Source of the DNA: Rhizodiscina lignyota
Lineage: Eukaryota
Assembly (NCBI GenBank): GCA_010015805.1
Contig: ML978124.1
Span: 2,356,001-2,420,000 of the forward strand
Length of the DNA stretch: 64,000 nt
Reading direction: 5' to 3'
The position numbers and the translations under genes were made by a program. Numbering within the stretch: position 1 is the first letter of the stretch; each line of letters opens with the position of its first letter. The notes below the pieces were generated by a model. That model did no database searches. It was given only the letters and a program-made list of their open reading frames with translations, and was not told where the DNA came from. Below are positions 1 to 64,000 of this stretch, piece after piece.

Positions 1-1356
1 CTCTTCACGCCAATCGCAAACGAAAACATTGCATGGGGTTCCTTGACCTCTCCTCCAAATGCACTTCCGGGACCAGATCCAGCTGCTATTGATGATGCCA
101 TTGAGATGTGGAGAGCAGCGGCAAGGCCTGCAATCATTGCATCTACAGGTGCAAGAGGCGCAGTCAATGAACTACTCAAACTTGCCGAGGCCACGGGAAC
201 GCCGATCTTCCACAGCACAAAGTTCTCCACCGCAATTCCGTATGAACATCCATTCCGCGCTGGAGGCGCTCGCAGACTCGCGGCTTTACGCGTTAACCGC
301 TCTTTACCACCCGATTTTATTCTCCTCCTTGGTGCTCGGACCGGTTTGATGCTGGGCGGAAGATCCGGCGCCATAATTCCGCACGAAGGTTGCAAAACTG
401 TCCACGTCGACCTCGATGGATCTGAAATTGGAAGAAGTCTTCCAGTCGACCTTGGCATCGTGTCGGATGTCGGCCTTGCGGTGGCGGCGATGAATGCCGC
501 AGTAGCAAAGAATCCATTCCGATCGACCGAAGAATGGATTCGCTCTGCGCTGGGTTTGAAATCTATACGTGCGCCGCATAATGAGGATGAATCAGTTATC
601 GTAGAAGACAACGGTCGACTCCACCCATACCACGCAATGAAGAAGGTCTATCAATGCATCCCCAATGACAGCACTGTCATCATTGATGGGGGTGAATGTG
701 GCGGTTGGGCGATGCAGCTTCTCGAAGAAGCACATGCGGGGCTGGCGATCGCATCGACAGGCTATCTAGGATTCCTCGGGAACGGCTGGGGTTACTCTCT
801 TGGAGCAGCAATTGCAGATCCATCAAAACTGGTGCTGAGCATCCAAGGAGATGGATCCGCTGGTTTCCATATTGCGGAACTGGATACCTATGTCAAGTTT
901 GGTCTGAAGATTGTGACAATCATTATGAACAACAGCGTCTGGGGCATGTCACAAGCTGGCCAGGATATAATATACGGTTATGCAACAGCCAAGCGCCCAA
1001 CTGTCGCACTTAATCCGAAGGCGAAGTACGAGGTTGTAGCTGAAGGCTTCGGTTGCACTTCCGCAGTTGTAGATGCACGCGAAGATATCGAGGGAGGATT
1101 CGCAGATGATACGAAAGCTCAGAAGACTCTCGAGGCGTTGGATCACGCCATGGACAAGCTTGTGCATGCTCAGGGCCCTGGGTTGCTGAATCTGGTGGTA
1201 TCGGATCATCCGTACCAGGACACCACTAAAGCGATGGTCGGTCAGACCGATGACCCGAACGTCATCGTCGTACCGTATTATGATAATATTCCGAAGCCGT
1301 ATTATAAGGACAGCAAGCAAGCTGTCAATGGTGCGAATGGCGCGAAAGGCGGCTGA
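1..1356 (+). CDS. Thiamine pyrophosphate-dependent enzyme (acetolactate synthase-like / 2-hydroxyacyl-CoA lyase-like), 5' end outside the window
   Basis: Open frame from the window edge; C-terminal TPP-binding motif GDGSAGF...IIMNN; central domain motifs PDFILLLGAR and VHVDLDGSEIGR. Confidence 0.85.
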   Translation, partial: LFTPIANENIAWGSLTSPPNALPGPDPAAIDDAIEMWRAAARPAIIASTGARGAVNELLKLAEATGTPIFHSTKFSTAIPYEHPFRAGGARRLAALRVNRSLPPDFILLLGARTGLMLGGRSGAIIPHEGCKTVHVDLDGSEIGRSLPVDLGIVSDVGLAVAAMNAAVAKNPFRSTEEWIRSALGLKSIRAPHNEDESVIVEDNGRLHPYHAMKKVYQCIPNDSTVIIDGGECGGWAMQLLEEAHAGLAIASTGYLGFLGNGWGYSLGAAIADPSKLVLSIQGDGSAGFHIAELDTYVKFGLKIVTIIMNNSVWGMSQAGQDIIYGYATAKRPTVALNPKAKYEVVAEGFGCTSAVVDAREDIEGGFADDTKAQKTLEALDHAMDKLVHAQGPGLLNLVVSDHPYQDTTKAMVGQTDDPNVIVVPYYDNIPKPYYKDSKQAVNGANGAKGG

Positions 1357-1458
1357 AGATCACTAGCGAGAGTTTTGGGACATGGATTGGACAAAGAGTT
1401 CGAGTCAATACTTCAATTGTAAATGTCAACGTCTTTAGCAAAAGCAATGAAACCACAA

Positions 1459-3194
1459 CTACTCTTCCAGCTTCTTCTCTCCATAATACTTCTGCTCAAA
1501 CTCCTTCAACAAGCCCTTCAGATCACTCGCGTAGGTCGGCGTTAATATATTCCCCTTACCCAGATGGCTCTTTAGTCCTAACTCTTTCAGCAGAGAGTCA
1601 GTGTAAGCGACTTGGTCCCAAAAGAACCAGTTTGCAAGTTGGCCTTTTGTCAAATATCGTCTTCTGCACCACACCACTGTCTCCGCAACGTCTATCTCCA
1701 TTTTGTCCATAGGTACCTCGAGCTTTCCATCGAGAACCGCAGTTGCCCAAAGTGACTGGACCTCCGCCATACGCCATGCATTCAGCAGCACTGGGCGGCC
1801 CAGAAAGACAATTGAACTATCGTTGACAGGCAGAATGCAGTTGCACAGGCGGTAAGGCGTCACCTTTGGCTTCTTCTTGTGGTACGGAGGAGGGTTGGCA
1901 AGGATCGGGAATCTCTTCAAGACAGCTTTATCTGCTTCTGCCTCAAGCGACTTCCATTTCTCCTGCTGTTTCTCGTCAACGGAATCGTAGGGTACCGGAA
2001 GGCCCAGAGCAGCAGCAGTCTCGGTTTCGAAGTACGGCGGAGCAGCTTGATCCCATCCGGTGGCGTATACGACTGCATCTACCTCGACCTTTTGCCCATC
2101 TACAAGACGAAGTGCCTTTTCTTCGAAGCCTGCAGTATCATCTCTGATTATTTTGACACGCTCGGCTAGCGTGTCGTAGAAGTCATCACTCTGCTGCACA
2201 CCAGTGCTATCGTTCTGCCAGAAGAGCGACGTATCTGGTTTAAGATTCTTGAAACCATTGTGGTGCGGATCAGGCCTGTCGTACTTTGCATTCTTCTTGA
2301 GGTGACTCTCCAGAAACTGCCAGATGGCCTTGAGGATGCGGCGGCCAAAAGCGGTTCCGTTGAAGAAGTTGGCCACAATGCCAGTCTCGACGAACTTGGA
2401 AACGAGAATCGGAAAGAGCAAGCGAGTCAGGAGTGCATCATCGCCGCTCTTAAATGGTCCATTAGCGACTGGATTGGCGAAGGCAGCAGGACCGCTACCC
2501 GATTTGCGGATGATCCAGTATACGGTCTTGTTCGCTTTCGCGGCGGCGTAGGCCATATCAGCGGCGGATTTAGCACCCCCGATGACGGCGATGCGTTCGA
2601 TTGCATCATCTTTGAGAATGTCTGATTTTGCGTAGTCTTTGTTGTGAATCTGGACACCTCTGAAATTGCTTTGGCCCGGGATTTTTGGTATGACGGGCTT
2701 GCTGGTAATCCCAGACGCATCAATAACTTTGGCAGCGGTGTACGTAGACGACGTGCCATCTACAGTGGCAATCCATTGGTCATTGTGCTTGCGAAGGGTC
2801 TGCACACGGCTGTCGAACTTGATGCGGTCCAATATGGAGGTTCCATTGTAAACGTGGCTGCGGACGTAGTCTTCATTGTAGCTAGTTACATGCCCAGCGT
2901 ATACAAAGCCGTTATAAGAATCCTCACGATCCACGCTAAGGGGGACGTCGGAGAAGTGGGCGAAATCGATCGATATCTGCGTCCGGAATGAGTCGTACAC
3001 ACGCTCTACCAACGGTTAGACTTGTAGATTCAAAGATAATTATGTAATATACCTTTACTCCAAACTCCACCGAGGTAGCTGCTGGCCTCAAGGATAGCCA
3101 ACTTCGCATTTGGATGGATCTCCAGATAGGTTCGTGCTGCTTGAATGCCGTACAAGCCAGCGCCGATAATCAGTACGTCGACCTCAGTCGCCAT
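1459..3194 (-). CDS. Flavin-containing monooxygenase (FMO-like), 2 exons (3194-3053, 3005-1459)
   Basis: FAD motif VLIIGAGLYG, NADPH motif IAVIGGAKSA, FMO-like FRGVQIHNKDY and VYATGW; 47-nt GT..AG intron joins WSK-ERVY in frame. Confidence 0.88.
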
Positions 3195-3706
3195 GTTGGA
3201 GATGCTTGGAAAGAAAGTATGCAATCAACTTGGAAGAAATAAAGGGAGAATATTCAGAGTAATAAGCGAGAAACTACTGAATCAAGAAAGAACGCTGCAA
3301 TAGCTGTGAGGAGTGTGTGGGGCTGTCAGCTACTCGTGTGATCATGGCAACATTTATGCCCACTACTCTGCCTTAAATGCATTTCTAATGCACCTACCTA
3401 TTCATGTTGTGTGCGCGAGGCATTCCGCATGATCGAGACTCGCCTGCCTGAGCGTGCTTCAATACAATAAGGTGTTTCGATGTGGGTGACTAAAGCAGTC
3501 TTGGTGAATTCGTTTAGCATCTTGGCTGCTGAAAGCTGAAGCCACATCGAGAAGGGCAACGCAATGTCATTCGTATCCAAGACCAGCACATTCTTGTGAT
3601 TACCCAGCAATGTACTCGACGGAGAAGAAGAAAGAAGCGTGTGTTGTGACAAAGATGAAGTTGTGGCGTCCAGATATGCCGTATCAACAGGGGGTTCCGA
3701 ATCTTA

Positions 3707-3998
3707 CAGCGCTTTTCGGGTTCGGAGGCCTCCCCCTTGCTCTCAAAAATTATTTAGAGCTAAGTCAAAACATCTATATAACCAATCATATAATACGGGT
3801 CTATCAGGAGATTTGCAAGATTTACATAGATTTGCACTGATTTACAGTCACGTGCTACAGAAGCTATTCGATATATTTTACGCACACACCATCCTATTTC
3901 TGATCGGCGTAATAGCTATTAGCTAGATCAAGCTCGAGCCAACTAGTGAAAATCATTTTTAAGAGCAAGGGGGAGGCCTCCGAACCCGAAAAGCGCTG
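3707..3998. mobile_element. MITE (non-autonomous Tc1/mariner-type element), 292 bp
   Basis: Perfect 37-bp terminal inverted repeats CAGCGCTTTTCGGGTTCGGAGGCCTCCCCCTTGCTCT, extending to about 50 bp with 2 mismatches; TA on both sides (3705-3706, 3999-4000); AT-rich non-coding interior. Confidence 0.88.
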
Positions 3999-4252
3999 TA
4001 CACGAGGAACGTGTCGTGGTTTTCAGCCTTACGGGGCAACGGGCTAATTTCCACCTCCGGGCTGTGATCAACGGTAGTTCTTGCCAACACGTTGAAATTT
4101 TCTCTGGCTTGGTATACGCCATCTTAATAATTCTTTGATGCTTGCAGCACCGTCACGGCAGCGTTTTTGGAATCCCTGTTTTGTCATCGCAGTTCATCAT
4201 TGGTGGCTAAACTCTACTACAGTCGTTAGCCTTGCCATACAAGCTTTGTATT

Positions 4253-6315
4253 ATGGCTATGAAGACCGGACGTGTTGCCAGAACTAGGATTGGAGAAGAG
4301 CCGGGAAAGACCCAGAAACCCTTGACATGCCAAACATGCAGATTGCTCATGGACACAACTTCTGTAACGCCAACCTCAAGCACGATGTCGATGGCCAATC
4401 TCGCGGCATCAAGGAAGTCGGGTTGCGTTGGATGTGGGCTGCTCTATGACGCAATCGAGTGGGCAGATCAACGGCCGCCTATCGAAGAGAAGGAAGAGGG
4501 GAAAGAGCAGGGCGAAGACACTTTAGTAGAACTGAGTAGAGTACATCATGAGTACCACCACGACCTCCAAAGGGCGAAATGGTCTTGGAGCCTGGAGCTA
4601 TTTGCAGTCGAAGGTAGGATTGAACTATGCACTCGCTGAATCTGTTGATCACAAGAGCCTCAGGTGATCCGTGTCCATGGTCTGGTGTAAGATACGGAAA
4701 GCACATGTCTGGGAACACGGGCTCAGAGGAGGCGCTCTCAAAATGTCAACAATGGCTAAAGGATTGCGATGAAAACCATGAAAGATGTCGACAGTATCTT
4801 AACAGTCCGCTTCCATCACGTGTCTTGGATCTTGGAGACGCAAAAGCCAACCTTTGCAAGGATGTGAAGTTGCACGAATCCGCACCTTCTGAGCGGGCTT
4901 CTTATACCACGCTAAGCTATTGCTGGGGTGGCGAGAAATTCATTACGACGACAGCTTCCACGCTCTCCGAGAGGAAGGCCAACATAGATTGGTCGGAGTT
5001 GCCGGCTGTTTTCCAAGACATCGTTACTTTCTGCCGCCGCATCGGTGTACGGTATCTGTGGATAGATGCATTATGCATTCTTCAGGATTCGAAGGATGAT
5101 TGGCGAAAAGAGGCATCGCGGATGAAAGACTACTACAGCAACGCATACATCAGCCTAAGCGCGGCGAAAGCCTCTCGTCCTTCTGAAGGTTGCTATACGG
5201 GTCATCTGCCTTGGGGCTATAAATCCCATACGCTCCGCTCCCCTCCGAAGGCGAAGTTTCCATATGCGATTCATGTCCGTCGAACTCGATACTTTGAACG
5301 ACCTCCAATCCATGAGCGAGCATGGTGTTTCCAAGAGCACGAGCTGCCGTCACGTGTTCTCATGTTCAGGGGAATGGAACTGCAATGGTACTGCTACGAG
5401 CACGCAATATGTGAGTGTGGTAACCATGAGGGAGCGCGAGAAGAAACCGAAGACCGTTTACCGAGAGAGGACTTCACGACCGTCCAATCGCATGGAGATG
5501 CAAGACTCGAGTGGTACAGGAGCATTGATGAGTACACGGATCGCAATCTGACTGTCCAGAGTGACATTCTCCCTGCGCTTTCTGGGCTGGCTGGAAAGAT
5601 GGCAGAGCGTCATCCGGGTGCAAGATATCTTGCCGGTCTGTGGGAAGACACACTGATCAGCGATTTGATGTGGTATGCCCAGCCGCTGCATCTTGACGTA
5701 CGCCCATCCTCGTATCGAGCGCCCTCGTGGTCGTGGGCATCTGTCACGGGACAGGTGTCTGGTCAGAGTTACGAAGTTACATCTGAAGATACTCATATTG
5801 AGATAACCAATGTCGAAGTATCCTTGAATTCAGCATCGAACCCATTTGGTGAAGTGGAGGGGGGCAGCCTTACGCTTCTCGGTCGTTTGACTCCAGCGGT
5901 CTTGCACTACAATGAAGATGGGGACCTAGATATTTCGACAGCCCAGTTGACCATCAAAGGCTTCGAAGACGACCGAGCATTCCAGTTCTCACCGGACTAC
6001 GACTTGACTAAGAAAGACCCTGGCAACGCTGTAATCGCAAATGGAGCGGAGGTCGATGTACTCGATGTCGCCGTGGAGAATGGTGGAGACGAAGCAGCTC
6101 TCACACCCAGCGGAGGTAAAACGTATTGCCTCGTATTGCGACATCTCGGTGGATCGACGTACGAGCGGATAGGGAGTCTTAGTAAGGAACCAGTCGGATC
6201 GCAATTTCCTGCAAGGCTGCGCGGAAGAATCGGGCACGGCGCCTCGAGACTTTTCAAGCAATCTCCGAAGGACTGGTTTAAGGAGTTGGAACCGAGGACG
6301 ATTACAATCATCTGA
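4253..6315 (+). CDS. HET domain protein (heterokaryon incompatibility family), 2 exons (intron 4614-4663)
   Basis: HET motifs LPSRVLD, YTTLSYCWG, RYLWIDALCILQD, ERAWCFQE, YLAGLW, APSWSWAS; start codon choice uncertain. Confidence 0.92.
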
Positions 6316-6524
6316 TGGTCGTGCACACATGCATGTGTTGATTCTCGGATTTGCAACATGCCGTGGCACAGGACAATGTTGAGAACGAACAATATTCGCT
6401 TGCTAGATGGTCTGGTTCAAGCCAAGACGCCTGGGATATCTCGGTTTGAAAATCACATTCCCAACTTCGACAAATGAAGTCTTTCTCCACCTTCATCCAC
6501 GGTCATAAACCCATCTTCAAAACT

Positions 6525-7217
6525 CTAAGCAGTAGGCTTATACTCCATCGTGCTCTCGCCATTCGAATACTGAGCTGCCTTGCCGTTGAGCAGCTCCTTC
6601 TCCTGGAACTCGGCCTCCTTGTCCATCTGGACAAGCGAGCAGCAACCGCAGCAGCAGCCGAGGGCGAGGTCGACGGCGAAAGAGCCCTCGAGGCCATACT
6701 TCTTGCGGATATCGGCACGCTGGAGCGAGAACGGGATGAGAGACAGGCAGGAGGAGAAGCAGAAGAGCAGGCACTAAATTGTGGTGATTAGTCGGAGACC
6801 CCAATTGAAGAGATCAGTCTACTTACAGAAGTGTTGATTGGGGAGTATCCCTCGAGATCACCGTGGTGGTGGACACGATGGTGGATTCTTCCGAATGTCA
6901 CGCACGGGACACACCAGGTGATGAGGCCTGTTCAACCATTAGCAAAACAATATCGATATAGAATTCCGAGGTGCCGAACAGGTATCGATTGGGTCGAAGC
7001 AGCCGAACAACTGAGCATGCCACGGCTTGCCTCCTTCAACGGGAGCCTCGGTCTTGCCCTGCTGGGTGAGGAGCTCATTGACGCGGTTCTTCCAGTGCTC
7101 AATGTCGTCGTTCTCGATCGGCTGGCGCGTTGCCTGAGCGGGAGCAGATGCTGGAGCAGCAGCAGGCGTCTCAGCCGGCGCAGCTGGAGCAGCACCGTTC
7201 TCAACTGGAGCAGACAT
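6525..7217 (-). CDS. PLAC8 family Cys-rich protein, 3 exons (7217-6980, 6927-6827, 6773-6525)
   Basis: Spliced product reads WHAQLFGCFDPIDTCLITWCVPCVTFG...QRADIRKKYGLEGS...CCCGCCSLVQMDKE, a typical PLAC8 pattern; both introns GT..AG with CTAAT branch sites. Confidence 0.88.
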
Positions 7218-8115
7218 TGTGGATTAAGGTGAAGGTAAGGAGTGACAGGGAAACGCTGCAAATATTACAAGAAAGATCGACGAGAATCTGGCAAGGAGCG
7301 ACTTCGGAGAATGGATGGAGACTCAGAGATCGAAAGAATGGGACCCAGCATTCCTTATAAGAGATCTGGTCTCCTGGGCAGCGAGCCGTGGCTCGGCGGG
7401 GCTTGGGTGGACACACAACTCCTGGGACAGTGCATCAAAAGTCTGTTCATTTTGGCGGATGGCGGCAGGCCACAGAAATTGAGGTGGAAATGGTTGCACA
7501 ATCAACCGTAACACAACGGCGCGCTGCCTTGCGCGCGAGTGGCTCGGTCCTCTTCCGCGCACGGTGGAAATTGCAATGGCTTGCCTGGCGTGAGACAAAC
7601 TTAGACGGCGAGCCAACCGCAAGCCTTCCTAGAAAAACATGCGCTGACAAGCCCACAAGCTTCTGCTTGCTTTCATCTTGCTCCTCGATTTGCAAGAATT
7701 CCAGAAGAGGTCGAAGTCACTCCACAGGGCTCTCGCTTACGCTCGTATCTGAGCTCGCCGGACCCTGTGCGCACGAGGCGCTCGCTACACCAGCCCAGGA
7801 TGAGAAAAGCTGGAGACTCCTGGAGTCGATTAGGGCAAGATAGTCCATTGAAACTATTGGAAGGATTTGCGATGCTTTTCCGAGATACGTACTTTTTCAT
7901 ATTGCTGCGTTGTGGTCGCGACCGGTGAGCTGTATAAGGAAAAGAAGTTGAGAGGTGACGCTGTTGAAAGGGGAAGAAACCCCCGAAATGCGGAGTTTCG
8001 GGGAGGTTAGGATCGCCATGACCTCACTCACGCTCACCTTCGACTCTTGACACATGCAGGTACTCAATATTGCCAAATTTAGTTTCCTTATGTCATTTTC
8101 CTTCATTTTTCTACA

Positions 8116-9060
8116 ATGACTGGTACACTAAATCAGAATTCCAAGCAATTGCTTAAGCACATTGAGGCATCGCTCTCCGCTTTCCAATCCTCCAACAGAC
8201 CCTTCCGGATATTATCATCCTCACGGACCACTGAAACTGCGGCCGCTCCACTGCCGAAGACCCTCTTCATACTTGACTCATCATACAATCCTCCAAGTAA
8301 GGCCCACTTCGCTCTCGCATATGCTGCTCTCGCCGGTCCCTCTGCCCAGCGCGAACCTAAGCCTCACCGGCTACTGCTCCTCTTCAGCACGCAGAATGCC
8401 GACAAGGCCGCGAAACCGGCTAGCTTTAGCCAGCGGCTTGCGATGATGGGACGATTGATGGAGGACCTGGCCAGTGAGATAGGAAAAGTACGGAAAGACG
8501 AGAATGTAGACATTGACATTGGCGTCACCACCTCGCCATACTATGTCGGCAAGTCACAAGCGATCGAGGCCTGCGATCCTCCAGCCTATCCATCAAAGCC
8601 TAATCACGTGCATATCATCGGATATGATACAGTGACGAGGCTTCTAGCATCAAGGTACTATCCAGACCATCATCCTCCTCTATCAGCCTTGGAGCCCTAC
8701 TTCTGCGCCGGCCACAAGCTGCTCGTCGCGCTCCGTCCCTTGTCCTCGTCGGAGAACATGCAAGACGCGGGTTCGCAGGGGATAGATGAGCAGACAGAGT
8801 ACATCCGTAAGCTCGGCGAGGATGCGCTGGAAGCAGAAGGCTTCAAGCGGGAGTGGGCGGCGCAGATCAGTGTCTTGGAAGGTGAAGATCTCGGTTCAGC
8901 GATTGGAATCAGCTCGACGGCCATTAGAAATGCTGTGAGTGAGGAGGATTGGACAGCAGTTGGCAAGCTATGTACGCCAGGCGTGACTACTTGGTTGAAG
9001 GAAGAGAGGCCATATGAGAATAGCAGCCAGGACGTCGAGCAGAAGAGCAAGATGTCTTGA
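8116..9060 (+). CDS. POF1: Nucleotidylyltransferase (cytidylyltransferase superfamily), POF1-like NMN adenylyltransferase
   Basis: ILDSSYNPPSKAH, LLLFSTQNADK, IIGYDTVTRLL and ISSTAIR motifs. Confidence 0.78.
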   Translation: MTGTLNQNSKQLLKHIEASLSAFQSSNRPFRILSSSRTTETAAAPLPKTLFILDSSYNPPSKAHFALAYAALAGPSAQREPKPHRLLLLFSTQNADKAAKPASFSQRLAMMGRLMEDLASEIGKVRKDENVDIDIGVTTSPYYVGKSQAIEACDPPAYPSKPNHVHIIGYDTVTRLLASRYYPDHHPPLSALEPYFCAGHKLLVALRPLSSSENMQDAGSQGIDEQTEYIRKLGEDALEAEGFKREWAAQISVLEGEDLGSAIGISSTAIRNAVSEEDWTAVGKLCTPGVTTWLKEERPYENSSQDVEQKSKMS

Positions 9061-9614
9061 TGTTCAATGGCAATTCTGATTGAGAATCGCATGTCATGGA
9101 TATTGCTCTTTTGCGCATATAATCGCCAAACTAGAGACACCCTGGTTTATCGAACACTGTCCGACAAATGCATGCAGTGTCCATTACATCCAGCAGGACG
9201 ACATCACACCTAACAGGGGAAGATGCTAACCTTACGTGTCTGTTGAAGGCTAATAGCCGCGAGATATATAGTACGCGAGTCGTGAAGGATATTCTCACGA
9301 ACACCGCCTAGACTTCTGCGATAGTCGAACCGATTCGACCAACAAGGGGGATTGGTACGGGATGCCGCCCAACGCAGGTTGACTTGGTAGAATAAATCCC
9401 ACATGGCCCACTTCAATCTTTTGTGCCCGTCTTCAAGACGATACGTGAGCTAAAGTGAGAGTGAGTACGAGTCGGTTGTCCCTCACGGTCACCTTTCCTG
9501 CGTATATCAAATGTGTTTTGTCTTTATTGAGTCTAGGATATGTCTATTATACTGTATTGTACACTGCATAGATGGTACTGTATCTTACATATTGTACAGG
9601 GCCAACATAGAGCC

Positions 9615-12600
9615 TTATTGCGACACTGTGTACACTGACGGCGATTTCTCTTCCGCCTTCTTATCGTTAGCGGTCGATGCATTTGCCTCACTTTCCCATT
9701 GATCCTCATTGTACGGCTCTATAGAGACGTTTTGGAGGTCAGCTTTCTCTAACTCATCCTCAAGCCACATCATGCTTGAAGCCGGTGGAGGTTCCGCTTC
9801 GGCAGGTGTTAGCATATTTCCACCAACTCCATTGACGGGAGCTGTGCCCGTTCTGTTCTCATTACTGTCAGGTGGTGCCCATTCTACGTGATCGGTAGTA
9901 GGTTGCTCTTCTGCCTTCGAATCTTGAGACTGGAGTAGCCCAGATTGTGCACGCTCTTGACTCTTGTTCATCTCTTCCGGATTCACCTGCCCTTCTTTCG
10001 GCCAATTTGGAGGAAATATTGGGTTCGCAAATGGATCGTCATCAACACTTGCCGATACTCTTGGTAAGCTTTTCCGCACGGACCGATCTGGCACTGGCTT
10101 GAGCAATCCTGGCTCTTTGATCGTGTACCCAAGCGATTCACCGTCTCCCTCAGGCCTAAATATCGACACTTCTATCCAAGAGCGCTTCTTGCCTGCCTCA
10201 TCCTGGGCAATTTGCTCTTCAGCAGTTTCCGCAGAATCCTCAGCATCAATGATGCCCATCGCCTGGCCTTCTGTCCTCTCTAGAGCCTTCTGCAATTTCT
10301 CCCGATCTCTGATCCTCTGTAGTTGATCCGTCGTGTGCCTGGTAATCTGCCATCCCTCCAGCTCCATCTGGCGCACTGCCTTTGCAGCGGCCCCTTCATC
10401 CTGACGACTCGAATGCATATTGATAATCGTATTCCACGTAACGCCAGTTACTGGTATGTTGCGCTGGCGCATCATGGCGCGTATCTTCTCCGCTGCATCC
10501 CATCGCTTCTGGCGCACAAACGCGAAGAGGAGTGTATTCATCGTCCATACCGATGGCTCTGGCCGTTTGACGACTTTGAGGATCTCGCCGGAGGGAGATC
10601 TAACCTCGAAGCCTGAGCTCACCATTTCCTTGAGCATGGTAGGACAGAAGCGCAGGGTGTGGTATCTGCGTCCAAATATTTCGATGAAGGTATTGTAGAA
10701 ATGCTCCCGCTCGAGGCACTCTGCTATTAGGGGATCTGTCATGGCGATTTTCGTTAGGTTTTTCCACAAACCCCAGACGCGCCCGAGGCCACTTGTATCG
10801 TCGATGTTGAGCAAATAGGAATGCATCATAATGTGTAACGTCGCGGGGTCTGGTGTTAGCAACGTGACATCCAGCTCCATGTTGACTTCAGGATTGCGGT
10901 GGTGTCTGACGGGTATGCCAAGTTGTATCAATGGTGTTGGATCAAAGTATTGCAGGTAAACGTTCATGAGCATATCGAAAGACTTCAGACGAGATTGTCG
11001 CATGTGATAGGCGCCCACGCAACATAAGATCGCATTGGCGACATAGTATCTCTCCTTGGAATCCCCCGATTTTCGAACGTACTCGGAGGCGTCCACAACG
11101 ATTCTATGGATAAGGTCCGCATCGTCGCTTTTTCGAAGTCCTCGCAAAAGAAAGTCGAACGTATAACTGGTTGGCTCCAAGTTGTTCTGGACGCTCACTT
11201 CGTAAAGGCCGATAGCAGTCGGTAGATCGTCTGCTTCCACTGCGTTTAATACCAGAACGGAGGTAAGCGCCGGTGTCAATGGAATGTTCATTTCCAACAT
11301 TCTTGAGACGACATCGAGCGACGACTGATATCCATCCGCCTCGGCCATGAGCATGCGCAGGATGACATTGCAGACACTGAGAACTGGATAGGAGTCAACA
11401 GGAGCACCAAGATCGATGGCGGCCTGCAGAGCTGACAAAGCCTTTGAGCACAGACGGTCCATAGCAAACTTGTATGAAAAATGAAGAAAAGTATGAGGAC
11501 TGATCTTCACAGCACCATTAGAGGACTGTAACATGCTGAAAAGGCGAGCGACCTGGACTGTGTTGCTACGCACTAGGAGAAGTCGAATAGCTCGGTTTCT
11601 AAACATATTCTCTTGTTTTTTAACCCACCGAATCTTCGAAGTCGAAAGCATCCACTGGAGAGACGCAAGTGCTTCGTCCACATAGGTAGGATCGCGGTAC
11701 TTCCTGTTGTAAAAAGCGAAGTGCGACACGGCGAGGAGAAGGATTTGCCAATTCCGGTGGTTCTGAAATGTCGTTGCTTCGCAGACTCTCATCGCTCTTT
11801 CAGGATGGGAATGCAACACGTAGAGCATGATATGCGCCCAAGTATTTGCTCTCAGTGTATTTGAGAGGCTGCTCCATATCTTCTTCATACCCTCGATATC
11901 GTTCCTTTTGCATTCCAGAATCGGCTTGGCCCATTCAGCGGCGCGCCCATCATAGATGGCTTTCGAGGATCGCAAGTGCGCTGGGATGCTTCGGTCAAAT
12001 TGGCAAGCGAGCATAGCATAGCCTTTCTTCCAGTCCGAGGCTTCCTCCTCCCACCAGTGTGAGATTTGAATCTCCTTACTGTCTTCGAGGCCTTGGCCAA
12101 TCTTTCTAGTTACTGGAGGACTCAGCCGAACGGCTTCAAGCCAAGAACTGTAAGCGTCATGATCCATTGCGGGCGGGTTTGTTTCGATTTCCGCAAGCCA
12201 TCGACGTTGTGTGTCCAAAGGCACCGACATGTCTCGGGATTCTTCGCAGTCGTCACCAAACAGGTCCGCAATTGTATTCTCCGGTCGGTTGACGGGAGGA
12301 TTGGATGCTACCACTGGCTTGTCGGACGACACCTCATGGACGTCCGAATTGTGCACTTCTGGCTTATCCGTGTCATGCTCCGAGTTGGCATTGAAGCTGT
12401 GGATCGGATGCCGCAAAGCTTCCCGCAGGACCCCACGCCCAGGTGCCGATACCTGTCCCTGCTCTTTACTTCTCTCCAATCCATTATGTGCCGCATTTGT
12501 GTTGTATCCTCTCCTTGCGCGTATATACCGTGGCCAGAAGACGAGGAGTCGGTTTGCGGGAGGTGCGCGGATAGGAGAGTTTTGGCTGCAAAGTGAAGCG

Positions 12601-12626
12601 ACATGTGCGAGTGATTGCCGTCGCAT
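9615..12626 (-). CDS. Pentatricopeptide repeat (PPR) protein, probably mitochondrial
   Basis: 1003-aa ORF with Arg-rich N-terminus and PPR-like motifs (PTSYTFDFLLRG, PSVWTMNTLLFAF, VTGVTWNTIINMH). Confidence 0.8.
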   Translation of the reverse strand: MRRQSLAHVASLCSQNSPIRAPPANRLLVFWPRYIRARRGYNTNAAHNGLERSKEQGQVSAPGRGVLREALRHPIHSFNANSEHDTDKPEVHNSDVHEVSSDKPVVASNPPVNRPENTIADLFGDDCEESRDMSVPLDTQRRWLAEIETNPPAMDHDAYSSWLEAVRLSPPVTRKIGQGLEDSKEIQISHWWEEEASDWKKGYAMLACQFDRSIPAHLRSSKAIYDGRAAEWAKPILECKRNDIEGMKKIWSSLSNTLRANTWAHIMLYVLHSHPERAMRVCEATTFQNHRNWQILLLAVSHFAFYNRKYRDPTYVDEALASLQWMLSTSKIRWVKKQENMFRNRAIRLLLVRSNTVQVARLFSMLQSSNGAVKISPHTFLHFSYKFAMDRLCSKALSALQAAIDLGAPVDSYPVLSVCNVILRMLMAEADGYQSSLDVVSRMLEMNIPLTPALTSVLVLNAVEADDLPTAIGLYEVSVQNNLEPTSYTFDFLLRGLRKSDDADLIHRIVVDASEYVRKSGDSKERYYVANAILCCVGAYHMRQSRLKSFDMLMNVYLQYFDPTPLIQLGIPVRHHRNPEVNMELDVTLLTPDPATLHIMMHSYLLNIDDTSGLGRVWGLWKNLTKIAMTDPLIAECLEREHFYNTFIEIFGRRYHTLRFCPTMLKEMVSSGFEVRSPSGEILKVVKRPEPSVWTMNTLLFAFVRQKRWDAAEKIRAMMRQRNIPVTGVTWNTIINMHSSRQDEGAAAKAVRQMELEGWQITRHTTDQLQRIRDREKLQKALERTEGQAMGIIDAEDSAETAEEQIAQDEAGKKRSWIEVSIFRPEGDGESLGYTIKEPGLLKPVPDRSVRKSLPRVSASVDDDPFANPIFPPNWPKEGQVNPEEMNKSQERAQSGLLQSQDSKAEEQPTTDHVEWAPPDSNENRTGTAPVNGVGGNMLTPAEAEPPPASSMMWLEDELEKADLQNVSIEPYNEDQWESEANASTANDKKAEEKSPSVYTVSQ

Positions 12627-12891
12627 AAAGATTAAGATATGTATTCAGCACCGCTCTACCGTGCCATTCTGTCTCGTTGTGTTGAAAGTTGCGATGAAAC
12701 GCAAGATGCAAGGTCGCGGTTCGGGCTCGTAAGAAAAAAGTTCAGGCATTTGGCGCGCCGCGCTCTTGACTCCACCACCCACCACTTTAACATCTTTTCT
12801 CCAACTTCCTTGCATCCGCAACAACACCTCCACCGAGAAATTCACCGCTCATCGCGAGCCTTGCTAAATTTCAGGTTAGCTGTTATACAAC

Positions 12892-13602
12892 ATGTCCTCT
12901 CGCAAAACCCTCGCCGCAGCGACAGAGGATCGCAAAGCGCGTCTCGCGCAGCTCAAGTCTCTCAAGCGCAAACAACCAAGCTACGACCAGCCAGGCGAGG
13001 GCCCCGACAAGGAAGATGGCCCTCCTCCCTCTAAAATTCAGAAATCTCCAACCCCAGAACTATCAGGTGCGGATCTTGCCGCTGTCGCAGCTTCCAAGAC
13101 GACTGACCGCTACCTCTCCGGCCGCAACTTCGACGCCGCAAATCGAGGCCCAAAGCTTGGGTTCGAAAACGCGCCTTCAGAAGGAAAAGTCACGCTCGAG
13201 GCGCAGGCCGCAGAGATCGCAGCGCAAACTAAGGCGGAAGCGGAGGCGGAGGAGGACGTGAACAAGCCGATCGATCTGTTTAGCTTGCAGCCCAAGAAGC
13301 CGAATTGGGACCTTAAACGCGACCTGGATGCGAAGCTGAAGATTCTGAACGTCAGGACGAATAATGCGATCGCGCAGCTAGTGAGGCAGCGCATCGACGC
13401 ACAGAAAGCAAAGGCATTGGAGGCGAAGAAGGGCAAGAAGAATGGTGATGGTGGAGGAACGGATGGCGAGGCTGGTGAAGAGGTAGAAGAAGTGGGAATG
13501 GAGGGTGTTGCGCTTGTGGAGGCGATGCATGTGAGAGAGAGGGAGCAGGAAGAAGAGGCTCGAATGGAGCAAGAGCTGGATGAGGTGTTGGCGGGATCGT
13601 GA
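12892..13602 (+). CDS. cwf18: Pre-mRNA splicing factor Cwf18
   Basis: DRKARLAQLKSLKRK, YLSGRNFD and IDLFSLQPKKPNWDLKRDL are Cwf18/CCDC12 signatures. Confidence 0.9.
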   Translation: MSSRKTLAAATEDRKARLAQLKSLKRKQPSYDQPGEGPDKEDGPPPSKIQKSPTPELSGADLAAVAASKTTDRYLSGRNFDAANRGPKLGFENAPSEGKVTLEAQAAEIAAQTKAEAEAEEDVNKPIDLFSLQPKKPNWDLKRDLDAKLKILNVRTNNAIAQLVRQRIDAQKAKALEAKKGKKNGDGGGTDGEAGEEVEEVGMEGVALVEAMHVREREQEEEARMEQELDEVLAGS

Positions 13603-14901
13603 ATGTGTTCAGTTTCGGCAGTCTTGACAACTGTCACGCTTCAACATATCGTTTCTGGACACTCCAGGGCAAACTCCCTTGCTCATAGCATGCTGTAAGG
13701 AGGATTTTAGCTGCGCTCTGGACGTTGCGCAAGGGCAAAAGACGGCTCACCTGACGGCGATTCAGGTTCGTCCCTTGTCCGTTCTAACCTTTGAATTATG
13801 AGTAGTCAATCTTCTGTGCCCAAGGGGGATTCTAGTAAGATCTCGTAGATTGAACGATCATCTCAAAGCTCACTCTCCAGACGTTCATGTGATGCAACTT
13901 TTTAGTGATACTCATACGAACTACATATTCTAACTCAGAACGCGAGGATATCCAACGAGACCAGCAATATGGTAACGAGTCGACTGAGAAGGTATTGTCG
14001 TCGCTCTCAGAACCACTAATCAAGACATGCATTAGGCTCTTATTTGCAGTTTTCTAAGAATGGTGTATCGAAAGGAATGTGGCCGCTTGGGGGAGTATAT
14101 GAGAATAAGGGAGCACTTGCATGTATATAAACTACCAGTAACTTGTTAAATGGAAATATATCGATAGTTGATTCACATCCCTAAATGTCTTGTGGATGTA
14201 TTAAATGCTAAGTTCCTATGAGATCATTACGCCTGAACGATTGAGGCGGAACTTATGCTTCGCGTTAAAGCTCATGTCCTGTGAACCACTTATCAGAGTA
14301 TTCATCAACATAAGAAATAATTCATTTACTAAGTATGAGCGCGCCATTTTGCACTACTCTATCAAACAATATAGTGCCATGATTCGCAAAAATCGCCCTG
14401 TAGCTTTGTTGCACCTTCTCTACATTGTCTGCCCATATGACTTCCTAACTACGCGTTTGCTCGCCGTAAATAATAGAATCCTTTTTAATTCGCATTACGT
14501 ACTATCATCTTAACTGATGGCTAAGCTATGGGTACATAGTAGCTAGAATGCAGGTGCATAGACAAATGAGTTAGGTATATGTATAAAATTAGATTATAGA
14601 TACATAGGCACCTATAATAATGGTATAGGACGACCTCGGGTTATGTACAACGGCACCCAAAAAAAAAGGGATTGCCAGGAGATTAGCAAAATAAAGACTA
14701 TGGACTTATTTTAATAACAAGTAGTTGATCTACTCGAAAGAATACGTAGAGTTTCATTAAATTTACCCACATTGAAGGCGAAAATGCAACCTTACCACAT
14801 ACCATTTTTACGTCTCAACTCATAACAACACCCAAAAAAAAACTGGAGCTACGATTTTTACTGCATTCGATAGAGCTCATCGAGATACATCCAAAAATAT
14901 A

Positions 14902-15042
14902 GGGCTTGTCCGTGGATCGAACACGGGGCCTCCTGCAAGATAGAAAAAACCCAAAGCAGGAATCATACCACTCCAGAGGAAGTTAGCTCAGCGTCAGAAT
15001 TGATGGGACGGGAAAAGGAACACCAACCTAGACCAACAAGCC
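14902..15042 (-). tRNA. tRNA-Pro(TGG) in three exons (15042-15028, 14970-14950, 14937-14902), with a 57-nt D-loop intron and a 12-nt anticodon-loop intron
   Basis: Joined exons give GGCTTGTTGGTCTAG-TGGTATGATTCCTGCTTTGGG-TGCAGGAGGCCCCGTGTTCGATCCACGGACAAGCCC (72 nt): acceptor stem GGCTTGT/ACAAGCC, anticodon stem CCTGC/GCAGG, anticodon TGG, T arm CCGTG-TTCGATC-CACGG; T5 run just downstream. Confidence 0.88.
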
Positions 15043-15713
15043 GAAAACTTGCCGATTTAAAACCCTTATCTCGAATATATATCGTATTACAAAGATTGTT
15101 GGGACGGGACGGAAACGGGCCTTAGGGACTTTTGATAAAATCAAAAATTTCACAACTTTAATTAACTGGGTAGTACGTCACTTGCTTTTATCAATAGAAA
15201 AGCCTGATTTATTTAACTCCAATTATTAACTCCGATGTATTTGCAAATATCTACCCTTTTTTTTCAAGGAACGGGCAAGTTGTAAGGGCTACGGATAGAG
15301 GGTTGAATTTCCTTTCGTAGAGGGAGCGAGCGAGCGCATGGTTTATAATTTCATTCTTTAAGAGCTACATATTAAAAGCCAATTTGCAACTACATTAAAT
15401 TATATATTCATAACTAGATGAAATCTCTGTCCGACAGGACCGGACGAAAAGCCTGAAAATGGGAGTGGTTGCCGAATAAAAGCCGAGCTCTAATATACGA
15501 GCTGTGAAATGGCCCTTGGAGCACATCCATTGTTCAAGTATTCAACTTCATTCCGCAGCATTTAAGTCGCACAATCGGGTCTTTATTGGTATTGTTCCTA
15601 TTGTGTTTAGTATAGCAAATATATTTCTAATATATTCCCAGGCCATACAATTCTCGCTCAATGCCTCCATATCTTCTGTTACCTCTATTACCTCTTCAAC
15701 ACGTCTACCCAAG

Positions 15714-16565
15714 ATGACAGCAAACCCAACAATTCTCTACTTCGTACCCGAGTCCGTACCCGGCAAAATCAAATCCGACATCACAGAGCGTCTCGTGCAC
15801 GCCTTCGATGCTACGCCGCTAGGTCAATGGGGCTTGGAACACAGGCTATTTCGCAGCTCCGCGGCGACGAAAGAAACCGTTGAAAAGGATGGCAGAAAAG
15901 CGCAGGAATGGCGCTATTTGCATCTACTACAGATGAACATGGGACGCAATGACCTCCTCGGCACCGGGAACGAAGGACACGATGACGTTGCGCTGGTGTG
16001 CTTCTCAGACAGCGGGAGTAGCCTCCCGCCAGTCCCAAAAGCATCCAACACGAATACGGATGTGAAGAAAGAGGATGGTGAAGAAAAGGTCAACGAAGAG
16101 ATGGAGAAGGAGGATTTGCCGATAACATCGATCCCCGCATTCCAATTGCCGGAATATAGCGCGATGCTCAGCACGAAAATGGGCGGGCTGTGGACCCCAC
16201 GTGCCGCGGTACACGTCGCGAACGGTTCCAGCTACGTGATTGGCGATGACAAATTTCTTGTCAGGGTTGGGGAGGTGCGGCAGAGGACTGGGCCGGGCGG
16301 ACAACAGCAAGGTGTTAAAGGTGTTGTTGTGGCCATTGAGATGGTTGGCGCGTCTGATGTTGATAGTGGGGATAAAGGGCTCTCAGACGACGAGAGGGAA
16401 AAGGCAGAAGAGGAAGAGGCAGAATATATGGATCAGATGATTAGGGGGCTGTGGAGGGAGCTCGGGACGGATGGAGGAAAGGAGTTTGCGACCAAAAGGG
16501 GCAAATCGCGGGATGGAGATGAGATTGTAAGGCAGTGGTGTCAGGTGTTGAAGCTAAGAGGATGA
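15714..16565 (+). CDS. MED20: Mediator complex subunit Med20 (Srb2)-like
   Basis: GQWGLEHRLFR and LWTPRAAVHVANGSSYVIG..FLVRVGEVRQ...KGVVVAIE resemble fungal Med20; ATG in AAGATG context at 15714. Confidence 0.7.
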   Translation: MTANPTILYFVPESVPGKIKSDITERLVHAFDATPLGQWGLEHRLFRSSAATKETVEKDGRKAQEWRYLHLLQMNMGRNDLLGTGNEGHDDVALVCFSDSGSSLPPVPKASNTNTDVKKEDGEEKVNEEMEKEDLPITSIPAFQLPEYSAMLSTKMGGLWTPRAAVHVANGSSYVIGDDKFLVRVGEVRQRTGPGGQQQGVKGVVVAIEMVGASDVDSGDKGLSDDEREKAEEEEAEYMDQMIRGLWRELGTDGGKEFATKRGKSRDGDEIVRQWCQVLKLRG

Positions 16566-16586
16566 TTAGATACTACATTGTTTGCA

Positions 16587-17886
16587 ATGGGCCTCTGTGA
16601 AGGCGGCAATGGAGGTCAATTAGTTGCAGTTTGCCCTCTGGTAACCTATCCGATACCCCAGCTGCAGCTATATGCTGAGAATGTATTCAATGGCTTGGAC
16701 CTCGACGGCGCGTTATCGGAAGCAGATTTCCAATAGTATGACCTTGAAGCCATCTCAGAGGATGAATCGCCTGAAGACGGGAGCTCATCGGAAGAACAAT
16801 TGTCTGACGAAGACTATTCGTTTGAAGTTGAACCTTCGCGCGAGGAAGACTGTTGGGGCTTCGACAGAGAGTGGCTACCTGATGCTGAAGAGGACAATGA
16901 CTCCGAAGACGGCCACGGTATCAGGGTGACGGGAAGGACCAGGATGATGACGGCTCTGAAGCTGAAGACTTCGATGACCCCAAAGGTGAGGACGATGATG
17001 ACTCCGGACAATACTCAAACTAACGGTCTAGTTCCTCAACTTCTTCTCACTACAGGAGACTTTCATGAATCACTGGAGCAGCTTCAGAAGGAACTTGAAA
17101 CGCGTATGAGCGCCATTGCTAAGGAGAACGGATGCCCCTGTCCAATCGGAGATATCTGCATACCAAAGGGCTTGAAAGTCTTACACCTACTCAACATATC
17201 GGCGAAATTCCCCAGACGCAAGAACTGGAATAAGGCATGGCAACCGTCACTACTCCACGATCCAGCATACTCGATAAAGCAGATTCTTCTTGAGATTTTT
17301 GCAGATATTGGCAGTGATGCGCTCTAACGTCTAATGGATTCAATTCCCATGAAACTTTGGCATCTCCCGAAAGATGGCAGGCGCTTTAGAGGAGACGCGA
17401 TCTGGAGAAACTCGCCATTCTTACCTGTTTGCGAGAGGTGGTTCGAAGCTGTCCTGGATCTTCTGGTTCAAAATGGCTTGGAGGAGATCGTCGTGTACGG
17501 TATTCTAGCTCATAACACGACAAGACGGTAGATGAAAAAGTACTCGGAGTATGCTGGTTCGGTTCAACTGACCTGTGTTAATCATCCTGAATTCGTTGGA
17601 TTGTATGCTTCCGATGCAGAATTTGAGGAGAATATCGACAAGCTTGTCAAGGTCAGAGAGGAACATGGTCTTGAGGTGCATACGGAATAGATGCGCAGTC
17701 CGCGCAAGGTGAAGAAGCGTCCATATTAAGGACACATCCCTACCCGTGTTTGGAGGAGTATTCGGCATGTTGAGGAATCTATTCATCCCAACTTACGCCA
17801 ACTTAGAAAACTCGTACATTTGGCTGCTCAGCTTTCTTCAACAAAGAGCACCCCGAATACGCAGGTACACTGCAAATGTCAATAGC
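16587..17886 (+). pseudogene. Decayed gene of unknown function with an acidic N-terminal region
   Basis: One protein-like frame interrupted by isolated stops (about 16734 TAG, 17325 TAA, 17529 TAG, about 17688 TAG, about 17727 TAA); the Asp/Glu-rich tract slips into another frame around 16920-17020; boundaries approximate. Confidence 0.5.
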
Positions 17887-20800
17887 CATTACACCTGACA
17901 AGGCACACTTGTGTTCATTCCAAGCCACTTATAATGCAAATGGTTCTTCTAACTCCATACGACTTATCCCTAGCCGTTGTACTAAAGCATCATCGGCATT
18001 CTATCCCGTCACTGTTCAACACCATAGAGCACATGATCTCCGCTTGGTTCCTAGGATGGTTTCCCGGAGTCCTTTCGCGTAGGTGTTGGCGCTGGTATCG
18101 ATGACAGTTTGATAAGTGGCTACGAGGTAATATTTATAGAGAGAAAATTTGGGTGTGCAAGCAGTGAAAGCTGAGACGACGAGTCACAAGCAGAATTTAA
18201 AGTGTCCTATGAAATACTAACTCTGTCATCAGGACGAATACTGACGCCGTCATTTCTGGAACCACCGCCGCAGGCCCGCAATGTCATATTGTTTTGACGG
18301 TCATGGAGGTGGGCGATCGTGAGACGCAGGCTCCGGGCCTAGCGCAGCAGGAGTTCTGGACATGAGATGGTATCGTACGCCTTCGCTTTCCCTGGTTCAG
18401 GATGCTGGGCCAACGGAAAGGGCCAAAGCTCATAAAGTTGGGATGAGGACAGCCAACCCGCCGACGAGAGTGGTTGAGAGGGCTTGAATTGCCCTCGTTA
18501 GGTGTCAATCCTCACTTTGCGTGTCGTATTCGTCTACTGTTCGTGGCGAATGAAGTTGTCAAGGATAGCTGGTATTCCGAGAATCTCTCCCTGACTTCTT
18601 GGTGTGGTGTTTCGATCAGGTCTCAATGCTTCACACAAACTTATACAACTCCGCCGGAGATGGAAACGTCGTCAAGGTAGAATCAGCCCTGTCGAGTCAG
18701 CCCGTACAACGAGTGAGCGAGAGGGAAAGCAGAGTGCCATTTCTATCCTGCATGAATGGCATTTGTGTTCGAAATTCATCATCGTCTGGTATACAGAAAC
18801 TCCCGCAAGGAAGTCCCTTCAAGCCGTCTCACACCCGTCACTGGCTCCTGAAAACTAGACGCGGTTAAACCAGCAGCATGTTCCCGTCTGAGAATCGTCG
18901 TGATGCGCACGGAGTACATCGCTCGATGCAAACTCGGTGAAGGCATCAAGGTGCTTTGTTGAGTCCTTCATCATTAGTAGGCTTATGTTGGACATCTTCA
19001 TATTGAGAGTTGAATTACTCATGGCGAACATTCCAACTTAACAGGGAAATGATAGTGGAGACTAGAGAGGAGCATTGATGAGACGATCAGAGCTTCAACG
19101 AGGAATAACGAACGTAAAGTAAACACTTATCCTATGTTCTGTGCATACTGCGACTCAGAGACATGAGTGTATTCAGACATGCCGTACGAGGTATCGATTC
19201 GGACATGCCGTCTCAAGTGTATTCACCGCAAGACCGTCGGGAGTCTAGCCGCCTAAAGAGGCAATGTCCGATGGCTCTGGCTCTTTTGTCGGTCAAGATC
19301 TTGACCTTCCACAAAGGACGCCAAGAACACATCCAGCGGAAGTCTGGTGTCGGCACTCAATGCACATCGCACCGTCCTGACGCGGCCGTGCGGCCGTCGG
19401 CATCAAGCCGTCGGCGTTTCAGCGCAACCGTGTTTCCAGTTTCCGCATTCGTAAGGTGCGCTTCCTACCCGGTGCCGACGCACCTTACTTCCGACTTCCG
19501 ACGATATTGCCGTGGAACTCCGCTGTGCGGTTTGAGGCCATGCAGGTGTACAAATGTGTGCATGTACATAAGACAAGGAAACAGGAAAGCCCATGATGAC
19601 GACGATGCGTCGATCACGCTTTTCCGAGCCGGCCACTCGGGTCCTTGCGAGGATGTTTGCACTGCAAACGCCTAGGCCTTTGGGCAGCTTTTTGTATCCA
19701 GGGCCAGGCCTTATGTCCCCGTGGAAGGTACATTGGTACCTGGTACCTGTTTGTTTTTGCGGATGAGGAAGTATTTACGAGGGAAATAAGCCGGGTATGA
19801 GAAAGTTGACGTTGGACAATGGCAAAAATAAGAATGTGGATGAGAGGGCTGATGGCTATGGCCAGCCTGAGTTCATGCCTTGGGCCAGGAACGACAGTGC
19901 GGCATCGCATTGATGATTCATTGATGAATGACCATGCGGAAGGAGAGTTTCGCGGCTCGTGCTTTGTCGCGAATCTGATGGGCTTGTTGAGGGCATGCAA
20001 ATTCGACATGCCGAATGAGCAAGAAAGGCCGAAGGAGTGAGAATGAAAAGCTTGTTTTGGAAGGTAACGTGCTTCGGGACATGATGCTGGGAGGGGTGTG
20101 AAGGAGATTCAAGGAAGATAGGGAGGCAAATCAGATGTAAGACGCTTGGGCACGAAAGGGAGTATCGACGATTTTCGTTGTCTTGCGGAGGGTTGCTTTA
20201 TGAAAGAAAGTTTGAATTGGAGTATTACGAGATGGTGTGCTTAAAATATGACATGTGTAGGTCACCCCAAGATCAGTCGGTGATTGGCCCATTAGCGGAA
20301 GGAGAGTGACGGCAAGAGATAATCATATTATCAGATATTATCAGATCTCCATCTAGATTGTGGCAATATAGAACCCTACAGGGAAGGTCACCAGGTGTGG
20401 AGTGCTTGCGGCTCCGCAAAGAATTTGTCTTTTGGCTTGAGGTCCATGCGCTCTCTTCAGGAATTGCGGGCCGACGAAGATTGCCTGGCGACGATTTCCG
20501 TGCGAACAAGCGAATGCTGGTAAATGATGTGCGGGCCCTGCCCTTCCACCATCCGGATGAATTCCGGCAAAGACGGGCTTCGACGTCGGAAGATTCCCAA
20601 TATCTGCGCCATTCGGATGGATGGAGCCAGAGCAATAAGAAAAGGTCTCCATTAAACGGTAATGCTCTTCAGGCGAGCCGTTGCATTTAGGTAAAGACAA
20701 TTCAGGACTTGACAAAGCACGAGGTTGCGTTGGAGATCTGACAGTAACATTGCAATGGTGTCCCTGAACGCCGGAACCGAGTCCAGCGCACTGGTGTCGA

Positions 20801-23140
20801 TATGCCAGGAAGAGCGTTGCAAGTTGTTGGAGTTGGGAAGGCAGCAAATTTTGCACAGCCGCGCCGTTGGTGTTTGAAATAAACCATTCTGAAACAATGG
20901 AAGCGCTTTTCCAGAAGGCTGAGAGCAGTGAGCATGCAACTATGTCCTCCGTATAGAAAAGGCGCCGTGATTTTCAGATCATGCGCAAAATGCAGAGCCT
21001 ACGAGTCAGGGAGCGGGCGCCTGTTGATGCTTGCAGGCGCAGCTCAAGAAACTCGCCGAGCGACAAGCCGGCGCTAAAAGGAGCAGTCGGCCTACTGGAA
21101 GAACGAGAGAGCTTGCTCTGCTGCATGGCGCGGAGTCAGGGCCACACAGCTTACGCCTGACAGAAGGACAGTCGAAGCAGGCGAGCCGGGAGCGCTTCAA
21201 GGATTCTGCAGTTTATTGATCCTTCAGCCTGCTGCAGCGTTGATAGCCGCCCCTCACACCTCATTACGTGCAGGAGCAGCACCCCAGTCGCCGTTTTCCC
21301 TAATTCGCAAGCTAGTCCCGTAGGGGTCCTTGATGGTGATGCTTGCTTTCTCGCCTGCCTTTGACGCTGGACGATCGCGACGCGCTCCGGCCCAACGCCG
21401 ACGCTTCTGGCGGGACGGCACGAGCGGGGTCAAGGCGTGAGTGGTTCCAGACGGAGGAGGACGAGACGGCTAAGGTGGCTGACTCTGACGAAAGAAGGTC
21501 ACGCTGACGGCTCTGGCGCCTAGGGCGGGAGACGCAGGACGTCCCGAAAGTCCGCCATGGTGTGGTGTACTTGATAGTGAATGACGCCAGCGCTGTCACA
21601 TCAAATGCCGTTTGGCGCAGGTCCTGACGAGTTGCAAGCCGCATACGTACATGGGCGGCGGCAGAATGGCAGAACAGAGGTGGGCGGCAAGGCCACCATG
21701 TGCGATTCGCACGATGCGACGGGCGCTTAAGTTGGAGGAGGAAGCGAAAGGCGAGATGCAACAGCCAGCCACGAAGGAGCGCGCGACATGGGAAATTGAA
21801 TGCTGCTGCTGCCCTTCATTCTCTCGAGGCTGCAAGGCTCAGGAGAGCACTCGCAATTATAGCGACGGGCTCTATAGGCCTGGTTCCAGACGGGCAGAAA
21901 CGGGGTGGAAGCGCAGGATGCGGCAGTGGGCGTGGTAGGAGACGAGCGGTTGGTTGCTTGGACATGTTGCACTCGGCGCGGCCACACAGCGCGTTTTCGT
22001 TGGAAGGCGAAGCGGTGGGAAGGAATACGACGCCGCGAATGCCCCGAGCAAGTCAGCGGCCGGAGCGCGCTGGAGAGATTACGAGGATCATTCTCTCTTT
22101 CGACGCCGGCCGACATCTGCGTATCCAGCGCGGTGGTACGTCGTGGGAGGCACAGCAAGCAGAGCAAGCATCCCGGCCACTGAGCTCGGGGCCGTGCGTT
22201 GCCTCACACTCGCCCGTAGCGCTCAGCTGGCGCGACGGCGCTTAGCTGGGGGCAGTCGCGCGACGTCGGCTGAGACGCAGCGGCGCAGCTTAAGTACCTC
22301 TCCTGATTCCGCGCCGGGCAGCGGGAGTGCGAGGGAGAGGTTGTGCGGCGCACGTCGCACGGAGGAATGAGGTGCAGGCAGGCGAGTGGCAGCGCTTGCT
22401 GCAGCGCGCTTGCGGCGTCGCAGCTCTGGCGCCAGTCGACGCGCCGCTTGCGACGGAGCCGAATCACGTCGCGCCATCTCGTGCCACGCCGCCAGGGGAA
22501 GGCGCTGCACCGCACACGCTCCGCACTCGCAGCATTTGGGACTCGCAGGCCTCTCACAGCGCTGGAGCTGGCTGTTGGTGAGTGGCACGCGCCTCCGATC
22601 CGCCGAGCGCAACACCGCCCCATGGGCCCATCTGCTCGCAGGAGGAAAGTAGCTATGTACGCTCCGACGAGCTGCACCGAACTGACTGCAAAGGGCGGGC
22701 CGGCACGACGCTCGCTGCACCTGCTTCTTCTCCGAGTAGCTCTGTGCAACGCGGCGCACATATCGCAGAGGTCATATCACCGTCATAGCCGCACACTGCC
22801 GCAGCAGGCGAGCGACGCCCTCCAGTCAGCCTTAGACGCCGAGTAAGCAGGGCCCCTGGCCGCCTGGCCGTGACTGCTCCTTGACCCGACCGCGAGCGGC
22901 TAGGGTGGCATTTGAGGCCGGCGGAGGGCAGGCTGAGATGGGCGCTTGACATCGGCCAATTTTCTCTGGCCCTGCAGTGCTCCTCTGACGCCGTGCCTCG
23001 CGGCCCCAATCAGCGCATGCGACGGTGGTGATGGCATGGGCCCCCGGGCGGCGCCTGTGAGTGGGTGGAGATGGCATCGTTCGCTGCGCGTTGTGTAGTG
23101 GAGGGCAGGAGAGAAGCTGCTCTGCAGCGCGGTGCTGTGC

Positions 23141-23170
23141 CATCCCATCCCATCCCATCCCATCCCATCC
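23141..23170. repeat. (CATCC)6 microsatellite
   Basis: Six perfect pentamer copies followed by degenerate CTGT/CCCATC units. Confidence 0.95.
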
Positions 23171-24034
23171 TGTCTGTCTGTCCCATCCTGTCCCATCGAG
23201 AGAAAAGCAGGCGCTGCCCGTCGCGGCGACATTTCTGCTCTTCTCCCCCCAAATAGCCTGCCGCTGCCTCCCCGATCTCGCATCACCACGTCGTCGCCCA
23301 GTACTCACTCACGCCCTCGCACCGCTCGCCAGCACCCATCGCATCGCAGCGCCGCCTCTCGCCCGTCGTACTTCGCGGTAGGGCCCGGCACAAGGCAGAT
23401 CGAGGCAACGGAGAGATCTTGCTTGCACGCGCGGACGCTTGCCCCGTTCCACGCAAGTCGCGCGTGAAGCTGCTCATTACCCGAGCCACCCGCCAGCCCC
23501 AGAGCAGCAGCGCAACACCACCGCGCACCCAGCACCGCAATTCCTCGCCGCAAAGCTGCCTTCGTGCCTGGCCATTCGCGACGCAATAAAACCCTCTTCG
23601 CCCGGCCCAGTAAGGCTGTCTGACGTGAGCTTGCGACACCCGACCTCCCCGTCACTGCTGCTCCCGATTAGGCGCGGGCAGCCGCTGCGAGAGCCCTAGG
23701 CGCGCACCAAGAAGCTCGAGCTGCTGCGAGCTCTGGCCCAGCGAGGGATCAATACAATCGAAGCCGACTTCTCTCGTTCCATCCGCTGCATTGCCATCTG
23801 TCTCACCCTCCGGCCCATTGCTGCGACGCGACCCTCAGCGCCTTTTTTCGCGTCCCATATTCGTGCGCTGCCACCTCTGCGACCACTCTCGGGACAGCTT
23901 TGCCACTGCGCTCGCAAGAAGGGAACCCAATTCTAGAAAAATTTCTAGAGAAATATCCCAGCGCGCATTCCGGGCACGGCATATCTGTCGCCCTTTCTAC
24001 ACCTCCTCCCCCCGACCGGCCAGCCATTCGCGTC

Positions 24035-26312
24035 ATGTCCTCGTCGCCCGAGGACCTATCTGATTCCGTGAACAGCTACAGCACTCCACCACCACGAGGG
24101 AAGAACTCCGACACGTCTGCCTCGGACACAATCTCTGGCTTCACCGCCGTCAACGGCAGAGGCTCGCCACCTCACTCCATCACAAAGGTCAACGGTGTAA
24201 ACGGCGTCCACGGCATCCACCCTGACCATTACTCGCCAAAGATGGAGAACCCCACGACCGCTCAGCCCTACCCGCACGACACCATTCGCGTCGACAGCGC
24301 GCCGCCCAGGACGTCTCCAGCGGACGATCTGAGCATGACAAGCGCGGGAAAGCGGAAAAGATCAATTTCAAATGGTGACGGTCGCGATCTGCCCGTCGAG
24401 CAAGGGGAGTACGTACCACCAGAGAAACGGCGTTCGCCACCGCCGCAACCACACAGCTGGACCAATTCCCCAGCGCAAGGGATTGCACGTCTGCCCAATG
24501 AACAGACGCCATATCCGGCGCCAGACGCAGAACCAAAGGACAATCACGCGTGGTATGGCGCACGCCCGCAGCAGCGCGACAGTCCGAATGCGGATGCTAG
24601 GATGGTCGAGGCGCTCACTCAAAATATGGACGCCAGGCCGCCGCGCCCTGGTGAATTGCCGCCAATGGACCACCATATCGGAGGCACTCCGCACGATCAG
24701 ATTACAAGCACTACTGAAACGACGGCGGCGGGTGTACAAGTGGATCCTAAGAAACGCAAGCGAGTGAGTTTGGGGGCCATTCCTGCAGATCGGGCCAAGT
24801 CTAACCAGACGTCATTACAGGTCTTCAGCAATCGAACGAAGACAGGGTGCCAGACCTGCAGAAAGCGAAAGAAGAAGTGCGACGAGGACAAGCCTGAATG
24901 TACGCAAGATCCATTTTGCAATTGGAGCATAGACTGGCGGGCGCTTACTTTGTTTCAGGTCAGAATTGCAAGCGCGGAGGATTTGTATGCGAAGGCTACA
25001 CTAATAAGCAAAATTGGTCTTCAAAACCTGCCCTTCACGGAAAAGCTCCACCGATACCAATTCAGTCGAGAGAAGGGTATGGCGACACTGGCGGCTTGAT
25101 GCCAAGGTGAGTGGAGGAGAACATGACACTTTTTCGTCCAAACATCTACTGACTCGTGACCAGACCGCCACACAACAGCTACGAAATGGTGCAAACTCCA
25201 CAAACTCACGATGGAGGCCGAGCGCGTCCAATTCTCGTCGATGAAGAACACCCTAGATCTTGGGGCACACCAGGCTGGTCAACAGAGACACCCAGCCGCC
25301 AATACCCACACGAGCGCAGCAATTCAGACTTCCAGCACGGCATGCCCATCCCCGACCCACTACGGCCACAGCAGAGCTACGAAGAGCGCTCCGCATCCGC
25401 AGCACAGCACATTGCCATCACGTCGCACGGCCAGTCGCTCTCGCAGTACACTGAGACTCTCCCGCACGTCATGGGCCGGCGCAACGAGGAGCTGACTTCA
25501 ACTATTTTCTCGAGCAGGACGCACACGCCGCAATCGGCCATCTCGACGGCACAGCTGGCGCTGCAGCACACCCAGCAGTCGTCAAACCTGCCCCTGCACA
25601 CGCACAAGCCCAAGACGGAAAAGGAGAAGATGATCGCGGGTGAGGAGTACTACCCGTACACTGCACCGCTCATCGACGAGCGCGAGGCGTGCAAGGCTGC
25701 GCTGTGGCGCTTCAACAACTCCCAGAACCCGGCCAATGGTGTATCACGAGAAGAACGCGCTCGTCTCTTCCGTTCAATCCTGGTCCCTAGCTCCAACGAC
25801 ATCCGCCGCTCGACAAACCCCATGCATCCCGTGGGCCAGCTGGGCAAGGACGTGGTTGTTGAAGCGCCATTCCACTGCCAGTACGGGTACAACATCACGA
25901 TCGGCGAGAACGTGGTCATCGAGAGCAACTGCACCGTCATGGACACGTGCCGCGTCACCATCGGCAACGACTGCATTATCGGCCCGAACGTGAGCATCTA
26001 CAGCGCGACGGTCAGCCTGACGAGCCGCAATGGCAGCAAAGGCCCGCAGAAAGGCAAGATGGTGCACATTGGCGACAATGTGTTCATTGGTGGCAACGTC
26101 GTCATCAAGCCTGGTGTGAATGTCGGGAGGGGCGCCGTTATTGGCGCCGGAACGGTGGTCGATAAGGTCGGTCTGCTCCTATTTTAATTCCCACATCGAC
26201 CGCGGTGGACTGACTTTTCTCATAGAACGTCCCTGCCAACGTGATCTTCGTCGGACCGAGATCGGACACGCGTGAGGGTTTGTGGACAGACAAACCTTTC
26301 TCTCGTAGATGA
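24035..26312 (+). CDS. Zn2Cys6 transcription factor fused to a C-terminal maltose/galactoside O-acetyltransferase-like (hexapeptide beta-helix) domain, 5 exons
   Basis: Introns 24764-24820, 24900-24958, 25107-25163 and 26167-26225 rebuild RTKTGCQTCRKRKKKCDEDKPECQNCKRGGFVCEGY; C-terminus TEKEKMIAGEEY...VEAPFHCQYGYNITIG...[36 protein letters not shown]. Confidence 0.9.
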
Positions 26313-28436
26313 CACCCTTTCTGTTCTCACAGCTGCTAAACCTCATCCACGACAGATGGAGGTCCACGGTCCTCGCCTCCGCAGCACGCATTTCTGGTTT
26401 CCACACGCCCTAGCATCATGCCTGAGGCACCATACTCGTTGTTTCCGACATTCCGACCGGACTGGTTCGATGAAGATGGAGTGTAGTAAAAAAGGGAAGA
26501 AGATGAGATGAAAAGTTGATGCATGATGTCGTTTACGCTTTTGCTTTTTATGCCTTTTTGCAAGCGCTGTTTCATGTATCGCATTGCAAGAGCTGCTGCG
26601 ACGCGAGACTCAGGATGGCTTCGGAAAATGCCGAGCCAAGACAGCTTCGAATTTCGACACCTTTTGTTTGGGTGGCATTGTATGATATTTGTAGTACCTA
26701 CAAAAGCTTTTTACTGCATATATGCATAACTCATATCATCTCTCGCTTTGTTCTGCTTGAAATCCACATTCCGAGACGAGAGCCTTCAGTTCACCCTGCC
26801 TCCGATTTCGGCGGCTCTGACTACATAAATCACAACCAAGGGTTACCAGCCCTTAATCCAAGCCAGTCGCTAATCGTGCTAGCAATGCTCGCCCACTATC
26901 CTATCACCAAGAGACGGTGGAATCGCCGCCTTTTGATTTCGAAGAGCATCGTTACCTGCTTCGACTATCGGGCGAGATCAGACTCAATATCTACGATCAG
27001 CTTCTTGCCATGCTGTGCTACTCTAGTCTCACGCCTGCGCTATGGCATACAGAGTGCGATAGTAAGTTGACCTCAGCTTTTTGAAACTCTAAATAGCAAT
27101 ACCCTAAGACGAGTAAAACTAAACTTTCGGACATGATCCCGCTTACTCTGAAGAGCAAATGCTGCTTGGCCTTAGAGATAGGATGGGTTTTGCTGGCAAG
27201 ATTACTTGACGATTCGCCTCCATTGAAAATAACCCGTTCTGGCTGTGGTTGTGGTTTCATCGTCAACAAGCCGCTGCCCTTTCATTTTCTAGCAAGATCT
27301 AAAATTCGAACTTCGCATTTACCAATTCAGGCATGGATGAAGCAGTTCAGATACAATGTAGTCTCAAGGATGATGACAAAATATACGCGGCCGCCAGTCA
27401 AGCTGTATCGTCTAAAATCCTCGTCGCCACCACGTGGAGTGCTTGAAACCGCTGCCTCTGGACGAGAATGCCTTCTTGGATCCTTACCTGTCCTACTGAA
27501 GACTATCTCAGGGCTTGGGCCCAAGGACCACACACCTGCAATCCTTCCGAAAAGGACGGAAGTCCTTCGAGGTTACCGAGTTGGATTCTTGCGCCATGGT
27601 ATCTCTCCGTCAGTCTCGAAGCTCCCCGTCGGGTTTCGTGTCTGGCGAGGGACGCTTCGTACCGCACTTACCTGTATCTGCACTGTCGTATACTGCATCG
27701 ACTACTGCAAAGACACTCAAGCCGACATCCATCACCCCTTCGCTCTTGAGACCTTCCTTCGATGAGGAACACTCGGTTGGCCGACTGAACCAGCAACGCG
27801 CACATGTTGGTGAGTACGAGGACCTGGATGAACCTGGTAAGTGGAAGGAGAGAGCCAAGGAAGTAACACGTCAAAGAATATATCCGGTGCGTAAGGCTGT
27901 ATCCGGCGCGTAAGGCTGTATCCGACTGACCGACTCCAGCCAAGATCGACAAAGAGCGGGCCCGGCTTGTAGTTGTGCCAAGGAGGAAAAATGAATCGAG
28001 GTTTGAGTCTCGCCTCGAAATTGAAAGGGCAGCAAGTATGTCCATTTTATCTCCCGCTATGTACCCTGCAAGAGTACACAGTCGGCTCAGTGCTCGATGA
28101 TAGACAAGACGAGGAAAATGAAAAGGGTAAGACGAGACTCGAAAACTGATTTACAACACCTCATCACGAATACATGCCTCCACAGAAAGTTATTATGCAA
28201 TACGGTCTATTTGCATTCAAGCCAAGTAGTTAAAACACACTGTGTGAGAAATCCTCCCACTTGCTCCCATTGAGCTATCCAGTTAGTTCCCTTGCCCAAA
28301 ACGCCGCAAAATGCCGCACGACCAGACTCGCGCCTTCCTCTGAGAACGCCGCCCGCTAAATGCACAAGCACTACAGGACAACATTCCCATCTCCACTCAG
28401 CTACCTCCCGAACGTACGCTCCACCACCCTGGATCA

Positions 28437-31188
28437 TTATTTCGCCCCACCACCACCATTACTTGGACTCCCTGTCCCCCTCTCTAGCCCCTTCCCTGCA
28501 CTACTCCCCAACCCATTCGCTCCCGCGCCAGCCGCCAACCTCGCAACTCCCTGCGCAGCCGCGCTCAGTGCCGGACTACTCGCGAAGCCCTGCATCTGCA
28601 TCTGGCGCTGGTGTGTCTCCATCCACTTCTGCGGTGCCATGCTGGCCGGTGGCGGCGGCTTGGGCGGCAGATGGGGTGGTGTTCCCCATTTGGCGATTGT
28701 CGAATCCGGGTTGGGTGGTTGGGGGAGAGGGTGTTGGTTTGGTTGCTGAGGGGCGGTGGGGAGTGTTGTCGTCGTCGGTAGTGCGCTGGAGGTTGAGTTG
28801 TTGGTATTGGTGGATGAGGTAATCGCGACTGACTTTTGCGAGGTAGTCGCTGGATTGGAGTTCGAAGGCTGTCGGGAAACCGGTTCCTGGACACGATAAG
28901 TAGTAGATGCTTGGGAGGTGCTGATTCGACCGGGAAGAGGGTTGAACATGCCTTGCGATGAGACCATCATTTGCGTAGGGTAGTTGACGGGCTGTCCTTG
29001 TTGGACGGCGTACTGGGTTGCATTTCCAACTCCTCCAGGGACAAATGCTTGACTCTGCGGGTTGAATTGCTGTCGATTGAAGCTTCCGGGAATGGGATGC
29101 TGGTTCGATAGCGGCTTGCCATTCTGATACGCCGGGCCGGGCAACTGGCCATACGCATATGGGATCGGCTGTATGTTCTGAGTGGGAGAAGATTGAGACC
29201 TTTGGGTCGCTTGGTAGTTTGCGTCGAATTGTGGAGGCGGGGTCCATGTCTGTACGCCTTGGGCCATCTGCGGTTGATAGTGCAAAGGCAATGGGGCCAT
29301 AGACGGCGAAGGCATGGAAGTGGCGGGCTGAGACATCGGTTTCGGGTTTTGGAAGGACTGCATGCCGCGTTGATAGTCATTGGAAAGATCGTAGTTGACC
29401 TGGTTTGACGATTGGTACGCCTGCATCGATGTGTCCTGCGAATAGGACTGGCTCGGCCAGGCATAGTTTTGAAGATTGTCCGTCGCCACCACCTGTGGAT
29501 ATGCGTTTACGTATATCGGCGTCACGGGACTTGTCATGGTTTGATAGTTTCCATAGTATACGCCGTCCGAACCATATCCGGGAGCCATGACTGGAGGTCC
29601 GTAGTAGTATTGCGAGCGCGCTTCGAATCCGTCGTCGTTGTTGTTGTTGCGTTGCTTCTTTGCGCTACTCTTCTTTCTTTCTGATGCGGAGCTCGATCGG
29701 GAGATGTCCTCCGAGGCTGGTTCCGGAGTTTCAGGCGCCTCCGGCTCTTCAGCAGTCCCAAAAATGCGAAGACGCGCCTCACGATAACGAGCTTCTCGCT
29801 CTTCTCGAGTTATGGCTGCTTTAGTCTTTGAGTCGCCGCCGAGACCACCATCGCTCGCACTATCACCACCAGCTTCCGACGTTGTCTTCGACGGACCTTC
29901 AGAATTGGAAGCCGTGTTAGTTCCAGATATACTCTTGTCACCACCACGCCGCATGATCTTCCTCATCGGCAATGTCGGCGGTGGCGTGTCAAGGCTCGAG
30001 TTTCGGAGCGGAAGACTGGACAGCGGCATGGCTAGTCGTGTAACATGGCTCTTGAAGACCTCCACAGCCTGACCGGTCTGGTCGGGTATATGACCGAGAC
30101 CATAATAATCTGCCAGTCGATGAGATAACATGCGGTAAAACGAGTTGCACTGAGGCAAGAACATCCGGGTTTGCCTGCAGCGGGTAAGTAGGACTTATGA
30201 GAAAAGGCAATGGGTAGGACACTTACTGAGTGTTGTTGATAAAATCAATCAAATCTTGCTCAATCTTCAACACCCACAAACGGTCTTTGTGAGATTCCAG
30301 TGCCTCCAACAGCTTCTCATCTGGCGCGAGCACAGGGATATCCGGGCTTGCGCCAACAGAAGGCTGTGGCGGCAGAGCTCTCGGCTGCACTACAGCTGGG
30401 ACAGATCCATCTCCGAAAGCAATTCCTGCGCTTGATACCGGTCGCGATTGAAACTGGGCGTTCGGAGTGCTACGCTGTGGCGCCATGATAGAGATCTCGC
30501 GCAATTGGTCTCTAAATGCACGGCCACCACTATCCGAGCCTACTCTTGAGCCTGCAACAACTGACCCTGCAGCCGAGGTCCCTTCTTCCTCCTCTACTGC
30601 TCTCAGACTCGCGCTATCATCTGGCCGAAGCGATTCTTTCTCGTCCAAAGCGAAAGTTGTGGCCGATGTGATGCTTTTGCCATCCATACTAGGCGGCTTT
30701 GCAGAATCGTCAGACGAGGAGACTTGAGTGCTACCATCATCCGTCGCAATCGACCTGCGCAACTCTTGAGCAGGCTGGATAATTTCCGGCTGGGTAGCCG
30801 GTTGACGAGGCCCCGACATGCCCACTAATGGGCTGCCTTGTCTACTCGAGTGTGCGACAGGAGGCCCGCCACTTGAACCGGTCTCTTTTGAAGGCTCTGT
30901 GCCAGCCTTTAGAGATTCCTCATTCACACCCTTTGACCTGTTTTGTGCGCCATTTTGAAAAGTGACATTGACATTTGACACCGAAGGTTTGGCATCGCTA
31001 GCCAAAGTATTATTATTCGTTTTGTTGTTTGGTGGAACGTAAGAAGAAGCTGCGACCTGAACGATGTGTATTAGTGTTTCGTGCGTTGAACTTATCGCAG
31101 AGATACTCACTGATGCAAACGACGGTTTCATGGTGGTCGTTTCCGCAGGCCGTGCAGGCATAACTAGCGGAGCTGCCTTTGATTCCAT
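28437..31188 (-). CDS. R3H and SUZ domain RNA-binding protein (encore/Rbs1-like), 3 exons
   Basis: R3H motif NSFYRMLSHRLADYYGL; SUZ motif TREEREARYREARLRIF; introns 31110-31057 and 30226-30175; Q/P-rich C-terminus. Confidence 0.88.
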
Positions 31189-32083
31189 TTCGAAGAAAAT
31201 GAATGACTTGTCGCACGCCTCGAAGCCGACACACTCCGGCCCTTAGCGGTGCGATGGAATTAAAGCGGGGGAGAGTGAAAGCGAGAAGGCTCAAGTAAAA
31301 GGTTGCTCAAGGGAATCCAACGGTGGCGGCGCACGAATGCTGCACATGTTGAAGCGATCTCGGCATTGAGAATTTCGCAATTTGATGGATCGCTTTTGGT
31401 GGTGCAGATGATTGTGTGACGTGTTCTGGTAGATGAAGGTGAATGAAGTGAGGCTGCGAGCCTGAGGCGTTGACCTTAAAAGTGCTGATGCGGAAGCCCC
31501 TCGGCCGTGCGTTTACACACAGCGTCAGACGCCAGCTGCGCGTAGCCGGAGCAGTAGAGTGGGGTGTTCGATGAGAGCACGATCACAGCCACAGCTCGGA
31601 GCAATGGTGTGTTGTTGTACGCTGACTGCTGCTTCACGAGGGAGGGAATTAAATGTCGCAAGCGGTAGTCGAGAGAGGAAGCGTCGGTGCAGGTGGTGAG
31701 AGAACCGGGGCCGGCGCGGCACATCATTTCGCCGCACCGTTTCTTGGCGTCCCGCATCGGCCATTGTTTTCAAGAGCAACAGCCACCACGCGAACTTCTT
31801 CCTTACAACTACACATCTCACCTCCCACCGAAAGCTGCGACACTTGCCAAGTCTCTCATCGCAGACTCCGTGTCCTCACCAACTCGTTTGGTGGAGCCAC
31901 AAATCTCAATCACCGCCTCTCTCGCCCCTCTTCCGCCCGCTAAGCTGTGGCGCATCACTCGCAGCTATACAACCTCCACACGCGCCTTACGGCAGCACCA
32001 CCGCCATCCAACACATTGCAGCGCCTTCGCGCCGGCTAGCTCTAACAAGCCATCGCTCTGTATCTTCGATCATGATCTAAGCC

Positions 32084-33688
32084 ATGGACCGCTTCCGAGG
32101 ACCCCAGAGAGCGACAGCGTCGACGCTGTGCCAGAAGTGCCTGCAACGCGGACACTACAGTTACGAGTGTAAGAGCGCGGTGCAGTCCCGACCATATGTT
32201 TCACGTCCTTCACGAACGCAGCAGCTCTTGAACCCAAAGCTCGCCCCCAAACTCAACACTGAGAATCCGAATGAGCTTCTAAGGAAAGATGGCGTCGCCG
32301 ACGAAGTGATAGCCAAACAAGTTGAGGATCGAGGACGGAAGAGATCGCGTGAAGATAAAGCGGACTTACCCTCTACAGAAATTCGCAAGCGCTCTCGTTC
32401 CGTTTCGACATATCGCTCCTCCTCGACCTCGACGATTACCAGCCGGGGCTCGCGCTCTCGATCCCGATCTCGATCCCGTTATCGATCACGCTCAAGATCC
32501 CCAAACCGATCTCGATCGCGCTCACCTCGTCGCAGGTATCGCGAGCGTGATGATTACCTGCTCTCACAGCGCCGTGAAACACAAGACCGAATTCCATCTC
32601 CAGATCTCGCACCCAGTAGGAAGCGCCAGCGACGCTCCTCCTCGGCATCTTACCGCTCCTACCATGCCGAGTCCTATCATCCTAGCGACTCACATGACCG
32701 TTACCGCTCCAGATCTCGAGATGACGATCGCAACGTGAGGCGCCGGCGCAGTTCGTTCAGCCCCGAAGAGCGCGGCCGCAGCCTCAGATCCTACAGTCGT
32801 CGCAGCAGATCGTCGAGCCCACGCCGCAGATCGTACAGTCGTGGTAGCTCTAGGTCCCTTGACCGCAACAGAAATGCGAGGCGAAGATACTCTGACAGTC
32901 GCTCGCTGTCCAGTAGGAGGAGCGTGAGCAGGGGCAGGCGTGCACGAAGTGGAAGATCCCGCAGTGTATCGTCAAGCAGGAGCACGAGCAGGGGTAGACG
33001 CTCAAGAGCAGGAAGATCTCGCAGTCTGTCGTCGAGCAGGAGCGTGAGCAGAGGCAGGCAGAGCAGCCGCAGGTCCGAGTCCTATGACAGCAGGTACTCG
33101 CACGACAGGAGGTCGAGGAGCAGAGACAGGGCAAGGAGTACGAGTAGGCGTCGAAATACCTCATCAGTCTCGGGTCGTCCAAGGGGCACCAATAGACGTC
33201 GCAACAGTTCCTCGCTTTCGGATCGATCGATGAGGCGAGGTGGACGAGCTAGATCAAGGGCTGGGGAGTCAGCAGATCGCGCTCCAGCAAGACGAGGAGG
33301 ACGAGATCGCTCGTGGTCTCGATCGAGAAGCCCGTACAGTGCCAGAGGTGCAAGAGGAGGAGCCCGCTCTCGCTCACGCTCGCCGTCCAGGAGCGCGTAC
33401 GGCGCAAGGGAGATGAGGCAGAGACCGAGTCGCTTTGATGTCGAGCCTGAGGAGATGCGCGGCGGCGGACAGTCACGATCGAGGAGTCCCTACCATCAGA
33501 GGGACGCGAGAAGCAGGCCAACTCGATTTGACGTTCGGGGAGAAGGTGTCGACAGGGGTGAGCAAGTGGGAGGAGGTGGCCGGTGGAATGGGAGCACCGG
33601 ACCTCCACCACCGCGTGAGGAGAGGAGTCCGAGCCCATGGACCAAGAGGCAGAGACTTACGGCGGCATTGGGGCAGGAGCGGCGTTAG
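32084..33688 (+). CDS. CCHC zinc-knuckle protein with a long RS-rich region (SREK1IP1-like, putative splicing regulator)
   Basis: CQKCLQRGHYSYEC...RPYVSRPSRTQQL followed by extensive RS dipeptide tracts. Confidence 0.85.
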   Translation: MDRFRGPQRATASTLCQKCLQRGHYSYECKSAVQSRPYVSRPSRTQQLLNPKLAPKLNTENPNELLRKDGVADEVIAKQVEDRGRKRSREDKADLPSTEIRKRSRSVSTYRSSSTSTITSRGSRSRSRSRSRYRSRSRSPNRSRSRSPRRRYRERDDYLLSQRRETQDRIPSPDLAPSRKRQRRSSSASYRSYHAESYHPSDSHDRYRSRSRDDDRNVRRRRSSFSPEERGRSLRSYSRRSRSSSPRRRSYSRGSSRSLDRNRNARRRYSDSRSLSSRRSVSRGRRARSGRSRSVSSSRSTSRGRRSRAGRSRSLSSSRSVSRGRQSSRRSESYDSRYSHDRRSRSRDRARSTSRRRNTSSVSGRPRGTNRRRNSSSLSDRSMRRGGRARSRAGESADRAPARRGGRDRSWSRSRSPYSARGARGGARSRSRSPSRSAYGAREMRQRPSRFDVEPEEMRGGGQSRSRSPYHQRDARSRPTRFDVRGEGVDRGEQVGGGGRWNGSTGPPPPREERSPSPWTKRQRLTAALGQERR

Positions 33689-34309
33689 GGTGGCGGAAGA
33701 CGTTGAGATGATGACGTGGTGGTGGCTTTTCAGTGTCTTCTCGTGTATCGGCACTCGCCGGTGTGGTTCCTGCATTCCTGACCCTAATGAATCGGGCCCT
33801 TCGGGGAATGAACGTACTAGGGCGCCTGCAGGTTCCCACCCTCTAATGGATCGGTCCCTTCGGGGTTCTCGTACTAGAGTAGCAGCGTAGTTAGCAATTG
33901 ATACCATCCCCTTTGCCTATACAATCAAAGTATTTGATACTTTAGTTCGTGCTTAGTTCGTGCTATAAGTACTCTACAAATGGTTCCCCTTTCGATCGTG
34001 CAATACCATCAATAGGACTATGTGTATCGTCGTGTGGCGTATAGCCACTTCTATTGGTCAAGTCTTGAGCGCTTTCAACAGTGAGATATTTTTGTATTCA
34101 CTCTGAGAACGTGGAGCCATGCCTTCAGAGATGATCTTGTTTAATTCGAAGTGCAAGAACGGTTCACCTTTACGCATTACAGGTTTCCCGGCAGCAGCCT
34201 GTTTTGCTACCCTTGGAGTATGGTAGTTGGACGAAATGCCATTCGGTCAGTTACGATATACAGCCTCTACCACCGACTAGATTCAAAAGCTCTCAACATT
34301 GTATTGATG

Positions 34310-35105
34310 TTATAAATGCTCCGCAGAAGGTAGAGCTAAGCTTTCAGAGGCCGGCTCGCTTTCCTTCAGGTGCGAGAGCTGCTCTACGTTTAGCGTTCCG
34401 GCTCGTACGGTAACCAGGTGTCGTCTTACCCTAAAGGCTTTATTTATTTTTTATAGTTGAAGGTTTTCGAGGTATGTTGTTATGGTATATGCTCTAATGA
34501 ACGTATAACTTAGCCTTCAGAGGTAGTCTCGCATGCCGTGATATACACCCCAAAAGACATAGAACTAAGCTTTCAGAGGTTCTCTTAATGTGCGGGAGCT
34601 GCAGGCCTTTAGGTGGTACAGCTTGCCCGGCGGAGTCAAAGTGTATAGCTTCTAAGATGAAATAGCGTATAGGTATACAGCAGTGTTACTGTTGTTTTAA
34701 ACACCACAAAAGAAGGTATAACTAAGCTTTCAGGGATAATCTTGAAGATGCAATCCGCCACGTGGAGATGGTGGAGAAGATGGCGATGGCAAACATGAAG
34801 AAGGCCCACGAAGACGTGAAGAGCAATTCTTGCTTGCCTTGACATACACTTCAAAGGTAGAACTAAGCTTTCGGAGGCCATCTCGCTTGCCTTGGAGTGG
34901 AAGAGGAGTTCGCCCCTTTGATGCTAGGACCTCATCTGACGGCTTTGGTGAAAGCCTCTGTGACCGATAGAGGCATAAGTTCTTCAATGGAATCGGCATT
35001 GTCGTATACACTCCAGAGAACGTTGGACCAAACTTTCATAGATAGTCTCTCATGCTTGATATACACTCTCGAGAACGTATAATCAAGCTTCCAGAGATAG
35101 TCTTG
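34310..35105. repeat. Degenerate interspersed repeat of about 56 bp (core TAKAACTAAGCTTTCAGAGG), at least 7 copies
   Basis: Core copies start near 34331, 34504, 34560, 34717, 34858, 35023 and 35078; shared flanks ATACAC.. and ..TCTCGCATGC. Confidence 0.75.
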
Positions 35106-35187
35106 ATTAGCTCGAAGAGCAAGAGCTGCCCACCATTAGGCGTTACAGCCTGCCTGGCAACCAATATCTTGTCACCCTCGAGGTAGT

Positions 35188-36793
35188 TTAACACCCCCCT
35201 GTCGCACTGCTTCCCACGCAGACCGGCCCCGTGCAATTCCACCCATGCGGATCCTCCACATTGCCGCACAAATACGACGAAGCCTCCGTTGTGGTGCTGT
35301 TAATAGTCAGGTCGACGTCTGTGATCGTGATGTCGTGGCACGGTTTCACGCCGCTACATTGCAGACTGGCGACTTGGGAAGTCGTTGATGTTCCGGTCAG
35401 TTTGGAGTATTTGATGTTCTCTAACTCGAATTTGGATGATGTGCAATTGCCCGATGCGCCTGAGAACGTGGTACATTGAGATATTGATATTGGCGCGCCG
35501 CGGAAGCCGTTACCGTGGAGGTTTGTGAAAGTTAAATTAGACGCGTCTGAGAGTATGTTAGCTATGATATACGCAGCAAGGTCGAAGTCAGGGGCAGGAG
35601 AGAACTGACATCCCAGGCCGCCACCTCCGCCATTTGGTGGATATCCGACTTGTTCGCCAGTCCACGTCTTGAAGTATGCCTGAAGTGATGCTCGTTAGCA
35701 AAGCTTCTCTACGTTTTAGATCTTAACTAGATTAACGCACAGCGTGCAAAGTTTTCTCATAGCGAATGTTGTCCGCGCTGACTCGCTCAATGGTCTCGAA
35801 ATTACCCTTATACTGACCGATACTGCCAATTGCAATGCCGAGGCCGTTGTAGAATGTGCAATTGGTAATGCTGATGTCGGTGCTGTTGGCTTTCATCGAG
35901 ATGCTGTCGTCGCCATTCACCACTATCCATTTGTTGAAATGAATTTTAGATGAGAACATGGTGTCGGCACCATCCGTATTTGCTGAGTCGTATTAGCATC
36001 CCGGTTCGATGTACGATCCCGCAGTATTGAATTGGAAGGCTTACAGCTAGTTGAGCCATCCATGCCAGTATTGTTGACGTAGATATTCTCCAACAGATTG
36101 TTATGCGAGTGAATCATTGACATGGTCCTGACATTCTGTCAGTCCTCGTTTACGCGGACAGTGTAGTCAGAGGAATACTTACCACATTTGGCTCTGCAGG
36201 AAGATCAGGCCTTCAACAACCGAGTTCGTCAGTCCATTGAACGTAATTTGGTGTGGTCGGCCAGGATAATTCGATTGACCGTGAATGAAGTGATACCAAA
36301 CCGGTCCGTTGCCGTTCAGGGTGCCGTACCCATGGCCATTGAAGTGGACGTTGTCTCCTCCGAGGACAAAAGCTGTGGATTGGTTTTGATATCCCACTGG
36401 AATGGAGTGGTTGAGCCAGTATTGTATATCAGTCCCCCACTAAAGTAAGGATGAAAGTTAGCACTTGGCGTCTCGAGGAGTCCGACCCAGGGGATCCCTT
36501 ACAAGCAATGTACCCTTGAGATCAATTTCGCAATCCTTCAGACCAGTGATGTTCAGGACAGTGTTGACATAGTACGTCGTATTCTTGAATGCCACAGTCC
36601 CTCCATGCCCACACTTTTTGAAGGCTTGGCGGATGGCTGGTGCATCGTCCGTTGCATTCGACCCACTTGCCTTTACGACACAAGTTTTCTTATATGACCT
36701 TGGGGCAAGGTTTCGCTCAATGGGCCTCGACAAGCCTCCAAAGATGGGACGAATGAAGCAGCAGAACAGCAGAACAGAGCTATGAAAGTGCAT
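35188..36793 (-). CDS. Secreted GH28 pectin-active glycoside hydrolase (exo-rhamnogalacturonase / RgxB-like), 6 exons
   Basis: Signal peptide; DDAPAIRQAF, NTDGADT, NGDDSISMK, GLGIAIGSIGQY (no His in the GHG position), YFKTWTG...GYPPNGGGGGLG; five GT..AG introns resolved in frame. Confidence 0.88.
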
Positions 36794-37631
36794 CGTGATG
36801 TCCAATTGACCAGCGCAAAGAAAGCAATGTGAAGACAACGCAAGCAACAGACAGTCCTACCTTGAAGTATAAGAAGCTCATACGCAATGGCTTCAGTTGT
36901 TTGCCCGCAATTGGATCTCGGACATGATTGTCCCAAGGTCTTTCTGCACTGTTATGCCTTCGTACCTAGTCCCTGTTGGTACCCCACGGAGTGCTAGACC
37001 AGAGGCAATTTTCCGCCATTCGGAACAAATATTGAGAGTGGTAAGATGCAGGAACCAACTTCCTTGGTACAGGATGAAGTCGACGATCATCGCAGTGTTC
37101 GTGGGTTAAACAGAGGGACTTGCGGGGAGGAAGACTCTAAAGTGGAGCTTCGTATGATTCGGCGTAGCTACATGCGAACATCCAAGAGGGCAGCGATAGC
37201 ACATCATAGCAGGAAGAGGACATGCACTCGGTAGATGCAGGAGAGTGAATTTTTCTTGAATTCTCATCTCCGGTGGCCTAGGAGGACGGATAGAACAAGT
37301 AATACGGAGTACCAAGAGATAGATATGGATTTGCAAAATCGGGCTAGTGTGAAACAAAACACTTTTTACGGTTTAGCTTGAAAGACAGACTCTCACTCTG
37401 GACACCGTGACTCTGCTATACGACCGTGAAAGACCGTCGCAAAGAACCACATAGAGTCATAGACACGCTCCTTACGAGTTATTATGGCAGATGTGCCGTG
37501 TTTCCATTCCAAAGGCTTGCTGCGTTGCTAGATATTCGATTTTCACCCCCGTCAAAGCTCCCCGTACTTTTTCATTAAATTCTTTTAGATATTCTGAATC
37601 AAGGTTGCCTTGTTCTCTGAGCCGAACCATC

Positions 37632-38740
37632 ATGTCTTCCGAGATAGAACAAAAAGATGTCAATATTGGGTCTGCCGCGACCGAGAATGGCGTAGATACA
37701 CCTAAGAAGAAGCTCAGATATGTCGATGTAAGACTACCTGGTGTGTGCCATCACAGGATGAGTTCTAACACGACACCAGATCGGCATCAATCTAGGCGAT
37801 CCAGTCTTCCGAGGCAAATATCATGGCAAACAAGCGCACACCGATGACTTCTCCGACGTTCTTCAGCGTGCTCGCGATGCAGGCTGTCAGAAGCTCATGG
37901 TCACAGGCTCTGACCTCAAGGAGTCAATCCACGCCGTCCAAATCGCTGAGCAACACCCTGGGCTGTGTTATGCAACTGTTGGAGTGCATCCGTGCTCCGC
38001 GAAGCACTTCGATTCGTACCTAGGTGGACCGGCAGCAATGCTCGCTTCGCTAAAGGATGTGGCGGTGATGGGGAAGGAGTCAGGGCATGCCGTGGCGTTT
38101 GGGGAGATTGGTCTGGATTATGATCGGCTATTTCTGACCGGAAAAGAACAGCAGCTGAAGTATTTTGAGGCGCAGCTGGACCTTGCGGTAGAGATTCAGC
38201 TTCCGCTATTCCTGCACTCACGTGCAGCGAGCGAGGATTTCGAACGTCTACTTGGAGCTAGACTACCAAAGCTACCGAAGAGAGGACTAGTACATTCCTT
38301 CACGGGCACAATGGAGGAGATGAAGAGGATGGTGGATCTGGGACTGGATGTTGGTGTAAATGGCTGCAGCATGAAGACGGAAGAGAACATTGAGGTCGTC
38401 AAAGAGATCCCTTTGGGTAGACTGCAAATCGAGACCGACGGACCGTGGTGCGAAATGCGCCCATCTCATGTGTCAGCAAAATACTTGTCGGACGCTCCGC
38501 CGCTGCTCAAGGCTGTTAAGAAGGAAAAGTGGGCTGCGGGTATGATGGTCAAGGGGCGGAATGAGCCTGCGACAATCTCGCATGTCGCTCATGCCATCGC
38601 GAAGATCAAGGGCATACCAGTTGAGGAGGTTACAGAAGCGTAAGTGGTAGTCCACAACGTAAGCTATCTGTAAGCTAACTACGCTCAGCGCTTGGAGAAA
38701 CTCCGTTGAGATGTTTGGTCTCGGTGAATCGTCGCCATGA
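37632..38740 (+). CDS. TATD: TatD family deoxyribonuclease, 3 exons (introns 37728-37779, 38640-38688)
   Basis: YVDIGINL, TVGVHPC, AFGEIGLDYDR, PLFLHSR, GLVHSFTG, IETDGPWC and GRNEP motifs. Confidence 0.93.
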
Positions 38741-39299
38741 GCTGGACCCGGGATTATCTCAGCAATAACTGGCATGATCTCTTGTGCCGTTGCCTACGAG
38801 CTGGTGTCCGTGGGCAAAGACCGGATCCAAGCAATCAACGCCGATGGATATGAACCGATATTGCGGCTGATAGGGAGTTCGAGTAGACAGTGTATCGACC
38901 TCTCGGTCCCGGTGAAGGCGGCCAAATTAGTTGGCGATTGTGTAGCAATCACTAGGCCCCATACCAGAGCTCTGTGTATTGAAAGGCATCGATAGAAAGG
39001 TCCGTGTGGACACATCAATAATCATACAGGCCACAATAATGCCTTTTGACACTCAAGAGAGTGACCTTCATAATCAAGACCAGTCAAGCAAAAGTAGAAC
39101 ATCATTGCAGCCATCATGTCCCGAGATTTGCTTTTCCACAGAGCCAAAGCGCCAGACACCATATCAATGCTGACATCATTAGTCATGCCGAATCCATCCA
39201 CCTGCAACATGTTTGATTCTCGGTCGTCAAAAGACGGCATTCATGGTCTTGCCGCTTCCTCAGCATCTTCACTCGCTTTTTGCATCAGCAGAGCAAAAG

Positions 39300-40425
39300 T
39301 TAGTTGTAATCGCGTGTACTCTCCCAGTCTCCAACATCGATGCCATTGCGTCTCTGGTTGCGGACCCAGAAAGGGTGGTATGTCGAATAGTCACGCTGGC
39401 CAGAGATGCCAAGCTCGGAGGCGACGTTGACATAGCCTTCGGCATTTTTCTTGCCGCTTTTCGCAACTTTCTTGAGCACGTCATCATCTCCCATCCAAGG
39501 TGTGCGGCAGAGGGGGCAAGTGACACCTCCACTCGTACCCTGTTTGGTGGCAGCCCACTGCTCGAAGCAGCCTTTGTGGATGTTGTTGCCACAAGCTGCT
39601 TTGCAATACACAATTTCTTCTCCATCAGGTTCGAAAGGTGTGAAGCAGATGGGACAGTCGCCATCAATTTCCTTGCGGTTCCCATCCTTGGATGTGTTCT
39701 CGGGAGAGAGAATTGGAGGCGCTTTAGCCATGATCTCACGGAGCTCATTCGAGAGTAGAGCAAGTTGATACTGCAGGTCTTCAGGAGCGCGGAGGACTCG
39801 AATCATCACGTAGATGATATGTTTGCATTGCCGGCGTTTCATCCCTTGTGGGCAATTGCATGTTGGAACTTTGCAGATATTGACTTGGTAGATATTGCCC
39901 GTCGATCCGGCCAGCTCAACCGTCTCTTCTGGGCATTCTTCCGTACCGGACCTTGTGCGTTCAATAACAAACATCCTAGCCAGGAGTCAGCATGGTGCAA
40001 TTGTCTAACCCAAGCTCTGATCCTTACCGCTGTGTCGTAGCTCTCAGATAAATGTCGGAGTAAGCCTGGGGTGGCTGCTTACGGAACCTGAATCTATGAG
40101 TGACACTGCTCAATATCTTCGAGTGAAGCGAAGCTCACTGTTTAAGCCTCTTCTCTTCGGGGAACTTGGTCTTCTTCTTTCCTTTCTTCGATGGTGCAAC
40201 AAGCTCATCAGCATCTTCGTCTTCGGCCAGCTGGGCAGACGAAGAGGCCTGGCTTTTCCTCGCTCTCTTCTTCAAAGGCTTCACATCAAGTACTTGAAGA
40301 TCATCATCATCATCCTCACCAAAGCCCTGCTTCTCTGCAGCGGCTCGCTTTCGAGTAGGCCTTTGCTTGTTAATGAGCTCAGCCAGTGGAGCGTTTTGAC
40401 TTGCAGTGTCGTCAATCACACCCAT
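39300..40425 (-). CDS. SWIM zinc finger plus RING finger protein, 3 exons (40425-40139, 40087-40028, 39975-39300)
   Basis: SWIM PTCNCP...QCKHIIYV; RING CPICF...YCKAACGNNIHKGCFEQW...CPLCRTPW. Confidence 0.9.
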
Positions 40426-40844
40426 GGTGATGATGAGAGGTGTTAGAAGAGAAGTGAGTGAGGTTGAAGAAGATGAGCTAGGCCTCAGAAGAAAAATGAA
40501 ATTGATAGAGAAGTGGTGAACTTTTGTTATGCCTGTGGTAAGAAGTTGAAGGGATGAAGTGGGGCATTGGCAATTATCAGAACAAGGTGCCAAGACTTCT
40601 CGCAACGCCAAAATAGCGCGCAATCACGTGCTAGATTAGAATCGGATTCACTTTCCAAGGCACCGATGGAGCTCGACTGTACCGTGAGATGTGTTAATTT
40701 GATTCGGTACAAATATTGATAGTCATAGGTAGTGGTTCTATAGACATCGCGTGAATCAATGGTCGCTCTATATCTTTCGTCTAATCTTTTCCCATCCAAA
40801 CGCCATGCTGCAAGCTTTCAATCCCACTTGTATCCTTGAGTACA

Positions 40845-41892
40845 TCACACTTGACTCCGCCCAAAGCCAAAGCGTTTTCGTTTTCCCATTTTCTCAGTTG
40901 GCACTGCGTCATTATCTGCTAAATGCCCAGGGGCTTTCTTTCTGCCTGTTTTGATATCTCTCCGGCTTGTACAGCAGCAACACAGACTGAACTGGACGAT
41001 GCATGCGAGAATCGAAAATCCAGACGCGATCCACATGAATACAAACATTTTGTCGCCAATGTCCGCGTGGATGTTGAGTGTTTGCTCTTTTTGTACCTCG
41101 ATTTTGATGATGACGAACATTGCTGTTGCCATAGCGGTGGCTACGGTGACAAATACAGCATTCAGAAGAGTTAAAATGGAGATCGGAACCGCTGCCCATC
41201 GAGAGTACAGTGATAGTGGCAAAATGAAGGTGAGGACAGTTGAGAAGCAAGCACCGGTTAAGAAAAGCGCAAACATCCATTTCGAGACCGTTTCGACAAT
41301 GTGCAGATAATGGACCAAGGTGCCTGGAAGTGCAACTGCAAGTCCATCAGTAATGACATAATGTGAAGTAGAGACGCAATTTTGCCTTACTAGTTGCTCC
41401 AGCAAGCAGCTCATTGAGCAGGATTTCGACAGGGTTGAACCAATAAAGAGTTTTTGGTTTTGAACAATCCGTGACACTCGAGCCGTACCCTTCACAATAG
41501 TTCCACAGTCCAACTTGGTAGAAGTCATGTAGGCCAAGGCTCTGAGCGATGCTGTTGATGAGATCGCCATTTGGAACGCTCGTCGGCACAATATCCTTAA
41601 GGATAATCCTGAGGAAGTAAATGTCTGTTAAAACAGGTTTGACGTGTGTATTGCCAATTTCCACAAGAATTAGGAATGTTACGGTTATGAGGAGGAAGAA
41701 GGAGGTTAATAGGGCGAAGGTTTTTCGTGTTCGAGTTGCTCGGTGAAGCTGCCATCTTGAAGGAGTGGTTTCCATGTGCGGTGTTATTGTGCTCTCTGTC
41801 TGTTGAGATAGTCGTTGTTCCTGTGTTGTTGCCGGATGAGAGGCATCGTTTGGAATTCTCTTCTTTCGACCTGGGAACGTAATTGAGACCAT
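40845..41892 (-). CDS. SUR7/PalI family membrane protein, 2 exons
   Basis: LGLHDFYQVGLWNYCEG...CSKPKTLYWFNPVEILLNELLAGAT; four hydrophobic segments; one intron near 41389-41335. Confidence 0.88.
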
Positions 41893-42588
41893 TCTCGTAA
41901 CAACTGATCAATGTTCCGATTTCAGAAGGATTGAGAAAGAGAAAGGTAATAAAGAGCGTAGATTCTCAGTACCTTGGAATAGTTTTGTTCCAGTGAAATG
42001 TGCAGATTGGAAAGGCTGGGTGCACACTCATTGACCTCAAACGCGGAAGGAGAAGACGGCGATTGAGGAAGTCGACCGTCCTCAGCTCCTCCATGACGAA
42101 GTGCAATCTGCGCAGCACAGCTTGCGTGGATCTGCTCGTCCGCAGCCAGAGGTTAACACTTTTCCGGGCTGATGGGCGAAAACTTTTGGGTCGAAAAGTG
42201 GGTCGCACCAACGTCATTGTGGCTTTTCAGAGGGTCTTTCGTTCCTGATGCGCGTCTTCTCGCCATAATTCTGGAGACATCACCATACCGTAACTAGGCC
42301 AGCTAAGTCAACCCTTCCGTTTCTGTTGGTAGTTTGGTTTCATGCAGTGGCTGGCACTTCGCCTCGCCGCCCAAGCTTCTCTGCCATCCGCTGAATCCCA
42401 ATTACCGCATCATTGGCTTCCACTTCTTTTTCCACATCTCCAATTCTTCCATCTCTCGACTCATTTCAAGTTGAATATGCGCGTTATGCTAGGACATTGA
42501 TATATTACATATCTTCGAAGCTCCTCTTGAACAGCTGTTCAGAAGCGAGCCAAGCGACGAAGGACACCACTCTCCTGTCTGACACAAC

Positions 42589-44088
42589 ATGAAGTCTCTG
42601 AGTGTTGCTCCCATTTTCTTCCTGGCACTATGGCGCGTTCTTGCACAAGATAGCTCGGATACATCGACACCCTCCTTTACTGGATCCTTTTCGACTTTAA
42701 CTGGATCGGCGGCTTCTAAAGCGACCGCTGACGATGGAGATATACCAACTGGGAGTGTTACCTACTTGTCAGTGAGCTCAACAAGAACAGAATCGACCAC
42801 GGGATCGGGGAAATCATCGAATTCTAGCGCGACCGGGAGCATATCAACGTCGACGAGTAGTTCAATTTCCCTCACATTGTTAAGCGGAGGCGGAACAACT
42901 GCAAATTCCACAACACTGTCTAGCACAAGTACATCGACTTCTGCAAGTCCAACAAATACACAACCGTGCAATGGATACCCTGAGTTTTGCGCAAGGAAAT
43001 ATTCGAACATCACCGAAGTCTGCGCACACAACTCTCCGTTTGTGAAGCAAGGAAACGCTGCGAGCAATCAAGAGCTTGGCGTGACTACCCAATTGAACGA
43101 TGGGATACGGATGTGTGAGTAGAGCTTCATCCTTTCGATTACACATAAGCTGATTAAATCAAATTAGTGCAAGGCCAAACCCATTATGAAAATGAGACGC
43201 TGTATTTTTGCCACACCTCCTGTGATATCTTGAACGTTGGAACGGTAGAAGATTATTTGAAAGAAGTGACCAACTGGGTTGCCCAGCATCCTTATGACGT
43301 TGTAACAATCTTGCTGGGGAACAGCGACAATGTGAACGTCAACAATTTCACCGCCCCCATTCAAAATTCAGGCCTGGGAAGATATGTGTACGAACCGCCC
43401 GAAGTTCCGATGGGTCTTGACGACTGGCCGATGCTGTCCGAGATGATATTTACTCAAAAGCGTGTGGTGTTCTTCTTGGATTACGGCGCAAACCAGACAG
43501 CTGTGCCATACGTTTTGGACGAATTCAGTCAGATGTGGGAGACTCCCTTTTCGCCGACCAATCCAGCATTTCCATGTACAGTGGACCGGCCACCGAAACT
43601 TAGCGACGAAGATGCGAAAGCTCGATTGTACATGGCGAACCATAATCTCAACGTTGCCATTGACCTTAGTGGAGCTGAACTTCTCATTCCGAATACTGCG
43701 AACCTGACGCAGACAAACACTGCCTTTGGCCCAATCAGTCTTGGGAACATGTCTGCAAGATGCAGGAGTAAGTAATCATCTCGAGACATTCATTTCTGTG
43801 CCTGCTTACAAGATTGCAGCCGACTGGGGCCGTCCGCCCAATTTTCTGTTGGTGGACTATTACAACCAGCCTTACAATAACGGCACAGTGTTCCAAGTCG
43901 CAGCGACGATGAACAACGTGACTTATAACGGCAGATGCTGTGGTACTGACAGCCAATCGGCCGCCACAGCTCTTTCAAGAGTTCGTCAACAATCCTCGCC
44001 GTCGGGATGTTTACTCTCTCAAGCATCATACCGTTTCTGTAACCTCTCTCTGTTTGGCATAGCAGGACAGGCCGAGGCCCGACCGTGA
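42589..44088 (+). CDS. Secreted PI-PLC-like phosphodiesterase with a Ser/Thr-rich linker, 3 exons (introns 43115-43167, 43768-43819); C-terminus possibly frameshifted
   Basis: Signal peptide; CNGYPEFCARKYSNIT...AHNSPF...QLNDGIRMLQGQTH...CHTSC; WGRPPNFLLVDYY. Confidence 0.87.
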
Positions 44089-44940
44089 ACAGATCGGCTT
44101 CAACTAGATATTCGCATCAGCTGCGGAAAGACGAAAATTTTGCATAGCGTGGGCAAAGGCGTTTGGAAGTGGAAATTTAGGCTGTTGGTACTGATACGGA
44201 AATTCTCCTCATTTGAAAAGATCGCGCAGAGAACTATACCCTGACGTGAGAAACGATGGCCCTTCGCATGAGAGATGTGTTGAGCACATAACAATGTCAA
44301 TTCCCATCGTAAAAGGCCAGATCACTTCGGAGCGAATGTGTTGGCAAGAAATTCCTCATGAGCGATTGAGAGCAAACCGTACGCCACCCAACATGCACTC
44401 TGCAAGATGATTTCCCTCCACATCCGCCAAGGACAGCGCTAGACGTGATCTCCCCCTCTCCGCATCTTCGTGCGATAAAGTTAGAATGATTAACCTAACC
44501 ACGCCTTTGCCTTGCGAGTTTCTATACAACGACTGGGGAACGTTCCGATGGACCCCCCTGGGCTGACACAGTAAGCACGATTTCCCAACTCCGTTGGTCA
44601 GGCCCGCACAGGGCAGCCGGCGAAGACATCCAACGAAAATCTACCCATAATCCGGGCATGTCCACACCGCATAAAATGCCCTTTATTTCCGCGCATTTCT
44701 AGGCTCCTTAGTGTTTGACCCCAGCTGGGCTTCAGCCTTACAATCCAAAGACTGTCTTAGTAATATGCGGCTATCGCCTTAGGCTGACTCAAGTCCTCCA
44801 CCTTAGAAAAGACGTCGTTACTTAATCTTCTGCGGAGGGACGGTCTGGTACTTCAGGGATAACGGGTTCGCTTGTCAGAAAAATTGGGTTGATGATTCCC
44901 ATTCTCATGTTATCCACTGTCATTTGGAGAACATCTTGTC

Positions 44941-47084
44941 ATGAGTGGCAGTATCCGAATCATACCGGAGCGTAACAAGAGCGCTTCGACGAACGATGGA
45001 TCTTCTTCGTCACCGCCATCTTCGTCGGCCACGGCCACGACGCCGGCGAAGGCAACAGCTAATAAGAACTTCACCTTCCTCACAATCACCGATCCAAAGC
45101 AAGCCAGGGATAAAAAGAATAAGAAGAGCGTCCGCTCTCATGTCATGTTTGATTACGCCGCGAGACAAAAATCGGGCGCTGTGGAATCCGGGGAGAAATC
45201 GGGACGTCGCAAGTTCGCAAAACCACGACAGAGAGGTTCAAAATCGAGCATCTCTGGGTCTAGTACGGCACACGATGACGAATTTGCGTCATTTGATGAG
45301 GTTGTCAACGATCTCAATCGCGTACGCGATCTGGCTCAAACATTGAAATCCCAGCGCTCAAACAGATCGGACGATCCCGCTGCAACTCTCGCGGATGCTG
45401 AAGACATCAGTCGGTATTACCGTACCCTTATGACTCTCAACAAGCTGGGCTCTAAAGGTGATAAGCCGCAAGACGTACTCAACCAAGATGACGATACGTT
45501 CGAAATGGTATGGAAAGCGGGATTTGTAAAGCCATATATGATCCGAGGACTCGGAAATGAAGTCGATCCTTTCTTTGTATTGCCGCAATTCAGGAGCCCG
45601 ATGATTTATATGGCAGAGTTAAAGATGTGGTGTAAGTCATATCCTCAGCGGAGCAACATCTGCATTTCCTTTCATGGAGTTAACGGACCCGCTGACAATA
45701 TACTCTAGGTACACGCCGCTTTGGGACAAAGGCAATGGCCATTTCATGGGTCCCAACTCTTGCCAGATCCCGATTCTCATATCTCGCTTCTCTTACTGTT
45801 GGAGCTACAGACATGGACGTCGCCAATGGATTGCGGGGCGATAGTGCATTGACCGTGGCGGTGAAGACTGAAGTCATCGAGATGGTGAATGAGAGCATAG
45901 CAGATCCCGTGACACAGTTCTCGGACGAGACGCTAATGAGCATCACCCTCTTACTGTGTAGCGAAGTGGTTACAGCGAACGAGTGGATCCTGGACATACA
46001 TGAAAACGGTGTCACTAAGATGCTTCTCCACAAGGGAGGACTGAGAAACCTTGGTCTACAGGGCGAGCTTGCAGTTGCTATACACATGTAAGCACGTTTC
46101 ATCTTTTTGTCCTCTTACAGCATCACGAATATGCCAGGGAGGAATCGCTCTAACATAAACAACAGAACGATAGTTCTTATGAACGTCTCCCGCGAGAAAC
46201 AACCGCATCAATTGTACAAGGATTTTGTCCCTCTCAAACTCCGTGCAGTGAGCACAAAACGGGCGATCCCAGAAAATCCAGTGTACTGTCCTCGAGGAGA
46301 CTTCTTTACAGTCGTCCGCAGCAAAACTTGCACAGAGCCGATGTACGAGATCCTCTGTGATACACGGGATCTCACGGACCTTTTGTTCCAAAGGTTTCTC
46401 GATGTTGATTGCCATGACAAACCTGATGATGTTATCCAAAGGGAGTTCCTCTCTACAGCAGAAACGCCATGCGAGTTCCAAGCCGCCGCTGACGCAACGC
46501 TGAAACGCATCGAGGCCATCCCACCACTGAGGAGGGATAGTGGAATGCCGTTGTCATACACTACCTGGATGTTCGAAACAGTTCGGATAGTCTCACTAAT
46601 CTACGTCACCGCTATTGCCAAAGGCGTACCTTTCTCGAAAGCTGCAACTATGGTCGACGCTCGTTGCGAGTCTATCCCCAATCTCTCTTCTGGGACGCTC
46701 CCCACAGTCCTGCACGCATTGGTCACAGCACTTACCAACTCAAACACCTCAGAGGCGTGGGCTGACATGTCGGGCGTTCTGTACTGGTGCGTTGTGGTGG
46801 GCGCTGCAGCAGCGCGCAAGCGGACCACTGAGGCTAGCTGGACTGATGACGACGAGTGGGTCAGACGATATCTCGTGGCTACTGGTGTGAGAATCTCGAT
46901 ATTGCTGTGCTTTGAACATGCGGAACCGGCGACTGTCAGCTTGCGCAGGGTGAATAAAGTGCAAGAGCTCCTTGAAAAGAGAGGGAAGTTTCTGAAGATG
47001 ATAGGCGTTGGTGACACAGTGGAGGTGTCGGAATCTGTTGAAGCTGAAGACGTTTTGGAAGCGACAGAGCTTTGGCTTCATTGA
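44941..47084 (+). CDS. Fungal-specific transcription-factor-like protein without a Zn cluster, 3 exons (introns about 45632-45708 and 46088-46165)
   Basis: N-terminal FTFLTITDPKQAR...VRSHVM motif, GNEVDPFFVLP, helical C-terminal domain (IHENGVTKMLLHKGGLRNLG; GVLYWCVVVG). Confidence 0.7.
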
Positions 47085-47244
47085 ATTCGCTTATGGGTTG
47101 CATAGCTTGGTGTTGTTGGCGAAATTGCTTGGAACGTCGCTTCTCGTATTTTTACATATTGCGAGTCTATTGAATTTGAGTGTAGAATACAGCTCCACAA
47201 GGTGGAGCAAGTTACGATCGCTTGTTGGAGATCAATACCATCTA

Positions 47245-48076
47245 TCACGTCTTCGGTACCTTTGAGCTCCGTTTCCCGATTTCCCAGCCCCAACCCCGCA
47301 ATGTCTTTACGACCTTTGGTGTGACAGCTACCGTGAGCGGTATCCGTATGAAGATGAATAGCGATTTATGGATGGCGTATGCGAGAGCAAGCTGGGTCCA
47401 GATACCTGTGGTAATAGAATCAGTAACTGCATCGAGCAGGTAGTATTTGCTGCCATTGCTACTTACTAGCTTCCCCGTCTTTTGCTTTCGCTTGTGCATG
47501 TGCAACGTCACTACCGACAATGCCTTCCCTGACCGTTGCAGTACTCTCGTTTTCAGTCACAGGGACTGTCTGCTTTTGTGCTTGTGTGCCCGACAGCGGA
47601 TTCACGGCACGCCATGTCTTGCGTATGTACTCGAGCACAGCGTGCTCCGCTTCCCCTACGCGTTCTGTTCCAACCATCCGAACTATGAGGAAGCATATTG
47701 GCATATCGGCGGCGGAAAGGAGGAGGTAGACGCCGACGGCAGACCAACCATACTCTCTGAATAACCGTTTTAGTTGGTCTTTAAGCGATGGTTGGGGCTT
47801 TGGGCTCCCAAGGTGTGGTGTAGGGTTGGGGGAGGTGCTGTTGTGGCGGATAGAGCGGAGGCTTCGAATGGGAGGCCGGAATCGTGGGAGGAAGGCCCGA
47901 GAGATTCGTGATCGCCAAAGGGGGCTTGCGGTCACTCCGAAGAGGCGGGTTGATGCCGTCGATGGGCTAAATATTGACCTCCTCGCATATTGAGGCCCAA
48001 AGTGAGCTTTGGGTGCCGAAACGGGAACGAATCGTCTTGGGAGGGTATTGAGGAGAAGAGGTTGCAGGGCCCTCAT
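47245..48076 (-). CDS. DUF1279/FAM210 family mitochondrial membrane protein (Nat2-like), 2 exons
   Basis: LKRLFREYGWSAVGVYLLLSAAD...EASIWTQLALAYAIHKSLFIFIRIPLTVAVTPKVVKTLR; Arg-rich presequence. Confidence 0.85.
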
Positions 48077-51000
48077 CACCAGGGATTCGAGAGTAATGCG
48101 GCAGTTCCAATGACAGTCGCAGGAAGTGAGGCTCGCGCGGTAGTCGGGGGACTGTAATTTCTGCGTTCTTTTAGCGGCTTCGACATATCACTTCATGTTT
48201 TAGGCACGCCTGCTTGGCCGACCCGACAGTGAGGTTCGGTTGCAGAAGTCAAAAGCGTTCGATCCGCCGGAATAAAGTAGCAAATGCGCCGGGCGCCACA
48301 TCCCTGCTGCTCACGTGATGGCCTCCCTCTAAGGTAGGTAGCCTCTCCAGGGCTGTCACACCGGGCTATCTCGTTTTTGGTGTTGAGGTTGATACCCAAC
48401 ACACCTACCAACCGCCACAATACGTGCCGACAAGCGCGCCGTCGAGGATCCTCACATCGCCCCCTGGTATTTCCAGCGCTTAGCTCTCCATCCTTGCAGA
48501 TTCACCTTGTGGTTGTCCAGTTTCCCTGTTCATCCCTACCCGCGTCTCGCTTGCTCGCTTGCTGCCAGCAGGGCTCGTTTTGAACCTGGTGTCTCTCGTG
48601 ACCATCGCAGTGGTTGCAGATGGCAGGGAACCCAAAAGCGTCAACTGCCACTCATCGATATCAAACGCATTAGCCATCTCTTTCCACACCATGTAATCCT
48701 CTAAATCCTTTTCGCCTGCTGCTGTCCATGTCGAAGAGAGTCAGACGAAAGCCAATGGAAACCTCCGCTGTCTTTAGGAATCCAAGGCTGACCCGGTCGT
48801 TTCAGTTCAAGGCCGATCCATCTCTCCACGTGCTTCATCACCATCCGAACTATGGGAGCACGCGGGCAGTGTGAGCTGAGAGGCGCACCATGTTCTGACG
48901 TAAGAATAGCTCTTCCCCGCAAGCCACTGGTTCAGATATGCCCGGTCCAACAGTTCGAGAGTTTTCTCCTACTGCTGAATCGTCGGTATGCTGCCTCCGC
49001 TAGCGCGCGTGCGGTCCGCTCCCGTCCTATGAAACACCATTAACGCTCTGCTATCAGCATTTTCGTCCGCGCGGCGTTCAAGGCTAGCACCCAACGACCA
49101 AGTGCGATTACACCTTGGCGTCAATGGCGGAGGCCACTGGTCATTCCCCGTCATTCCCGTCATTCCTTTGGTCAGCGGATCCGGCGTTCTTCGGAACTGT
49201 CCATAAGCGTTAGTGAAATTCGAATTTCCACTGTTTGTGTCGAAACAAGTACGCCGCATAATTTCGCCACTCATATGGCAGAATGGGGGGCTTGAGACCA
49301 ATATTGAAGGGACAAGAACTGGCGGCAGGCCCATTTTGTGCTTCATGTTTCATTGCTCTGCAGACACTTGTGGGTCGAGCAGAGTCCGGGGATGCAAGCA
49401 CTGCCAATCGCGCGTTACCGAAACAGTCAAATCGTGGCTTCTTGAGAGCAGCGATCACAGGGAGCGTAGCGGACGAGCCGACCCTCATGTCAAATGCATG
49501 CCAGCGCCACGGTTGGCATCCTGTGAAACGGGCTGTTATTCCACGAGGCGCATCCGCGTGCATGGAGCCGTTTGAAAGACTTGCAGAAAGATTTGTATGC
49601 CACTCTGATGCCGCTCTCCTAGCCCTATGGGGTCATTCACCGCCGCGCCGTTGACGTGCTCTTCCCTGGCTTCCGCACAGACAGCCAAAAACGTGCGCAT
49701 GTTAGGGCAAGGATGAGGGGCCAATGTGATGTATCTGGCATTGCCTGAAGATCGCTGATCGCCTCTTCAAATCAGTGGAGTCAGGTCAGAATGGGACGAC
49801 GCTGATATGAGGGAAAGTTAAATGCTCGTGAGTGAGCGGGCGCTCAGCCTCATCACGAAACATCGCGAGGCTCGTAGAGCTCCACTTAGCAGGCTGCATG
49901 TGTTTCTTCAGGCGACCACCGACAAATCAGGACAGTGGCCCAAGCTTGCATCAATCTTTTCGCAGAATTCTGCACCCAAAACGAAGCTCAGGAACGAACA
50001 GGTCACATCACATTTAAGACATGCCGCATTGGGCTCTTGACTCTCGCTTGCGCGAAGCGGCTTGACGCGTCAAAAGCTTCTTTGCATATGGCTTTGACGC
50101 TAATAAAAGGAACGCGCTAGAATTCTTCCTATGCGTTTCTCGGGAGCTTCCAAGAGGTTAATACGTCTGATGTGCTCCTAGCGGCCTCCACACCATAGTG
50201 CCGCCGTGTTCGGTGTTTGCGCACAGACGGCGTGAATGATTCATGTCTGTACCAGCACCATGGCATCTCAAATATTTTACTTCGTAGAGGTGTGCTGAGA
50301 GGCTCACCTCCCGTGCGCCGGCGGCAGCATCAGCTCTTCGGCCCACGAATGAGGCGCCATGCTCCCGGAAGGTTGACTTCATTCGGTGGAGATCAAGGGC
50401 TTTTCCGAACGCCCCGTTTCTCGCACGCGTTGCAGAGCAATACCGTGATGCCTCACACTAGAGCCGTATCACAGCGCGGTCGTCTCGCGCGGCCGAACCG
50501 GATCATCTATTTTCTCCTCGGCGTCGGGCAAATTCGGCTCCTGACAGTCGTCTCAAGTTGAAGCAGCTCCAGCTCTGCACGTCTCACGTTGCAGTCGCTC
50601 CCATCTTTCTCCACGTGTGCAACGTTCAAAAGGCTGGTGCTGTGTCTTGTGTTCCTTCTTCAGGCCACTCACTATGTGGAGTCTTTGCCCGCCCCCTGTC
50701 GGCTAACAGGAATGTCCCTGGTCAGCGCAAGCATCATCTCATCAATCCTACCGGTCCACGCTGGAAACCGGGTTACCCCCCCTATCAACCGTCGTTGCAA
50801 TCGCATTGTTCTCGCGGCCTGGTGCCTGCTCAATACCGCACTGTTTCCCAAGCCCTCGCACTGGCGCGGATCAGTTCCATATCAAACAGCAAGGTTGTGA
50901 TCAGCTTGACAAGCCTGTCAGTTGCTGCCGTAGCAAGGCGGACTAGCCGTTGTCCATCCACTGGCGCTTCCAGGCGATCAGAACGCGCCAGAAGCGGTCG

Positions 51001-51330
51001 AAAAAAGCTGTTCATGAGTTCGTATGTAGTAGACTGCTTACGTCCTCTTACCGTTCTCGAGCATTAGCGAACGAGGCAAGTGCCACAAAACCCTTCCCAA
51101 ACTTTGTGGCCCAATCGAGGGGAGGTACCCTCCGGTCGGTTTAGACTCCATCGTCAATCGTATGTAAACGCTCCCTCAGCACACACACTCTCACAAAATG
51201 TCTCATTTGCGCCCCCGTCGTTCTTGACTCTTACAGAAGCCTTGTGACCTGTACCTCCCTTCTTAAAGGTTCTTCTCTCCGCCGTTCTTATCTTTATTTC
51301 CTCCTTCAAATTCACGCCTACATTTCCTCA

Positions 51331-51645
51331 ATGGGTAACTGGACGAACATGGGTTGTAACGGCATGACAGGCTATCAAGGGCAGCTCACCATCCAGACGG
51401 CGCTTGATATTGCCAGGAACAGTGAAGGCGAGGTCGAACCTACCATTTCTGCATTTCTGGAGCACGCGCTACAAGTCGTGTGGGCGAAACTCATTTCTGC
51501 TCCCGACGCATACATCTTGACCAAGGACGAATTTGCATTATTCAACTATTTCCGGCCGCGTTTCGCACACTCCGACCTTGCACAGAAAGCCGTGCGGCGA
51601 TTCTGGGAGCATTACCGGGGAACTGAAGGATATTCGACATCCTGA
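51331..51645 (+). CDS. Small hypothetical fungal protein (104 aa)
   Basis: Protein-like helical sequence LTIQTALDIARNS...FLEHALQVVW...YILTKDEFALFNYFR...AVRRFW after a pyrimidine-rich leader; start could be a later Met. Confidence 0.7.
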   Translation: MGNWTNMGCNGMTGYQGQLTIQTALDIARNSEGEVEPTISAFLEHALQVVWAKLISAPDAYILTKDEFALFNYFRPRFAHSDLAQKAVRRFWEHYRGTEGYSTS

Positions 51646-52040
51646 CACGAGTCTCAGGACCTGCGTTTCGGCGCGTCGCGGCATTTCCGAGGTGTGCATG
51701 TGCATATATTTGATGTTGGACGATTGCTAATATATCATCAAGACTTGGCAGCCTAAAAGAACATATTTCCGGAAGGCCTTCAGCAACCTTTTACTCACGA
51801 ACGCCCCATCTATTAAGCTTCTCGCTTAAAGAGACCTTTAAAGACTAAATGAACATGGGTCGACTCGATTCGATCCTGCACGCTGACTCCAATCTATTCC
51901 GAAACGTATGTGGCTCACCATGTCAGCACTTCCACGAAGGATTCAACCAGCCGCGCGCGTACCAACCTCGAAAGTGTACTACTTCAAGCCACTATGACTA
52001 TCATCAGTCACGCGAGACGCCATTATCTTTTGCTTCCATC

Positions 52041-54072
52041 ATGCAGTTCCTATTCTTGGGAATCTTACTGTTAGTAGTAGGATGCAATGGGGAAGCGCAT
52101 CCACGATGGAATGGGCAATGCGCACTATCATCCCCCGTTGACGAGGAAGTCTTTCCCCGTCAAGTGTCATCAAATGTTCTTAGGGACTTTCAGGTTACCG
52201 CGCCGGTCTATGCGCCTCCGGATGCCAAGTGTGAGCAGACGCTGATGGTTCACTCGTTCGGCAACAGCTACGGACAGCCGTTTGTAGGTCAGTATGATAT
52301 TTGATTCTTTGAGACAACATTGCTGCCTTTGACTCATGGCGCAAACGTCGTCGTAATATCCCAAGATCAAACATAATTGACATTGCCCAGGGCCTTACAA
52401 CCCTCCATCATGCGATTTCAATCGAGTCGTAATGAATTTTACAGTCACGTCCAAAGGAAGGCAGTTCGACCGGCTGGCGTTGATGTATTTGAACGACACG
52501 GAAGTCTTTCGTACCTCGACCGCTGAGCCGACGGCAAATGGAATCATCTGGACGTACACGAAGGACATGTCTGCATTGCTATCGCTGTTCAAAGAGCCTC
52601 AGAAGCTCATTTTCGACCTTGGTAACCTCATTGATCAGACTTACACCGGACCGTTCAATACCACTTTGTCTGCAACGTACTTCATGGAAGCTAATACCCC
52701 TGCGGCAGCGGACATGGTTATTCCAGTATCGGGCCGCATGTCGAGCTCGAATCAGCCCAGCGCATTTGTATTACCCGCTGTCACAGCGATCAACAATCTC
52801 ACACTGCCTAGGAATATCAAGAAAGCATATTTTACGCTCTCTGCATGTGGTCAGGCGAACGAGGAGTTCTGGTGGAGCAATGTCCCGAGTTCCACGACCC
52901 AGACGTTTTCAAACACTACTTTATTGGGCTTTTCGCCCTGGAGAGAAGTGCAACTGCTCATCGATGGCTCAATCGCGGGAGTTGCTTGGCCATTTCCAGT
53001 CATCTTTACCGGTGGGGTAGTTCCTGGCTTCTGGCGGCCGATCGTGGGCATCGACGCATTCGACCTGAAGGAGGATGAGATTGATATTTCGCCGTTCATC
53101 CCGATTTTGGCAGATGGCAAGAGCCACAAGTTCGAAATCCGGGTGGTGGGAATAAATGACGATGGGAAAGGGCATGCGAGCATTGCTGAGACAGTTGGTG
53201 ACAATTGGGTTGTGACTGGAAAGATCTTCCTCTGGCTTGACGACAAGGGGTCCACTACGACAGGAATTATGTCCATCAGGAACGTATCCAACCCGGAATT
53301 CCATGTCATATCTGGCACGCAGCGGCTCTCCAACGGCACAAACACCACTTTGACGTACTCCGTACTAGCACAGCGAAACCTCGAGATCAATTCCACGATC
53401 AAGACTTCTGAGGGCGAACAGGTGGTCTCTTGGAGACAGTCCATTAGTTTCTCAAATACTGGTGAAGTGAGCGACGGAGGCAACACGGAGGTCAATTCGC
53501 AAATGACGAGCGGTGCGCACCAGTCTTCCAACGGCTACTCGAGGATCTACAGCTATCCGCTATACGTGTGGAACACGTTCTCAGACAACTCAGCGAGCGG
53601 CGGCAACTTGACAATCAGCGGCAAGATGGACCGATCGAAGGACGAAGAGGTCCTTGGACGTGGAGCTTTGGACACTCCAGTGGACGCGCTTCCACCCTCT
53701 GGAGATTCCGATTCTGCACCATCATATACGGGATACTCGATTCGCAATCGTCAAAACGGTACGGCGGACCTCGTACAGAATAACGCGAAGAACATATCCG
53801 CCAGCAGCGGGGAGACGGAGCAGACATACGAACTCAGCGGGGAGGCGGGAAGTCTTCCTCAGAACGCACAGGCGGTGCCTGATTACGGTAATGGGAAGGA
53901 GCTTTATAGTCGACATGTCATTGCGAAGAACGCAGCCGTCATTCTTGATAAAGAATCGCCTGTCATGGACGAAGGTTTCATTGCTAATGATATTGTCTCT
54001 AATCCCGGGTTGCAAATGCTGGGCTACCCAATGGCGGGTGTGAGAGGCATGCTTGGTAGGGGTCCAGCGTAA
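52041..54072 (+). CDS. Peptide-N4-(N-acetyl-beta-glucosaminyl)asparagine amidase A (PNGase A), secreted, 2 exons (intron 52288-52390)
   Basis: Signal peptide; HSFGNSYGQP, GRQFDRL...EVFRTSTAEP, GQANEEFWWSN, PFPVIFTGGVVPGFWRPIVGIDAFD. Confidence 0.92.
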
Positions 54073-54927
54073 TCGGAACGGAGTATTGGTCTGGTTTGGG
54101 ATTGTAAATAGAGGATAGAAGGACACACAGCTCACGCTATGATGAATGCAACGAATCGCTCGCTACAGTTGGAGTTTCACTGCATTAATACTGAGCACGA
54201 GCACTGCTCCGAACTTCGCAGTGCAGTGTTTGCAGTTCCCTGTTCCTCATTCGGGTCGCCTTCCCCGTTGCTTGGCTACACGTCGAATCTGACGGGTCCT
54301 TAGGCCCTGAGCCCCGAAAATGCTGGGGACGTGCAAAGTCTGCGGGTTAGTCATTGCTCCCCGCCCGCATGCATTTTCCTGATTGGCGCGTATAACGAGC
54401 ACTTGTCTCTCAACCACCGCGATCCCAGCCAGCGCTCGCATGACGACGCTGCTCATCCTGCCACACACCAGAGCGCCCCACGTTTCGAGTGCATGGCGCC
54501 ATCGCCCTCCGCGGAGAGGTGCGGCGGCTGCTCCCAAACGGCGGTGCTGCTGTACCGCTGTCGTGCGATACATGCTGGCGCGGAAGGAGTGCCTCGACCC
54601 GACTTGCATGCAGGAAGCAGCGGCGGTACCTGCAAGTGCAAGGCGCAAGCAGATGGACAGAGCACGCGCATCCGATCCACGCGCCGAACGCTCTCGCTGG
54701 GTATGATTGAATCAGGCACTCCTGCCCTCTTGGTGGCGCTCTTCACCCTCGTTTTTAGGCCCGCCGTGCGTGTCAGATTCACTCTGCCTCTGCATCGAGA
54801 TCTCCCGTTTCTCTGACTCCCTCTTCCCTCTTCCTTTTCCTGTCATCAGATCACTCATTCAATTGACTTTTCTCTCCCTCTCCGCTCTTTCCGTCCGCGT
54901 TTCAAGGCGAGCCTTGCATGGCCGAAC

Positions 54928-56709
54928 ATGCCACTTCCTCCTGCCCCACCATCTCAAAATGACGCCGAAGAGAATAAACCGCACTTAGAGTACGCTGTAG
55001 ACCTCTACTCTCCCTCTGAAGAAGACGTCTTCGCCGACCTGCCCTGTCCATACCACTCCAAATCCTCGAAATCTTTCGACGCCCGTCGAGACACCCTCCA
55101 AATCCCGTCTGCACACCGTCACCTGCGCTCCCCATCGCCCGACAGCGTCTCCAGCCTTTCGTTCGAAGAGCTAAGAACAGGCAGGAGCCCGTCGAGGGGA
55201 CGAGCGTATAGAGCAGCTTCCAGCTCTCCGGGGCCGGCGAAAACATGGAAGGGATGGGCGCAGGCTGTGTGGGTGCGGAATAAGGGTCTTGCGTTGGTGT
55301 TGATTGCGCAGGTTTTCGGTACGCTGATGAATGTGACGACGAGGCTGTTGGAGGTGGAGGGGAATAATGGCAAGGGGATGCATCCGTTTCAGGTATGGAA
55401 TTGCTGTTAAGTGATATTTTATTTTCTTTGTATTAATTTTTCAATTTAGATTCTCTTCGTTCGAATGGGACTGACAGTAATACTCGCCACTTGGTACATG
55501 TGGTGGAAAAAGACGCCAGACTTTCCTATGGGGCAGAAGGGCATCACACTGCTTCTCATCCTTCGTGGTATCGGTGGCTTCTTTGGTGTCTTTGGAATGT
55601 ACTGTATGTCTACTTTTCTCAATCATCTCAATATCATATCATATCTCATGCCTTTCGGCCTACCATTTCTATATTGAGCAATCTCTCACATGGCATCAGA
55701 CTCCCTCCTCTATCTCCCTCTCGCCGACGCAACCGTCATCACCTTCTTGGCTCCTTCTCTGGCCTGCTGGGCCTGCTACTACATCCTCAAAGAGCCATTC
55801 ACCCGCATGGAGCAAATTGCCGCACTCGTCTCGCTCTTTGGAGTCGTTTTGATCGCCCGTCCAACGAGCTTCTTCTCCTTTGGCGATGGCTCCGCTCCTT
55901 CCGCAAGTGGGACCGGAGACGTTACCGAAACGCCAGTCAGTTTCAACGTCACGGATCCAGCAGCAGTAGAACATGTTCCAAGCTTCGATCTGGATAGCGT
56001 TACTCCTGCAGAGAGAGCTGCTGGAGTCGGTGTCGCTCTCCTCGGTGTGATAGGTACGTTCTCCTAACCTTATCCCTAAGCTTACTTCAACCCACACCCA
56101 TAACAATATGCCTAACGATCAACTAACCTCAAATCAGGCAGCGCCATCGCATTCACCACCATTCGCTGGATTGGCAAGCGCGCCCACCCCCTCATCACCG
56201 TCAATTACTTCTCCTTCATGTGCACCATTGTCTCCATGCTCGTCATGGCCTTCGCCCCCGGCGTCGGCTTCATTTTTCCGGCCAACTTGAAGGAGTGGTC
56301 GTACCTCATTTTCCTCGGCGTTTGCGGCTTCGTCATGCAGTTCCTGCTCGCGGCAGGTCTGCAGTACGAGAAGAGTTCAAGGGCGACAAACATGGTGTAC
56401 ACGCAGATGTTGTTCGCACTGGCGTTTGATAAGATGTTCTTTGGGACGACTCCCGGGCTGCTGAGTATTGCGGGGAGTAGTTTGATTCTGGGGAGTGCGA
56501 TTTATGTGGCGGTGCATAAGGGCAAGGAGAGGGATGCAGCGGATGCTACTGTGAGAGTAGACGAAGAGGCGCAGCAGGGTCTAATGAGTGAACCAACTCT
56601 CGAAGTGGAGGAGGAAAGGGACCAAAGCCGAACTCGATTTGGCGTTATGGAACCGGGTGAGCAGGGGCAGCCGTATGAGGAGGTGCAGTTGAGGGCGATG
56701 AGGAATTGA
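54928..56709 (+). CDS. EamA/drug-metabolite transporter family membrane protein, 4 exons
   Basis: GMHPFQILFVRM, LLILRGIGGFFGVFGMYYSLLYLPLADATVITFLAP, IRWIGKRAHPLITVNYF, SSRATNMVYTQMLFAL; introns about 55393-55449, 55604-55699, 56054-56137. Confidence 0.9.
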
Positions 56710-56960
56710 TTGGCATTTCATCGGATTGCTATGGTACTAATGAAGACAGAATGGCAATGGCGTCAAACGACCTAAACACTGGGCGGCTGCATTGCATACC
56801 GGCGTTACTCAAGACCTGGAAGGGCTGGAAAATGTGCATTTCAGGCGCAAAAGAGGCCTCAGGACACTCCTTGAAGTCTTTCATGATATTTATGACGCGT
56901 ATACCTCTGGGGGTATCAGCCAAAGAACCCGAAAAAAGCTATATATTTACACACGTCGAA

Positions 56961-58814
56961 TCAACACATTTCCCTTTTCTCCCTATCTCCCTGGTCTTCA
57001 CTCCGAAACACCCTCCTCATCCACCCGTTAATCTTCTCTTGCCATCTTATATCCTCCGCGTCTCTATCCTCCCGCGCGCCCCTCCATCGATCCCGCACTT
57101 CGTTACTCCAAACCTGCCACATCTTCCCCCGCCCCCCTGTGGTCATCACCGCTTGCAAAAATAGCCACACCGTCCGCCCATCCATCTCGAACTCCGCTGC
57201 GTCTCGCGCCCACTCGCGCTTGTACTCTGCCCAGGTGGCGTCCAGCCGGCGCGCGTGCCACTCTGTGCTGTGCGGCCGCATGCCGTGCAGCCAGAAGCCG
57301 ATGAACAGAGAATGGAAGATGTCGCGCGCGAGCGGCACGCCCGTCTGGTCCATCTCGTTGAGCAGTTGCGCGACGCGGTGGTAGTCACCCACGTTGCGGG
57401 CGTAGTACTTGATCATGAGGGCATACGTATGCGTGTCTGGCGCGAGCGGCGCGCGGTCCTGCACTTCTCTCCGCTTCTGCGTATCGTCGCGGAACTGGAC
57501 CGCCAGTTCCTGGAGTTCACTTCGCAGGAGGCGGCGCGGATTGTATGCATTGGGCGGATCGCGCCGACCAGCGGGGGACTGGTGCATGACCTTCATGCGC
57601 TCGAAGATGGCGTCGGCGGCGGCGTGCTCGCCGGCAGCGAAGAGGCTGCGGATGACGTTGTTGAGCACGACGCTGTCGACGATCTCGCCGGCCTCGACGA
57701 GGTCCTTGTAGGCGCGGCGTACGGCATCGCCGTCGCGCAGCTGACCGGCGTGGAAGATCATGCAGCAGTAGAAGGCGCGTTTTTTGGGGAGGTTGCGCGC
57801 GGTCATCTCCTTCAGGATGAGTTCGACAAGCGGGAACTTGTTCGCTTTGGAGGCCATGTTGAAAAGGATGTTGAAGGTCACTTCGTTGGCCGCTATGCCT
57901 GCGCGCTTCTCCATGTCCCGCCAGATGTACAGCGCGGACTCGACTTCCGCGTTGGTGACTCGGCGAAAGGTCTGTGCGGCGAGCGAGATCGCGGTATTCC
58001 ACTCCTTGTTGGTGGCCGGGATGTGCGCGACTTTCATGTCGTCCATGATAGAGAGGTAGCGCAGCACGCTGGTGTCGTTGTGCCGCGGGACGAAGGTGAG
58101 TACGTAGAGGAGGCGGCGCAGGATGAATGGGGTAAGGTAAGAGGCGCGTGGGAAGGGGAGGGATTGGTAGGTCTCGTAGATGGCGGCGTGATCGCATTCG
58201 GAGAGGGGTTGAAATATAAGACGCTTTAGCTCTTGGGTGATGGGAAGGTATTCGGAGGGTTCTGCGTCCAAGGTGATGGTATCTGGTGGTTCGGGAGGTG
58301 GTGGTGGTTTCTCTGGCGGAGGGGTGTATTCGTCCTGTATGTTTTGCCAGTCATCGAACATTGGATAGAGGTCCACCAATCCATTGAGCTCTTCTCGCGA
58401 TATTTCATGTGGTGCAGGAACAACCGCCGTCGCCGCCGCTGCAGAGTTTCTCTTGTGTCCGACTGTTCGATAGCTCCTCGACGAACTCTTCTCCGGTGAT
58501 GACGATCTCCTCCTTGTATGTGTGTGAGACGAAAAGGATCGGATGGAAGACTGTAGAGACGGGGTCGAGTCTCCATGCCTCCTGCAACTACCCGCTCGTA
58601 CCAATGCTGATATGAAGGCATTATCCATACACTGGTGCCTCTCCGGACGACGCGAAGAACGATTCAACAGCGAACGCGACGATCGCGCAGAACATCCAGC
58701 ACGTACCTCCTTCTCTTGCAGTCCTGGATATAAGAATGGCAGAATAGGGCGAAATGCTATCGAGTTTCTCGTGGAATTCCCAGCTGCTCGCGACACGGAG
58801 GAGAGTGCGGACAT
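56961..58814 (-). CDS. Pentatricopeptide repeat (PPR) protein, probably mitochondrial
   Basis: PPR motifs ANEVTFNILFNMA, VDSVVLNNVIRSL, PDTHTYALMIKYY; Arg/Ser-rich N-terminus; first in-frame ATG at 58814. Confidence 0.85.
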   Translation of the reverse strand: MSALSSVSRAAGNSTRNSIAFRPILPFLYPGLQEKEVRAGCSARSSRSLLNRSSRRPERHQCMDNAFISALVRAGSCRRHGDSTPSLQSSIRSFSSHTHTRRRSSSPEKSSSRSYRTVGHKRNSAAAATAVVPAPHEISREELNGLVDLYPMFDDWQNIQDEYTPPPEKPPPPPEPPDTITLDAEPSEYLPITQELKRLIFQPLSECDHAAIYETYQSLPFPRASYLTPFILRRLLYVLTFVPRHNDTSVLRYLSIMDDMKVAHIPATNKEWNTAISLAAQTFRRVTNAEVESALYIWRDMEKRAGIAANEVTFNILFNMASKANKFPLVELILKEMTARNLPKKRAFYCCMIFHAGQLRDGDAVRRAYKDLVEAGEIVDSVVLNNVIRSLFAAGEHAAADAIFERMKVMHQSPAGRRDPPNAYNPRRLLRSELQELAVQFRDDTQKRREVQDRAPLAPDTHTYALMIKYYARNVGDYHRVAQLLNEMDQTGVPLARDIFHSLFIGFWLHGMRPHSTEWHARRLDATWAEYKREWARDAAEFEMDGRTVWLFLQAVMTTGGRGKMWQVWSNEVRDRWRGAREDRDAEDIRWQEKINGWMRRVFRSEDQGDREKREMC

Positions 58815-59137
58815 GAGCAGCCGCTCATTGTGCCGGTACGAGATGGAACTCAGGCTGAAGACATGATATCCGGCTTTCAATTGATGGCCGTAACTCCCGA
58901 ACGTCCGATTCGATAGCGCTGAAGGATATTTAGAGCTCTATATCAAGCTTCGCGAATGTCTCGTGGGTTGACGCAGGGACGCCTGCAAATGTTCGAGCTC
59001 GGCAAAATCCGCGCGGACAAAAAGTTCCATCTTCAATTCCATCCCGTATTCAGCTCTATAAATCATCCCAACTCTCGCTATTAAAGATGAGAATCACCAG
59101 ATAGCACTGTCCCACACCCCACTGACCGTCCTGCAAG

Positions 59138-60155
59138 ATGGGCAAACACCGCTTCGCCCCCCAACGCGTCCTCCGCGCCGCCGACCAGCTCCTCGAAACC
59201 AAACGCCTCACCCACCGCCCGCCATGGTACCTCTCCCTCGAGCGCATCCCCCCTCAGCAAATCCTCATACGCCCAGCGAAACAGCGGCCCATGTCATATG
59301 AAGAAGAGGAGTCGCTCCTCCGCCCAGGACAGCGCATCAACCCGTCGAAGTCGCGCATGGCGAAGGAGCTGCACAAGCCGCGCACGTGGGCGGAGATGAC
59401 GACGCGAGCGGGGAGAGGGGACGAGAAGGAGGCGCATGGGCAGTGGTATAAGCCGAAGAGGATTGCGTATCCGGAGGATAAGCTCAGGAGTGAATTCTTT
59501 GGGGATCATCCGTGGGAGTTGGCGAGGCCGAAGGTGATCCTTGAGGGGACTGGGAATGATGGTAAGAGGTGGAATTGGGGTTGGGGGATTGATCAGCCTG
59601 GGAAGGTGTTGGACGGAGAAAGGTATGTCTCCTCGTCTTCATCTATGTTGTATCGAACAGCCGCTGACTTTTATTGCTAGTGTCGTCCAGCGCCAACTCT
59701 ATCTCATGCGGCACCACAACATGACCAAAGCCGCAGCGTACGACGTGGCACGGCGAGAATTCTACGATAAACGACACGAGCAAGAAATCGAGCGGCGTGT
59801 CGCGAAGGAAGAGGCACTGCATTACGGAGCGTACTTCGGCAAATCTACGTTGGAGATAGGCGAGGAGCTCGAGGACGCAGTTTGGGAGAAGTGGAAGGAG
59901 AGGGCGATGGAGCACCTCGCGCAAGTAGAGGTACAGAGGGCGCAGACCGTGACATACTCGAGCGATGAGGACGAGGATGGCGATGAGTTGGGCGATATAG
60001 TGGATGTGCCCCTAGCAGTCGACGCACCGATGACACGACCGGAGCTGCAGGCCGGCTTGGAAGAAGTCGGGAAGGATAGTGTACCTGCGTCAAGAAGGGG
60101 CCAGAACGCGTACGGCGGTGCTGCTGTGCACCCTGGGCCTACATCTTCAATATAG
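59138..60155 (+). CDS. RSM25: Mitochondrial small-subunit ribosomal protein mS23 (Rsm25), 2 exons (intron 59623-59680)
   Basis: PPWY..., [40 protein letters not shown]...[10 protein letters not shown]...[17 protein letters not shown]. Confidence 0.92.
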
Positions 60156-60279
60156 TGTATATCTTCTTGTATTATATACAAACCGCTGCTTCATGGCTGC
60201 GATTATCGCTTTGTATCACTTTATCGACCTTCTGGACATGCAATACACTGTTGTCTGAGGCTTCTCTTGCTGCGCCTCA

Positions 60280-62377
60280 CTATAGCAGTGGTCCGGCGAG
60301 ATTCCACTTCACCCTCGAGACGCCGCCATTGCCCATCATCCACAGTTCGGTCAAGTCTGGCCCTGTCCAGACGAAATTTCTAAACACCAAGAGTTAGCTG
60401 CAGCTAATATAGGGAGAGTGTTTAGAGATGCATGTCCGATAGACGTTAAGATGTCGAAATATGTTGAAACGTGCGAAGAGAAATGCACTTACTGCACAGT
60501 GTAATTCGTCTGGATCCTGACCAACAATGTCCCGTACTGATCTAGTACATCGATGCCGAAACCAGCACCAGTCAACACATAGCCGTTCGCCGCGCATTTA
60601 AGCCCGTCAGGGATCCAATCCTGCGCGAGGTAGATGGGGCGCTTGTTGGTGATCCCCATGCCGTTGTCGATCACGTCGTACTTATAGACAGTATGTGCTG
60701 TCTGTAACACATAATGTCAGCATATAAAGAGAACACATCGATATCAAGATTAGTAGACAGCAATCGAAGCAGAATATAGCTTAGAATATAGAGGAGAACC
60801 CTCTTGAGCAGAACGCTTCTAAGCAGAACACTCTTAAGCATAATACCCTTAGGCAAAATGTTCTCAAGTAGAACTCTCTGTCGAGGTAGGTATTCAAAGA
60901 GTATTTTAGGAGAGGAGAGTGTGTTTAAGAGTGTGTTTAAGGGAGTATCCGAGAGAATATAGTATAAACGCATAACACATCAAGGACACAACTTACGGTC
61001 TGATTCCACGTGGTGCCGCCAAGATTATCCTGAGGTGGCACTCTCGCAAAGTCGCCGGACGAGGCACCCGTGTCGCTGATGTAGATGTGCTGGCCATCGG
61101 GGGATTGTGTGATGCCGTTGGGCAGGAAGAGCGTGTCTTCGACGATGCTTGCAGCGCCGGTCGACGGGCGGAAGCGCCATGTTGCGGACGGCAGCTGCGG
61201 GGCCTCGTCGGTGAGCTTGTTGAACCAGGCGTAGTCTGGAAGTAAGATCAGCAGATGCTATAGAGTCAAGGGTGTTGTTGGCTGGGAGCAGCAGAAGTAG
61301 AAATAGAATGTCGTGGGGCTGGTATATATGTGTTATAAGAGTGTGTTATAAGAGTGTGTTATAAGAGTGTGTTATAAGAGTGTGTTATAAGAGTGTGTTG
61401 TGAGAGTGTATTATAAGAGTGTGTTATAAGAGTGTTATGAGAGTATGTTATAAGAGTATATTATGAGAGTGTGTTATGAGAGTGTGTTATAAGAGTGTGT
61501 TATGTAGAATATCTAAACTAGAGGAAAGGTGAGAGGGTGGCTGGAAGAGTATAACTGAAAATGTACCGCAGGGGTAGGGATGAGCGCCGAAGATGAAAAT
61601 AGACGTACATGGATCAGTAAACCAGATATCCCCTTTAGCATCGACAATCAGATCATCAATGGTCGTGAAGTAGTATCCGTAGTAGTTGTTCAGCAGCACA
61701 GTGGTCTTGTTAGTATACGGATCCATCATCCTGATTCCAACTCTTTGCTCGCCGCCGCCGATGCTCTCGTTACCTCCACTAGCGGCCCAGTAGACCAAGC
61801 CGTTGTGGTACGTCCCACCGTTTGGAGCATAGATGGGTGGGTCGGGCTCGAAATCCTCAATAGTTGGTGGGTCATTATTCAGGTTCACGATGAGCTGCGG
61901 CAGCGTGCCAGGTGGTGGAGAGAGAATAGACATGTAGAGCAGGTTCAGACCGGGAACGTATACGGGAGCTTCATGCACAGCATCGGAGACGTGGAACATG
62001 AAGTCGTAAGTCGGATTGGCGCCGAGGATTTCCAGTCCGGCCTGTTCGTCGAAGACGAGGAAGTCTGCATCAGATACAGCACCAGTAGCGAAGGGATTGT
62101 TGGCGGTTGAATGATTCGACGCTGGCACCGCGGTCTGATTGTTTTCTGGTGGGACACCAACGATGGTATCACCGTAAGGGATGGGTGTACCGCCAACGGG
62201 AACATAGCGGTAGAAGTGGTACGGTAAGACAGCATCGTACTTGTTGATACATAAGACATTTGAAGCCGGAAGGCAGTTAGTTGCCAAGGGTGTTATGACA
62301 CCAGGAGGATTAGTCTCCTGGGCCCTTGACGAAGAAGCAAATGCCAAGAATGATAGTGAGATGCTTAAGAAATCCAT
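60280..62377 (-). CDS. Secreted SMP-30/gluconolactonase (lactonohydrolase) family protein, 4 exons (62377-61609, 61235-60997, 60701-60493, 60379-60280)
   Basis: Signal peptide; HEAPVYVP, APNGG, NNYYGYYFTTIDDL, IWFTDPYY, PNGITQSPDG..IYISDTG, IPDGLKCAANG. Confidence 0.9.
60795..60945. repeat. Degenerate 15-bp tandem repeat (AGAACNCTCTTAAGC, about 5-6 copies) plus (GAGTGTGTTTAA)2 inside intron 2 of the lactonase gene
   Basis: agaaccctcttgagc/agaacgcttctaagc/agaacactcttaagc/ataatacccttaggc/aaaatgttctcaagt. Confidence 0.7.
61329..61504. repeat. 13-bp minisatellite (TGTGTTATAAGAG), about 13.5 copies, inside intron 1 of the lactonase gene
   Basis: Directly visible tandem array; copies differ almost only by G/A. 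Confidence 0.95.
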
Positions 62378-64000
62378 TTTTCTGAGCTTGCCTGAGATTA
62401 TACTACCACACTGGCAACGAAATGGACTTGCAAGCCTCCATGATTGGAAGGCAGTCAGCATTTATACCCAGAGGATGTCACTGAGACCATTCCCCGCGGC
62501 TATAAACGTGCCATGGACAAAAGATCCTATTGCCGGCGTGGTTCATGGTGCCTGAGCAAGAATTGCAGCCTGTCGTCTAGGGCAATCACTGCCAGCGTGC
62601 GCCGGCAATTAGACGGGCGACGAGGAGAAAGCTGAAATTTCTCATCAACTGCTGCAAGACTAGAGCAGTGGAAGTAAGCCTCCGCCCAGCGGATACTTGC
62701 AATCTTGCTGAAATTCCCTTGCAATTCCCATCTTGGGTCTGAAATCGGACAGAAAGCCGTGAGAGGTTTGGAGGTTTTGTGACGTCGCGAGAGGGGAACA
62801 TCGAAAGTGACTTGCGGGGAACTGCTGTGGGGCAAGGAAGCCCTGATGATCGCCCCCTTGGAGAACAGGCGACAGAAGCGATCAGTCCAGATTTTCATGC
62901 GAACAGCCGGAAATCTTCGGGAAGAGGTGAGAATCGAGTTCGGAGATATTGTTAATTACTTTCATTAACTTCCAAAGGGAGAGAGAGAAAAAGAAAGCTT
63001 CGAGGTTGTGGTAATGAAACCTGAACTGCAGAAGGGTGGCCAGACTGCTCCGCAGCGCTACAAGAAGGATCAGACAAAAGTCGCCGAGCAGTTGGAGACT
63101 GTTTCAACTCGACTCTAAATTGCAAAACTCAATATGATAGGTTCTAAGTATCGTCTCTGAGACAGTCAAACGCGCTGAAAGGGTGAGCAAGCTTTGTCAG
63201 AGCAACGACACAATCCGATCCAAAGACTATGAGTAATGGACCATGGGAATGGCACCGAACAGTCTTTTGCGAACGCTTGGACAGAAGTAGACTCAAAAGT
63301 ACAGCATGGAGAATCAAGCGTTGATGATGCCCTGTTCCTCCATCGGATATTACAGTGAGGATCAGTGCTGCAGCGAGGAAACGAAATAAGAAAAGAGAAA
63401 TGTCAAATTTGCCTTTGGCTGAGGGAAAATAAATATTGACTACGGCAATATGGAGGACGGAAGCAATCTTATCTGCCGCGTAACACGTTACAATGAAGAT
63501 AGCTCCGTGGGACCGTGATACATGTTCGATTCAGAGCAGCTGGCGCGGAAGTGCAGCGACTTGCAAAGGCCAAGTTTGTTATGAAAGGGGACTGTATAGC
63601 GCTCGCCTAATTTCGTCCGGCTTTGCCAAGGTCCAAGTCATCAAACGAATTATTACTGTAGCGGCGCCTGCCCGAAAGACCTTAGCTTAGATGCGAATGA
63701 AGATTGCGATGCCGCGGGCCCGTCCATGCTTAGGACGGAGCTGCTTCTGGAAGGGCTCACAGAAGGAAGGCATGATGGTGTGGACAGCGATGATCGTTGA
63801 AGACGAAGGCATCGAGTGCAGACATTGGATTAGCTGGAGATTTGGATGAGCTTGAAGCGGCTGGGAAGGTTCCTGTCGGGCTGTTCGACGCTGGAGGAGG
63901 GCCAGGGTGGAGGGAGAGGACGAGAAGCTCAGACGGTGAGAGGGCAGGAGGCGACGCTCGTGCTTCCTGTTCCTGGCGCTAGCACACACTAGGCCAGCGG

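Follow-up and report, generated by a model that had tools for sequence, protein, structure and literature searches.

A Proline tRNA Gene With a Probable Intron in the D Loop

The window (the whole 64-kb stretch of DNA that was analysed) contains, on its minus strand, a tRNA-Pro(TGG) gene in which 57 nt at 14971–15027 separate positions 15 and 16 of the tRNA. With a probability of roughly 0.72, we read these 57 nt as a spliceosomal intron of the U2-type GT-AG class, belonging to an old family located at 15/16 of tRNA-Pro(AGG) and tRNA-Pro(TGG) genes of ascomycete-like fungi. The gene also carries a normal anticodon intron, and the arrangement of two introns proposed in the first-pass annotation was confirmed on this strand. 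The features of the gene and its immediate surroundings are the following:

14902–15042, minus strand: tRNA-Pro(TGG) gene, 141 nt long when counted from position 1 through the discriminator base, or 72 nt without both introns (ARAGORN on the sequence without 14971–15027)
15028–15042, minus strand: exon 1, 15 nt; acceptor 5′ strand, positions 8–9 and D arm through G15, ending in ..TCTAG
14971–15027, minus strand: putative D-loop intron of spliceosomal type, 57 nt, between positions 15 and 16; donor AG/GTTGGT (the slash marks the junction), pyrimidine stretch, acceptor GAG
14982–14987, minus strand: putative branch-site motif GCTAAC; branch A at 14983, 12 nt from the last intron base
14992–14997, minus strand: second candidate branch motif, TCTGAC, 23 nt from the intron end
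14950–14970, minus strand: exon 2; remaining D loop and D stem, anticodon stem 5′ strand and loop through G37; anticodon TGG
14938–14949, minus strand: canonical 37/38 tRNA intron, TSEN type, 12 nt, with a T6 run at its start
14902–14937, minus strand: exon 3; position 38, anticodon stem 3′ strand, variable loop, T arm (B-box region), acceptor 3′ strand and discriminator C
14893–14897, minus strand: T5 run, read as RNA polymerase III terminator, 5 nt past the gene
15074–15082, minus strand: AT-rich, TATA-like stretch, ca. 32–40 nt upstream of position 1, which may be an upstream promoter element

After the 57-nt insert the minus strand resumes with TGGTATGAT, followed by the remainder of tRNA-Pro(TGG). 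It had been claimed that exact removal of the insert restores the standard proline D arm and that the stems show no decay, and both points held: after scripted excision of 14971–15027, ARAGORN calls a tRNA-Pro(tgg) of 72 bases, whose anticodon intron has 12 nt and which folds into a clean cloverleaf with standard pairs at all 20 of its 20 stem positions. Eight of the 11 positions of the A box precede the point at which the D-loop intron interrupts it, and the T arm, with the B-box region, is intact. The genes on either side, identified by their Pfam domains as cwf18 (12880–13602) and Med20 (15714–16565), are both on the plus strand, opposite to the tRNA. The window also contains, at 4627–6315 on the plus strand, a HET-domain (heterokaryon incompatibility) gene; genes of this kind are typical of filamentous ascomycetes. 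The Atlas neighbors of the window are mostly from Ascomycota, which indicates, together with this gene, a fungus of that kind.

Standard tRNA finders overlook the gene, as the first-pass annotation had anticipated. ARAGORN with default settings returned no gene across the whole window, and Rfam retrieved no tRNA at the locus either at the gathering score or at E values up to 5; likewise, Rfam found a tRNA gene at none of the 18 related metagenome loci described below. With option -i, ARAGORN reads the uncut sequence as a tRNA-Lys(ctt) with a 71-nt intron at 31/32. We rejected this candidate because its D and anticodon stems are poor and the intron site is impossible, and also because the relatives of the gene all favor proline.

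Signals of the 57-nt Insert

The boundaries of the insert can be placed in three equivalent ways, exactly one of which gives GT..AG. The GT donor context, the pyrimidine tract, the GCTAAC motif and the final AG reported earlier are all located at 14971–15027, and the first AG 3′ of the GCTAAC branch motif is the end of the intron. The donor, GTTGGT, has G at +1, T at +2, G at +5 and T at +6, together with an unusual T at +3. As for the spacing, the branch motif had been said to end 11 nt before the AG; the motif is there, but it ends 9 nt before the AG and 11 nt before the last base of the intron. To put a figure on chance, we defined an intron-like pattern as GT at the start, CTRAY at 8–25 nt from the end, no AG between and a final AG, which is matched by 12 of the 127,886 stretches of 57 nt in the window sequence, counting both strands and including real introns.

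As a comparison set we used 21 candidate mRNA-type introns of the window, a rough collection chosen by open reading frames and motifs and not from transcripts, with a median length of 63 nt (interquartile range 55–80) and branch distances mostly of 10–15 nt. The length and the branch distance of the insert match those of these rough window introns, so that it resembles a local intron. The first-pass annotation had thus correctly taken 57 nt as a typical length, although the introns of the window span a wider range than the 47–60 nt that it gave for most of them. The GAG acceptor, which it had named as a weak point, is indeed one: G at position −3 is a rare form, found in 1 of the 21 introns of the rough window set; the other 17 GT..AG inserts, from related tRNA genes, all lack it, having C or T in 15 cases and A in two. 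A depletion of T runs, considered as a possible mark of introns transcribed by RNA polymerase III, was not significant, with runs of at least four T in 1 of 14 distinct D-loop introns vs. 5 of the 21 rough mRNA introns. No second copy of the window insert was found in the 64-kb window or in ca. 84 kb of related loci.

Related Proline tRNA Genes

Metagenome contigs were scanned with a pattern consisting of TGGTCTAG, a gap of 40–70 nt and TGGTATGATTC plus the anticodon loop, leaving the content of the gap unconstrained. Of the twenty loci that matched, 18 are proline tRNA genes that an insert interrupts at the same site; the anticodon is AGG in 17 of them and TGG in one. The other two (L009 and L020) were discarded as false matches, each consisting of a normal gene and, upstream of it, an incomplete copy of the 5′ half. 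Prokaryote genomes totaling 596 billion bases contain no match to the same pattern. Separately, the first 4.3 kb of the L020 metagenome contig (positions 1–4325) consist of around 39 tRNA genes and one U6 snRNA gene placed end to end on both strands, an extreme eukaryotic tRNA array.

Counting the gene from the window, a single GT..AG placement of the D-loop insert exists in 18 of 19 genes, located at 15/16 in 17 of them and at 14/15 in L019, and all 18 contain CTRAY with the branch A at 10–15 nt from the 3′ end. The inserts are 44–57 nt long, and 10 of the 14 distinct ones have G at +5. These 14 sequences fall into about 10 groups, among which the identity of the interiors is 0.35–0.67, mostly within one standard deviation of the mean for shuffled sequences (mean 0.52, standard deviation 0.07). 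In an alignment of the genes (A1) the exons are nearly invariant, and the only invariant columns within the intron are the T of the GT and the branch A, with the G of the GT conserved at 90% or more. The first-pass annotation had proposed a comparison with relatives in which the signals should be kept while the interior diverges, and this is what the metagenome loci display, with GT, CTRAY and AG retained in those 18 genes. We take this to be selection maintaining signals of spliceosomal type inside working tRNA genes.

The comparison had been proposed for the interval between cwf18 and Med20, and this part did not succeed: a tblastx search of window positions 9000–21000 against all 20 loci gave no match at 1e-5, and the orthologous interval was not found. 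The flanks of the loci contain eukaryotic, fungus-like genes (Pfam: Pal1, GH28 glycosidase, kinases), and the nearest Atlas cluster for one of the flank proteins is mostly from Ascomycota, which gives a rough taxonomic lead. Because the flanks differ and have no synteny to the window, the loci represent distinct places in distinct genomes rather than copies of a single repeat. The FMO-like gene close to the tRNA in L008 was considered as a sign of orthology and rejected, since it is only 23% identical to the one in the window over 158 residues; L005 also has such a gene. A scan of the examined DNA for T arms with paired stems, intended for other interrupted tRNAs, returned only these proline genes.

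The one gene of the 19 without a GT..AG placement, L007 (3001–3089, minus strand), retains the donor GTAAGA, has CTCAAC in place of CTAAC and ends in GG in place of AG, and its tRNA stems are intact; it looks like a member of the family that has recently lost its splice signals. The loss of signals from an intact tRNA body implies that such genes can go dead, or are dispensable. At the donor, the window gene and L001 have GTTGGT in common, and the interiors of their introns are as alike as shuffled sequences (0.52). The sequence AGTTGG is common in D loops and A boxes; following an exon that ends in ..TAG, GTTGGT mimics it, and we speculate that this donor may be retained for the sake of the A box and the RNA polymerase III promoter.

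In six of the loci ARAGORN found no gene even after removal of the D-loop insert, and all six have one more GT..AG insert, located in the T arm. The removal of these inserts restores a perfect T arm and acceptor stem in the six loci. Two more loci have a candidate insert in the acceptor stem, whose removal restores the G1–C72 pair, an assignment to be read as that of a candidate because it rests on two exon bases only. The additional introns are as follows:

L001, position 53/54: 52 nt, GTAAGT .. GCTAAT .. CAG
L003, L014, L016, L017 and L018, position 51/52: 53 nt, GTACGT .. ACTAAT .. AAG
L005 and L010, position 71/72 (candidate): 52 nt, GTGAGG .. ACTAAT .. TAG

Some proline tRNA genes thus appear to carry three introns, two of them of the mRNA type.

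Evidence for Working tRNA Genes and Status of the Window Copy

Once the inserts are removed, 11 distinct tRNA sequences result, and standard pairing is preserved in 219 of their 220 stem cells. Compensatory double changes occur in 9 of the 20 stem pairs, including 6 of the 7 acceptor pairs, which were unconstrained by the search pattern. A run of T is the usual terminator of RNA polymerase III, and runs of at least five T lie within 25 nt of the gene end in 11 of 14 distinct trailers, vs. a background of 0.023 in the same DNA. These runs, together with the intact T-arm region, would fit transcription by RNA polymerase III.

The window copy has neither the decayed stems nor the lost terminator by which a pseudogene would be recognized, and its T6 run and GAG acceptor nevertheless keep some doubt on it. 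The T6 in its anticodon intron is the only internal run of at least five T among the 15 distinct primary transcripts compared, and it exceeds the T5 that apparently ends this gene and several of the related genes; a good part of the RNA polymerase III transcripts from the window gene might stop there. Its anticodon intron, with 12 nt, is also the shortest of the set and has no complement to the anticodon, whereas the anticodon introns of the related loci have 15–39 nt and most AGG copies carry ACCCT opposite AGGGT.

These peculiarities lend some weight to the alternative, unlikely in our opinion but the most serious of those considered, that the family is real and the window copy itself is disabled or barely expressed. 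It would then be a young pseudogene with an intact cloverleaf and weakened signals, with other tRNA-Pro(TGG) genes doing the work. The GAG acceptor, the T at donor position +3, the internal T6 and the short anticodon intron would all be expected from such a copy, and L007 illustrates that splice signals are lost before the tRNA body decays. Nonetheless, the standard pairing of all its stems, the presence of the T5 terminator and of the upstream AT-rich element, and the existence of two candidate branch sites, with the first AG after the branch coinciding with the intron end, all speak for a functional gene; additionally, the unusual donor recurs in L001 next to a dissimilar interior, and keeps G at +5 and T at +6. 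The window copy is therefore the least convincing member of the set, and may perhaps have little expression or be in the process of being lost, as also seems to be the case for L007.

Structure of the Inserts and Possible Excision Without the Spliceosome

We consider it improbable that the D-loop insert is a true intron whose excision bypasses the spliceosome and is carried out, for instance, by the tRNA endonuclease acting on a relaxed fold similar to a bulge-helix-bulge, as in Cyanidioschyzon merolae. There is precedent for it in a eukaryote, where ectopic introns of the D arm and the T arm are cut by the tRNA endonuclease (PMC3728597). We searched for the strict motif, defined as a 4-bp helix between two bulges of 3 nt each, located at the exon-intron junctions, and whichever of the equivalent placements is chosen, none of the 19 genes forms a 4-bp central helix (4 of 4 pairs) together with flanking helices. 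As a control we took the canonical anticodon introns, which do not pass the same test either; this result consequently excludes only the strict motif and leaves room for relaxed ones. The inserts do not fold in any unusual way, with z values of −2.4 to +1.7 with respect to shuffled sequences, and thus fold no better than these. In four loci (L004, L005, L008 and L012) the minimum-energy folds place CTAAC in the loop of a short hairpin (e.g., GCACGC / GCGTGC), which is absent from the window intron. Above all, excision by the endonuclease leaves unexplained why GT, CTRAY at 10–15 nt and AG have been retained in 18 of 19 genes while the rest has drifted. Self-splicing introns are far longer than 44–57 nt. 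A spliceosomal-type intron in the D loop, besides the TSEN intron, as the first-pass annotation had proposed, is therefore supported by the signals conserved among relatives and by the lack of the strict bulge-helix-bulge, and its excision would be by the spliceosome.

Least probable of all is that the insert is junk, either a chance insertion in a dead tRNA gene or part of non-functional tRNA-derived repeats, because, even though standard tools call none of these genes, an intron-like pattern arises by chance in 57 nt only about once in 10,000, it recurs in 18 of 19 genes with unrelated interiors, the stems are paired and contain compensatory changes, T-run terminators follow the genes, the differing flanks and lack of synteny are not those of copies of one repeat, and no further copy of the insert turned up in the window or the loci.

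Proposed Maturation of the Transcript

From the observed anatomy, signal conservation, cloverleaf and T runs we infer the polymerase, the splicing itself and the order of the steps, which would be as follows. RNA polymerase III would transcribe the gene from its internal promoter and end at the T run behind it. The spliceosome would then excise the D-loop intron as a lariat, using the AG/GT donor, the CTAAC branch and the first AG downstream. Before this removal neither the docking of the D loop with the T loop nor the folding of the tRNA body could take place; TSEN would then measure the folded body and cut the 37/38 intron, and the tRNA ligase would join the halves. The gene would thus need two unrelated splicing machineries.

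The order of these steps derives from the geometry of the tRNA. The tRNA endonuclease measures its cuts from the folded tRNA body, and 57 nt inserted between G15 and G18 should block the fold that it needs, so that the D-loop intron would have to be removed first and the 37/38 intron last. The eukaryotic enzyme has also been held to depend on the limited location of introns at 37/38 (PMC3728597). As for the first splicing step, the spliceosome would have to be recruited to a transcript of RNA polymerase III. To our knowledge, such recruitment is known only for U6.

A Probable Hidden Class of Proline tRNA Genes

Proline tRNA genes with introns of the spliceosomal type apparently constitute a widespread and undescribed family. 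The first-pass annotation was aware of no description of such introns for tRNA, and we found no report of spliceosomal introns in tRNA genes in the full-text literature outside subscription-only papers. Taking all the loci together, we think there is a good chance that filamentous ascomycetes possess a hidden class of proline tRNA genes, transcribed by RNA polymerase III, that need the spliceosome. These genes would contain one or two spliceosomal introns (in the D loop, in the T arm and perhaps in the acceptor stem) in addition to the intron cut by the endonuclease, and the D-loop intron would have been inherited for long across lineages and in two isoacceptors.

Since tRNA finders skip these genes, annotations would list too few proline tRNAs for these fungi, and tRNA gene counts in the fungi concerned are probably wrong. 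If our reading is true, these genes would be a natural exception to the separation of spliceosomal and tRNA introns, linking two processing pathways thought to be unrelated. The spliceosome would then act on a second class of RNA polymerase III transcripts besides U6, and one without a place in the spliceosome. The genes would also offer a natural test bed for the order of steps in tRNA maturation, and other tRNA types and other eukaryotes may hold more of them.

Comparison With Known Systems

A 2023 review (PMC10275265) describes eukaryotic tRNA introns as located at 37/38 and lacking conserved terminal motifs. The 12-nt intron at 14938–14949 and the 15–39-nt anticodon introns of the related loci belong to this kind, whereas the 57-nt insert differs from it both in its location at 15/16 and in its conserved terminal and branch motifs. 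A 2025 publication (PMC12530127) treats spliceosomal, tRNA and XBP1 introns as three unrelated types and places the spliceosomal ones in mRNAs and other transcripts of RNA polymerase II.

The nuclear tRNA genes of the red alga Cyanidioschyzon merolae can hold as many as three introns, distributed over the D arm, the 37/38 site and the T arm, and are overlooked by ordinary finders (Soma et al., 2013, PMC3728597; reviewed in PMC3978253). The ectopic introns belong to the bulge-helix-bulge type, and it is the tRNA endonuclease that cuts them (PMC3728597, PMC3978253), and in this alga the 37/38 intron is always processed last (PMC3728597). The proline genes resemble them in having multiple nuclear tRNA introns, including those of the D arm and the T arm, and in being missed by finders. 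However, the algal introns have the bulge-helix-bulge, whereas the fungal inserts lack the strict motif and keep GT, CTRAY and AG.

Spliceosomal introns also occur in the rDNA of ascomycetes, mainly of lichen-forming fungi (Bhattacharya et al., 2000, as cited in PMC5855946 and PMC6652019). These are likewise introns of the spliceosomal type in a structural-RNA gene of filamentous ascomycetes that is not transcribed by RNA polymerase II; they reside, however, in transcripts of RNA polymerase I, whereas those described here are in tRNA.

A parallel in terms of polymerase would be that with the U6 snRNA genes of Schizosaccharomyces pombe and many other fungi, which RNA polymerase III transcribes and which contain up to four spliceosomal introns at varied positions, some of them shared by descent (PMC5855946; Tani and Ohshima, 1989, 1991, and Canzler et al., 2016, as summarized therein). 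The non-coding hosts of spliceosomal introns listed in that review are the U6, U2, U5, U1 and rRNA genes, and tRNA does not appear in its list (PMC5855946). As proposed here for the proline tRNA genes, U6 is a small non-coding RNA made by RNA polymerase III and interrupted by short introns. The gain of introns in U6 is usually explained by reverse splicing, given its position at the spliceosome's catalytic center. The tRNA, in contrast, has no place in that center, and the proline tRNA transcript also contains a canonical tRNA intron, such that its maturation would involve two splicing systems.

Follow-up and report, generated by a model that had tools for sequence, protein, structure and literature searches.

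Results

A proline tRNA gene with two kinds of intron

The window, by which we mean the whole 64-kb stretch of DNA that was analysed, carries on its minus strand a tRNA-Pro(UGG) gene of 141 nt (15042-14902) that is interrupted by two introns of different kinds. In the direction of the gene, it consists of exon 1 (15042-15028, 15 nt), an insert of 57 nt in the D-loop (15027-14971), exon 2 (14970-14950, 21 nt), a 12-nt intron (14949-14938), and exon 3 (14937-14902), whose 36 nt include the discriminator. When both inserts were excised in silico by script, ARAGORN called a canonical 72-nt tRNA-Pro(tgg) cloverleaf; run on the form from which only the D-loop insert had been removed, it placed the 12-nt intron at the canonical 37/38 position. 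The exons are without decay, and all 72 positions fold as a canonical tRNA-Pro in the ARAGORN model. Its neighbours, which lie on the plus strand, are genes for the splicing factor cwf18 and for Med20. HET and Zn2Cys6 genes are found elsewhere in the window, and their presence suggests a filamentous ascomycete.

Standard tools do not recover this gene. Neither default ARAGORN nor Rfam at its gathering score called a tRNA anywhere in the 64-kb window, and ARAGORN with introns allowed miscalled the gene as a tRNA-Lys(ctt) with a 71-nt intron. A regular-expression search for B boxes over the window revealed no second tRNA gene. A search of the DNA contigs of sequencing run X1 at 80% likeness returned the window's own contig only, with zero paralogues.

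Several elements that bear on transcription can be read in and around the gene, all on the minus strand. An A-box-like sequence, TGGTCTAGGTTGG (15035-15023), crosses the first exon-intron boundary, its GG being positions 4-5 of the D-loop intron, and the B box, TGTTCGATCC (14923-14914), is intact. Upstream, a TATA-like element, ATATATAT (15082-15075), occupies positions -40 to -33 relative to the mature 5' end. Within the D-loop insert lies a T4 run (15016-15013), and the 37/38 intron begins with a T6 run (14949-14944), followed by CT, that is a candidate premature Pol III terminator. Four nucleotides past the discriminator comes a T5 run (14897-14893), followed by GG, that is a candidate for the gene's own Pol III-type terminator; a T9 run (14842-14834), 59 nt past the gene end, is a possible back-up terminator. 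The original prediction had described a 12-nt anticodon intron whose T6 run is longer than the T5 run past the gene, a D-loop intron that contains a T4 run and splits the A box while its first bases rebuild an A-box-like sequence, an intact B box, and a TATATAT element 33-40 nt upstream. We were able to verify each of these observations in the letters, and the coordinates of the 12-nt intron and its T6 run as well.

The original prediction had proposed to confirm the length of the homopolymer in raw reads. We compared positions 14750-15200 with a Logan contig of run X1. This contig, with a mean word depth of 146.5, showed 0 differences, so the T6 length is not an error of this assembly, with the caveat that X1 is possibly derived from the same sample.

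The D-loop insert resembles an mRNA intron

The D-loop insert (GTTGGT...CTGAC...CTAAC...GAG) separates nucleotides 15 and 16 of the tRNA. Three boundary registers are possible, and one of them gives GT...AG ends. In that register the 5' splice site is GTTGGT (15027-15022), with an exon side that ends in AG, and the 3' splice site is GAG followed by T (14973-14971), which is of the rare RAG|Y type and not YAG. A branch motif of the CTRAY form approximately 10-30 nt ahead of the 3' splice site is present as CTAAC (14986-14982), with 12 nt from the branch A to the splice site, and a second branch-like motif, CTGAC (14997-14993), has 23 nt after its branch A.

To judge these signals we used the frequencies reported for 2022 curated Fusarium introns in PMC5677156. 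Against the form GTRNGT, the 5' splice site keeps the G at +5 and the T at +6 (93% and 66% in Fusarium) and has an uncommon T at +3 and G at +4 (6% and 4%). The CTRAY branch motif is found in 91% of those introns, and a RAG|Y 3' site in 2.18%. By this yardstick the splice signals of the D-loop intron are weak, yet admissible. Its length is comparable to that of 20 heuristic introns in the window, whose median length is 65 nt and many of which fall at 53-61 nt. These introns came from an ORF-joining screen that gave 388 noisy candidates at loose settings and 20 at strict settings, and they serve as baselines for length and T runs only. On the strength of its ends, its branch motif and its size, we regard the D-loop insert as an mRNA-type GT-AG intron that is probably removed by the spliceosome.

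We also considered an intron of the bulge-helix-bulge (BHB) type, as in archaea and Cyanidioschyzon merolae. The D-loop insert lacks this motif: across its three registers the central helix would form 1, 1 or 2 of 4 pairs, and the 37/38 introns of three relatives (L008, L013 and L033), taken as positive controls for the test, have 4/4 pairs. The 3-4-3 arrangement of bulge, helix and bulge that marks a BHB-type intron is missing at this site.

Relatives with GT-AG introns in metagenomes

To find related genes in metagenomes we used a pattern that joins exon 2 to the beginning of exon 3 across a gap of 0-30 unspecified bases; it matched at least 117 loci. The 117 listed loci and the window gene together make 118 sequences. 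Five were excluded (three truncated by a contig end, two with fewer than six acceptor pairs), leaving 113 complete genes, of which 90 are unique, 89 of these being relatives of the window gene.

Six of the 89 unique relatives listed carry GT-AG inserts outside the 37/38 position. One, L022, has a 57-nt intron at the window's own D-loop site (GTAATT...CACTAAT...AAG). The others are interrupted in the T-arm. Three have introns after T54, of 53 nt in L001 (= L054), 57 nt in L034 and 51 nt in L053, which share one family of signals (GTAAGT...ACTAA(T/C)...YAG or AAG); L023 has one of 51 nt after nucleotide 53 (GTAAGC...GACTAAC...CAG), and L016 one of 79 nt in the T-loop after nucleotide 57 (GTAAGT...CAG). 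A further member of the L001 group, L061, is truncated by a contig end. After splicing in silico all six became tRNA-Pro(tgg), with a single register in each that gives GT-AG ends. None of the seven GT-AG introns tested, the window's included, contains a BHB motif; their central helices have at most 3/4 pairs and their flanking helices are poor.

The three introns at T54 are homologous and have diverged with their splice signals preserved. The D-loop introns of L022 and the window gene show no similarity to each other above chance (p = 0.83), and, compared by eye, the acceptor and T stems of the two genes differ by compensatory changes. Searches with blastn and tblastx of all listed loci, with 400-nt flanks, against positions 12000-18000 gave no match beyond the tRNA gene. 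With the B box divided by the introns in the T-arm, the promoter question is more acute there than it is for a split A box.

A T6 run within the transcribed region

The 37/38 intron is 75% T (9 T, 2 C and 1 A), and the T6 run at its start is not a chance feature. Runs of at least six T or A number 12 in the 64 kb, both strands pooled. In introns at this position, nucleotide 32 of the tRNA as a rule pairs with intron position -3. This anticodon-intron pair is present in 22 of 29 tRNA-Pro genes that have a 37/38 intron (28 listed relatives and the window gene) and is missing in the window gene, where T32 is opposed by a T.

The transcribed region of the window gene contains a T run of terminator length (14949-14944), the sole internal run of T5 or more among the 90 unique tRNA-Pro genes listed. 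In the 89 listed relatives the longest internal T run is three nucleotides in 88 genes and four in 1. Two baselines limit how this is to be read. The relatives' 34 introns are 30% T, and shuffling leads one to expect about 1.0 intron with at least T5 where 0 were observed (P(0) = 0.34), so their lack of such runs is not significant on its own. Similarly, 2 of the 20 strict heuristic introns of the window contain a T5, so that finding none in the seven GT-AG tRNA introns is uninformative.

What such a run would do is suggested by data from two other species. As described in PMC9278858, Saccharomyces cerevisiae Pol III in vitro releases almost no transcript at T4, an intermediate amount at T5, and transcript very efficiently at T6, where no hairpin is needed. 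The S1 Table of PMC6108506 gives sequences and poly-T positions for 284 tRNA gene models of Aspergillus niger. Among their listed poly-T tracts, T5 occurs in 44 genes, T6 in 52, T7 in 62, T8 in 58, and T4 never. Internally, TTTTT is found in 1 of the 284 models, a doubtful one of 187 bp with a 100-nt "intron" and an un-tRNA-like sequence, and T6 in none. Internal TTTT has 20 occurrences, and the T4 run in the D-loop intron, which the original prediction had pointed out, is of a length that A. niger tRNA genes tolerate.

For the T6 run the case is different. The gene's own terminator is only a T5, and any polymerase halted by it should be halted no less readily by the T6. Judged by the yardsticks of S. 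cerevisiae and A. niger, and by the lack of internal runs of at least T5 in all 89 listed relatives, the conflict between an internal T6 and Pol III that the original prediction had raised is real.

One way out would be for Pol III to read through the T6 run and produce a normal output, the local context being tolerant, with CT right after the run and, at that moment, no acceptor stem folded immediately upstream of it. In yeast, a CT after the T run reportedly weakens T5 terminators, a result ascribed to Braglia et al. in 2005. The exons and the promoter and terminator parts of the gene, all intact, are also what a working gene would show, and in PMC9278858 flanking sequence is described as tuning terminator strength in S. 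cerevisiae and upstream RNA structure as boosting weak terminators. The same source, however, has release at T6 as very efficient without any hairpin, a polymerase that ignores a T6 should also ignore the gene's T5, and internal runs of at least T5 are as rare as 1 in the 284 A. niger models tabulated and 0 in the 89 listed relatives. We therefore consider undisturbed read-through unlikely.

Similar genes in the Aspergillus niger table

The A. niger table also bears on whether tRNA genes with such introns can be functional. We parsed its matching rows by eye, and the assignments given here are those of that reading. Seventeen models contain GT-AG or GC-AG inserts. Seven of them appear to be tRNA-Asn(GUU) genes with an insert in the D-loop, listed as Phe1, Phe4, SeC1-3 and two "Pseudo" entries; five appear to be tRNA-Trp(CCA) genes whose anticodon stem holds the insert, entered as Ala18 and Ala19 and, three times, as "Pseudo". 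Three are tRNA-Arg(UCU)-like, with GCAAGT...CTAAC...CAG within the anticodon (Ala2, Ala3 and Ala6 in the list), and Ala6 seemingly has a 10-nt 37/38 intron as well. The remaining two are adjacent tRNA-Pro(UGG) genes, listed as Asp6 and Phe3, whose D-loop insert is located 2 nt downstream of the window's site. All 17 have a 3' run of T6-T12 at 0-17 nt.

The anticodon column of the same table contains no TGG and no TCT, and GTT appears once, in an un-tRNA-like model. CCA is likewise found once; the Trp model concerned has no intron, its D-arm is shortened, and its exon junction equals the spliced junction that we predict. In the article the authors describe Trp (one gene) and Asn (three genes) as strikingly scarce and label similar insert-bearing genes as pseudogenes; of the 37 promoters tested there, none belongs to the GT-AG class. 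By our reading, the A. niger list has no credible gene for Asn(GUU), Pro(UGG) or Arg(UCU) other than the insert-bearing models. If they are the sole genes for these isoacceptors, then the class must be functional in A. niger, unless the list is badly incomplete, and from the sequences the GT-AG class looks necessary to this organism.

These data can be set against the possibility that the window gene is a dead relic, in which the 57-nt insert is never removed and the T6 run is a further lesion. Such a reading would account for the splice sites of the D-loop intron, weak by the Fusarium yardstick, for a T6 run that is unique among the 90 unique tRNA-Pro genes listed, for a 37/38 intron without the anticodon-intron pair, and for the rejection of the gene by gene finders; it also agrees with the pseudogene label that the A. 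niger authors gave to similar genes in PMC6108506. It fits poorly with 72 exon positions that all still fold as a canonical tRNA-Pro and with the existence of L022, which has an intron of equal length at the same site and, by eye, compensatory changes in its stems. The A. niger genes, as the sole credible sources of three isoacceptors in the tabulated set, argue in addition that the class as a whole is not dead. Taken together, these points make a dead relic decidedly improbable.

Which polymerase transcribes the gene

The A box and the B box are both legible in the DNA of the gene, the GG of the A box being supplied by the intron. In our reading, TGGTCTAGGTTGG conforms to the consensus for an A box whose variable region is 3 nt long. 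The split of the A box therefore does not amount to the conflict that was originally seen in it: the genomic sequence can still be read as a legal A box.

The flanks of the gene are equally informative. A T run exactly past the 3' end characterizes Pol III units and is useless to Pol II. The window gene has such a run, the T5, shortly past its own 3' end. Runs of at least T5 begin within 15 nt of the 3' end in the window gene and in 6/6 of the listed relatives with GT-AG introns: the distance and run length are 4 nt and T5 in the window gene, and 1 nt and T5, 7 nt and T6, 7 nt and T6, 7 nt and T7, 15 nt and T5, and 10 nt and T5 in the relatives. Flanking sequence 60 nt or more from the genes served as a baseline: there, 27 of 656 scanned intervals (4.1%) contain the start of a T5 or longer run. 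Among the other listed relatives, 44 of 83 have a run of at least T5 within 20 nt of the 3' end.

The TATA-like element does not single out the window gene. Elements of this kind are present at -50 to -25 in 8 of the 27 intron-bearing tRNA-Pro genes listed, including the window gene and L022, and the remaining six of these eight genes have no GT-AG intron. Since the element also occurs in genes without a GT-AG intron, it is no pointer to Pol II.

A spliceosomal intron does not require Pol II either. The U6 gene of Schizosaccharomyces pombe uses Pol III for its transcription and has an intron that the spliceosome takes out, and up to four introns occur in the U6 genes of fungi, according to PMC5855946. 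This precedent contradicts the step in the original prediction that led from a spliceosomal intron to Pol II.

In its full form, transcription by Pol II, whether of the gene alone or as part of a longer transcript, would couple the transcript to the spliceosome and render the T6 run harmless. Pol II is indifferent to T runs, the recruitment of the spliceosome is normally co-transcriptional with this polymerase, and a TATA-like element does stand at -40 to -33. Several features nevertheless weigh against it. All seven GT-AG tRNA-Pro genes and, by eye, 17/17 of the insert-bearing genes in the A. niger table have T runs at their 3' ends; relatives without GT-AG introns share the TATA-like element; the A and B boxes have been retained; U6 RNA is spliced by the spliceosome without Pol II; and the neighbouring genes lie on the opposite strand. 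We hold this explanation to be very improbable, and from sequence Pol II appears neither needed nor favoured for the window gene. Transcription by Pol III is instead what the flanks and promoter boxes point to. The choice between Pol II and Pol III posed in the original prediction is thus mostly a false dilemma: its second branch, Pol III with terminator read-through or attenuation, is favoured, and its first, Pol II, is not, given the 3' T runs and the example of U6.

Discussion

A probable Pol III gene with a proposed early stop

Our preferred explanation, to which we assign a probability of roughly 0.55, is that the window gene is a nuclear gene of a filamentous ascomycete, transcribed by Pol III and belonging to an intron class that has apparently not been described, and that its T6 run stops transcription early, making it a weak or failing copy. 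The gene would be built for Pol III, with the TATA-like element at about -35, the A box rebuilt by the intron, the intact B box, and the T5 as its terminator. The 57-nt GT-AG intron in the D-loop would be excised by the spliceosome, as introns are from fungal U6 RNA, and the tRNA splicing endonuclease would remove the 12-nt 37/38 intron. The T6 run would be a derived oddity of the window copy at which Pol III probably halts, after exon 2, in most rounds of transcription. This copy would then yield little or no mature tRNA, and those transcripts that read through would end at the T5 or the T9. Termination at the T6 run is what we predict from the length of the run. One would not expect exons free of decay in a crippled copy, although the T6 could be the recent product of one or two substitutions.

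A possible functional class of spliceosome-dependent tRNA genes

Beyond this one copy, we think it somewhat probable that genes of this kind form a functional, apparently undescribed class of fungal nuclear tRNA genes, whose Pol III transcripts must pass the spliceosome. Members of the class would carry GT-AG or GC-AG introns in the D-loop, the T-loop, the anticodon stem or the anticodon, often within the A or B box. A. niger seems to obtain its tRNA-Asn(GUU), tRNA-Pro(UGG) and tRNA-Arg(UCU) from this class alone, and almost all of its tRNA-Trp from it as well. The transcript of the window gene would need the spliceosome and the tRNA endonuclease in turn, and its T6 run would be a lesion of recent origin or else an attenuator built into a single copy.

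If these genes work, tRNA joins U6 as a product of Pol III that depends on the spliceosome, and Pol III promoters must be able to tolerate introns within the A or B box. In filamentous fungi, standard tRNA finders would then overlook or misname entire isoacceptor families. In the A. niger table, as read by eye, the affected genes are entered as pseudogenes or as selenocysteine, Phe, Ala or Asp tRNAs. The T6 run itself offers a natural test of the order in which Pol III termination, spliceosomal splicing and tRNA splicing take place on one 141-nt transcript.

Comparison with known systems

Reviews describe eukaryotic tRNA introns as located only at position 37/38 and removed without the spliceosome, and spliceosomal introns as a feature of Pol II transcripts (PMC10275265, PMC12530127). 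A literature search for spliceosomal introns in tRNA genes found no report in the sources that it covered, which leave out most subscription journals.

The closest parallel is fungal U6, which, as presented in PMC5855946, is likewise a short non-coding Pol III gene that has a T-run terminator and a short intron with splice and branch sites. The genes described here differ from it in their host RNA, since tRNA is not part of the spliceosome and the origin proposed for the U6 introns, by reverse splicing at the active site, is not obviously applicable. They also differ in that their introns lie inside the promoter, in the A box of the window gene and in the B box of L001, L034, L053, L023 and L016, and the window transcript has a canonical tRNA intron in addition. 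The fungal genes for rRNA and for U1, U2 and U5, covered by the same article, provide a broader parallel of spliceosomal introns in non-coding RNA genes, including rRNA, which is not a Pol II product; here too the host RNA differs, and tRNA is absent from the list of hosts in the accessible part of that review.

With canonical tRNA introns (PMC10275265) the window's 12-nt intron shares the 37/38 position, whereas it is 75% T and lacks the anticodon-intron pair; the D-loop intron departs from them altogether, with its site at 15/16, its GT-AG ends and its branch motif. The introns of Cyanidioschyzon merolae and the archaea, finally, resemble those described here in occupying sites outside 37/38, the D-loop among them, and in occurring several to a gene (PMC3728597). 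Those introns, however, are defined by the BHB motif, which is found in 0/7 of the GT-AG introns of the window gene and its listed relatives.

Insert-bearing tRNA genes in Aspergillus niger NRRL3 and in the window

When intron-allowing ARAGORN was run on the tRNA-Pro(UGG) gene of the window (14902-15042, minus strand), it returned a tRNA-Lys(ctt) with a 71-nt intron. Miscalls of the same kind occur in the published A. niger tRNA list (PMC6108506 S1 Table), in which the rows covered, parsed by eye, hold at least 17 models with GT-AG or GC-AG inserts, entered under wrong names or as pseudogenes. By our reading these 17 comprise 7 Asn, 5 Trp, 3 Arg-UCU-like and 2 Pro-UGG genes, and the three "selenocysteine" tRNAs of the table are among the Asn genes. 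In those same rows, we found by eye no further credible gene for Asn(GUU), Pro(UGG) or Arg(UCU).

The sole Trp gene annotated as such in the part of the table covered, tRNATrp1, has no intron. Its D-arm is about 3 nt short, and its exon junction is exactly the one that predicted splicing of the five Trp genes with introns would give; tRNATrp1 may have arisen as a processed copy, or it may preserve the ancestral state.

The window tRNA gene adjoins a gene for a cwf18-family pre-mRNA splicing factor (12880-13602, plus strand; Pfam E = 5e-41), a proximity that we take to be coincidence.

D-loop and T-arm introns in metagenomic tRNA-Pro(UGG) genes

The exact D-loop site of the window gene is also interrupted by a GT-AG intron, again 57 nt long, in another tRNA-Pro(UGG) gene, found on a metagenome contig (locus L022, approximately 340-400, on the upstream side of the match, which spans 401-449). 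The two intron sequences are unrelated, and compensatory changes, identified by eye, set the acceptor and T stems of the two genes apart. The first bases of the L022 intron do not rebuild the A box.

Among the matches listed, tRNA-Pro(UGG) genes at L001 (= L054), L034, L053, L061 (a cut locus), L023 and L016 carry GT-AG introns of 51-79 nt within the T-arm, inserted after nt 54, 53 or 57 and splitting the B box. In-silico splicing turns every one into tRNA-Pro(tgg), and T5-T7 lies within 15 nt downstream of each.

The three diverged loci L001, L034 and L053 have in common an upstream block, CATCAATCA...CTCTTCA.AGAG, at about -45 to -10 from the tRNA, as well as a trailer, CTTCTTTTTTGC. Within the T-loop intron of L001 lies a B-box-like GGTTCGACATC. 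In this respect it resembles the U6 intron of Schizosaccharomyces pombe, which reportedly has a B box inside it.
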